Below, piece by piece: positions 1 through 64,000 of a DNA stretch of 64,000 nucleotides. How positions within the stretch are numbered: position 1 is the first letter of the stretch; the number at the start of each line of letters is the position of its first letter. Under the pieces are notes generated by a model, which had not been told where the DNA came from, made no database searches, and saw nothing but the letters and a program-made list of their open reading frames with translations. The translations under genes and the position numbers were made by a program. Source of the stretch: Macrostomum hystrix (Eukaryota > Animalia > Platyhelminthes); contig CATNEN010000005.1 of the NCBI GenBank assembly GCA_950097015.1, positions 2,480,001-2,544,000 of the forward strand, written 5' to 3'.

Positions 1-1863
1 CATTCCTGTGTGTTGTAAATATCGTTTGTATTCCCTCTTTGACTGCCATGTCAACATCAAGGGGTTCCTGTGGCATTGAGTCTACTGTGCAAAGGCCTTT
101 AAAATCTCATGTTCTGGGTTACCTACTACTTACCACCTAGTCTCGTATTTCTGCATTCCTTTGGTTTACAGTCCCTTAAATTAGTGATGATCTCTGTAGA
201 AAACGTAGGCCCTATAGAAAAATGAAAATGATTGTTTTAATTGTAATAGGGCTTATGACTCTACTTTTCACAGCCTCAATCTGTCTTATTTCCACTCTGG
301 ACACTTATTTCCTTAGTATATTAAATAACACAACAATTTCCTTTTCAAGGATGTTACTCAGATATCGCCTTTTCTTCGGCTCACTGGCAAGGTGTATTTT
401 TTACTATAAAATTTTCTCCTGTATATAATGTTCCTAAAATTAGTTTTAATTAAATTTAATTTTGTTTTTAGTTTTAAGTTTTAAGTTTTAATTAATTTCC
501 CTTAAATATATAAAATATTTAGAATATATGGCATAGATATATATATATATAGATTTTGAACTTCGGCATGTTTGGCTTCAGGGTGATGCGACACTTATGT
601 GTGTGAAATTAGTATGCTGTTGCACATCTTAACTACTTTCTTCAGCTTGAGTTCACAATCATTTACATTTCTGCAATTTAAATAATTTTAAACCACCAAA
701 TGTAATGTGTATTCTGTGATCATGTTACTCAGTAATTCTATCACTGCTACTAACCACAGTAAACCCCCTACCTTTGGTTCACTATCATTTACATATATTT
801 CTGCCATTTGATCCTAAACCAATGTGGATATATAGGTTTCATTTCATTAAACAGATTATGACACAAAACAAAACAAAAAAGCACAGTTTATCTTCATTTT
901 GTTTTAATTTATCAACCCATAATAGCTAGAAAGGAAAAATTGCATGGGCAGTTGAAAAAAAAGTATTTGTAATCTAAAGGAATGCTGGTAATTTTATGTG
1001 TATAACTGGCTGTCACTGACAAAACTCATTATAAATTTTTTAACTTGTTAATTGTTAGTGTATTTTGTCCTTCTGCATTACACAATATTTTTTGTCTGAA
1101 CAGTAGTGCCCCAAAAGGGGGGCTTGGTGTTGTTAGTTGTTACTCACTAAAAATTTTCTCTAGCTATATCTAAAGGTCATCAAGTTTTTTGAGACAATTT
1201 AAAGAGAGAAAACAATCTAAACATGTGAAACTAAAAATTACATATTTATTGCATTCTAATCAAATCACAAATTTATTTATATAACTATGTGCCAATTTTT
1301 AATTAGCAAAGCTGTACTAGTATCAAAAATCTTTCATTTGATTATTGTTTCTTTTTTAATTTGTGCCAAACATCATTTAAACTCAGTTGCCTATAGGTTA
1401 TAAAAATATCTTTTTGTACAGTAAGTTCTAGTATATATTCAGAATTAAAAAATAAAAATAAATTCTGGTTTTTATACAGCAATTTGCTTTCTGCCATTGC
1501 TAATTCATTAATGTGATTTCCAGGTTTTTCCTCATAAATTTATAAAGAATTGACATATTAAGTTTATCCTGGGGCCCAGTAGGTTGTGGCATTTTTGGTG
1601 AGCATTCAGTTCTGTTTGTTTACAGCTTGCAAAGGTTGCCAACCAGAAAACTGGCTTGCAGAAATGTGTGTTTGCTGCCGCCAGATCTTTTCCCGACATA
1701 AAGTCAGCTAGTGCAAAAAACTTTCCCTTCCGGGCAAGCTGCACAATTTCCCAAGCTTTCTCTTATTGGCTTCACTTCAAATTAATGTGGCCTTGCCACA
1801 AATTATGAACTAATATTCATAATAACAGTAACAATGTGTTCCTCCACATAACCTAATCATTAA

Positions 1864-6057
<4,194 letters not shown>

Positions 6058-6874
6058 TCTGACTAATTCTTCCGTCTATTTTGACTTTGTTGTAAGCTAG
6101 TGTTGTTGGCTATGTGGCATTGATTGATGATCCAAATGAAAGCTGGCTTGTCTGTGTTCGTTGTGTTTGTTTGTCTTTTTTACGATTTTTTAACTTCCTT
6201 TGCTTCTATTGTTGCTTCTATTCCTATTTTGTTGGGTCGGGGTTTCGCGTGCCAAAAAACGGTTACAAAAATATTCTGGAACAATGAGTGTTTAAAAACA
6301 AATCTCTCATTCTACTACATTCTACTATAAGTAGTTCAGGTTTATTGTTTCTTTTGTTTAAAAAAAGTCACAAGAAGGACAACTTGTGTGTTTTTATACA
6401 TTTTTATTCATATTGAGGTTCTTCCTCTGTAATCATGGCTAGGCAATTTTCGATTTGAAGAAGTAGTTTAATTTAAGTTTAATAGTGTGTTTCCCTCTTT
6501 AAAATTCTAAAAAATCTGTTTTTGTTAATTCTCACAAAAGTACCAACTTTTCTCCATTTCGCTAGTTGCATTGAATTATGACCAGCTTATTTTTATTCGA
6601 TTTGCTTAAACGACGACTTAAAAAGTAAATTAGTTCTGTCACCTTTTTTTACTAATTAAAATGTGCAAGCAGACAGTTAAGGTCTGAATTTTTTGTGACT
6701 AAAACACCTGTTTGCCTTTTTGTTTAACTGATTTTTCTGTAGGTTTTTCTCTAGCGTTTGTCAGAGTTTTTAATTTTATAATTATATATTTACTTTCCAT
6801 CGTATTCAGTTTTCAGTAGGCTTTCTGATTTATCTGTCTCTCGCTTTGAGTAAAGTTTCGGGCCTCGAACACTG

Positions 6875-6896
6875 GTGCTGCTGCTGCTGCTGCTGC
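6875..6896. repeat. (CTG)n microsatellite
   Basis: gtgctgctgctgctgctgctgcc. Confidence 0.85.
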
Positions 6897-7269
6897 CAAT
6901 TGCTTGCGACATGATTGACTTCCTCTTTCATTCATTCTATATTTTCCTTCCCCCCTCTCTCTTTTCCTCTAACCTCTCTTATCGTCCCATTTCAGTGGTT
7001 TAAAAAACTATTCCTTCATATATATACTCGTTTGTACTGACAGTACACTAGTTGTATTCTAATGTCTATTCTCTTGGGATTATGTACTTTTTTCAGAGAA
7101 GCTGAAGTTGCAGTAATGTTAATTTATTGTAGTATCGAAACTCTACCCTCATCGCTTACCTTAGGACATTATAAGAATACTATAAAGCTTCTTCTCAAGT
7201 CCTTAGCTCCGCAAACCTCTCAATTAACAAACCGAAAACTAAAAAACATGAATTATTATCAAACCCTAT

Positions 7270-7600
7270 GCTTCAAAATCCCAGAGAATTAACAAACTCT
7301 AACCTTCAAAAACCTGAGGATTATCAAACCCTAACCTTCAAAAACTTAAGGATTATCAAACTCTAAGTTAAAAAAACCTGAGGATTATCAAACTCTTAGC
7401 TTAAAAAACCCGAGGATTATCAAACCCCAAGCTTCAAGAACCCGAGGATTATCAAACTCTAAATAAAAAACCCGAGGATTATCAAACCCCAAGCTTCAAA
7501 AATCCGAGAATTATCAAACCCCAAGCTTAAAAAATCCGAGGATTATTAAACTCTTAGCTTAAAAAACCCGAGGATTATCAAACTCTAACCTTCAAAAACA
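7270..7600. repeat. Degenerate minisatellite, ~31-bp unit AAAAACCCGAGGATTATCAAACCCTAAGCTTC
   Basis: GAGGATTATCAAAC recurs about every 31 bp. Confidence 0.9.
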
Positions 7601-8213
7601 TAATGTACTTCTTGTTTAGGGTCAAATGAAGGTCACCCGCCCGTCTTTGTTTTTATCCCTCATCGATAGAAGGATTAAGCAACTAAGCAGCTAATATATG
7701 CCTAAAGCCGGCTTGTCCTGAAATATTTTTAATCTCTGGCCCAATTGTGAGAGCTGATGATTTGAGAACAGTATTGAGAATTCCCAATAGGCCATCTGGA
7801 CAGGTCTTCTAGCCCACTAAATCGGGTCAGGCAGACGGCTAAAACTAGCATGAGAGAAAGAGACATATCGGCCCCGTCCCGTACAGTCTCTAACTTATGT
7901 TTTCTGTCCTTCAAATCTTTTTTCTTCTGGTCAATTTTTCCTGGGTTAGAGAGGCGAGTAAGAGAGCCGACCATTTTGGATTGGCCGGATAACGAAGCAT
8001 GGAGATCGGGTGGGGTTGGGTGCAGTACAGTACTGTACAGTTGGTCTGGCTTGGCCTTGAACAGTTCGTAATGCAGCCTGTTTGTTATCCACTTCTAGAT
8101 ATATTAGTGCTTTGTCATTTGTCTGGTTTTCTACTAGCTAGAATTTCGCTTTTAACTGGTTATATTTCTAGTCTTATCTAAACCAATTCATTCTAAATTC
8201 ATACTATCTATCA

Positions 8214-11200
8214 ATGGTGAGAAATGTTATTTCTTGATTATATAAAAGTACATGTTTTTAATATGTCGTCCGTAAACTTAAGACGCTTACGTTTAGTAAT
8301 TAGTAAGTTTTAATACTTTAAGTATGTTTATGTTTATGTACTTTTAGTACATTATTTACATGCTGATGCACTTATTTTAAAGTTATAGTATACAAAATAA
8401 AATACTATAATTTTACTAACGAGCATATTCGTATTGTATGCTGCTAGTGTAAACACTAATGTACTTATTTTTAGATGATAATGCAAACACAAATGTACTT
8501 ATTGTTAGATGATAATGTAAACACAAGGGGGCGAGTGGGTCAGCGGCTAGCGTCACTACCTCGCACTCCAATGGACGCTAGTTCGATTCTCGCTTCAAGT
8601 CACGATTAATTTCGGGACTTGTTGGAGGGTTTGGACAGTAGCGACCAGCGGAGGTGCACCATATTTCCTGCAATCAAAGCTTGAGATAATAGCTTCGCTC
8701 CTACCTTTCTGTGTGCCTGTTCTGCGTTGTGTGAGTTGTGTGCGAGTGTGTGGCGGGTGGCTGGCGGGCGGGTGTACACCGCCGCGCGCTTTCTGGATTT
8801 CCGTCATCGCGATTGGATAAGTGTACACTCATCACCCGCCCCCCCTGAGGACTGATTTCATATCAGCCTTCCGCCCCGGCTTGGTCTGCTCTGTGCGTGT
8901 GGGGCTGGGGCACTGCTGCCTATTCTGGGTGCCTCCTGACCTCCTCGGCTGGTCTGTGCTGCTGTGTGTTGTGCCTGCTCAGGGGAGACGGCGCGATGGG
9001 CGCTAGCCTAGTTCGCCGGTCTGGGGGCGTGCCGCTCCGTCGCTTGTGCGACAAGTGCCCCGGGCCCCCCTGCAAATAGATAGAGATAGTGTAAACACAA
9101 ATGTACTTATCGTATGATGCTAATGTAAACACGACTTTAACTTACTTACGATGCTAATGTACACACGAATGTACTCATAGCTCGATGCAAATGTACACAC
9201 GAATGTAATTTAAAACTATCCCTTCCGTACTACACAGACATAAAAGTACATTTCAATAAAACGTCGCGATCAATTGCCATCTTCAGGGTGCCCAGCAGAG
9301 CTACACTCTAGCCGACGTGCGCCAACGAGCCGAAGCCGGCGTCAACGCCTCGGCTTCCGGCGACGCCAACGATGAGAATCGTGACGCCGCCATTCAAGGC
9401 GTCCGTCTAGGCCTTCCAGCCGGCAACAGCAGCCGCAACGTGGTCGAAGCCAATATTGACAGCATGTCGCGGGAGAAACTCATCGAGCACCTCGCCCAGC
9501 TTGGCGTACCGCCGGCCGCCGAGGTGACCGACGCCGATTTGGCCGCCATGCTGAAATTGGTGGTGCGCAGCGACTTTTGGCGCGGCGTCTGGCAGCTGCA
9601 TCCGAATAAGGGCCTGCTGCGCATGTGGATGTACTCTCACGATGGATTTAGGAAGCGATTGGCTGCTATGCGCCAGACTGTGGCCGGCGATGCCGACCTC
9701 ACCGCTGCTCAGGTTGGCCTTGAGTTCATCATATTTTGCTATTTTCTAGTATATTAGTATATAAAGTCTAGTATATTTCGATTCTGGGATATTTACGATT
9801 GGGATATTTTAAATCGGGTATATTTTAAGCTTGGGATATTTTGAATCTGGGATATTTCACGCTTGGAATATTTTGAATCTGGGATATTTTATGCTTGGGA
9901 TATTTTGAATCTGGGTTATTTCACGCTTGGAATATTTTGAATCTGGGATATTTAACGCTTGGAATATTTTGAATCTGGGTTATTTCACGCTTGGAATATT
10001 TTGAATCTGGGTTATTTCACGCTTGGGATATTTTGAATCTGGGTTATTTCACGCTTGGAATATTTTGAATCTGGGATATTTTATGCTTGGGATATTTTGA
10101 ATCTGGGTTATTTCACGCTTGGGATATTTTGAATCTGGGTTATTTCACGCTTGGAATATTTTGAATCTGGGATATTTTATGCTTGGGATATTTTGAATCT
10201 GGGTTATTTCACGCTTGGGATATTTTGAATCTGGGTTATTTCACGCTTGGGATATTTTGAATCTGGGATATTTAACGCTTGGAATATTTTGAATCTGGGT
10301 TATTTCACGCTTGGGATATTTTGAATCTGGGTTATTTCACGCTTGGGATATTTTGAATCTGGGATATTTTATGCTTGGGATATTTTGAATCTGGGTTATT
10401 TCACGCTTGGAATATTTTGAATCTGGGATATTTAACGCTTGGAATATTTTGAATCTGGGTTATTTCACGCTTGGGATATTTTGAATCTGGGTTATTTCAC
10501 GCTTGGGATATTTTGAATCTGGGATATTTCACGCTTGGAATATTTTGAATCTGAGATATTTTATGCTTGGGATATTTTGAATCTGGGATATTTTGAATCT
10601 GGGATATTTCACGCTTGGGATATTTTGAATCTGGGATATTTCACGCTTGGGATATTTTGAATCTGGGATATTTCACGCTTGGGATATTTTGAATCGGGAT
10701 ATTTCACGCTTGGAATATTTTGAATCGGGATATTTCACGCTTGGGATATTTTGAATCGGGATATTTCACGCTTGGGATATTTTGAATCGGGATATTTCAC
10801 GCTTGGGATATGCCACGCTAAGGAGAGTTTAAGGTTTTAATACTTCGAATCTAGGATTTTAGCTTCGATTATTAATATAACTGGGATTTCTAACACAGCT
10901 TGGAAAATTTCAAATTCGCGATATTTTGCAATTGGAAAACTATTGCACAATTATTTAAGTTATTTAAGCTTAAATAAACCCATTGAGGCCAGGTGTACAG
11001 ACTAGTGATACATTTGCAGCTTATATGAGACTCGAACTCGCGACCTCTTAGAAAAACAATCAAAAGTTCGTATTCATTAAATTTATTCTAACAAATGTTC
11101 TTCAACCAAAACAGGTGGCGGACGTTGATAGCCATCTGCAGGGCTTCCTAAAGAAGAACTCGCCGCATTCGGAATTCGAGGACGCCCAACTGTTTCCCTT

Positions 11201-11507
11201 TTTTAAAGAGGCCTATCCTCAATTTGCGCAATTCTGGCTAGAGATTGACAATCAGCACGCCAAATTTGACGAACTGTTTAAGAAGGCCAACGAAGCCATC
11301 GCCTCGGTAGCTGCCGGGGGAGCCAGCGGCGACGCCAAAAAATCTGTGGCCGCCGCCGTCAACGGGCTGGCCGATTTCTACGAGGCTCATCTGCTACTAG
11401 AGGAGCGCCTGATGGTGCCTCTCTGGCTGAATGTCAACGAGGCCCAGAAGGCGGACCTGCGCAGCCGCCTTAGTGGCATGTACTGGCTATCGTCTTATTC
11501 GTTCTGA
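8214..11507 (+). CDS. Hemerythrin-like (HHE cation-binding domain) protein; probable exons 8214-8216 (ATG only), 9287-9712, 11115-11507
   Basis: The two main exons join in phase 0 (CAG|gt..ag|GTG). Four-helix metal-ligand pattern: MYSH, HSEFED, NQH, HLLLEE..VP. ATG|gtgaga at 8214-8222 is a candidate start exon giving MGAQQS. Confidence 0.82.
8455..9210. repeat. Degenerate ~34-bp repeat (GATAATGYAAACACAAATGTACTT) split by the SINE B insertion
   Basis: Copies at 8455-8526 and 9090-9210. Confidence 0.7.
8527..9089 (+). mobile_element. tRNA-derived SINE family B, full length with 11-bp TSD
   Basis: Head GGGGGCGAGTGGGTCAGCGG...GTTCGATTC; tail CCTGCAAATAGATAGAGATAG; TSD TGTAAACACAA at 8516-8526 and 9090-9100. 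Confidence 0.88.
9775..10810. repeat. Minisatellite, 32-bp unit = two related 16-mers (GGGATATTTTGAATCT + GGGATATTTCACGCTT), in hemerythrin intron
   Basis: Direct reading; period 32. Confidence 0.97.
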
Positions 11508-11649
11508 AACAATTTTTTTTAATATCTTCAATATTTTCGTAATAATTAGCTAATTTCAGCGACCAATTTTTTCTTAAATATCGATCGATTTAAACAAAAA
11601 ATTTTATTTACAGCTGTTCAGTCCATAGACTATTTTAATACCTTCTAAA

Positions 11650-11880
11650 CAAGTGGCAGAGCGATCTAACGCTTTGGCCTCTCGCACCAAGGTTACCTGA
11701 GTTCGATTCCGCGGCGAGGCCCCCACATTCATTTGGGGCGCAGCCGCGGAGAGAAGGCTTTGGTGGCTTGTCTTGCAATTTACGCCCTTGAGGGCCAACC
11801 TCCAAGGTACAGTGACAGTGTACTCTTACACTTCCCGGCGATGAGAAAGTCTGGTCAGATTTACACACCTGTCTAAGCGT
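11650..11880 (+). mobile_element. SINE family A, 3'-truncated copy
   Basis: Shares head and CATTCATTTGGGGCGCAGCCGCGGAGAGAAGGCTT and CCCTTGAGGGCCAACCTCCAAGG with the 2752 copy. Confidence 0.85.
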
Positions 11881-12749
11881 ATAATATTAGAAAATTTAAG
11901 TCATTATTAAGTCATCTTCTGACTATTGTTTGTATCCACCAATATAGTTAGGAACTAAAATTAGTTTTTTTAAGCGGCATTTTCATTGCCGTATTTTGTT
12001 AGCTTTTCGTGTTAGCATTCTGGTGTCATTTATCCAGCGAACCCATTTATCTGGGTTCTCTTTAAGCACACAAAAACGATATTATATCAATTGTAGATGT
12101 TGTAAATTTAATCATCTAAGCTTGTACTTTAGTCTGTCAGTCGTTCAATAAAACAATATATAAACGCTATCCTTCTGGTTATATTTTAAGTGTTTAATTT
12201 CATGTCAACAAACAGCCTGACATCTGCTTGATTTTCTGTGAATAAGTTTGTCACTATTTTAGATTAGATTTTCAGATAATAGATTTTAGAACGTTTTTGT
12301 CAGCTTTTTGCTAAAAACTGAAATTAGCCAGTGATTTCTTGTTCTAGTTTTTTCATTTAAATGCAGACGTTCAATATACTACTAAGTTTTTATGCCGTAT
12401 AAGTAGTGCCATTTTCATACCTAGATGTATTTAGTTTAATCTCTATTTTATCATACTAGTTTACTTCATTAATTTCTATGCTTTCTGTTTTATTGTTTTT
12501 TGTGTTCTTCGCATTATTTTTTTCGCATTAATCTCGCTTGTCGTACGCTGATACTAATCAGTAGTAACTTGCGCTTGTGCATTAGTATTTTTGTCGTTTA
12601 CAAAAATATATTATTGATGTCCAAACTTGCCTTCTCAGTCTAATAGTTTCATCTCATTTGAAGAGAGGCTTAAGCTGTTTTCTTCTGTCAATTATTTTCT
12701 TTAAAAAATAAATTAGCAAATGTTGTTTCAAAATTAGGTCTGAATTTAA

Positions 12750-12948
12750 GGGGAGCGGCGTCTCGCACGAAGGTACCTAAGCACGATTCCGCGGCGAGGC
12801 CCTTGTAGGCTTGTTGTGCAATTTACGTCCTTGAGGACCAACCTCCAAGGCACAGTGAAGTGTACGAGTACACTGCCTGACGATGAGAAAGTCAGGGCAG
12901 ATGTACACACCTGTGTGAGTGTGTGGCTGCGTACAGTGTCTCTGTGCG
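12750..12948 (+). mobile_element. SINE family A, degenerate partial copy
   Basis: CAACCTCCAAGGCAC and GATGAGAAAGTCAGGGCAGATGTACACACCTGTGTGAG match the 2752 copy. Confidence 0.82.
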
Positions 12949-13418
12949 TTTTGGCCCAGGAACAATTAATTCATTTCTAATCGGTGTGAATTTAAGTCAG
13001 CTGTAGTTTAATATCATGTGTTTATCATTATTTTATTATACTTAGCTTATAATCTGCGTCATTATTTTAATTTCTTAAACTCATAAGCCTGGTCGTGGGT
13101 AAGTAGACTGCAATGTACTTTTAAATCAAATACGTTGCATCTACGTAGGCTTAGAGTTGGCACTCGAATTGTGTTTATTTAAGGCTCACTGCTCAATTTA
13201 GGGGTGTAGTTTGCTCTAGCGGACGATTCTCTATAAGTGCTTGCTTGTCTTCTTTAAAGCTCTATATAATTTAGAAACGATTCACTCAGAGGTCCGAGGC
13301 GAAACGGCTATAAAAATTATCTAGAATTTATTTAAAGAAATTCTAAGGATGAGGAACATTATAATCTGTATCTTTATCAATTTGCAGCCTGTGAAACGAT
13401 TTCTAAAAACCTATCGCA

Positions 13419-16400
13419 ATGGCTTCATCCGTGGTCCATTCAAGGGCCTATTTGTTGATTGAACAGGAGCTGCTCAAAATTGAGAAGAATCCTATCAAGG
13501 TAGGATTTAATAGTTTAGGTTCTTATAGTTATTGTGTCAGACAGTGAAAAAATTGAATTTTTTATTGCCAGGGCATTCGAGTTTATCCCACTCGCGCTGG
13601 CAATCTATTCTCATTGTCGGCTAAGATCAAAGGTTTGCCAGACACCCTGTGGGACGGCGGCATACTAAAACTGCGGCTGCGCTTCTCTGAGAGCTACAAT
13701 TTTGTACCGCCGGAGGCTAATTTTGTCACCGTGCCGTTTCATCCAAATGGTGAGTGGACTACTGGCTTGGGGTTTTTAGATCGAGCACGCATTCCTGTTT
13801 CTTACATTGAGCTCAACTTTCAGTTTCTGAGATTAAGCACATTTTTTAGTATCTTAGATTGAGCACACCTTGAGCACATTTTAGATTGAGCACACCTTCC
13901 AGTTTCTGAGATTGAGTACACTTTCCATTTCCTGAGATTGAGCACACCTTCCTGTTTCTTACATTAAGCGCATCTTTTAGTTTCTTAGGTTGAGCACACC
14001 TTCCAGTTTCTGAGATTGAGCACACCTTCCAGTTTCTGAGATTGAGCACACCTTCCAGTTTCTGAGATTGAGCACGCTTTCTAGTTTCTGAGATTGAGCA
14101 CACCTTCCTGTTTCTTACATTAAGCGCATCTTCAGTTTCTGAGATTGAGCACACCTTCCAGTTTCTGAGATTGAGCACACCTTCCAGTTCCTGAGATTGA
14201 GCACACCTTCCAGTTTCTGAGATTGAGCACGCTTTCTAGTTTCTGAGATTGAGCACACCTTCCAGTTTCTGAGATTGAGCACACCTTCCAGTTCCTGAGA
14301 TTGAGCACACCTTCCAGTTTCTGAGATTGAGCACGCTTTCTAGTTTCTGAGATTGAGCACACCTTCCAGTTTCTGAGATTGAGCACATCTTTCAGTTTCT
14401 GAGATTGAGCACACCTTCCAGTTTCTGAGATTGAGCACACCTTCCAGTTCCTGAGATTGAGCACACATTGAACATTAGCAACTCACCCATGGAACTCCAG
14501 TTGAGCCGGATACCGGTCGAGTCGCCTGTCCATTCCTGGACGATCCACAGAAATGGAACGCGGCTGTGTCATTATCCGACCTATTAATTTGCATTCAACG
14601 GCAACTAACCGAACCAAATCCGCATCTTGTACTAAACTCGGAGGCTGAATATATGATGAGGCACGACTATGAGCAGTACAAGAGCGTGGTTGCTCAGTGC
14701 GTACAGATGAGCCAAATTGTGGAAAGTGAGTCTAAGTTACTCTCTTGAAAATCGGAATTTAAACTTTTTTTGTTTTATACTTGAACCAATTATCGATTGT
14801 TTTTTTATCGATCTAAAATTCGTTTAGCAGCAGCAGCTGTGTCAGTTTCTCCACTGTTGCCTTCGGCTAAGCCTCTGCGAACGGACATCAGAATTACGAT
14901 TTGTAATCGTCATATTTTCAATCCTCTTTTTTATTGACGTGTCTGATTTAAATTGTTTCTATTTTAATAACGAAAATTCCTTCGCTGAGATATAAAATGA
15001 ATTTAGACATTTAAAAATAACCAGAAAGTCCCCTTACTAAAAAATACTTCGTTTATTAGCAAATTGTTAGCAAGTGATTTCCGTATTTACTGTCGCAAAA
15101 AGTACATGTGTACTTTTAATGCATATGCTCTTCAAATGTGCATTCATTGCATTTCATCTGTACTAATAAATTTCGTCAGAAATTTTCATTTGTACTAATA
15201 AATTGCGTTGGTACTATTCATTTGTACTAATAAAGTTCGTATGTACTTTTTATTTGTTCTAATAGAGTTCGTATGTACTTTTCATTTGTACTAATAGAGT
15301 TCGTATGTACTTTTCATTTGTGTACTAATAGTGTTCGTATGTACTTTTCATTTGTACTATTAATGATCGTAGGTACTTTTCATTTGTACTTTCAATGCGT
15401 TTTTAGCATTAAATGGTTTTTTTGTTATCGCTTTTTTGTACTTTAACTAAGGTGTCTTATTTAAACTAATAAAAATCCCATGTTTATTTTCACTCCAAGA
15501 CTCGCCGGACACTCTTCGCCCATTTTCCCCATCCGGCGATGACGAATTAGACGACGAATTCGCGTCGCGCGGTCTTCGCCGGCCAGTTGAGATTGAGTAC
15601 GATCTAGATTACCTAAACAGGCCGACTCCTAAGCCGAAGCCGCCACAAAGGAAGATCAACTTTGAAAGTTATCACGCCGATTGGACTAAACTGGCTACGT
15701 CTAAAACTGTCGACAAAGAGCCATTTAACCCGGGTAAGCCTCGCTTTCACTGTAAAAGTTTAGGTTCACCATTCGGCATTGTTGCCAGGGCCTTAGACAG
15801 GAATCCCGGCTTTGAAAGTTGATTCATCGTAAACGGGCGAAACTTTTTGATCCAAATTGAGCTGAGGACTCTCACAAAAATCTGATTCTAAATCTCTTAC
15901 TTTTCAGCTTCAGTCTGGCACACTGCGGACACTTTGTCGGCCAAGATGGAAAAGTATGTGTTCTATTTTTCCTATATGTAGCTCGTACGTATTATCACAT
16001 TCTTTCATAATCGATAGTGTTTTTTCCAACTCATTATTAACCTTCTAGCCATCGTCGGTTAAAATACGGAAATGCTGGCAAATCTCAGCAGAAACAGCAG
16101 CAGCAACAACATTTGGAATCGAACCTGGAACGCTTGGACCAGATGAAACGACTTTATCTGGCACAGAGACACGCTTCTAGTGAGTTAAGATCAAACTATC
16201 CTACTATGAGTAGAAATATTAGGAAATGTCTGAGAAGAACGAGTGAAACACGAAAATACTTGATTGTCGCTTATTTCAGATGTTTCAACAAATCGTTCGC
16301 TAATTAGCGAAATCAAGAAACCATCAGCACCGCTGCAGCAGCATCATCACTTTGATGACGAAACAGAAGCTGAAGATCTAGTGCAGTGGACTAAAGACCT

Positions 16401-16437
16401 GCCTAACGATGAAGCATTGGAGAAAATCAAAGCTTAA
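13419..16437 (+). CDS. UBE2U: Ubiquitin-conjugating enzyme E2 U-like; exons 13419-13499, 13572-13749, 14501-14725, 15500-15733, 15908-15953, 16049-16179, 16280-16437
   Basis: HSRAYLLI N-terminus, VPFHPNV, FLDDPQKWN, FESYHADWTKLATSK and C-terminal EDLVQWTKDL match the UBE2U-specific blocks as I recall them. All junctions are GT-AG and phase-consistent. Confidence 0.9.
13800..14470. repeat. Minisatellite, 26-bp unit TTGAGCACACCTTCCAGTTTCTGAGA, in UBE2U intron 2
   Basis: Direct reading. Confidence 0.96.
15110..15390. repeat. Degenerate ~32-bp repeat (TTTTCATTTGTACTAATAGAGTTCGTATGTAC), in UBE2U intron 3
   Basis: Recurrent TTTGTACTAATA. Confidence 0.8.
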
Positions 16438-16721
16438 ATAACAGTTTCTGCAGAATCTACAGCAGTCGACTGTTATTGACTATTTTTCTCTCTAATATTT
16501 CAAACCCGTCTTGTAACTATTTTTTCCTGTTTCTACGACAAACGAAAACCTATTGTTCCGTCCATATAGATTTTTTTATGTTTGATGTAATCTCGTATTT
16601 AACTAATTAGAATGAAGTAAGTTTTTTCTTATAAAGTAATTTGTCTCCTATTACTTTTTTCAAATTTTTATCAATAGATTTGTAAGGTTTAAAATATTTG
16701 GAAAGTTAAGGATAATATATT

Positions 16722-17092
16722 AATCGACCGATCGATCGATTGACCCATTTATCTATCGATCGATTTATCGATTCACCCATTTATCTATCGATCGATATAT
16801 CGATTTTCGACTGATCTATTTACCCATTTATCTTTCTATCGATTTACAGATTATCGATCGATCGATTTACCCATTCATCTATCCATCGATTTATCGATTA
16901 TCGACCGATCGATCGATTTACCCATTTATCTATCGATTTATTTATCGATTATCAACCGATCGATTTATCGATTATCGACCGATTGATCGATTTACCCATT
17001 TATCTATCGATTTATTTATCGATTATCAACCGATCGATTTATCGATTATCGACCGATTGATCGATTTATTTACCAGATTGATTTATCGATTG
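16722..17092. repeat. ATCGAT/CGATCG-rich degenerate tandem repeat (one 74-bp duplication) between UBE2U and GST
   Basis: CCCATTTATCTATCGATTTATTTATCG at 16921 and 16995. Confidence 0.85.
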
Positions 17093-17226
17093 ATTTATCA
17101 GTTTTTTCATTACTTTTAAATACGATAAGAGTATCAGTTCTATTATTTTCGTACTTGTAAGCATTTACGCGCAATCTGCTTTTTTGAAGATACCAACTAA
17201 AATATACATTTTCAGCAACAGCAGTC

Positions 17227-18633
17227 ATGTCTTCCGCCGCTGAAGCCGAGTGGGAGCTGTGGTACTGGCCAGTAGCTGGTCGAGGCGAATTCGTTCGCCT
17301 CATCTTTGAAGAAGCCCGCGTGCCATTCAAGGAGTTCAATGATCCAAGGAAACTCACTGAGCTCTTCAAGGGACAGACCAAAGAGGGCTGGCCAGTTTTC
17401 GCTGTTCCGATGATTAGGAAAGGTGAGCAGGTGTTTTAATGGTGGCAAGGGATATGATCCAATAATTAAAATAATTAAAGTAAAATCTGATTGGGATTCT
17501 GGAGATTATGGTTGGAATTCTAAAGATTCTAATTGGGATTCTGCAGATTCTAATTGGGATTCTGAAGATTCTGATTGGGATTGTAAAGATTCTGATTGGG
17601 ATTCTAAAGATTCTGATTGGGATTCTGAGGATTTTAATTGGGATACTGAAAAATCGAAGGGAGGTTAGGGAATAATCAGAGGGTGGTGGCGAAGAGACTG
17701 GAAGGTAGGGATGAATCAAATGGAGGTGGGGAAGAATCATAAGGATGTGGGGAAGAATCATAAGGATGTGGGGAAGAATCATAAGGATGTGGGGAAGAAT
17801 CATAAGGATGTGGGGAAGAATCATAAGGAGGTGGGGAAGAATCATAAGGATGTGGGGAAGAATCAAAGGGAGGTGGGGAAGAATCAAAGGGAGGTGGGGA
17901 AGAATCACTAGGAGGTGGGGAAGATTCATTGGGGTGGGGAAGAATCATAAGGATGTGGGGAAGAATCATAATCATAAGGATGCGGGGAAGAATCATAAGG
18001 ATGTGGGGAAGAATCGGAAAATCAAAAAATGCTTATTACAGAGCCAAATAGCAAGTTGCTGTCACAATGCTTTTTCCACCCGGAATCCTGAAATGCTGAG
18101 CAGGTGATTTCGAGCTAGGCCAGACCGGTACAATCTGTCGCTATCTGGGCAAACTGTTTGGCCTTTATCCCGTCACCGAAGTGGACCAGATCAAGGCGGA
18201 CCAGCTGTGCTCTACCGTCATGGACTACATAGCCGAAGGTAGTCTAGCTTATCACGGCAAAAATTCTCAAGACACTTACGCGAGTCAGAAGGAATTCACT
18301 CAGCCCTACATTGACTTCTTTGTGGCTAGTCGGATTCCAAAGTTTCTGCGCCATTTTGAAGCCACTCTAAACTACAATAAAACTATGAATTCTATTCCGG
18401 ACCACGAGGAGGCCGAGTTGTACTGCTTTGGCAAATCACTAGCCTATTGTGATCTCTGCCTGTTGCACGTGCTGCGAGCTACGGAATCGCAGTTTCCAGA
18501 AGCTTGGCTAACCAATATTGCCAATTATCCGCTGTTGGCCAGGTTTAAACGCCATATGGAGAATAGGTCAACACTCAAGGCCTATTTTGCTTCGGATAGG
18601 TGCCGCCCGTTTGAAGGAAACAGCATGATGTGA
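17227..18633 (+). CDS. Glutathione S-transferase (Tyr-type, sigma-like N-domain); exons 17227-17422, 18104-18633
   Basis: WYWPVAGRGEFVRLIFEEA, cis-Pro motif FAVPMI, LGQTGTICRYLG, and C-domain LAYCDLCLLHVL. The phase-1 junction joins in frame. Confidence 0.93.
17485..17645. repeat. 21-bp minisatellite GATTCTAATTGGGATTCTGAA, in GST intron
   Basis: Direct reading. Confidence 0.88.
17725..18012. repeat. 21-bp minisatellite GTGGGGAAGAATCATAAGGAT, in GST intron
   Basis: Direct reading. Confidence 0.93.
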
Positions 18634-18751
18634 TGTGAATCACTCGTGTACACGGTCAATGCGACATCTGTGAACAAATAGTTTTTAAACTTTTAACAAC
18701 TAAAATTCCCTATTTATTGTAGACTTTTAGCTCTCAAAATAAAGGTACAGC

Positions 18752-19215
18752 TCTTGGGGTTCTCATGTTGAGCACACCATTGGGTTCTCTTCTCCTGTTG
18801 AGTACACCATTTGGTTTTCATGTTGAGTAGACCATCGGGTTCTCATGTTGAGCACAGCATTGGGTTCTCTTCTCCTGTTGAGTACACCATTTGGTTTTCA
18901 TGTTGAGTAGACCATTGGGTTCTCATGATGAGCACACCGTTGGGTTCTCATGTTGAGTACACCATTTGGTTTTCATGTTGAGCACACCGTTGGGTTCTCA
19001 TGTTGAGTCCACCATTTGGTTCTTATGTTGAGTAGACGATTGGGTTCTCATGTTGAGTACACCATTTGGTTCTTATGTTGAGTAGACCATCGGGTTCTCA
19101 TGTTGAGCACACCATTGGGTTCTCATGTTGAGCACACCATTGGGTTCTCATTTTGAGCATACCATCGGGTTCTCATGTCGAGCACACCATTGGGTTCTCA
19201 TGTCGAGTACACTAT
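18752..19215. repeat. 25-bp minisatellite CCATTGGGTTCTCATGTTGAGCACA downstream of GST
   Basis: Direct reading. Confidence 0.93.
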
Positions 19216-19709
19216 CTGGTTCTGATATTCAATACACTTTCTTATTCTTATGTTGAGCATAAAAAATTCTAGCGATGCTAGCTATTTGTTTTCTCTGATT
19301 CCTTATTAGCTTAGAGCTGGCTTCTATCTACCCGAAAAATCGCTCGATTTCTGCATATTATTTATTTATACACTTAATTATCTTCTAGAACTGCTTTATT
19401 AGTTTTCTCTTTTATCTGTACTCTTCAAAAAATTTTCCAAGGGACAGTTTTGGAATCCGAGCATACAATTTTTTTGTGTCAAAAGTACTTATATTTATCA
19501 CATTATAGAGCTTGATGTTTAGTGGCATGACAAATATATTTGCGCCAATTTTTCCGCAATTTTCTATTTATCTTTTTCATTTTTGTAGTGCTTTTTGGTA
19601 TATTTTCAAGTGTATTACTTGTTTACTTGAAACAACTATAGCCTTTCTCGTCCTTTTAATAACTTTTGCGCCAAAACTGTGGCTCCGCTTATCACTGGAG
19701 CAAATAGCA

Positions 19710-19810
19710 TCACGTGACTTTCTAAAAATAGAAACTGACGTCAGACCAGCAATCGCGTGCCACAGATATCGTTTTTAGGGTAGGGTCTTACTCGTAGTTG
19801 CTAAAAATAG
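19710..19810. promoter_or_regulatory. Motif cluster: TCACGTGA (19710), CTAAAAATAG x2 (19722, 19801), TGACGTCA (19736)
   Basis: Exact matches to E-box, MEF2 and CRE consensus sequences; function not shown. Confidence 0.4.
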
Positions 19811-19838
19811 AAACTTTTGCACGAGCGTTCGTTACAGA

Positions 19839-21602
19839 CAAGGACTTCTATATAATAGCATCTGGACTGGAAACGAGAAATAAATTTCACAATTTTTTTA
19901 CCACATGAGGCCAATGTTTAGCTGAGCACAGCGGCTCTCCAGATAAACATATCTACTTAAGCCGTCACACATCTCAAGGCGCCTACATTCCAGGCATGCA
20001 CATTGACTTTGGTGGAAATCCTATGTTGTGGAGAGAAATGGAGTCTACTTTTTTCGGAGAAGCATTTCCAATTGATTTCAATGGCGTTTCAAATTGGCAT
20101 TCCATCGGTCCCCAGCTGTTCACCATAGACACTTGTTCCAGAACTGCCACGACTTATGGCCACGTAGTGGCACTAATTTGAATTGGATCAGATTTCCTAT
20201 TTGTTTCATTTCATACTCAACGCAGTTTCCTCAGTTTTCTTTGCCAAGGATTTCTGCGCCATAAAAGCATATCCTTCACTATGGTGAACAAGTGTTCCGC
20301 ATTCGGTTGCAAGAGCGGCTTCGCTAATAGTTCAACGCCAGGTACTGTGACATTTCATTGCTATCCACTCAACAACCCGAGTCTATTGAAAAAATGGAAT
20401 AAAGCAAATCCGAGGAAGGCGTTTCAGCCCACGAAGTATTCTCGTATCTGCTCGCTTCATTTCACCACTGAGGACTTCGTCGAAACAACTCGAGATAGCA
20501 ATATCACTCGCAGAGAGAAGAAAGGCCAGCTGACCAATCGTTATCTGAGGCAAGATGCAGTGCCAACTATCTTTCTTAATGCACCTGCATACCTTTCTTC
20601 TGTCCGGCAAGCAGCTCGGAGCACATGCTCTGCGACATCATCTGCGCGTCTGGAGGCTGAAAACAAGCGTCTCAATGATCAAATCGCCGACTTCTTTGCC
20701 AAAGATTCAATTCTCAGTTGCTCGCCACGAGAAATTCAAGAATTGCTCGAATCAGAGGAAACGAGACCAGATGGCTTTCAAACTGCAATTTGCAACGAGT
20801 TCCTATGCATCTTCATGCTGGAGGTAAAGCATGTCTGCCAGGTTGCGTGCTCCATCTGCATTGGACCGAATCACAAAGTCTCCGTTGGTCTGAATGGCAC
20901 AGCACTGTTACAAGACCAGGTGGTAAAATTGGTTGGCACGGATGGAAAAGTTTCTTCCATCAGTGAAGTTGTGAATTTGATGGCTCGAGTCAAGAACTTG
21001 AAAGAAGGTCTTGAACGCGCTGAGCAGCAGATGTTGCCTGATGCTGTTGTTAAGAAGCATTTCGATCACTTCATAGACATGGCCCACAACAATCTGACAA
21101 GTGCTCTAGAGCAAAAGGAAGACAGGTCGGTGAATTTTATTCGAGAGCAGCTGCAGTTGAGCTGTGAGCCAAAGACATCGAGGAGATACTCTTAACAGCC
21201 GGGGCTCGAAGTAAGCGAAAGTCGGCCAAACTTTCCAGTGCCAGAACAGACAAGTAACTTTTATTTGATGCCAATACGACCTCTGTGAACACTCTTCTTC
21301 AAGTTCTACGTTACCATTGCCTACGTGTTTTGTTTGTTACCGATTGTTTGAAGCACACCTGCATATGCGTTAATCCATTTGAATTTGCGTTGCTGCTTCA
21401 AGGTTCTCGTAAACATAAATTAATAATCTGAAGAAAGGAACTAGCCAGTTAACATTACATCTCTGGATTTCCGACATTTGAATTTCCGATCTTGCATTTC
21501 CCAATTTGACAGATTCCATAGAAAGCAGGGGAAAAACTGGCCTCATGAGGTAATGGGTATTTCTTCGCTTCCAGTCCAGATGCTATTATATAGAAGTCCT
21601 TG
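19839..21602 (+). mobile_element. P-superfamily DNA transposon, internally deleted (1764 bp)
   Basis: Perfect 34-bp TIR CAAGGACTTCTATATAATAGCATCTGGACTGGAA at both ends; 8-bp TSD GTTACAGA (19831-19838, 21603-21610); subterminal inverted CATGAGGCC; THAP ORF inside. Confidence 0.95.
20281..21195 (+). CDS. THAP zinc-finger protein, 304 aa = N-terminal part of a P/THAP9-type transposase lacking the catalytic core
   Basis: C2CH THAP: CSAFGC...W...ICSLHF...DAVPTIF. Intronless; stops right after RRYS. Confidence 0.88.
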   Translation: MVNKCSAFGCKSGFANSSTPGTVTFHCYPLNNPSLLKKWNKANPRKAFQPTKYSRICSLHFTTEDFVETTRDSNITRREKKGQLTNRYLRQDAVPTIFLNAPAYLSSVRQAARSTCSATSSARLEAENKRLNDQIADFFAKDSILSCSPREIQELLESEETRPDGFQTAICNEFLCIFMLEVKHVCQVACSICIGPNHKVSVGLNGTALLQDQVVKLVGTDGKVSSISEVVNLMARVKNLKEGLERAEQQMLPDAVVKKHFDHFIDMAHNNLTSALEQKEDRSVNFIREQLQLSCEPKTSRRYS

Positions 21603-21750
21603 GTTACAGATAAGTTACTGATAAGAACCAATGGAATCAGTTGAAGCTTATCAATTTTTACTGCATGATTATCGGTCCACTAAGTTGTATTTAAAAACCT
21701 GAAAAAGTCGTGCCTAGCTATATGCTTGAAAACAGCCTCATTTTATAACA

Positions 21751-22114
21751 ATGGCTAATTATAAGGTTATAATACATATTATTGAATCAGTGATAGCACT
21801 CACTCAAATATCCGATTGTACGACGAGCCGTACGTTCGTTGGAAATGGAACAACAACAATAAGAAATAACTTACATTTTCAATACGTTGGTTGCTACGAC
21901 TACTTAAATTTAGATAGACATTGGAAAAATGTAACAGACTATTCCCCTACTGATGCATGCTACGAGTTCTGCATCAAGTATGCCTACTTGGCATTGCGAC
22001 TTGGAGCCTGTTTCTGTGCCACTAACCTGTCAACAGCCGGTTTGAAATTAAACTCTAGTCCCGGGTATGTCTATGACGGACCGAATTCTGCCAGGGTCTA
22101 CCGAATTCGCGAAG
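21751..22114 (+). CDS. WSC-domain coding exon of a probably extracellular protein; possible further small exons 22171-22212, 22324-22365
   Basis: YVGCY...C.EFC..YAYLAL..G.CFC pattern; donor G|gtaagc at 22115. Downstream exons are only splice-site guesses. Confidence 0.65.
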
Positions 22115-22808
22115 GTAAGCGACATTCAAGCGTGAATTAGTTTCTATAATTTTTGTTAATTCGCTTGCAGTCCATCATATATTTAGGATGTTAAGCAGGC
22201 AAATTAGCTTCGGTAAGTAACAAACGTATTTTGAAATAAAAAAATAATTTTCGTCAACCCAGACTTTGTAATTTTGACTACGATTTTGTAAATTTTTAAT
22301 ATTTTTTATTCAACGTTAACCAGATGTTGAAGCTGTCAATTTAAAATTAGAAATATACGCGACAAGTGTGTTTGCTCAAACTGTTTATAATGTCAACTTA
22401 AGTCTCGAAAAATTATTTTGATTTGCAAATTTCCAGAGAGAGAGCAAATATTGTCCTACGAGCCAAAGTCCGTGGCAATGGCAAATCCGATGCAATTTTT
22501 TACTTTTTTCAAACTCGATTGGCATTGTTAATGAGAGACTTTTTAAATTATATGATGGACGGATTTAAATTTGATTTAGTTATTATCTGTTCAATATTTA
22601 GGACCGCTTATCAGGACAAAGACCACATCTTTCTGTATCTCCCAGAATATCGCAATAAAAATCCAGTAGGCAGGCTAAAATTTTCCGGTCTATTCGATTA
22701 AACAACTTCCAAAATCACAAAACATCCACATTGTGACGTTGTCACTTTCTGTAGGAGGCGCTATGAAATTCAAATTAATGTGGTTCTGAGTTGGGCCGTT
22801 CTAACAAA

Positions 22809-23340
22809 TGTAATTACGTGGTCATCACTTTTGCAATCTCGTATTTTTCTTAGATCGCTACTGTAAGTAGACGTCAACGTACATTCGAACCCCTTGGGCC
22901 ACTCATTATTATGGTTTTCCTCTCAGCCAATAGCGCGCGTCCACGCCCCTGTGCAAAGTTCAACTGCCTGTTCACTTTCTAGCCAATCTCGCGCTGCGGC
23001 ATAAATTATGTTAAACTTTGTGCCAGCCTATTTATAGCCGCTCTCCGCCCTAGCGCCCCTTCACCGCGCTGTTGCTCTCCACTGGTCGCTACTGCTCTGT
23101 CCCGACCTCCTGCCGGTCTTCTCTGTTAACCGACGTCAGTTTATCTGCCACCGCCACTATCTGATTAACCCACTACTGCCACCACTGTTAACTACGAGTA
23201 CTTTGGATTGATCAAATTGTTAATATTTCTTTTTTGAACCGCTACGGATTCGCCATAGAAGTTTATACAGACCAGTCTTACTTCTTCTTGTCAGCGTGCT
23301 TATTCAGGACTAATTATTCAGTTAAATCTTATTAGTTACA
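22809..23340 (+). other. Promoter-like GC-rich island, possible solo LTR
   Basis: TGTAA at 22809 or 22862 and TTACA at 23336-23340; CCAAT at 22927 and 22983; TATTTATA at about 23029; no convincing TSD. Confidence 0.3.
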
Positions 23341-23828
23341 TAAAATTTGTTAAAATAATGAACTCAAAGGTAAATCTACAGTTTGAGTAAGAATGCGTCT
23401 TACAAGAAACGGTTCATTAATTGCATGCAGCAAAACAATTATTTATTATAATTCAACTATCGCCAACTTTTGCACGACCCAAAAAGGGACAAAAATGAAA
23501 TTTTGAGGTTTGCTTTGGGTTGCGAAGGAGAATGCAAAAGTACTTAATTTAAATGTGCCAATAAAAAAGAGAAATGAATATTAAATTATCACTATAAATT
23601 TGTTGTAGTCTTCATGATTTTGCGTCGAATTATTCAAGATTTTCCTTTTCTGCTTTTAAAGTACATATGCACTTTTGAAGTACATGTGCACTTTGAAAGT
23701 ACATTCTAGAATGTCAATTTAATGCATATGACAGCAATGCATTTAAAAAACTATTATGACTTGAAAAAAGTTGTTAATGAAATTTGTTTCGATTTTTTTT
23801 GTTTTACTGTTTGCAAAGCGGCGGCAAT

Positions 23829-26800
23829 TCAATCTGCAAATACACCGCAACTTCTCGGCATCCTTCGGCAGCGCCTCTGACAACGCTTCTGACATCTGCG
23901 GCGACGTCTGGACTGCAGCTGACGACGGGTTCGCCGATTGTTGGCCTTGGTTTGATCCCGACAGTCGGCCCGGCAATGACACTTCAGCATGTGCCGCCGC
24001 AGATCACCTGAATTTGATAGGGCAGCTATGGATCACAATGTGATTTGGGCCTAAACCGGGTTTTTTCGATTTCGTAAATGCCAACCGCCAAACAAGTGTT
24101 TGAGTACTTGGAAACAGAGCTCAATATTAATTAGCACTTCTGTGTCCAACAGGTAACTAATACTGTATATAACATTCAGTATCTAACATTTCTGTATTAC
24201 TGCAACAGGTACAATTCAGTATCTAACATGTTTGTACTACTGTATCAGGTGAAATTCACTATCTAACATGTTTGTACTACTGTAACAGGTACAATTCAGT
24301 ATCTAACATGTTTGTACTACTGTAACATGTACAATTCAGTATCTAACATGTTTGTACTACTGTAACATGTACAATTCAGTATCTAACATGTTTGTACTAC
24401 TGTAACATGTACAATTCAGTATCTAACATGTTTGTACAACTGTAACAGGTACGATTCAGTATCTAACATGTTTGTACAACTGTAACAGGTACGATTCAGT
24501 ATCTAACATGTTTGTACTACTGTAACATGCACAATTCAGTATCTAACATGTTTGTACAACTGTAACAGGTACGATTCAGTATCTAACATGTTTGTACAAC
24601 TGTAACAGGTACGATTCAGTATCTAACATGTTTGTACTACTGTAACATGTACAATTCAGTATCTAACATGTTTGTACTACTGTAACATGTACAATTCAGT
24701 ATCTAACATGTTTGTACTACTGTAACATGTACAATTCAGTATCTAACATGTTTGTACTACTGTAACATGTACAATTCAGTATCTAACATGTTTGTACTAC
24801 TGTAACAGGTACAATTCAGTATCTAACATGTTTGTACTACTGTAACATGTACAATTCAGTACCTAACATGTTTGTACTACTGTGACATGTACAATTCAGT
24901 ATCTAACATGTTTGTACTACTGTAACATGTACAATTCAGTATCTAACATGTTTGTACTACTGTAACATGTACAATTCAGTATCTAACATGTTTGTACAAC
25001 TGTAACATGTACAATTCAGTATCTAACATGTTTGTACTACTGTAACATGTACAATTCACTATCTAACATGTTTGTACTACTGTAACATGTACAATTCAGT
25101 ATCTAACATGTTTGTACTACTGTAACATGTACAAATCAGTATCTAACATGTTTGTACTACTGTAACATGTATAATTCAGTATCTAACATGTTTGTACTAC
25201 TGTAACATGTACAATTCAGTATCTAACATGTTTGTACTACTGTAATATGTACTATTTAGTATCTACTCAAGGACACAAATTTCATCCCCTGGGCCGGAGG
25301 TAATTCGAACACGCGACCTTTCGGCCAGAAATGGGAAGCAAACAACTCACTTGTTGACAGGCAAGCCTTTTTAAAGTGCCTCTGCACAAGAACCATTCGC
25401 CTGTTTGGTAGCATTGGCCACTCGAATGCCATGTGCATTTCAAATCCTGTTAGGCCAGACACAATTCCGGTGCAATGCAGTTCGATTAGGAATGCTAAAA
25501 TACAAATAGCAATTGGAAAGATTTTTTATACACTACTTGTCAGTAGAAATGCGAACATTTTCTAATACACAGTTTATAATTTGATGCCTACACGAATCCC
25601 GAGCTGTGGGCACGAAGCCCCTTGAGGCTATACTCAGAATTGGCGTGTCCAAGACAGTTGTGTTGTGCGATTTCACTCGCAGAAGTCGATACTGAACCTT
25701 CAGGGATGTGGGATTTCAACTTTACTATGTTTAATTGAATAGAAATTGTCTAGTTAAATTTTGTTACATTTACATGAAAGTTTTTAAATATTAATAGGAT
25801 TAGGCTGATTAGATTGATAAGAGAATTGGGACAGATAAGAGATAAGACCGATAAGAGAGATGAGGCAGATGAGACAGATAAGAGAGATGAGGCAGATGAG
25901 ACAGATAAGAGAGATGAGACAGATAAGAGAGATGAGGCAGATGAGGCAGATAAGAGAGATGAGACAGATAAGAGAGATGAGGCAGATGAGACAGATAAGA
26001 GAGATGAGACAGATAAGAGAGATGAGGCAGATGAGACAGATAAGAGAGATGAGACAGATAAGAGAGATGAGGCAGATGAGGCAGATAAGAGACAGATGAG
26101 GCAGATGAGACAGATAAGAGAGATGAGGCAGATGAGACAGATAAGAGAGATGAGGCAGATGAGACAGATAAGAGAGAGATGAGGCAGATGAGACAGATAG
26201 GAGAGAGATGAGGCAGATGAGACAGATAAGAGAGATGAGGCAGATGAGACAGATAAGAGAGATGAGGCAGATGAGACAGATAAGAGAGAGATGAGGCAGA
26301 TGAGACAGATAAGAGAGATGAGGCAGATGAGACAGATGAGAGAGATGAGGCAGATGAGACAGATAAGAGAGATGAGGCAGATGAGGCAGATAAGAGACAG
26401 ATGAGACAGATAAGAGAGATGAGGCAGATAAGAGAGATGAGGCAGATGAGACAGATAAGAGAGAGATGAGGCAGATGAGACAGATAAGAGAGATGAGGCA
26501 GATGAGACAGATAGGAGAGATGAGGCAGATGAGACAGATAAGAGAGATGAGGCAGATGAGACAGATAAGAGAGAGATGAGGCAGATGAGACAGATAAGAG
26601 AGATGAGGCAGATGAGACAGATGAGAGAGATGAGGCAGATGAGACAGATAAGAGAGAGATGAGGCAGATGAGACAGATAGGAGAGAGATGAGGCAGATGA
26701 GACAGATAAGAGAGATGAGGCAGATGAGACAGATAAGAGAGATGAGGCAGATGAGACAGATAGGAGAGAGATGAGGCAGATGAGACAGATAGGAGAGAGA

Positions 26801-29800
26801 TGAGGCGGATGAGGCAGATGAGACAGATGAGACAGATGAGACAGATAAGAGAGATGAGGCAGATGAGACAGATAAGAGAGATGAGGCAGATGAGACAGAT
26901 AAGAGAGAGATGAGGCAGATGAGACAGATAAGAGAGATGAGGCAGATGAGACAGATAAGAGAGAGATGAGGCAGATGAGACAGATAAGAGAGAGATGAGG
27001 CAGATGAGACAGATAGGAGAGAGATGAGGCAGATGAGACAGATAAGAGAGATGAGGCAGATGAGACAGATAAGAGAGAGATGAGGCAGATGAGACAGATA
27101 AGAGAGAGATGAGGCAGATGAGACAGATAAGAGAGAGATGAGGCAGATGAGACAGATAGGAGAGAGATGAGGCAGATGAGACAGATAAGAGAGATGAGGC
27201 AGATGAGACAGATAAGAGAGATGAGGCAGATGAGACAGATAGGAGAGAGATGAGGCAGATGAGACAGATAAGAGAGATGAGGCAGATGAGACAGATAAGA
27301 GAGAGATGAGGCAGATGAGACAGATAAGAGAGAGATGAGGCAGATGAGACAGATAAGAGAGAGATGAGGCAGATGAGACAGATAGGAGAGAGATGAGGCA
27401 GATGAGACAGATAAGAGAGATGAGGCAGATGAGACAGATAAGAGAGATGAGGCAGATGAGACAGATAGGAGAGAGATGAGGCAGATGAGACAGATAAGAG
27501 AGATGAGGCAGATGAGACAGATAAGAGAGATGAGGCAGATGAGACAGATAAGAGAGAGATGAGGCAGATGAGACAGATAAGAGAGATGAGGCAGATGAGA
27601 CAGATAAGAGAGATGAGGCAGATGAGACAGATAGGAGAGAGATGAGGCAGATGAGACAGATAAGAGAGATGAGGCAGATGAGACAGATAAGAGAGATGAG
27701 GCAGATGAGACAGATAAGAGAGAGATGAGGCAGATGAGACAGATAAGAGAGAGATGAGGCAGATGAGACAGATAGGAGAGAGATGAGGCAGATGAGACAG
27801 ATAAGAGAGATGAGGCAGATGAGACAGATAAGAGAGATGAGGCAGATGAGACAGATAGGAGAGAGATGAGGCAGATGAGACAGATAGGAGAGAGATGAGG
27901 CGGATGAGACAGATGAGACAGATGAGACAGATGAGACAGATAAGAGAGATGAGGCGGATGAGACAGATGAGACAGATGAGACAGATGAGACAGATAAGAG
28001 AGATGAGGCAGATGAGACAGATGAGAGAGATGAGGCAGATGAGACAGATAGGAGAGAGATGAGACAGATGAGACAGATAGGAGAGAGATGAGGCAGATGA
28101 GACAGATAGGAGAGAGATGAGGCGGATGAGACAGATGAGACAGATGAGACAGATGAGACAGATAAGAGAGATGAGGCGGATGAGACAGATGAGAGAGATG
28201 AGGCAGATGAGACAGATGAGAGATATGAGACAGATAAGAGAGATGAGGCAGATAAGAGAGATGAGGCAGATGAGACAGATAGGAGAGAGATGAGACAGAT
28301 AGGAGAGAGATGAGACAGATAGGAGAGAGATGAGACAGATAAGAGAGATGAGGCGGATGAGACAGATGAGACAGATGAGAGATATGAGACAGATAAGTCA
28401 TTCAGCAGAACACAGATATCAGACAAACTTTGAAGGAGTAATCTTTGAAATACAACGAATAAAAAATGAAATTCTTGGCAGACAGATTTGAACCAAGCAA
28501 GATAAGAAAATGATTTTATTGCATTTTTTATGTTCTAACGATAATGGCAGAGTTTGACTGTCTTCTTGTCTCTTGAGAATATTTTCTTATAATGATTACT
28601 TCTCCAAGCTTAAATTAAACGCATTCGTCTTTACTGTCTGAAACTCGAAATAAAGTTGTATCGAGAACTCTAACTAATTTACTTCTGGAGAAGAATAGTT
28701 AAAAAAGTTGAAAATAAAAAAAAACTGGAAATTATTAGAAACAGGAGAAGCATAAAAATAGTAATAATATTTGCAAGAGGGCTGCGGGCAGTGGCGCATC
28801 ATTTGGTGACACTAGACCCGCAGCCAGCGAGGAGGCAATTCTGCCCATTTCGCTGACTCCTGAGCACACACGCACACAGATACTGTACTCAGGCACACGC
28901 TTACACAGGTGTGTACATCTGCCCTGACTTTCTCATCGTCAGGCAGTGTACACTCTTACTGTGCCTTCGTCTTGTCTATACAGTATACAGTGAAGCATAC
29001 TCCACCAATTAAGCATGAAAAGCATAAGAAACAAGTGAGCATTATTGATCAAAAGCAATGCCCAGTTCTCACCCTAGACTCGCCGTAGACTCCTGACGCC
29101 GCAGTCCAATTAAATCTGAGGAAATTGAGATTGTGCGACAGTGCAATTCCACGAGGAGATAAAAAGTCCAACGGTGGATGGGCCAGGGCCGTGTCGTTTA
29201 GGACCAGGTGATATGCCGATTGGATCAGCGCGTTGTGCAGCTCGGTTGATTGTCCTGCGAATTGTGCAGATATGAGGCCAAATATTCATTAGCATCTGAA
29301 TCTTGATCAATAGATTTGCAGCTAGATCAATAGATTTGCAGCTAGATCAATAGATTTGCAGCTAGATAAATAGATTTGCAGCTAGATAAATAGATTTGCA
29401 GCTAGATAAATAGATTTGCAGCTAGATCAATAGATTTGCAGCTAGATCAATAGATTTGCAGCTAGATAAATGGATTTGCAGCTAGATCAATAGATTTGCA
29501 GCTAGATCAATAGATTTGCAGCTAGATCAATAGATTTGCAGCTAGATCAATAGATTTGCAGCTAGATAAATAGATTTGCAGCTAGATCAATAGATTTGCA
29601 GCTAGATAAATAGATTTGCAGCTAGATAAATAGATTTGCAGCTAGATAAATAGATGTACTGCTAGATCAATTCGCAGCATTACCAAAACAGAAAAAAAAT
29701 TACAAATAGACAAACAGCTAGACCAGCAGACTAGCAGCTAGACCAGCAGACTAGCAGCTAGACCAGCAGACTAACAGCTAGACCAGCAGACTAACAGCTA

Positions 29801-30105
29801 GTCCAGCAGACTAACAGCTAGACCAGCAGACTAACAGCTAGACCAGCAGACTAACAGCTAGACTAGCAGACTAACAGCTAGACTAGCAGACTAACAGCTA
29901 GACTAGCAGACTAACAGCTTGAAAGTATCTCACTTGGCTTGCATCTGCTTGCTCGCAGTGGTCTCCTAGAAGACAGAAACTGCATCCAGTCGAACACCTG
30001 GGACAATGTAGATCGGTCTAGCCAGAGATTGAGGCCGTTCGCTCCGGTTGTTGCAACCAGCACGAGCAGTGACATTGTGAGCAGTATTGGTCTAGACACT
30101 GGCAT
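23829..30105 (-). CDS. Secreted WIF-domain protein, 260 aa, with Arg/Cys-rich tail; exons 30105-29934, 29254-29073, 25697-25592, 25494-25351, 24007-23829
   Basis: Signal peptide MPVSRPILLTMSLLVLVATTGANG, then LNLWLD, HNLNFLRFNWTAA, PILSIASRGFVP, FLIELHCTG, FKKAC, all WIF-domain hallmarks. Exon lengths 172+182+106+144+179=783 nt; phases 1,0,1,1 are consistent. Confidence 0.9.
24165..25250. repeat. 40-bp minisatellite ACAATTCAGTATCTAACATGTTTGTACTACTGTAACATGT, in WIF-gene intron 4
   Basis: Exact period 40. Confidence 0.97.
25830..28397. repeat. Purine-rich minisatellite of 9/11-bp modules (GAGGCAGAT, GAGACAGAT, A(A/G)GAGAGAT; 27-29-bp units), in WIF-gene intron 2
   Basis: Direct reading; source of the artefact ORFs 25750-28426. 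Confidence 0.97.
28771..28967 (-). mobile_element. SINE family A, 3' half, reverse orientation, in WIF-gene intron 2
   Basis: Reverse complement matches GATGAGAAAGTCAGGGCAGATG...GCTCAGGAGTCAGCGAAATGGGCAGAATTGCC...CCCGCAGCCCTC. Confidence 0.88.
29305..29670. repeat. 20-bp minisatellite TAGATTTGCAGCTAGAT(C/A)AA, in WIF-gene intron 1
   Basis: Exact period 20. Confidence 0.96.
29715..29918. repeat. 20-bp minisatellite GACCAGCAGACTAACAGCTA, in WIF-gene intron 1
   Basis: Exact period 20. Confidence 0.95.
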
Positions 30106-30729
30106 GGTTACTAATTTTCTACTGATCTTAAATTCAACGGATCGAAAATGTTTCTTTTCAGAATAAATAAAAAATCGTTGTCAAATTTGTTCTATATTGT
30201 CTTCTTGTGCTTGTATTACGCAGACGAGATAGCAGAAAAATTGTGAGAACCTCCTCGCTGTACAGACGAGCAGCACAGAAATTGTAAAGACGGAAGGCGT
30301 AGGTGTAGGAGGGTTATGGCCTGTTTTTCATTCGTTGAATTTTTCTAGCTAAATAGCTAATGCAAATTTTGTCTTGAATAAATGCACTAAAACTGTAGCT
30401 TGGCTTGCCTGAAGAAAAACTAATTACTCATTCTAATACTCCTCAGCTTTGGCTAAAACACCTACGCAATTTTACTCAAATTTAGTCTGCCTAACTCGCT
30501 TGTTATAGTTATTTAAGAAAGTGAGTCCCCCTGCTTTCAAAATAGGCAAATAGCACAAGCTGGACGTGTGCCTTGTACTAGTATTCCATTACTGCTTCAA
30601 CTTCTAGTTGAACTTGATTCAACTTAGTCAACAAATAGAGACAACTCAACAGACAGGTGGAACAGTCTGGGCAGTCTGTCTCTTAGCCTAATTTGTTATT
30701 CTAAAATCTGATAACTGTTACCATACAAT

Positions 30730-32520
30730 GAGCCATTCATGGTGTTAGACATGGGCTATTCATGGTGTTAGACATGGAGTATTCATGGTGTTAGACATGG
30801 AGTATTCATGGTGTTAGACATGGGCTATTCATGGTGTTAGACATGGGCTATTCATGGTGTTAGACATTGGCTATTCATGGTGTTAGACATGGGCTATTCA
30901 TGGTGTTAGACATGGAATATTCATGGTGTTAGACATGGAATATTCATGGTGTTAGACATGGAGTATTCATGGTGTTAGACATGGAATATTCATGGTGTTA
31001 GACATGGAGTATTCATGGTGTTAGACATGGGCTATTCATGGTGTTAGACATGGAATATTCATGGTGTTAGACATGGAATATTCATGGTGTTAGACATGGA
31101 GTATTCATGGTGTTAGACATGGAATATTCATGGTGTTAGACATGGAGTATTCATGGTGTTAGACATGGAGTATTCATGGTGTTAGACATGGGCTATTCAT
31201 GGTGTTAGACATGGAGTATTCATGGTGTTAGACATGGAATATTCATGGTGTTAGACATGGGCTATTCATGGTGTTAGACATGGGCTATTCATGGTGTTAG
31301 ACATGGGCTATTCATGGTGTTAGACATGGGCTATTCATGGTGTTAGACATGGAGTATTCATGGTGTTAGACATGGAGTGTTCATGGTGTTAGACATGGGC
31401 TATTCATGGTGTTAGACATGGAATATTCATGGTGTTAGACATGGAATATTCATGGTGTTAGACATGGAGTATTCATGGTGTTAGACATGGAGTATTCATG
31501 GTGTTAGACATGGGCTATTCATGGTGTTAGACATGGAGTATTCATGGTGTTAGACATGGAATATTCATGGTGTTAGACATGGAGTATTCATGGTGTTAGA
31601 CATGGGCTATTCATGGTGTTAGACATGGGCTATTCATGGTGTTAGACATGGGCTATTCATGGTGTTAGACATGGAGTATTCATGGTGTTAGACATGGAGT
31701 GTTCATGGTGTTAGACATGGAGTGTTCATGGTGTTAGACATGGAATATTCATGGTGTTAGACATGGAGTATTCATGGTGTTAGACATGGAGTATTCATGG
31801 TGTTAGACATGGAGTATTCATGGTGTTAGACATGGAGTATTCATGGTGTTAGACATGGAGTATTCATGGTGTTAGACATGGAGTATTCATGGTGTTAGAC
31901 ATGGAGTATTCATGGTGTTAGACATGGAGTATTCATGGTGTTAGACATGGAGTATTCATGGTGTTAGACATGGAATATTCATGGTGTTAGACATGGAGTA
32001 TTCATGGTGTTAGACATGGAGTATTCATGGTGTTAGACATGGGCTATTCATGGTGTTAGACATGGAGTATTCATGGTGTTAGACATGGAGTATTCATGGT
32101 GTTAGACATGGGCTATTCATGGTGTTAGACATGGGCTATTCATGGTGTTAGACATGGAGTATTCATGGTGTTAGACATGGGCTATTCATGGTGTTAGACA
32201 TTGGCTATTCATGGTGTTAGACATGGGCTATTCATGGTGTTAGACATGGAATATTCATGGTGTTAGACATTGAGTATTCATGGTGTTAGACATGGGCTAT
32301 TCATGGTGTTAGACATGGAATATTCATGGTGTTAGACATGGAATATTCATGGTGTTAGACATGGAGTATTCATGGTGTTAGACATGGAGTATTCATGGTG
32401 TTAGACATGGAGTATTCATGGTGTTAGACATGGGCAATTCATGGTGTTAGACATGGGCTATTCATGGTGTTAGACATGGGCTATTCATGGTGTTAGACAT
32501 GGGCTATTCATGGTGTTAGA
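30730..32520. repeat. 23-bp minisatellite ATTCATGGTGTTAGACATGG(AGT/GCT/AAT)
   Basis: Period 23; variation confined mostly to a 3-nt slot. Confidence 0.98.
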
Positions 32521-32974
32521 CTTCGAAACGAAGTCGACAGCAAGACATGAACTTTTTATTCAGACAAGTAAGATTGACTGATAACCCATTAGATTCGTTC
32601 ACTTTAAAGAAGAAGACAACAGAAATGTTAGCAAATTTCTAAAGATTTCTTGCTGCGTTTGCAGATACTTTCAACAGCTTTTGATAGATAAGCACTCTCA
32701 GCAGAGTCGCAATTAGCGCGCAGATACCTTTGGCTCATATAAAACACTTCTTCTAATTTCAATTTGTCTACTCTTATCTTGAAATTTATTTCAATGACAA
32801 CACTGCTTCTGGCAATCTACATATGAATCTATATATAATCTTGAAGGTGTTAAAAAGAATAAACAGTCGTTTCTTATTACAAAATTTTAGCAGCAGTTTA
32901 CACAATTCCAGATCCAGAGATGTTAAGTCAGCGATATAACCCTGATACCAGCTAACCTGCAATATCTAGACATC

Positions 32975-34170
32975 TAACCAACGCGCACGTGCCTCAAATC
33001 ACCAATCTCACGCCGTCTCCACGCACCCACCTCAAGCGGTGCCTCAACACCCACCTCCCGACGTGCCTCCACGCATCCACCTCCCGACGTGCCTCCACGC
33101 ATCCACCTCACGCCGTGCCGCCACGCATCCACCTCACGCCGTGCCTCCATGCATCCACCTCACGCCATGCCTCCATGCATCCACCTCACGCCGTGCCTTC
33201 AAGCACCCACTTCAAGCGGTGCCTCCACACCCACCTCACGCGGTGCCTCAGCACCCACCTCCCGACGTGCCTCTACGCATCCACCACACGCCGTGCCTCC
33301 AAGCACCCACCTCAAGCCGTGCCTCCACGCATCCACCTCCCGACGTGCCTCCACGCATCCACCTCACGCCGTGCCGCCACGCATCCACCTCACGCCATGC
33401 CTCCATGCATCCACCTCACGCCGTGCCTTCAAGCACCCACTTCACGCGGTGCCTCCACACCCACCTCACGCGGTGCCTCAGCACCCACCTCCCGACGTGC
33501 CTCTACGCATCCACCACACGCCGTGCCTCCAAGCACCCACCTCAAGCCGTGCCTCCACGCATCCACCTCCCGACGTGCCTCCACGCATCCACCTCACGCC
33601 GTGCCGCCACGCATCCACCTCACGCCGTGCCTCCATGCATCCCTCACGCCGTGCCTCCATGCATCCACCTCACGCCATGCCTCCATGCATCCACCTCACG
33701 CCGTGCCTTCAAGCACCCACATCACGCGGTGCCTCAGCACCCACCTCCCGACGTGCCTCCACGCATCCACCTCCCGACGTGCCTCCACGCATCCACCTCA
33801 CGCCGTGCCGCCACGCATCCACCTCACGCCGTGCCTCCATGCATCCACCTCACGCGGTGCCTCCACACCCACCTCACGCGGTGCCTCCACACCCACCTCA
33901 CGCGGTGCCTCCACACCCACCTCACGCGGTGCCTCAACACCCACCTCCCGACGTGCCTCTACGCATCCACCTCACGCCGTGCCTCCAAGCACCCACCTCA
34001 AGCCGTGCCTCCACACATTCACCTCATGACGTGCCTTCAAGCACCCACCTCACGCCGTGCCTCTAAGCACTTACCTCACGCCGTGTCTCCAAGCAACCAC
34101 CTCACGACGTGCCTTCAAGCACCCACCTCACGCCGTGCCACCAAGCACCCACCTCACGCCGTGGCTCAAC
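32975..34170. repeat. GC-rich 26-bp minisatellite CCACCTCACGCCGTGCCTCCACGCAT
   Basis: 26-aa periodicity in all three + frames. Confidence 0.95.
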
Positions 34171-35682
34171 GCATAGTTTTTTAAAATAAAACAGAATGTC
34201 GTCCGAAACAAGCGAAAAAGCGAATTGCGTACTTTGGTTCAAGCAGCCACTTATTATAATTTACAAGGACTAATTGTTAAGTGTTTCATAGAATCAAAAT
34301 ATTTATTTCAAAAAACATAAAATTCAGGCATAATTGACGTTATCAAACTAAAGTCTGACGTTTCAGCAATAGAAAGAGCAATTTAAGTGAAGTTTTTGTT
34401 CTAATTTAGAACAAAGGAAGACATTCGTAAAGTAATCTGGAAATTTCATTCAGAAACCTGTCACGAAGAAGGAAAACAATGACAATAGGTAAAAAATATT
34501 GAAAGTAGACACATTTTTTCTAGTCTTCATTTTATGCAAGATAAAATTCTATCAGGCAAACTGGTTAAGAATTCTTGAAAATTATCTGTAGTACCATTTA
34601 CCAATAACGAAAGCTACAAAACCTACTCATGCATACATTTTCGAACAAATGCTGGATTTAAACTACTTCTAAGTAGTAATCCGAGAGTTAATCACCTGTT
34701 GAAAAAGTTGTTAGTCAAAAAGGTTTGGTAAAATGTACGAAAAAGATAATTTTGTTTTGAATATGAAGCCACGGAACCAGAACTTTTTGGGCGCTCATAA
34801 CTTTCTATCTACTCAAAACTACTGTTAGTAAAGCAAAAAATCTATCAGAGAATACGTTAAGCACAGAAGGAAAGTGTGAAATTAATCAGTTTTATATTTA
34901 TATATGATTTAAGTTACAGCACGTTGACGAAAAAAATGCATCGTCTAAAAAAGCGATCGAATAAAAACACATTTATAGTAATTTTAGTGCAACAGTAAGT
35001 TGAAAGCAAATAAAAGGTAAATGTAAAACATTACAAGTTTTGGTTACCAAATAAACCGTACATGGCAAATTTCTGAATATATATTTTATATCATGAAGAT
35101 AGATTATGAAAATAATTCAGCAGCAAACATATGACTATATGAGAAAATAGGAACGATTGGAGGAGAGAATAGTAAATAATGAGATGTGATCATTGGGAGT
35201 ATTGGGAGGAGAAACTAGTGAAGAGTGACAAAGGAGAATAGGGAAGATTTAGAAGGGAAGAAAGACTAGCGGCAGAGTGAAGTCGTTTATATTACTTGAT
35301 CATAATAATAAAACACCAAAGCATATTCGAAACATTGGGAAATAACCACAAAGGGCTGAGCCTAACACGAGCAACAATGCGAAAAAAACAATGACATAAA
35401 TTTTTTGATCCTAAACAGTATCTGCAAAATATACATCTGAGCAACAATTATTATTAACAAACAAAGTTGACAAAATTTTAACATTAAAAAAACTCGTGAA
35501 TGAAGACCAGAATAAAATATTGACAATTCTGCCAATTAATTCAGTAATGCAATTCATTGTTAAGAGGTTAAGTACATAGGCATGAAATTTATTAAAACCC
35601 TGATTTTAGAATTAAACAACAGGTTCAACTTTTGTGGTATCTTTCAAGTTTTTTCTGTTATGGGTCCAGTCTGAGAAACAAA

Positions 35683-36388
35683 TACCTGAAGGTCTAGGAA
35701 CGGGGTACTTGAAGTTCTAGGAAACGAGTACCTGAAGGTCTAGGAACGGGGTACCTGAAGTTCTAGGAAACGAGTACCTGAACGTCTAGGAACGGGGTAC
35801 CTGAAGTTCTAGGAAACGAGTACCTGAAGGTCTAGGAACGGGGTACCTGAAGTTCTAGGAAACGAGTACCTGAAGGTCTAGGAACGGGGTACTTGAAGTT
35901 CTAGGAAACGAGTACCTGAAGGTCTAGGAACGGGGTACTGGAAGTTCTAGGAAACGAGTACCTGAAGGTCTAGGAACGGGGTACCTGAAGTTCTAGGAAA
36001 CGAGTACCTGAAGGCCTAGGAACGGGTACTTGAAGTTCTAGGAAACGAGTACCTGAAGGTCTAGGAACGGGGTATCTGAAGTTCTAGGAAACGAGTACCT
36101 GAAGGTCTAGGAACGGGGTACTTGAAGTTCTAGGAAACGAGTACCTGAAGGCCTAGGAACGGGTACTTGAAGTTCTAGGAAACGAGTACCTGAAGGTCTA
36201 GGAACGGGGTACCTGAAGTTCTAGGAAACGAGTACCTGAAGGTCTAGGAACGGGGTACTTGAAGTTCTAGGAAACGAGTACCTGAAGGTCTAGGAACGGG
36301 GTACTTGAAGTTCTAGGAAACGAGTACCTGAAGGTCTAGGAACGGGGTATTTAAAGTTCTAGCAAACGAGTACCTGAAGGTCTAGGAT
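35683..36388. repeat. 46-bp minisatellite = alternating 23-mers TACCTGAAGGTCTAGGAACGGGG / TACTTGAAGTTCTAGGAAACGAG
   Basis: TTCTAGGAAACGAG at 35761 and 35807. Confidence 0.96.
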
Positions 36389-36503
36389 GTAGTGCAACTT
36401 TTAAATAATGTGATAAAAACATCCACAATATGTAAAAGAATGAAAACAAACAAGTAAATCATGATTGGTATGGTAGATTTTTCCTACTCTTCAGTGTTTC
36501 GAC

Positions 36504-39500
36504 TCACAAAGTCAAAACGCATTCCAATGGTAATCGATTTTCTGCGCCAGTTCGATTGAGAATCTCTGACCAAGCGGCGCGCAATTTGTCGGCACTATTA
36601 GCATAGCCGTGACTAGCAATCATGCCTTGAAAGCTGGGCGTTCCAGGATACACCGGACTAAAACTATAGATTCTTTCGGCGTGAAGCGGCACTATGCGCA
36701 ATTTGTGCATCAATATGCCCAGAAACACGTCGTCGAAGCGAAGGTATCTGAATGGAGCAAATTATATTATATAAAAAGTATCTGACTTAGATTGAAAACA
36801 CTTCCGCGTTCGGCGAATAATTTCATATTATTCGCTTTTAAATAATTATTCAATTATCTTTACCTAGCAATTACCTACAATACCTATGCTATAAACAATT
36901 GTTTCGCCGGATAAACACTAATAATTGTCAGAGTGTAAACTATATACTTATATATACCATGTAATTATACACCATCTATGCATACAGCTTGTAACTAGCA
37001 ACTAAATTACAACTGTTGGCTTAAGTAGCTACAAGTAGGTTAGTTACACCTACGGATTAGGATTACCTGTGAGTTACACGTACGGATTAGGATTACCTGT
37101 GAGTTACACCTACGGATTAGGATTACCTGTGAGTTACACGTACGGATTAGGATTACCTGTGAGTTAGACCTACGGATTAGGATTACCTGTGAGTTACACG
37201 TACGGATTAGGATTACCTGTGAGTTACACCTACGGATTAGGATTACCTGTGAGTTACACGTACGGATTAGGATTACCTGTGAGTTACACCTACGGATTGG
37301 GATTAACTGTTAGTTACACGTACGGATTAGGATTACCTGTGAGTTACACCTACGGATTGGGATTAACTGTTAGTTACACGTACGGATTAGGATTACCTGA
37401 GTTACACCTACGGATTAGGATTAACTGTGAGTTACACCTACGGATTAGGATTACCTGTGAGTTACACCTACGGATTAGGATTACCTGTGAGTTACACCTA
37501 CGGATTAGGATTACCTGTGAGTTACACCTACGGATTAGGATTAACTGTGAGTTACACCTACGGATTAGGATTAACTGTGAGTTACACCTACGGATTAGGA
37601 TTACCTGTGAGTTACACCTACGGATTAGGATTACCTGTGAGTTACACCTACGGATTAGGATTACCTGTGAGTTACACCTACGGATTAGGATTAACTGTGA
37701 GTTACACCTACGGATTAGGATTAACTGTGAGTTACACCTACGGATTAGGATTACCTGTGAGTTACACCTACGGATTAGGATTACCTGTGAGTTACACCTA
37801 CGGATTAGGATTAACTGTGAGTTACACGTACGTATTAGGATTAACTGTGAGTTACACGTACGGATTAGGATTAACTGTGAGTTACACGTACGGATTAGGA
37901 TTACCTGTGAGTTACAAGCCAGATAATCTGAGCCCTTTCTCACCTGGTGTATTCCATTGCAATGCTAAAATCCCTGATGATCGGCATAGACACTAGGAAG
38001 GCCCCTGCCGATACATAGGCCGGATACATCGGCCAGGGATATTCCCGGAATGAGATTAGCCAGCGACTTTGGGGATTACGCTTTGGCGCCTTGCGGACCG
38101 GAGCGGCGTTGCGCCAAACAAAGCCAGCCATTGTGCCGGCGTAGGACTCGGCTGGAATAGCCTCGGCGAAGCGAATCAGATTCAGCGGGTTTATTACGTA
38201 GTCGTCGTCTAGGAAGAAGCCAAATCTGGGATTTATAGGAAGAAGTGGGGATAAATTTGGTAGAAAAATTATGCATCAACGAAAATTGTGAGTTAAATAC
38301 GATCGAATTGTGAAAATTGGATGGATAAAATACAATCATATGGGATCGGTGAGGAAAAATGGGATCCAATGGGAATAATAGAATGGAATGGGGTAAAATG
38401 GGATCTTATGGGTAAAAATAGGATCGAATGGGGAAAATTAGGAACAAATAGAGGAAAATTTGAGCAAATGGGGAAAATGGGGACGAATGATGGAAAATGG
38501 GATCGAATGATGAAAAATGGGATCGAATGATGAAAAATGGGATCTAATGATGGAAAATGGGATCGAATGATAGAAAATGGGATCGAATGATGAAAAATGG
38601 GATCGAATGATAGAAAATGGGATCGAATGATGAAAAATGGGATCGAATGATAGAAAATGGGAACGAATGATGGAAAATGGGATCGAATGATGAAAAATGG
38701 GATCGAATGATGGAAAATGGGATCGAATGATGGAAAATGGGATCGAATGATGGAAAATGGGATCGAATGATGAAAAATGGGATCGAATGATGAAAAATGG
38801 GATCTAATGATGGAAAATGGGATCGAATGATAGAAAATGGGATCGAATGATGAAAAATGGGATCGAATGATAGAAAATGGGATCGAATGATGAAAAATGG
38901 GATCGAATGATAGAAAATGGGAACGAATGATGGAAAATGGGATCGAATGATGAAAAATGGGATCGAATGATGGAAAATGGGATCGAATGATGGAAAATGG
39001 GATCGAATGATGAAAAATGGGATCGAATGATGGAAAATGGGATCGAATGATAGAAAATGGGATCGAATGATAGAAAATGGGATCAATTGATGAAAAATGG
39101 GATCGAATGATGGAAAATGGGATCGAATGATGAAAAATGGGATCGAATGATAGAAAATGGGAACGAATGATGGAAAATGGGATCGAATGATGAAAAATGG
39201 GATCGAATGATGGAAAATGGGATCGAATGATGGAAAATGGCATCGAATGATGAAAAATGGGATCGAATGATGGAAAATGGGATTGAATGATGGAAAATGG
39301 GATCGAATGATGGAAAATGGGATTGAATGATGGAAAATGGGATCGAATGATGGAGAATGGGATCGAATGATAGAAAATGGGAACGAATGATGGAAAATGG
39401 GATCGAATGATGAAAAATGGGATCGAATGATGGAAAATGGGATCGAATGATGGAAAATGGCATCGAATGATGAAAAATGGAATCGAATGATGGAAAATGG

Positions 39501-40934
39501 GATTGAATGATGGAAAATGGGATCGAATGATGGAAAATTGGATTGAATGATGGAAAATGGAATCGAATGATGGAGAATGGGATCGAATGATAGAAAATGG
39601 GAACGAATGATAGAAAATGGGAACGAATGATAGAAAATGGGAACGAATGATAGAAAATGGGATCGAACGATGGAAAATGGGATCGAATGATGGAAAATGG
39701 GATCGAATGATGGAAAATGGGATTGAATGATGGAAAATGGGATCGAATGATGAAATATGGGATCGAATGATAGAAAATGGGATCGAATGATAGAAAATGG
39801 GATTGAATGATGGAAAATGGGATCGAATGATGGAAAATGGGATCGAATGATGGAAAATGGGGTCGAATGGTGGAAAATGGGTTCGAATGATGAAAATGGG
39901 ATATAATGATGGAAAATGGGGTCGAATGGTGAAAAATGGGAACGAATGGGGTGAAACGGGATAAAACTAGGATATTACGAGCTAGAAAGGGAACAGACGA
40001 TTTATTTTGAGCTATACCTACGAACAGAGATATCGATAATTCGATAATAATAAATCAAAGAAACAAGTTAAACCCACCTGGCTCCTTGACAGTGCGCTAT
40101 CATCCAGTTAAAGCTAGCCATCATTTTCAAAGTATTATTAAAATAGTGATCAACAAAATCTGCTTGAACAATATCGCCGTACTGTTTGACTTCATTAGAC
40201 AGTTTATCAGTATATTCGGTGCCTTTGGAGTCGCCTGATTTAGGCTGGCCGACCATGAACACTCGCCTGATTGCAGCAGTTGGCGAACTATAATGAGAGT
40301 CAGGCAATGTACCGCTGCCACTAATAGAAGACGAAGACGGCCAACAATTGAAATTAGCCCAAGTTTCTCGTATCAATTGTCGCTGCTCAAAGTGCGGCAA
40401 TGCAGATTTAATAACAAGGACTATTAACGGTTGCTGCTGCTGCTGCTGCTGTTGCCGTATTCTATTTTTAGTGCCGCTAGTTTTATTGGACTTGTAACAG
40501 AGGTCGCCAATATTAATCGGATAGTGAAACGGGTATCGATTGATTGGCGCCACACTAATTGGAAAATTGTGCCGGACACGACTAACTAGATGCACCATAT
40601 CCACTAATAGAGGATATCTAAAGTCTTCGCTACCAATGTGTACCAAATCTTTGTTAGTATCGTTGTCAACTCTCAGATAGACATTGTACTCTGGCAGAGC
40701 TAAGATGGCGTCCAACGGATTAGGCTTAGCCGGTCCAGGCTTAGGCTTAGCCGTATTAGCGAATGTAAAATAACTAATAAGTATAGTACTGTGTATACAC
40801 AGGATGATAAATACAACAAGGAAGGCGGGATTTTTCACTACTTCGCAGCAGATTTCTCCGCACACAACAATACAGGAGCCGCATTGATGCACTGGTGCGC
40901 ACAGACAGCGAAGAACGCGCTTAATTGGCAGCAT
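36504..40934 (-). CDS. brn: Beta-1,3-glycosyltransferase (GT31, brainiac/B3GalT-like), about 460 aa; exons 40934-40078, 38225-37944, 36747-36504
   Basis: Type II TM anchor; IKSA..HFEQRQLIRETW; GDIVQADFVDHYFNNTLKMM; FLDDDY (DxD); EYPWPMYPAYVSAGA; RFDDVFLGI; IASHGY. Both junctions are phase 2 and consistent. Confidence 0.93.
37045..37918. repeat. 30-bp minisatellite GTTACACCTACGGATTAGGATTA(C/A)CTGTGA, in brn intron 2
   Basis: Period 30; one 2-bp deletion near 37400 shifts the artefact ORF frame. Confidence 0.97.
38330..39960. repeat. 20-bp minisatellite AAAATGGGATCGAATGAT(GG/GA/AG), in brn intron 1
   Basis: Period 20, degenerate at both edges. Confidence 0.97.
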
Positions 40935-41148
40935 TCAAATTCCTAGAATTTGCTTTTTCAGAAGCAGATTCCGGAAGGCGACCAGTTAAATATGCTCTTC
41001 TTTGCTTCAAAAAAGACACCTTTTCACGCGAGGACTTATTCTTTGGATTGTCACTATTTTTGTACTCGTTGCTGAAACAAATTACGAATTTTTTTAAAAT
41101 GTATATTCTTTAGAAAGAAACTTTGTCCTTGAGTATTTGCATCTAGTA

Positions 41149-41410
41149 GGGGTTGTAGCCCAGTGGTTAGAGCGTCTGACTCACGACTTAAATGTTAAAG
41201 GTTCGATTCCCGATTCAATTGGAACAATATGCGGCCTTTAGCAAATCAGTTAACTCTGCTTTGTTCAGTTCAGTTCACCCAGTTCAGTTCACCCAGCTGT
41301 TAAACTGGTACCAGCATTAGCTGGGGTAATTGAGGGTGGGTGTAGAGTCCCCACAGTCCATGGACTGAACAGCCGTACGCAGCCTTCAGATGCGTCGCGC
41401 AATAGCTATG
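41149..41410 (+). mobile_element. tRNA-derived SINE family C, 3'-truncated
   Basis: GGGGTTGTAGCCCAGTGGTTAGAGCG...GGTTCGATTCCCG head; CAGTTCACCCAGCTGTTAAA core; second copy at 49870-50158. Confidence 0.85.
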
Positions 41411-41832
41411 GTGTCAAGTGGCACGCAAAACACTGTTCCAAATCGAGAAGCTAATTATCTATTAGTCTATGGCCAAAGCCAAGCGAGAGATAGTCTACTC
41501 TAATGAATCAGTGGAAATGTTGATCTCAAAAAGTCCTTAATAGCGTACATAACATGCCAACTTCTTCTAACTAGGGGAAATTAAAATTAATATTAAAATA
41601 AGAAACGACAATAAACAAGTATTGAAACAAAATAATTAACTACTTCGCAGTGTCCATCCGTTCAATGTAAATGATTTTAGTCTTTAAATCAGATGATATT
41701 GTTTTTAACACAAATACTAATTTATGTTATGCAGTAGTTTTTCTGACTACAAAAACAGAAAGTACGGCTAAAATAAGTTAATGCTTAAATATATAAACCT
41801 TTCATCTGTGAAAGTCATTACAAACAATTCGT

Positions 41833-42519
41833 TTAGTCTTTCTGAGATCTAAACCTACTACTTGATGTGTAATCTTCGTCCCACATTCTCTGCTGCTGCT
41901 GCTGCTGCCGCTGATCAGTCTGATTATTTTGACGACGCTCGTCATAATCGTAGTCGCCACCAACTGGCTGTTGGTACTGATCGCTGACAGAACCGTAGCC
42001 ATACTCTGGCCGGTACGGTGTGTCAGGGGGCGAGCGCTGCTGCTGCTGCTGCTGCTGCTGTTGCTGCGACCTCTGCTGAGAAGAAGATAGCGGAGGTGGC
42101 GGTGGCGGGTCTGACAAGTCGGGTACAATCGACTGATTGTCCAACGAGATGTCTTGCTTCATCTGCGACTGCTGCTGTCCAAAGCGCTGCTGCTGCTGGT
42201 GCTGCTGGTCAGGTTGACGCTTTGTTAACATGGCCTTAACAGCACTCTGCGTTTCATCTAAATCTTTAAATTTCTCTCGACAGACGTTTAAATAAGAAAC
42301 TCGGCCGAGCACATTGCCGGCAATGGCGGCGCCAAGATATCGGGCCACTATAAATCGTTTATAATGGCCCATGCGATGACGCCAGAAGGTCATTACGCAC
42401 AGGGCCGCACTAAATGGTATGCAGCGCCTATAAAAACTCTCTTGGCCGCATTGACGCAACAGTTCCCTATCTAGATCGGTTAGGGTTATGTCGCCGCTGC
42501 GATTGGTGCCAGGAAGTGC
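41833..42519 (-). CDS. OCIAD1: OCIA-domain protein (asrij/OCIAD1-like) with polyQ C-terminus; start codon unresolved
   Basis: LTDLDRELLRQCGQESFYRRCIP...GRVSYLNVCREKFKDL matches the OCIA domain; acceptor tttcag|GCA at 42520; 229 open codons to stop. Confidence 0.85.
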   Translation of the reverse strand, partial: ALPGTNRSGDITLTDLDRELLRQCGQESFYRRCIPFSAALCVMTFWRHRMGHYKRFIVARYLGAAIAGNVLGRVSYLNVCREKFKDLDETQSAVKAMLTKRQPDQQHQQQQRFGQQQSQMKQDISLDNQSIVPDLSDPPPPPPLSSSQQRSQQQQQQQQQQRSPPDTPYRPEYGYGSVSDQYQQPVGGDYDYDERRQNNQTDQRQQQQQQRMWDEDYTSSSRFRSQKD

Positions 42520-44061
42520 CTGAAATTATATAACAATTCACTTTTTAACCATGAAGCCTGCATACATTTTCTGTAACTTAATAACTATGTCCAAAAGTCT
42601 GAAAGGTGCAAGTTTGATTGCTCGAGTTTTTACATAGTATTTAGCATACAATTGAATCCACCAAAAAATAGGCTGCTTTACTCAGAAGCACCGAAAGTAA
42701 GCATCTAAAAAAACATCCCGATTCATTGCTTTTTGACTTGTAAGGAAGCATCTCAATTCGGAAGAATCAAGAAAAGAAATGTAGAACTGCAATCAGGATT
42801 CAGGTTTTCAGACTGCAAAATTCCTACATTTTAGTCTACCGCTAGCACGTAAAATCCGGGTGAGATGATGTCACAATTATGTACTCGCCAAATCTCATTG
42901 TGTGTCCTCCAAAAGTAAAATACTGCAGTTGCAGCTTATTTGCTTCAGTCTTCACTCACATTCAATTAATTATAGACAATTAATGCTTCCAGACTTTTAC
43001 AAGTTGAACTCAAGAGCAAACTAAGCTGCAAGGTGCAAAGCACTCGTTGCAGTGCCAATTAGCCAGAATGAGCTTGTTGAACCGCCGGTGCTTTAAAAAA
43101 CTTGCAAAAACAAATGACAAACAAATTAGCCACCTCAGCCGAGCGACGCTGAGAATTTAAGGGAGGCAACGCTGCCACAAAGCGAAGATCAGGATAAGAC
43201 ACGCTGCGCATTTGTCCCAGCTTACAAAGTGCCTATTTGCTGGCATTGTGTCCAATACACGACGTCTAATACTCGCGTTGTGTAATCAAAGTAAACAAAG
43301 AAAATAGAAAATACAGCAACAAGCCAACTAGTGAGAAAACAATATTAAATTTTGCTTATTTATTTAGCTCCAGTCTAAAATTTAAAGCTATTTTAAGGGG
43401 CTGACAAAAAATAGTTTTTGGTTCAATGTTTTATTAGTTCCAACAGTATATAGCTACATAAATTGGACTATACTAGCTAGGACTACAAAAAATACTTTGT
43501 CATTTATTATTTTCCAAAAACATTTTCTTAGAATCTCTATTTCCGATTTAAATGAGTTGCAGATAATAAGTTTTCTGAAGTTAAAAATTTGATCAATAAA
43601 ATGAACAACATGATTCTTAACTTTTAATAATAGGCCTATTTCTTAACAGATAATCACTGAACAACCAACATAGGATAGGAGACAGTACAGGACCATAGGG
43701 CATAGAGTGATACATATTCTATAATATTAATATTAGGTGTTAATATAGCAAGCTTGCATACATACAGTGAGTAGATAAAATGAGAGAATATAAACTGCAG
43801 CATGCTGTCTGGGAGCATATATGTCTATATATAATACATATTATTACTACCCCTTTAAGTTTTCCATAGATTAAAATATGGGCTAGGCTAACTGCAACTG
43901 GCACTAAACTGTAGGCCTAATACAAATTTGTAATACAATGTAATACAATACAATGCAATACATTTTAAGTCATTAAAATAAGCAGTATGTGATAATAACT
44001 AATATATTTATTTACTTCTTAGCATGCATGTTACAGCCTAGTCTAGCATATCTCGGAAAAT

Positions 44062-44062
44062 G

Positions 44063-44093
<31 letters not shown>

Positions 44094-44102
44094 TATATAT
44101 AT
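44062..44102. repeat. (TA)n microsatellite
   Basis: Direct reading. Confidence 0.9.
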
Positions 44103-45764
44103 AAGTAAATTGTACATACGATACTTGCGCGGCATCAAAACTAATTAAAATGAAGAAGTATAGATCGTGTTTAAACAAGAATTCAGAAAAAAACAAATAC
44201 TCACTTCATTCTGGCATTAAAAGATAAAATATTACCAGGGAAGTTGCAGACGGTACCAATTAGATTTATATACATTTGCCAGAATTGAAAATATGTAATA
44301 TTAAATGACATAAGGCTGAATTTTCACGTTTCAATTATTTGTGTTGTAAACACTCTCGTTCGTAACTTTTTAAACTGCAGCTATTATTTGAGCTAATATT
44401 ACACATTTTTTCCGATCAAACTTTACTTCCACATAATTTCTTTATCGTGCTCCCACTTATATTACCAAAAACTTGCTTTTGAATAGCTTGATAAATATAC
44501 TTCATCTCTTTATTTTGCTTAGTAACTTTTCCAAGATCACTAATTAATTACTACTACTAATGTTTATACAGATCGGGGATGCTGCACCGTGAACATTCTC
44601 TCCTTCACCTTTATCATAAAGGATTATGTAAATCTGAGAGTTGCAAGAAAAAAGTACATTAGAACAACATTCTTATTAGCAAGCGCATTTTTTAATTTTA
44701 GTCATCCTCGCATGCATTCTGGTTTACTCTGCTACTCATAATAGAACATTAGGCGCATGGACATTTTTGATGGTAAAAATAGCTTTTTGGGGGACAAGTT
44801 TACCGAAATGTTTCAACAGCCTCAATAGTAAATCGCTCTTTCGAACTAATTAGTATTTTTTAGACAAAATAAGCATAATTCTTCACTAGAGCGCCAAAAG
44901 TGTAGAGTTAAATATCTAGCTGCATATATAGAGCCTTGATTGTCTCATATTGAAAAGAAGAAAAACCAAATAATATAAATCTATCCGAATTGTGCAATGC
45001 GGCATTGAAGTTCTCATCTTGATTTTATTGCCCCCGCATTTCCAACTTTATGCAAACATTTATACACCAACACAGCTAGAAAAAGAATAAAGGCAGTGCT
45101 AGCAATTTTTTTCAACCCTGATCTGCACAAACACACCCTTCTGTGTTGGCGCCTGATTGTCGCCTGAACCTCCCATTTCTGTGCGTGTGTGTGTGCGCGT
45201 GATGTGTTGCCGGCCATGCATGGTGTATAGGATTTTTTCTCTTCTCTGTCAGCAAAAAGCGACCCCCCGCCACCGCCGCCACCGCCGCTGCCGCCGCCAC
45301 CGCCGCCCTGTTGTCGCCGTGTCAGCTATTGTATTATTCCTTCTATCTCGGCGGCGGCGGCGGCGGACCTCACAGCTGCAGCCGCTGACGCCGCCACAGC
45401 CGCCGCGCCATACGTGGCAGTACAACAAACGCCTGACCCTTATCGGTACGCGCACACACATTCTGCAGTATATTATAGAAAAATCGACAATAAATAAAAA
45501 GACAGAAGATCAAAAGAGACAGGATGGGGCAGATCGTATGTGGTGTGAATTTAGAAATCATTCTATCATCTGCTGTGCTTTATTCCGCAATTAGATGGAA
45601 CTGTTCACTCCTTTTTTGGCGCCAGCAATTCTCACCTCTCACCTCTCTTTAAACATTATTTTGTGCGCCTCGAGGCCAGCACCCGCAGCTGTCTGAACTT
45701 TACTTTTTATCTAATTGTCAGCATTCTTTTAGACGAACAAATCAAAGCTTAACTCAGATTATTA

Positions 45765-46515
45765 ACTTGATTTTTCACAATTCCGAATCTTCCCAGTTCC
45801 GAATCTTCACAATTCCGAATCTTCCCAGTTCCGAATCTTCACAATTCCGAATCTTTACAATTCCGAATTTTCACAATTCCGAATCTTCACAATTCAGAAT
45901 CTTCACAATTCAGAATCTTCACAATTCAGAATCTTCACAATTCAGAATCTTCACAATTCAGAATCTTCACAATTCAGAATCTTCACAATTCCGAATCTTC
46001 ACAATTCCGAATCTTCACAATTCTGATTCTTCACAATTCTGATTCTTCACAATTCTGATTCTTCACAATTCTGATTCTTCACAATTCCGATTCTTCACAA
46101 TTCTGATTCTTCACAATTCTGATTCTTCACAATTCCGATTCTTCACAATTCTGATTCTTCACAATTCCGAATCTTTACAATTCCGATTCTTTACAATTCC
46201 GATTCTTTACAATTCCGAATCTTCACAATTCCGAATCTTCACAATTCCGAATCTTCACAATTCCGATTCTTTACAATTCCGAATCTTCACAATTCCGATT
46301 CTTTACAATTCCGATTCTTCACAATTCCGATTCTTTACAATTCCGATTCTTCACAATTCCGAATCTTCACAATTCCGAATCTTCACAATTCCGAATCTTC
46401 ACAATTCAGAATCTTCACAATTCAGAATCTTCACAATTCAGAATCTTCACAATTCCGAATCTTCACAATTCCGAATCTTCACAATTCCGAATCTTCACAA
46501 TTCCGAATCTTCACA
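45765..46515. repeat. 16-bp minisatellite TTCCGAATCTTCACAA
   Basis: Period 16. Confidence 0.96.
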
Positions 46516-47199
46516 GTTACCAATATTTACGAGTTAAATTAAATTTACAGATATTTTACTTCACCATCTCGGTGAATCCGTTACAATTCAGTCGGATATT
46601 TTGTCTTACCAAGTATTTATTTAACCGTTTTAATTAGTTTACTATATTTAATTATCGTGCTGTCCGAACTAATAATAATAATAATAATGAATAGAAGCGA
46701 CTCAGTGTGAGCAATGGTTAAAACCCCATTAGCATTTTCGCCTTTAAAAGCATTTAGTAGGTGTCATAAATCATTGAATAGAAAGTCCGCTAGATGTAAT
46801 AATATATTAATAAATTTGCATATAACCTGGACCGGACCGGCTAATTCAGTCTCACAATAGCTGAAACTAGCGCTCAGAATGAGAAGTGTCAGGAGAGCGC
46901 GCGTTCTGTTTATGTGCTTTTTTGGCCCGATTCAGCTTTCTATTAATTTCGCAGAATGATAATTAAAAAAACAAATAATTTTATATAATTAATCAAAGAA
47001 AGGAGTAAAGAATAGAATTAAGACGAACGGCATTCATTCGACAATTAAGCCACTAAAAATGCATGAACTATTGTAAACAATAAACATCTCCAGTACGTAC
47101 TTCTGAAGAATACGGCACATTCAACAGTAGCAATTACAATTAAATGATTCTTGAAGGATCGTAGCAAAACATCTCAGGTTTTCGCAACATCATCCTGTG

Positions 47200-48942
47200 T
47201 TTTTAAAGTCTCATCTTTTATTTTTTCAAAGTCTCAACCAGTCTTTTCAAAATCTCATCCTCTGTCTTTTCTAAGTCTCATTCCCTGTCTTTTCAAAATC
47301 TCATCCTCTGTCTTTTCAAAATCTCATCCTCTGTCTTTTCTAAGTCTCATTCCCTGTCTTTTCTAAATCTCATTCTCTGTCTTTTCTAAATCTCATTCTC
47401 TGTCTTTTCAAAATCTCATCCTCTGTCTTTTCTAAGTCTCATTCTCTGTCTTTTCTAAATCTCATCCTCTGTCTTTTCTAAGTCTCATTCCCTGTCTTTT
47501 CTAAATCTCATTCTCTGTCTTTTCTAAATCTCATTCTCTGTCTTTTCAAAATCGCATCCTCTGTCTTTTCTAAGTCTCATTCTCTGTCTTTTCAAAATCT
47601 CATCCTCTGTATTTTCTAAATCTTATCCTCTGTCTTTTTTAAGTCTCATCCTCTGTCTTTTCTAAATCTTATCCTCTGTCTTTTCTAAGTCTCATTCACT
47701 GTCTTTTCTAAATCTCATCCTCTGTCTTTTCTAAGTCTCATTCACTGTCTTTTCTAAATCTCATCCTCTGTCTTTTCTAAATCTCATTCTCTGTCTTTTC
47801 TAAATCTCATCCTCTGTCTTTTCTAAATCTCATCCTCTGTCTTTTCTAAATCTCATTCTCTGTCTTTTCTAAATCTCATCCTCTGTCTTTTCTAAGTCTC
47901 ATCCTCTGTCTTTTCTTAGTCTCATCCTCTGTCTTCTAAGTCTCATTCTCTGTCTTTTCTAAATCTCATCCTCTGTCTTCTAAGTCTCATCCTCTGTCTT
48001 TTCTAAATCTTATCCTCTGTCTTTTCAAAATCTCATCCTCTGTCTTTTCTAAATCTCATCCCCTGTCTTTTCAAAATCTCATCCTCTGTCTTTTCTAAGT
48101 CTCATTCACTGTCTTTTCTAAATCTCATTCACTGTCTTTTCTAAGTCTCATTCACTGTCTTTTCTAAATCTCATCCTCTGTCTTTTCTAAGTCTCATTCA
48201 CTGTCTTTTCTAAATCTCATCCTCTGTCTTTTCTAAGTCTCATTCACTGTCTTTTCTAAATCTCATCCTCTGTCTTTTCTAAATCTCATTCTCTGTCTTT
48301 TCTAAATCTCATCCTCTGTCTTTTCTAAATCTCATCCTCTGTCTTTTCTAAATCTCATCCTCTGTCTTTTCTAAATCTCATTCTCTGTCTTTTCTAAATC
48401 TCATCCTCTGTCTTTTCTAAATCTCATCCTCTGTCTTTTCTAAATCTCATTCTCTGTCTTTTCTAAATCTCATCCTCTGTCTTCTAAGTCTCATTCTCTG
48501 TCTTTTCTAAATCTCATCCTCTGTCTTTTCTAAATCTCATCCCCTGTCTTTTCAAAATCTCATCCTCTGTCTTTTCTAAGTCTCATTCACTGTCTTTTCT
48601 AAATCTCATTCACTGTCTTTTCTAAGTCTCATTCACTGTCTTTTCTAAATCTCATCCTCTGTCTTTTCTAAGTCTCATTCACTGTCTTTTCTAAATCTCA
48701 TCCTCTGTCTTTTCTAAGTCTCATTCACTGTCTTTTCTAAATCTCATCCTCTGTCTTTTCTAAATCTCATTCTCTGTCTTTTCTAAATCTCATCCTCTGT
48801 CTTTTCTAAATCTCATCCTCTGTCTTTTCTAAATCTCATTCTCTGTCTTTTCTAAATCTCATCCTCTGTCTTTTCTAAGTCTCATCCTCTGTCTTTTCTT
48901 AGTCTCATCCTCTGTCTTTTCTTAGTCTCATCCTCTGTCTTT
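47200..48942. repeat. 23-bp pyrimidine-rich minisatellite CTGTCTTTTCTAAATCTCATCCT
   Basis: Period 23; a ~480-bp block is duplicated (variant CCCTGTCTTTTCAAAATC at about 48060 and 48541). Confidence 0.97.
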
Positions 48943-49325
48943 CCATGACACCCTAGCGTAATTTGACACCAACAATCAAATCAAAATTGACCCATACAAC
49001 GAGTAAGCGGGTCATTGTTAATTTGTTAAAAATCTAAAAAAGAATTCTAATTAAAAAGACTACACCTGTAGTCTTTGGACACAGCAATATTTTCAGATTC
49101 AGATTGCGAACCATAAAATCGCGGCGCGCTAAAAGTTATCGGTTAATATTTTTGTCAGGTGACAAAACTGCTGTCTGTAGCTATATTTTTTTCTTTTGAG
49201 TTGAAATTTGAGTGTCGATAGATAGAGAGAATACAGCTGTGTGTGTGTGTTAGACAGACAAGCACACGCTTCATGGAGACACTTCTATAGGGAGACACTT
49301 GGCGCCATGGACTAACAGAGTCAGT

Positions 49326-49356
<31 letters not shown>

Positions 49357-49869
49357 GCAGCAGCAGTAGCAATTTATAACACGCCAATGGGTTAGCAAAC
49401 TGACAAACAGCATGTGCCTGAAATGCCCCCAAAACCCACCCTGCGTGCCCAACCCATACAGGCGCCAAACGCGACAGGACAAGAGATTTTCTCTTCACAA
49501 TTTGTCAAGTTTGCTTTTTAAAGAGTGAAGAAAAAAAATTATTATAAAGCATATTATACGAGGCTTGCCGCGCTGCAGACAACAGACACCCCACTGCAGT
49601 GGCGCCAGCAACTGTGTGAAGTAAGCAGAATTAAAAAACACAAAGACAACTGCATGCCCCCCATTCAATTGGTGTGCCATCTTCATGTTATAATATAGAC
49701 TTGAATTCCGAATGCTGTCAATTGCCTCAACTCCTGCTCTGTTCATATTGAGGCCGTTCGTGACGTCTGTGAATATAAATTTCTGCTTGTCAAAGAGAAT
49801 TAATTTTTACATGATAGCTAATATACTCGTAGTTTATAGAGAAACACAGCATTAAATTTAAAAACAAAA

Positions 49870-50158
49870 ATTATTATTATTATTTACACCTGCCCCAATT
49901 GGGTCAGATGTGCAGCTGGCAGCACAGCCGCAGCTAATGCGCGGCGCATCTGAAGGCTGCGTACGGCTGTTCAGTCCATGGACTGGGGGGACGCCACACC
50001 CACCCTCAATTATCCCAGCTGATGCTGGTACCCATTTAACAGCTGGGTGAACTGAAGCAATGCAGAGTTAAGTGTCTTGCTGAAGGGCACAAATTGTTCC
50101 AGTGAAGTCGGGAATCGAACCCCCGACCTTCAAGTCGTGAGTCCGATGCCCTAACCAC
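49870..50158 (-). mobile_element. SINE family C, with (AAT)n tail
   Basis: Reverse complement: tRNA-like head ..GGGGGTTCGATTCCCG, CCCTTCAGCAAGACACTTAACTCTGCATTGCTTCAGTTCACCCAGCTGTTAAATGGGTACC, tail GTGTAAATAATAATAAT. Confidence 0.88.
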
Positions 50159-50531
50159 TTTTATAATTTCCCGATCGTTTGTTTCTTTCAAAATGTTTGT
50201 TTTAATAGAAAGGCAGAATAAATTCTACAAATTTTAGCTGAAGATTGTAAATCTACCTGTTTTATCTAAAGTTTTTCCTAAAAAATCCTAAAATCTGTTA
50301 GGAATGCTTCATGCAGTGAGTGGTGTCAATTCTAGATCCCAATTTCTGAGTGTCAACTCTTGCAACAAGAAAACCTGCCCCACCAAAACAGTCTGGGGTC
50401 TGGCGCCGGTGTGTCGGCGAGGTGTGGCTTGCGTGTTGAACAAAAGTGATATATTTATGGCACCGACGGGCGCCAGTAACACCTCCAACCACCCCAACCC
50501 CAGGCCAACCCCAGTGTTTTCCGCTCGCTCT

Positions 50532-50604
50532 CCAATTGAAAACAGCGGAAGGCAGAACCAATAGGAGACGATGGGACGGGAGCGACTTGGGAAGGCATAT
50601 AAAA
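50532..50604 (+). promoter_or_regulatory. Candidate core promoter of Tbx2/3: CCAAT (50532, 50558) and TATAAAA (50598-50604)
   Basis: Motif order and spacing; ATG 70 nt after the TATA. Confidence 0.5.
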
Positions 50605-50674
50605 CTGTTTAATTTCAATTTAGCAAAGAAAAAAGTCTGTTCAAATAGATCGGGAAGCAAAATTTCGCTAGAAA

Positions 50675-53600
50675 ATGACACAACATGAAACCACACCACA
50701 GGCTACGCTGGAAGATGCTCAACTTTGGAGACAATTTCATCAACTCGGAACTGAAATGGTTATCACAAAGTCTGGCAGGTGAGTGACAATTTTTCTAATT
50801 TAATCACCATTCTTTCAGATACTCAAATTGGCATCGCCAGTCTTCCAGATCCTCATTTTGGGATTGCCAATTTTCCAGATCCTCATTTTGGGATTGCCTA
50901 TCTTCCAGATCCTCATTTTGGGATTGCCTATCTTCCAGATCCTCAAATTGGAATCGCCAATCTTCCAGAGCCTCAAATTGGAATCGCCAATCTTCCAGAT
51001 CCTCAAATTGGAATCGCCAATCTTCCAGAGCCTCAAATTGGAATCGCCAATCTTCCAGAGCCTCAAATTGGAATCGCCACTCTTCCAGATCCTCGAATTG
51101 GGATCGCCAATCTTCCAGAGCCTCAAATTGGCATCGCCACTCTTCCAGATCCTCATTTTGGGATCGCCAATCTTCCAGATCCTCAAATTGGAATCGCCAA
51201 TCTTCCAGATCCTCAAATTGGAATCGCCAATCTTCCAGATCCTCGAATTGGGATCGCCACTCTTCCAGATCCTCATTTTGGGATCGCCAATCTTCCAGAT
51301 CCTCAAATTGGAATCGCCAATCTTCCAGATCCTCATTTTGGAATCGCCAATCTTCCAGATCCTCGAATTGGGATCGCCAATCTTCCAGAGCCTCAAATTG
51401 GCATCGCCAATCTTCCAGATCCTCATTTTGGGATCGCCATGCAATCTTCCAGATCCTCAAATTGGAATCGCCAATCTTCCAGATCCTCGAATTGGGATCG
51501 CCAATCTTCCAGATCCTCATTTTGGGATCGCCAATCTTCCAGATCCTCAAATTGGAATCGCCAATCTTCCAGATCCTCAAATTGGAATCGCCAATCTTCC
51601 AGATCCTCGAATTGGGATCGCCAGTCTTCCAGATCCTCAAATTGGAATCGCCAATCTTCCAGATCCTCGAATTGGAATCGCCAGTCTTCCAGAGCCTCAA
51701 ATTGGCATCGCCAATCTTCCAGATCCTCATTTTGGGATCGCCATGCAATCTTCCAGATCCTCAAATTGGAATCGCCAATCTTCCAGAGCCTCAAATTGGA
51801 ATCGCCAATCTTCCAGAGCCTCAAATTGGAATCGCCAATCTTCCAGAGCCTCAAATTGGAATCGCCAATCTTCCAGATCCTCGAATTGGGATCGCCAATC
51901 TTCCAGAGCCTCAAATTGGAATCGCCAATCTTCCAGAGCCTCAAATTGGAATCGCCAATCTTCCAGATCCTCAAATTGGCATCGCCAATCTTCCAGATCC
52001 TCATTTTGGGATCGCCTATATTGCAGATCCTCAAATTAGGATCGCTAATCTTCCAGATCCTCATTTTGGGATCGCCAATCTTCCAGATCCTCAAATTGGA
52101 ATCGCCAATCTTCCAGAGCCTCAAATTGGAATCGCCAATCTTCCAGAGCCTCAAATTGGAATCGCCAATCTTCCAGATCCTCAAATTGGCATCGCCAATC
52201 TTCCAGATCCTCATTTTGGGATCGCCTATATTGCAGATCCTCAAATTAGGATCGCTAATCTTCCAGATCCTCATTTTGGGATCGCCAATCTTCCAGATCC
52301 TCAAATTGGAATCGCCAATCTTCCAGAGCCTCAAATTGGAATCGCCAATCTTCCAGAGCCTCAAATTGGAATCGCCAATCTTCCAGATCCTCAAATTGGC
52401 ATCGCCAATCTTCCAGATCCTCATTTTGGGATCGCCTATATTGCAGATCCTCAAATTAGGATCGCTAATCTTCCAGAGCCTCAAACTAAGATCGCAAATT
52501 ATTTCATATCATCCCAGATAATCATTAGTATTTTTGGTTCCCAAAAATTTGTGTACAACTATTGTCTTTGCCGCAAAAAACGTTTTTTTACCCCAGAACA
52601 GAGCTATTAGTTTGTGGGTAAAATAATTAAAGCAATTAAATTAAACAACTAATCTTTAGAAACGAAAAACTAAACTATAAATAAAATTAAGCACCTGCAG
52701 TATAGCAGCAGTTTAGCTGCTAGCAATACTTATGTATACCATTATATTACCATTATAATATGCTCTCCGCATTTCTAAAAGCCTACCAGTTTAGTTAAAA
52801 GCGGAAAATATAGTTTAAGACTCTTAAAACGAAGTCACGCAAAAACATTATCTACAGTTGAGTGAATGCGACACAATGCTAGTTGTAAAACTGACTATTT
52901 CTAATTTAGTCAAACGAATTACTCCATAAAAATCAAACATGCAAAATGAGACAACACAAAAGCCTAAATTTTGTTACAATATCGATATTACATAACCTTT
53001 ATGATCCTTGTTTTGTTTCCTAATGTTTTAACATGATACGGAATAAACTGTCTAACATGTTATAGAAAACACAGTCTAACATGTTACAGAAAACACCGTC
53101 TAACATGTTACAGAAAACACCGTCTAACATGTTACAGAAAACACAGTCTAACATGTTACAGAAAACACAGCCTAACATGTTACAGAAAACACAGCCTAAC
53201 ATGGTATAGAAAACACAGCCTAACATGTTACAGAAAACACAGCCTAACATGTTACAGAAAACACAGTCTAACATGTTACAGAACAATCTGTCTAACATGT
53301 TACAGACCAATCTAACATGTTACAGAAAACACCGTCTAACATGTTACAGAAAACACAGTCTAACATGTTACAGAAAACACAGTCTAACACATTGCAGACC
53401 AATCTGTCTAACATGTTATTCACCAATCTGTCTAACATGCTATGGACCAATCTGTCTAACATGTTACAGACCAATCTAACATTTTACAGATCAATCTGTC
53501 TAACATGTTACAGACCAATCTAACATTTTACAGATCAATCTGTCTAACATGTTACAGACCAATCTAACATTTTACAGATCAATCTGTCTAACATGTTATT

Positions 53601-56138
53601 CACCAATCTGTCTAACATGTTATTCACCAATCTGTCTAACATGTTACTGAATCTATCTAACACTAAAAACTGAAACGAAAAATTCTCGAATCCCTCAGGA
53701 GAATGTTCCCAGGATTTCGCGTTCGCCTGACCAGCCTCCAACCCGACGCCAGCTACGTCCTGGCTGTGGAAGCTCTCCCAGCTGACGGGGCGCGCTACAA
53801 GTTCCAGTCTGGCCGGTGGATCGCTTCAGGCAAAGCCGACCCGCCGCCGCCACGTCGGTTGTACATCCATCCCGACGGTCCGTCAACTGGGCAGCACTGG
53901 ATGGACAAGGTGGTCACCTTCTATAAACTGAAGCTCACCAACAATTTGACGGATAAGCAGGGATATGTGAGTGCCTGAGTTGTACTGATTGATATTTGAT
54001 AAATAGTGGGATTTAGGGATTGCTAGGATTTAAGGATAGTTTGGATTTAAGGATTGTTGGGATTTAAGGATTGTTGGGATTTAAGGGTAGTTTGGATTTA
54101 AGGATTGTTGGGATTTAAGGATTGTTGGGATTTAAGGATTGTTGGGATTTAAGGGTAGTTTGGATTTAAGGGTAGTTTGGATTCAAGGATTGTAGGGATT
54201 TAAGGATAGTTTGGATTTAAGGATTGTTGGGATTTAAGGATAGTAGGTATTTTGGGATTGCTGGGATTTAAAGACTGTTGGGATTTAAGGATTGTAGGGA
54301 TTTAAGGATTCTTGGGATTTAGGGATTGTAGGGATTTAAGGATTGTTGGGATTTAGGGATTGTAGGGATTTAAGGATTGTTGGGATTTAGGGATTGTAGG
54401 GATTTAAGCATTGTTGGGATTTAAGGATAGTTTGGATTCAAGGATTGTAGGGATTTAAGGATTGCTAGTATTTAAGGATTGTAGGGATTTAGGGATTGTA
54501 GGGATTTAGGGATTGTAGGGATTGAAAGATTGTAGGGATTTAGGGATTTTTGAGATCTAGGGATTGCTAGGATTTAGGGATTGTAGGGATTTAAAGACTG
54601 TTGGGATTTAAGGATTGCTGGGATTTAAGGGTTGTTAGGACTTAAGATTATATGGAAGATTATAATGGTTTAAAGGCTACAAAGATTCCAGATTTCCTAT
54701 TCGTTAAAAATCTATAAATCATATTTCTTAAAAAAAATATGATTCTTCGATTGCATAGTTTCTCAAATGATGCATTAACAACCGCAGGCCGTGCTTAACA
54801 GCATGCACAAATATGTGCTCAACTTCTACATTGCTCAAGCTGAACATGTTAGCCAGCTGGCCAATAGTCGATTTCACACCTACCAGTTTACCGAAACAAC
54901 GTTTATCGCCGTCACAGCCTACCAAAATGAAAAGGTTTGTTACGCATTAATTCAATATAGCAGCTAAAGTTAATTTATTTGCTGCTAACAAGGACCACTA
55001 GAAGAAGAAGGATGGGACACTTCGTTTCTTGGAAACATTATAAAAGGCTGTTCCTATGTAGTCAGTGCATTTTCAGTGAAAATCTGCTTTTAATACATTT
55101 TCCAAGAAACTAAGAGCCCCATCCTTCTTCATCTAGTGGTCTTTGGCTGTTACATGTGCATTTACTTAGATAACTAAAGGCAAATAAATTCTTAAACGCA
55201 GATCACAGAGCTGAAGATTAAACACAATCCGTTTGCCAAAGGCTTTCGCGAAGAAGCTGCCTTGATGCGAAAAGATTGCAAACGGTGAGCATTGGCTAAT
55301 TGTGCGCCAATTCAAACTAATTAATTTTGAGGCGGAGGCGGCTTTGATAGCGTGAATGACTGGGGTTAATAGGCAGATCTAGGGATTGATAGCCAGATCT
55401 AGGGGTTGATCGGCAGATCTAGGGGTTGATAGCCAGATCTAGGGGTTGATCGGCAGATCTAGGGGTTGATAGCCAGATCTAGGGGTTGATCGGCAGATCT
55501 AGGGGTTGATAGATAGGTCTAGGGGTTAATGGGCAGATGTAGGGATTGATAGGCAGATCTTGGGGTTAATAGGCAGATGTAGATGGATTGATAGGCAGAT
55601 CTAGGGATTGATAGGCAGATCTAGGGATTGATAGGCAGATCTAGGGGTTGATAGCCAGATCTAGGGGTTGATAGCCAGATCTAGGGGTTGATAGGCAGAT
55701 CTAGGGATTGATTGGCAGATCTAGGGTTTGATAGGCAGATCAAGGGATTGATAGGTAGATCTAGGGGTTGATAGGCAGATCTAGGGTTTGATAGGCAGAT
55801 CAAGGGATTGATAGGTAGATCTAGGGATTGATAGGCAGATCTAGGGGTTGATAGGCAGATCTTGGGGTTAAGAGGCAGATCTAGGGGTTAAGAGGCAGAT
55901 CTAGGGGTTGGTAGGCAGATCTAGGGGTTAATAGGTAGATCTAGGGAAAGACAAGTAGATTAACGAATGTGCTTTTTGCTGTAAATTTTTGCTGCAAGCA
56001 ATCTCTTATTTTCTAAAGAGAAGATTGAAAGCTTTATTTTCAATTTAAATTTTCAGAAGCCGTAAGCTTCAACTGGATGTTTCTACCGTTTCGATTGCTA
56101 TCGGAGACAATAATAACAGTTTGCCATGCGTAAGCACT

Positions 56139-56175
<37 letters not shown>

Positions 56176-58903
56176 CAAGTGTGTGGTCTGCCGAAGATTT
56201 TATCAGCTGTCCACCAAATTCCGCTTGCGGCTCTCTTTCGGAAGCAAATTTTCAGCTAGACAAACGATTCAGTCAGCAACAAGGTTAGTGTTGAATATTC
56301 ACTTTGTTAAGAGGGCTGTTTGCAAAGGTGCACCTTGGACTAGGAAATCGACTACTCTCTTACCGTCTCATCACTCCATTGTCTCATCTCTCCATTGTCT
56401 CATATCTCACCTGTCTCATCTCTCCATTGTCTCATCTCTCCATTGTCTCATATCTCACCTGTCTCATATCTCACATGTCTCATATCTCACATGTCTCATA
56501 TCTCACCTGTCTCATCTCTCACCTGTCTCATCTCTCACCTGTCTCATCTCTCACCTGTCTCATCTCTCACCTGTCTCATCTCTCACCTGTCTCATCTCTC
56601 ACCTGTCTCATCTCTCACCTGTCTCATCTCTCACCTGTCTTATCACTCAACTGTATTATCACTCACCTGTCTTATCTCCCACCTGTCTTATCTCTCACCT
56701 GTCTTATCACTCACCTGTCTTATCACTCACCTGTCTTATCACTCACCTGTCTTATCACTCCACCTGTCATATCTCTCACCTGTCTTATATCTCACCTGTC
56801 TCATCTCTCCCGTGTCTCATCTCTCACCTGTCTCATCTCTCACCTGTCTCATATCTCCCCTGTCTCATCTCTCACCTGTCTTATCTCTCACATGTCTCAT
56901 CTCTCACCTGTCTTATCACTCACCTGTCTTATCACTCCACCTGTCTTATCACTCACCTGTCTTATCTCTCACCTGTCTTATCACTCACCTGTCTTATCAC
57001 TCACCTGTCTTATCACTCACCTGTCTCATCTCTCACCTGTCTCATCTCTCACCTGTCTTATCACTCAACTGTATTATCACTCAACTGTATTATCACTCAC
57101 CTGTCTTATCTCCCACCTGTCTTATCACTCACCTGTCTTATCACTCACCTGTCTTATCACTCACCTGTCTTATCACTCACCTGTCTTATCACTCACCTGT
57201 CTCATCTTACGTTTTATCTTCTACCTGTCCTAATTTGTCTCTCCCATGTCTTTTTAATCGCTACATATGCCACATCTCTCAAATCCCATTTCCATCTGAC
57301 ATCCCACTGCCGTCTTTTGAATTCTCCCATTCTGTGATGCTGAATTTCATCTTGACACCCAAGCCAGGGCTGTAACCCAATCAAAGTAAAAAAAAAACTG
57401 AAGGAGAAAAAAATGCACAAGTTTATTAATTTTCACATTTGTGGCGCCGCCGTGTCTGACGACGAGTTTGTATAGTTCTCAGTTGTCACTAAATTATAGG
57501 GGCCAATTCCAGTGTGTGTTGGCAGAAACTATAGTAGATTTTCTTTGTTAAACCTTGAGCTTAGCCCTGAAAACATACCGACTGACAGTTATATACACAC
57601 ACCACACATCTGTCCAACTTTGGCGCCCCCCATATATGAAAAGACTGTGAAAAGGCCACCAAAAAATATTTTTTTTCGCTCATGGCGCCAGTTAGTCGCG
57701 ACACACAATGCCGTCGCTTCCCCATTTTTCCCTTGAAACCCTTCTCCTAGAAGAACTGCAGCCCTTAATTGTGTGCGTGCTATAGTGGAAAAACAGTTAG
57801 GGTTATAAATCCCACCATTGACTGACTCGTAATGCCTCGTTGCTTATAAGTTAAGAGGACTATCTAATCTATAACACGAATTTTTATATTCGAATATTAT
57901 AGTTGCTAGGGCGTTTTGATGATACACTTCGCAATATTCCATTCATTTCTAATTTATACAGTACTCGTAGATGAGGATTGTTTAAGGCATCAATGAACGG
58001 CGGCATAATCGCACCCATAAATTATCTAGAATTGTTGTTTAACTGATTTTAAGCGCGTCTTGACTATATTCTCTTTCGACACAGTCAAGTCAAGTGGAGT
58101 TTCGACAGGTGTGGCTTTGTTTGCAAGAATAAACAGCCATGCAACGACCTTATCTAGCGGATAAGTTTTGGGATTGAAAAATAGATTCTTTTGGTATGAT
58201 AATAAAGGACGTGGCAGTTTTTTTACGGAAACCACATTTTCAACATCCCATAAAATGCTTCGATCTAGACGAACTGCTAGGCATGAATATGAAGCTGTTA
58301 GATACGAAAATGAAGCTGTTAGACACGAATCAGATGCTGTTAGACACGAAAAAGAAGCTGTTAGACACGAATCAGAAGCTGTTAGACACGAATATGAAGC
58401 TGTTAGACACGAAAAAGAAGCTGTTAGACACGAATATGAAGCTGTTAGACACAAATCAGAAGCTGTTAGACACGAATATGAAGCTGTTAGACATGAATAA
58501 TAAGCTGTTAGACATGAATCAGAAGCTGTTAGACACGAATATGAAGCTGTTAGACACGAATCAGAAGCTGTTAGACACGAATATGAAGCTGTTAGACACG
58601 AATATGAAGCTGTTAGACACGATGCTTAAACTGACAAAAATATTTAAACTGTTCGACAAGCAATCCTAACTAACTAACCAAAAAACTTTTGCAGTCTCAT
58701 CCGAACCCGTGCTGAAACGTTCTCGACAACCAACTCTGTCCGAGTACTTCGAGCAGGCAGCAGCAGCAGCAGCAGCGGCGGCGGCATCATATCACTATAT
58801 GCCGTCTAATTTCCAGGAAACGGCAGATAGCTCTACCCTAACCAAATCAGCAGCTGTGGCAGTCTATTTAAATAGTATGCATCTGATGCTAATGTCGGCT
58901 TAT

Positions 58904-58950
<47 letters not shown>

Positions 58951-59011
58951 GCTACCAGTAAGGCAGCCGAAGCGAATGGGTTTCCTAATTGATGAGATCA
59001 TGTCTAGCTGA
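50675..59011 (+). CDS. Tbx2/3: T-box transcription factor, Tbx2/3 (omb) subfamily, about 381 aa; exons 50675-50778, 53699-53966, 54788-54934, 55202-55284, 56057-56283, 58695-59011
   Basis: [17 protein letters not shown]|RMFP, KADP, YIHPD, KLKLTNN..DK.GY|[20 protein letters not shown]|[16 protein letters not shown]. Intron positions fit Tbx2/3. Start ATG is less certain; there is an in-frame TAG at 50669. Confidence 0.92.
50815..52490. repeat. 30-bp minisatellite GATCCTCAAATTGGAATCGCCAATCTTCCA with higher-order blocks, in Tbx intron 1
   Basis: Period 30; variant ATCGCCTATA at 52011, 52221, 52431. Confidence 0.97.
53045..53660. repeat. ~24-bp minisatellite TCTAACATGTTACAGAAAACACAG, in Tbx intron 1
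   Basis: Direct reading. Confidence 0.93.
54005..54640. repeat. 17-bp minisatellite GGGATTTAAGGATTGTT, in Tbx intron 2
   Basis: Period 17. Confidence 0.94.
54989..55145. mobile_element. 157-bp MITE, probably P-superfamily, in Tbx intron 3
   Basis: About 47-bp imperfect TIRs (5 mismatches) starting CAA(G/A)GACCACTAGA; flanks GCTGCTAA / GCTGTTAC (6 of 8 match, decayed 8-bp TSD). Confidence 0.75.
55345..55945. repeat. 20-bp minisatellite GATCTAGGGGTTGATAGGCA, in Tbx intron 4
   Basis: Period 20. Confidence 0.95.
56365..57205. repeat. 14-bp minisatellite TCTCACCTGTCT(C/T)A, in Tbx intron 5
   Basis: Period 14. Confidence 0.95.
58270..58622. repeat. 21-bp minisatellite GAAGCTGTTAGACACGAATAT, in Tbx intron 5
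   Basis: Period 21. Confidence 0.95.
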
Positions 59012-60314
59012 ATAAAAAAAACTATTAACCTTTAAATTATGTATCCATGTGCGATCAATTTGTTGTCTGTCTTTCTAAAATTAGCTCCCTCTAGTATAAA
59101 GTCTTTGCTGACCAATAATTAGAAAGACATTAAATAAAAAATTCGGTTTGGACAATTTTAATCAACCACTTTTATTACAAGTAAAAATTAATGCAACTAT
59201 TGTATTTTAAGAGTCAATTGTGGAAAGAATTCGGCTTTTGAAATTTTCATTTATCGCAATTTAGAAATGTTGTTAATATAGTTATTGTTATTGTTGGTAA
59301 AATATGGCAGAAGCTATTAGAAAATCATTTTAGAAGTCTCCATTATTAAATTACCATTAAATTTACTCATCTAAAATAAAAGGCTGAGATTGTGAGTCAA
59401 TTTATAAGTAAGGAAAACGTTAATTGTACATATTTATATATAGTTTTTTCTTAGCCTTGATGGTGATGTGATCAGTTTATTTCTAAAAACAAATTCCGAT
59501 TTGTAGTTTTGTGTAATTATTTTTCATTATCTTGTTGCGAGAACTTGAAAGTACTTATCCATTAATTTTAAACATATACACTTGTTTAAATGAATGACAG
59601 GAACAATATATCGACATCTTCATTGACGCCAAATACGTCGAAGAGAGTTAATCTTATCGTAAAAAATTATATTTAACTTTTTATTACTTTTAAATATCGT
59701 CCAGTTTACGAGCGCGCGCTGACAATTTTGAATTCGCATTTAGGATACTCAGTATTTTTAATTTCAGAATTAGTCAGCGATGCCAGGATCAGAAAAAATA
59801 TGGTCTAGGATCTTATTTGACAAGCGTATTATTTACAATTGGGTTTTTTTCAAATATTCAAGACAGTAATTGCTTTGAAAGCTATTATAGGACTTTATAT
59901 TTATTTCAGTGATAGTGGAAATTTATATTTATCGACTCAAAGAGTTGATTGTTAGGATTTTCTGGCCCTTAAAATTTGACGTAACATTTTAATTATTTGG
60001 AATTTGGCTACTTCGATGATTTAAGAAACTGCAACATACACTTTAAAACTCGACTTTAAAACTTTAAAGGGTCGGAAAGGGGCTTAAAATTTCGCAAATA
60101 TTTTTATTAGCATCTTAGCATTTTTTACAAAATTGTTTTTTCTTCTACAGACTACTTAAAATAGTAGAAAACGAATGCTTATATGTTTCTGGATAGGTGT
60201 GTGGGTTGGTTGGTGACTGATATTAAAAACAATTATTGGTGAGAGAATCTAATGATTGGGATAGAGAATTCTGTGGGTTGGGATAGAGAATCTTGTGGGT
60301 TCGGACAGAAAGTC

Positions 60315-60985
60315 AATGAATGAGATTCTCAATGGGTGAGATTCTTAATGGGTGAGATTCTAAATTGGGTGAGATTCTCGATGGGTGAGATTCTAAATGG
60401 GTGAGATTTTAAATGGATGAGATTCTCGATGGGTGAGATTTTAAATGGGTGAGATTCTAAATGGGTGAGATTCTAAATGGGTGCGATTCTAAATGGGTGA
60501 GATTCTAAATGGGTGAGATTCTAAATGGGTGCGATTCTAAATGGGTGAGATTCTCGATGGGTGAGATTCTAAATGGGTGCGATTCTAAATGGGTGAGATT
60601 CTAAATGGGTGCGATTCTAAATGGGTGCGATTCTAAATGGGTGAGATTCTAAATGGGTGAGATTCTAAATGGGTGCGATTCTAAATGGGTGAGATTCTAA
60701 ATGGGTGAGATTCTAAATGGGTGCGATTCTAAATGGGTGAGATTCTAAATGTGTGCGATTCTAAATGGGTGAGATTCTAAATGGGTGCGATTCTAAATGG
60801 GTGCGATTCTAAATGGGTGAGATTCTAAATGGGTGAGATTCTAAATGGGTGAGATTCTAAATGGGTGAGATTCTAAATGGGTGAGATTCTAAATGGGTGA
60901 GATTCTAAATGGGTGAGATTCTAAATGGGTGCGATTCTAAATGGATGAGATTCCTAATGAATGAGATTATCAATGGGTGAGATTC
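60315..60985. repeat. 16-bp minisatellite AAATGGGTG(A/C)GATTCT
   Basis: Period 16. Confidence 0.95.
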
Positions 60986-61490
60986 TCTGAATGTTAATGT
61001 TAATGTTAATGTTACTCGTAATTTCTTGGTTTGCGGAGGAGTTAAAGCCGGTAAAATTTTTCTAAGGGGTAATAAATAAAGAATTGTGAGATTAAAATCC
61101 TTATCTCGTTGACATCGAAAGCGATTAGGTGAAATCGCTAGCCATAATTTTATTAAAAGAAGGTGTCGTTTCACATAATCCACAAATCCAGAAAATTAGT
61201 TTTTTTCTCCCACCATTGCCGGTCTATACTTATTACGCCTACAAATTTTATTTCGATTTGTGGATAGATCCACTTTGAAATCTCTTTTCTGACCAAGATA
61301 AATGTATTACTCGTAGATCTCTTAAGAGGCATAAGGTGCCCTCTTGTGGCGTTAAAGAAGTTAAACGACTTTCCATGAATACTTTATAAGCCAAAATTAT
61401 TCTGCAACTGCTAATAAATAACTGTTACATAACAGTTTCTCCTATTATATAGGAGTGCAACCTGTTAGATAGTAGAGTTACCTGTTGCAG

Positions 61491-62810
61491 TTTCACCAAT
61501 CACTACAATCGAAAAGAAAAAATGTTTGCCCAGCTGAAAATCTCGTCTTGCCCGATTTTTCTACTGTGAGTCTGCGGCGCGGATTCAGCATGAGTTTGCA
61601 CTTTAAAAACCTCTCACCCCAGTGTCTCATCCTCCCTGCCTTCCTCTCACCCCAGTGTCTCATCCTCCCTCCCTTCCTCTCACCCCAGTGTCTCATCCTC
61701 CCTGCCTCTCACCCCAGTGTCTCATCCTCCCTGCCTCTCACCCCAGTGTCTCATCCTCCCTCCCTTCCTCTCACCCCAGTGTCTCATCCTCCCTGCCTCT
61801 CACCCCAGTGTCTCATCCTCCCTGCCTCTCACCCCAGTGTCTCATCCTCCCTGCCTCTCACCCCAGTGTCTCATCCTCCCTGCCTCTCACCCCAGTGTCT
61901 CATCCTCCCTCCCTCCCTCTCACCCCAGTGTCTCATCCTCCCTCCCTCCCTCTCACCCCAGTGTCTCATCCTCCCTCCCTCCCTCTCACCCCAGTGTCTC
62001 ATCCTCCCTCCCTCCCTCTCACCCCAGTGTCTCATCCTCCCTCCCTCTCACCCCAGTGTCTCATCCTCCCTCCCTCCCTCTCACCCCAGTGTCTCATCCT
62101 CCCTCCCTCCCTCTCACCCCAGTGTCTCATCCTCCCTCCCTCCCTCTCACCCCAGTGTCTCATTTTCACTCTCATTTTCTCTCACTGGCAGTTGTTAGTA
62201 ACACTTAGAGGACACTTTTAAAGTGCAGGCCCGCTGGTCACGCCAACCTGGCGTGATTCCTAAGCCAGCTAAGTGCATGAATGACAGGTGCAGAGAAACT
62301 TAAAAAAGAAGCTTTTGTTGGAATATTTATTTATAAATTCAGAAAGCCTGCCTAATTATTTTTATTAAAAAATAGAAATGCAGATTTTGCTGCACAGAAT
62401 CGGGCCACATTATATCTCGAATTGATTGAACCCTGTCAGATTGTGGAGAAAGATATTTTTGTTTTAAAGCTGGCAGCTATTTTGCTGAATTTATAAGAGC
62501 TTTTTCTGTCCACAAAATACTATTTCCCTTTTCGACATTTGTTGTTCGAATTAGAAGACTGTATTTCCTTGTCGTTGTCTCGCAGTTGTTCATAATTTGC
62601 TGTCAGATTTTTTGTTATAAAAATTAAAACATCTGTTGTTTTAATGTATGTTTTTTGCATTATTAAATCCGTTAAACTATAGAAACAGGTGCATTTGATG
62701 CAAGTTAAACGGTAGAAAATTAATAGGTTCTCAGAAACAAATTGCAGGGCTGTCATTAAAAAACTACATTTCAGAGAGCCCGCTGTGAAAGTAGTGGATG
62801 AGCTTAAAAG
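61491..62810 (+). CDS. Possible small exons of an unidentified gene: 61491-61565, 62229-62287, 62775-~62810
   Basis: ttgcag|...|gtgagt and gtgcag|...|gtgcag are phase-consistent; no recognisable homology. Confidence 0.25.
61608..62162. repeat. 29/33-bp minisatellite CTCTCACCCCAGTGTCTCATCCTCCCTGC
   Basis: Direct reading. Confidence 0.95.
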
Positions 62811-64000
62811 GCAGTGGGACTAGAGACAGTGGGACTAGAGACAGTGGGACTAGAGACAGTGGGACTAGAGACAGTGGGACTAGAGACAGTGGGACTAGAG
62901 ACAGTGGGACTAGAGACAGTGGGACTAGAGACAGTGGGACTAGAGACAGTGGGACTAGAGACAGTGAGACTAGAGACAGAGGGACTAGAGACAGTTAGAT
63001 TAGAGACAGTGGGACTAGAGACAGCTAGATTAGAGACAGTGGGACTAGAGACAGCTAGATTAGAGACAGTGGGACTAGAGACAGCTAGATTAGAGACAGT
63101 GGGACTAGAGACAGTGAGATTAGAGACAGTGGGACTAGAGACAGTGAGACTAGAGACAGTGAGACTAGAGACAGTGGGATTAGAGACAGTGGGACTAGAG
63201 ACAGTGAGACTAGAGACAGTGGGATTAGAGACAGTGAGATTAGAGACAGTGGGACTAGAGACAGTGAGATTAGAGACAGTGGGACTAGAGACAGTGGGAC
63301 TAGATACAGTGAGATTAGAGACAGTGGGACTAGAGACAGTGGGACTAGAGACAGTGGGACTAGAGACAGTGAGACTAGAGACAGTGGGACTAGAGACAGT
63401 GGGACTAGAGACAGTGAGACTAGAGACAGTGGGATTAGAGACAGTGAGATTAGAGACAGTGGGACTAGAGACAGTGAGATTAGAGACAGTGGGACTAGAG
63501 ACAGTGGGACTAGAGGCAGTGAGACTAGAGACAGTGGGACTAGAGACAGTGGGACTAGAGACAGTGAGACTAGAGACAGTGAGACTAGAGACAGTGGGAC
63601 TAGATACAGTGAGATTAGAGACAGTGGGACTAGAGACAGTGGGACTAGAGACAGTGGGACTAGAGACAGTGAGACTAGAGACAGTGGGACTAGAGACAGT
63701 GGGACTAGAGACAGTGTGGGACTAGAGACAGTCGGACTAGAAACAGCTAGATTTGAGACAGTGGGACTAGAGACAGCTAGATTAGAGACAGTGGGACTAG
63801 AGACAGTGGGACTAGAGACAGCTAGATTAGAGACAGTGGGACTAGAGACAGCTAGATTAGAGACAGTGGGACTAGAGACAGCTAGATTAGAGACAGTGGG
63901 ACTAGAGACAGCTAGATTAGAGACAGTGGGACTAGAGAGCTAGATTAGAGACAGTGGGACTAGAGACAGTTAGATTAGAGACAGTGGGACTAGAGACAGC
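62810..64000. repeat. 15-bp minisatellite GGGACTAGAGACAGT, runs off window end
   Basis: Period 15. Confidence 0.97.

What the first reader, a model, noticed from the sequence alone, without database searches (positions are those of the whole stretch)
23829..30105. Secreted WIF-only protein: no EGF repeats, no TM or kinase
Seen: five phase-consistent exons give signal peptide + complete WIF domain (with a ~30-aa Cys-containing insert after LNLWLD) + 59-aa tail + stop. The supplied ORF track misses this gene almost entirely. Established: WIF domains occur in WIF1/Shifted (followed by five EGF repeats that bind heparan sulfate) and Ryk/Derailed (TM + kinase). The LWLD start is WIF1-like, while FLIELHCTG is Ryk-like. 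Inference: a third architecture, a soluble Wnt (or Hedgehog) binder where a polybasic tail replaces the EGF HSPG-binding module.
Basis: partly seen in the sequence, partly recalled or inferred. Interest (0 to 1): 0.78.

Follow-up and report, generated by a model that had tools for sequence, protein, structure and literature searches.

The report
Flatworm secreted WIF protein, Cys-stapled basic tail
This is a real, expressed Macrostomum flatworm gene for a small secreted protein made of a Wnt/Hedgehog-binding WIF domain plus a conserved cysteine-braced, arginine-rich tail in place of the usual EGF repeats or receptor kinase; it is a lineage-specific variant whose function is untested.

Summary
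Observation confirmed. Five GT-AG exons on the minus strand (30105-23829) give a 260-aa protein: signal peptide, WIF domain with a ~30-aa insert holding one Cys, and a 59-aa tail.

The genome matches the published M. hystrix assembly (220 Mb, 42 contigs). It has five WIF loci: three Ryk-type (WIF + TM + Ryk-like kinase), this gene, and a paralogue on contig C12 with the same intron phases, insert and tail. No WIF+EGF gene was found.

M. lignano has orthologues of both paralogues, filed only as 'hypothetical' or 'WIF domain-containing protein'. The orthologue scores 45.9 bits on Pfam WIF, and its model matches human WIF-1 and Drl-2 structures.

The tail is more than polybasic. It is a conserved 7-Cys module (C-x-C-x3-C, basic linker of ~22 to ~90 aa, C-x3-C-x3-C-x6-C), and its odd Cys count is balanced by the insert's single Cys.

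Binding of Wnt or Hedgehog, and anchoring to heparan sulfate, are inferred and untested. I rate it a new variant of a known kind.

The scan noted the same idea on another piece of this genome (s1-291369), probably the C12 paralogue. The joined window model was never searched; I worked exon by exon and used the M. lignano protein as the full-length proxy.

The parts
30106..30280 (-). 5' UTR (extent inferred, not mapped)
   Evidence: The longest contig (X2, 1065 nt) has 779 nt upstream of the e4/e5 joint. Of these, 604 nt are coding, leaving about 175 nt. An in-frame TGA lies 78 nt upstream of the ATG.
29934..30105 (-). Exon 1: ATG, signal peptide (about residues 1-22/24), LNLWLD start of the WIF domain, and the first part of the insert ending ...SRCKP. 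Phase-1 donor GTGAGA.
   Evidence: It is 54-58% identical to exon 1 of the M. lignano orthologue and 49% over 39 aa to the C12 paralogue, including the PLR..RCKP motif.
29255..29933 (-). Intron 1, mostly two 20-bp minisatellites (29305-29671 and 29708-29919)
29073..29254 (-). Exon 2: end of the insert (QSTELHNALIQS), then WIF strands up to FNWTAASG. Two N-x-S/T sequons.
   Evidence: It is 53% identical to the M. lignano orthologue. No Pfam hit on its own.
25698..29072 (-). Intron 2, with a 2.5-kb minisatellite of 27/83-bp units (25840-28394)
25592..25697 (-). Exon 3: middle of the WIF domain (VQYRLLRVKSHNTTVLDTPILSIASRGFVP)
   Evidence: Pfam WIF positions 56-86, E 8e-4, 19.6 bits. The genome scan gave 19 bits for positions 53-89. 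It is 60% identical to M. lignano and 52% to the C12 paralogue.
25351..25494 (-). Exon 4: C-terminal third of the WIF domain with its two cysteines (ELHC...KKAC)
   Evidence: Pfam WIF positions 90-131, E 0.013, 15.7 bits. It is 72% identical to M. lignano and 45% to the C12 paralogue. Its last 30 nt are joined to exon 5 in transcript contigs.
24008..25350 (-). Intron 4, with a 40-bp x 27 minisatellite (24174-25265). It is spliced out in RNA.
23829..24007 (-). Exon 5: the tail (58 aa plus stop), with 22 K/R, 7 Cys and pI 11.8
   Evidence: It is 56% identical to the M. lignano tail with all 7 Cys kept. The C12 paralogue and M. lignano paralogue B show the same Cys pattern.
23961..23981 (-). First Cys cluster of the tail, C-H-C-R-A-D-C (C-x-C-x3-C)
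   Evidence: Invariant in the alignments and present in paralogue B
23895..23960 (-). Polybasic linker (RDQTKANNRRTRRQLQSRRRRR) with several R-x-K/R-R motifs. It is 22 aa here and about 85-90 aa in paralogue B.
23847..23894 (-). Second Cys cluster of the tail, C-QKR-C-QRR-C-RRMPRS-C (C-x3-C-x3-C-x6-C)
   Evidence: C38, C42, C46, P50 and C53 are invariant in all four tails
23722..23828 (-). 3' UTR covered by the same contigs that carry the e4-e5 joint. The true 3' end is not determined.
   Evidence: contig ends at 23722-23760. Separate contigs cover 23399-23698 and could not be assigned.

Best explanation
The gene encodes a 260-aa secreted glycoprotein of a Macrostomum flatworm. It consists of one WIF domain followed by a family-specific C-terminal module.

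Shown:
- The five-exon model holds, and transcripts carry the exon 4-exon 5 joint.
- The WIF identity is established.
- A paralogue in this genome and orthologues of both genes in M. lignano share the same insert and the same 7-Cys tail.
- Nothing follows the tail: no EGF, TM or kinase exons.

Inferred:
- The WIF domain binds a lipid-modified morphogen. The genome has at least 11 Wnt loci and one Hedgehog gene as candidate ligands.
- The tail is a disulfide-braced helix-loop-helix whose arginine-rich loop holds the protein on heparan sulfate or another polyanionic matrix. This is the job the EGF repeats do in WIF1/Shifted.
- The protein would then act as a local, matrix-tethered decoy or distributor of Wnt or Hedgehog.
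- The seventh tail Cys probably pairs with the single Cys of the WIF insert, tying the tail to the domain. Alternatively it forms a dimer.

Most likely these two genes are the Macrostomum descendants of WIF1 in which the EGF repeats were replaced.

The confidence of 0.5 is for the whole statement including the inferred function. The shown parts (gene model, architecture, WIF identity, conservation) stand at about 0.95.
For: Gene model.

Transcripts:
- Contigs from four runs of one study cover exon 5, are absent from the flanking intron, and continue at 24007 with the exact last 30 nt of exon 4.
- No retrocopy exists in the genome: exons 4 and 5 each hit only one locus, or that locus plus the paralogue.

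WIF identity:
- Exons 3 and 4 hit consecutive parts of Pfam WIF.
- The M. lignano orthologue P0003 scores 45.9 bits (E 6e-12) and paralogue P0001 47.3 bits.
- The AF2 model of P0003 matches human WIF-1 WIF (E 1.4e-8, TM 0.60-0.72) and Drl-2 (E 8.5e-8).
- The family profile scores WIF-1 at 33.6 bits and Drl-2 at 22.3 bits.

Constraint on the new parts:
- Insert Cys, the 7 tail Cys, intron positions and phases are kept in the C12 paralogue and in M. lignano proteins P0003 and P0008, while the linker length varies about four-fold.
- Cys count: 1 + 2 + 7 = 10, an even number.

Secretion: hydrophobic N-terminus and three N-x-S/T sequons. Their counterparts in M. lignano were read from the alignment.

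End of gene: synteny with a convergent GST gene.

Inventory: the three other WIF loci are Ryk-type, and there is no WIF+EGF locus.

Ligands present: Wnt and Hedgehog.

Literature:
- An isolated human WIF domain blocks Wnt8 and Shh, and the EGF repeats serve HSPG binding (PMC8699845).
- No canonical WIF1 was found in platyhelminths (PMC7565927).

Tail-only AF2 gives helix 11-23, a loop, then helix 30-45.
Against: - No binding, localisation or phenotype data exist for any member of the family.
- The WIF domain is divergent: 15-18% identity to solved WIF domains, and exons 1, 2 and 5 have no Pfam hit on their own. Ligand specificity cannot be read from the sequence.
- The tail models are of low confidence (pLDDT 50-68). 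The full-length model draws one long helix rather than a hairpin, and no solved fold matches the tail.
- The multiple R-x-K/R-R motifs could equally be proprotein-convertase sites.
- The WIF1-versus-Ryk origin rests on one representative of each.
- Only one splice junction was seen directly in RNA.
- The library type of the runs is not on record; they were taken as RNA from the coverage pattern.
Confidence: 0.5

Rival explanations
1. It is a secreted WIF-fold protein that has left morphogen control. It might be a lineage-specific gland, seminal-fluid, matrix or defence protein. The WIF pocket would then carry some other lipid, and the cationic Cys-rich tail would be the active part, for example released by furin-type cleavage as a disulfide-linked cationic peptide that binds polyanions or microbes.
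For: - The WIF domain is highly divergent.
- The family was found only in Macrostomum among 1.84 billion representative proteins, using the exon-4 profile, and by two word-based searches.
- The tail has protamine- or defensin-like composition (38% K/R, 7 Cys) with several R-x-K/R-R motifs.
- No expression pattern is known.
Against: - In every studied case the WIF domain is a Wnt/Hedgehog-binding module (PMC8699845).
- The WIF core is the best conserved part between species, with exon 4 at 70-72%.
- The genome keeps a rich Wnt set but has no other secreted WIF protein.
Confidence: 0.3
2. The model is incomplete. The real transcript skips or reads past the tail exon and continues into EGF or TM/kinase exons, so the gene would be an ordinary WIF1 or Ryk.
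For: Only one junction was laid on reads. The contigs stop 70-107 nt after the stop codon, and separate contigs lie at 23399-23698.
Against: - In all four runs the contig joins e4 to e5 and carries the in-frame stop.
- The tail is conserved in frame in a paralogue and in two M. lignano genes.
- A convergent GST gene follows the gene in both species.
- Ryk-like kinase exons lie next to the other three WIF loci only.
Confidence: 0.03
3. It is a decaying duplicate of a Ryk ectodomain or of WIF1, transcribed but without function, and the arginine-rich tail is read-through of former non-coding sequence.
For: The protein is short, its sequence is divergent, its introns are packed with minisatellites, and the contig depth is low (about 9).
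Against: - The reading frame is intact and all splice sites are canonical.
- Two paralogues each have an orthologue in a species about 40% diverged at the protein level.
- All ten cysteines and the sequons are kept.
Confidence: 0.03

Closest known systems
WIF1 (vertebrates) / Shifted (Drosophila)
   Same: Both are secreted, with a signal peptide followed directly by a single N-terminal WIF domain starting L-x-L-W-(I/L)-D. The WIF disulfide pair is kept. A family profile scores human WIF-1 best. The part after the WIF domain is basic or hydrophilic and plausibly binds the matrix.
   Different: There are no EGF-like repeats, whereas WIF1 has five. In their place is a 59-aa 7-Cys arginine-rich module with no Pfam or PDB match. 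The WIF domain also carries a ~30-aa insert with one Cys after helix 1. Pennarubia et al. found no canonical WIF1 in platyhelminths (PMC7565927).
Ryk / Derailed / LIN-18 receptors
   Same: They share the WIF domain fold (Drl-2 7me5, E 8.5e-8). In this genome's three Ryk genes, the exon boundaries fall at about the same two WIF-profile positions, around 54 and 88.
   Different: The protein has no transmembrane segment and no Ryk-type pseudokinase. In this genome those exons lie 5-10 kb downstream of the three other WIF loci only. The profile score to Drl-2 is lower than to WIF-1.
sFRPs (secreted Frizzled-related proteins)
   Same: The logic is the same: a soluble copy of a Wnt-binding ectodomain joined to a basic, heparin-binding C-terminal module. 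This comparison comes from general knowledge and was not tested here.
   Different: The folds are unrelated (Fz CRD plus NTR). There is no sequence relation.
Cys-rich basic C-terminal retention domains, such as the heparin-binding domain of VEGF-A165
   Same: These are short, exon-encoded, cysteine-braced, highly basic C-terminal modules that tether a secreted signal regulator to heparan sulfate. The analogy comes from general knowledge only.
   Different: No sequence or fold match was found. The Cys spacing differs. This is an analogy, not homology.

Membership tests
WIF domain (Pfam PF02019) | Match to the family HMM above the gathering score (25 bits) | tested here: inconclusive
   Window protein, exon by exon: e3 scores 19.6 bits (positions 56-86) and e4 15.7 bits (positions 90-131), in the right order but each below 25. 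e1, e2 and e5 have no hit. The joined model was not scanned, by rule. The M. lignano orthologue, 54-72% identical per exon, scores 45.9 bits, and paralogue B scores 47.3 bits. Both are above the cut-off.
WIF domain (Pfam PF02019) | WIF beta-sandwich fold | tested here: met
   The AF2 model of orthologue P0003 has core pLDDT of 70-85. The six best Foldseek PDB hits are all WIF domains: five human WIF-1 entries (2ygp, 2d3j, 2ygo, 2ygq, 2ygn; E 1.4e-8 to 2.8e-8) and Drl-2 7me5 (E 8.5e-8). The next hit is at E 7.6e-3. This was tested on the orthologue, not on the window protein itself.
WIF domain (Pfam PF02019) | Conserved intradomain cysteine pair in the C-terminal third | tested here: met
   ELHC...KKAC in exon 4. 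The first Cys aligns with the Cys of this genome's Ryk WIF domains and of human WIF-1; the second aligns with the Ryk Cys.
WIF1 / Shifted | Five EGF-like repeats after the WIF domain | tested here: not met
   A stop codon comes 59 codons after the WIF domain. The tail has no EGF Pfam hit. Transcript contigs end in the 3' UTR. A convergent GST gene follows the gene.
WIF1 / Shifted | WIF domain orthologous to that of WIF1 rather than Ryk | tested here: inconclusive
   The family profile gives WIF-1 33.6 bits (E 2.5e-7) and Drl-2 22.3 bits (E 7e-4). P0003 alone hits only WIF-1 among PDB WIF sequences (E 0.017). This is one representative per clade and no tree was built.
Ryk / Derailed | Transmembrane helix and Ryk-type (DNA-motif) kinase domain after the WIF domain | tested here: not met
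   Neither is present in the transcript. Ryk-like kinase exons lie only near C38:1.47M, C29:8.52M and C38:20.01M, and TM segments follow the WIF domain at C38:1.46M and C29:8.51M.
Heparan-sulfate-binding tail (functional class) | Binding to heparin or HSPG | not testable with these tools
   Only composition is available: 22 K/R in 58 aa, pI 11.8.

The most novel reading that the evidence does not exclude
Macrostomum, and perhaps flatworms more widely, replaced the EGF repeats of WIF1 with a new kind of matrix-anchoring module. This would be a disulfide-stapled helix-loop-helix with an expandable poly-arginine loop, covalently tied by an extra disulfide to a new insert in the WIF domain. The result would be a third, so far undescribed class of WIF-family Wnt/Hedgehog regulator, with two paralogues whose loop length (about 22 against about 90 residues) sets different matrix affinity or range.
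Probability: 0.3. Interest if true: 0.6.

Novelty: new variant of a known kind. Interest (0 to 1): 0.45.

Why it matters
WIF domains are known in two settings: WIF1/Shifted, a secreted protein with EGF repeats, and the Ryk receptors. A survey found no canonical WIF1 in flatworms, yet flatworm papers list a 'wif' gene without describing its architecture.

This gene and its paralogue show what the non-Ryk WIF proteins look like in one early-branching flatworm genus, and they point to a compact new cysteine-braced polyarginine module. Macrostomum lignano can be made transgenic and is open to RNAi, so the idea can be tested directly: a different heparan-sulfate anchor may do the job of the EGF repeats. 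The result would bear on how Wnt and Hedgehog gradients are shaped in flatworm regeneration.

The limits should be stated as well. The family is lineage-restricted, its sequences are already public though unnamed, and no function has been shown.

Tried and rejected
I laid the part beside them, 23300-24280, as the tool advised.
- Pfam on exons 1, 2 and 5 alone found nothing, apart from a chance 7.5-bit capsid hit on the tail. Pfam on the tails of P0003 and the C12 paralogue also found nothing meaningful.
- The exon-4 profile against PDB sequences gave no WIF hit. It is too short and divergent; the full family profile worked.
- The big representative search with the exon-4 profile returned six hits. 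Five are M. lignano relatives and the sixth (P0006) is unrelated; there was no Ryk or WIF1.
- Two word-based searches, with P0003 and with profile A6, returned M. lignano only. Neither can show absence in other flatworms, because a 47-aa profile and shared 5-mers do not reach distant WIF domains.
- The ESM Atlas gave only weak (0.80) WIF fragment clusters.
- Foldseek with the tail model gave no match.
- MAFFT misaligned the first Cys cluster of the long-linker paralogues. I read that cluster from the sequences themselves.
- Paper searches for the M. lignano gene ids, and for WIF domain plus Platyhelminthes, gave no hits. Riddiford and Olson 2011 is not held. The architecture of planarian, tapeworm and schistosome 'wif' genes therefore could not be checked.
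- dN/dS was not attempted, since 55-70% protein identity means synonymous sites are saturated.
- Complex prediction with a Wnt was not run. WIF-Wnt binding is thought to depend on the lipid, and no full-length Wnt was available by reference.
- The pseudogene and truncated-model readings were considered and rejected (see the rival explanations).
Full report
GENE MODEL.
- e1 30105-29934
- e2 29254-29073
- e3 25697-25592
- e4 25494-25351
- e5 24007-23829

All four introns are GT...AG, the phases are 1, 0, 1, 1, and the CDS is 783 nt (260 aa). The split codons give R, S and S. An in-frame TGA lies 78 nt upstream of the ATG with no ATG between. The introns are almost entirely minisatellites, which explains why an ORF track misses the gene.

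Every search used single exons by reference. For full-length questions I used the orthologous database protein P0003.

TRANSCRIPTS.
- The look-up of sequencing runs returned four runs of one study and one coded organism, kept as Logan contigs, with library type not on record.
The part beside them, 23300-24280, was laid.
- In each run one contig of 508-1065 nt matches 23722/23760-24007 without a mismatch. Nothing covers the intron flank 24026-24280. At 24007 the contig continues with 30 letters that occur once in the window, at 25351-25380, which is the last 30 nt of exon 4.
- The e4-e5 joint is therefore real, and the runs behave as RNA.
- A processed retrocopy is excluded: exons 4 and 5 hit no other locus in the genome except the paralogue.
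- The parts of the contigs upstream of the joint (251-779 nt) fit 604 nt of coding sequence plus up to about 175 nt of 5' UTR.
- The other three junctions were not seen in reads.

WIF IDENTITY.
- Exon by exon, Pfam WIF matches e3 (positions 56-86, E 8e-4) and e4 (positions 90-131, E 0.013), in order.
- The big representative search with an exon-4 profile found six proteins. Five are M. lignano relatives and the sixth, P0006, is unrelated.
- P0003 (PAA71703.1 / A0A267FDC2, 264 aa, 'hypothetical protein BOX15_Mlig030313g1') is the orthologue. It is 54-72% identical exon by exon, and all five exons map in the same order on its genomic locus.
- P0003 scores 45.9 bits (E 6e-12) on Pfam WIF.
- Its AF2 model has a core pLDDT of 70-85. 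The six best PDB matches are all WIF domains: human WIF-1 at E 1.4e-8 and TM 0.60-0.72, and Drl-2 at E 8.5e-8. The next hit is at E 7.6e-3.
- A profile of the family scores human WIF-1 at 33.6 bits and Drosophila Drl-2 at 22.3 bits. This is a mild lean towards WIF1 ancestry and is not decisive.

A SMALL CONSERVED FAMILY.
- The genome (220,453,370 bases, 42 contigs) has the size and contig count published for Macrostomum hystrix (PMC10468722). Earlier scan notes also call it Macrostomum.
- A six-frame scan with PF02019 finds five WIF loci.
- Three are Ryk-type. At C38:1.46M and C29:8.51M a TM segment follows the WIF domain. A Ryk-like kinase exon with the 'ADASLARDLFP' motif lies 5-10 kb downstream of all three loci (C38:1.46M, C29:8.51M, C38:19.99M).
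- The fourth is this gene.
- The fifth, at C12:139-143 kb, is a paralogue with the same build. It has a signal peptide, ELNVWFER, an insert ending PLRPRCKP, WIF exons cut at the same positions and phases, and a last exon that opens KCHCRKLC, runs through about 90 mostly basic residues and closes CQAECRLECRAKPKSC before the stop.
- M. lignano has the orthologue of that paralogue too (P0008, 307 aa).
- No WIF+EGF gene is detectable. This fits a published survey that found no canonical WIF1 in platyhelminths (PMC7565927).

THE NEW PARTS ARE UNDER CONSTRAINT.
- In all four proteins the tail keeps seven cysteines in the pattern C-x-C-x3-C ... C-x3-C-x3-C-x2-P-x3-C. The basic linker between the clusters varies from about 22 to about 90 residues.
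- The insert keeps one cysteine in R-C-(K/R)-P.
- With the two WIF cysteines, the mature protein has ten. The odd tail count is matched by the insert's single Cys. This suggests, but does not show, an insert-tail disulfide.
- Three N-x-S/T sequons lie in exons 2 and 3. Their counterparts in P0003 can be read in the alignment.
- A tail-only AF2 model gives helix 11-23, a loop, then helix 30-45 at pLDDT 68. The full-length model draws one long, low-confidence helix. No solved fold or Pfam family matches the tail.
- The paired C-x3-C spacing resembles that of disulfide-stapled helical hairpins. This comparison is from my own knowledge and is only a lead.

THE GENE ENDS AT THE TAIL. In M. lignano the WIF gene is followed by a convergent GST_C_3 gene and then a UQ_con gene. 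In the window a GST_C_3 ORF (18181-18633, plus strand, E 4e-12) lies in the same convergent position. It is separated from the gene by a P-element/THAP ORF and a weak WSC-like ORF.

MECHANISM.
Established elsewhere:
- WIF domains bind Wnts and Hedgehog.
- The isolated human WIF domain inhibits Wnt8 and Shh about as well as full-length WIF1.
- The EGF repeats mainly provide HSPG binding and full potency (PMC8699845).

Present here: at least 11 Wnt loci and one Hedgehog gene.

Inference, about 0.5: the protein is a matrix-tethered Wnt/Hedgehog binder in which the 7-Cys arginine-rich module (38% K/R, pI 11.8) takes over the anchoring role of the EGF repeats.

Main rival, about 0.3: the WIF fold has been recruited to another job, and the cationic tail, possibly cut at its R-x-K/R-R motifs, is the active part.

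Unlikely, about 0.03 each: a mis-modelled gene or a pseudogene.

KNOWN OR NEW.
- The M. lignano proteins are public but carry only automatic names.
- No paper in the library mentions their ids.
- A 2026 preprint on flatworm Wnt components in M. hystrix and M. cliftonense covers Wnt, Frizzled and sFRP, with Notum expression studied in Stenostomum, but not WIF or Ryk.
- Planarian, tapeworm and schistosome 'wif' genes are mentioned in papers without their architecture. I could not retrieve their sequences, so it stays open whether the tail is specific to Macrostomum or is flatworm-wide.
- A first-reader note of this scan (s1-291369) describes the same idea on another piece of this genome, probably the C12 paralogue.

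VERDICT. This is a new variant of a known kind, of moderate interest.

Noticed in passing
window 24174-25265, 25840-28394, 29305-29671, 29708-29919; L014 450-800 and 1330-2700: Introns 1, 2 and 4 of this gene are almost wholly minisatellites, with units of 40, 27/83 and 20 bp. The corresponding introns 2 and 4 of the C12 paralogue also hold unrelated minisatellites. The arrays therefore arose independently in equivalent introns of a genome crowded with such arrays.
   Followed up: partly
window 23399-23698: Separate transcript contigs at lower depth (about 4-5 against about 9) lie 25-60 nt beyond the end of the contigs that carry exon 5. They could be a longer 3' UTR from a distal poly(A) site, with an ATTAAA at 23723-23718 between the two sets, or the end of a convergent plus-strand transcript.
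   Followed up: no
In M. lignano that gap is under 0.5 kb.
   Followed up: partly
window 18181-18633 (+); L020 13343-14671: A GST_C_3 gene lies convergent to the WIF gene in both Macrostomum species. This local synteny is conserved even though protein divergence is about 40%.
   Followed up: yes
G000 C38:1460702-1472778, C29:8514554-8522810, C38:19993308-20011088: There are three Ryk-type genes (WIF + TM + Ryk-like kinase with an 'ADASLARDLFP' motif) in one flatworm genome. The two on C38 have the more similar WIF exons.
   Followed up: partly
G000 C9:1026323-1092758 and C1:22.1-26.3 Mb: There are large tandem arrays of tyrosine-kinase genes: eight near-identical copies on C9, and a dozen or more on C1, nearly all (13 of 15 listed) with one or two in-frame stops inside the kinase match. 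The first look gave 862 kinase candidates genome-wide.
   Followed up: no
P0002, P0004, P0005, P0009 (M. lignano UniProt entries): Several M. lignano models of these two genes are chimeric or mis-spliced. They carry misleading automatic names ('Velvet domain-containing', 'ZP domain-containing'), and one lacks exon 4.
   Followed up: partly
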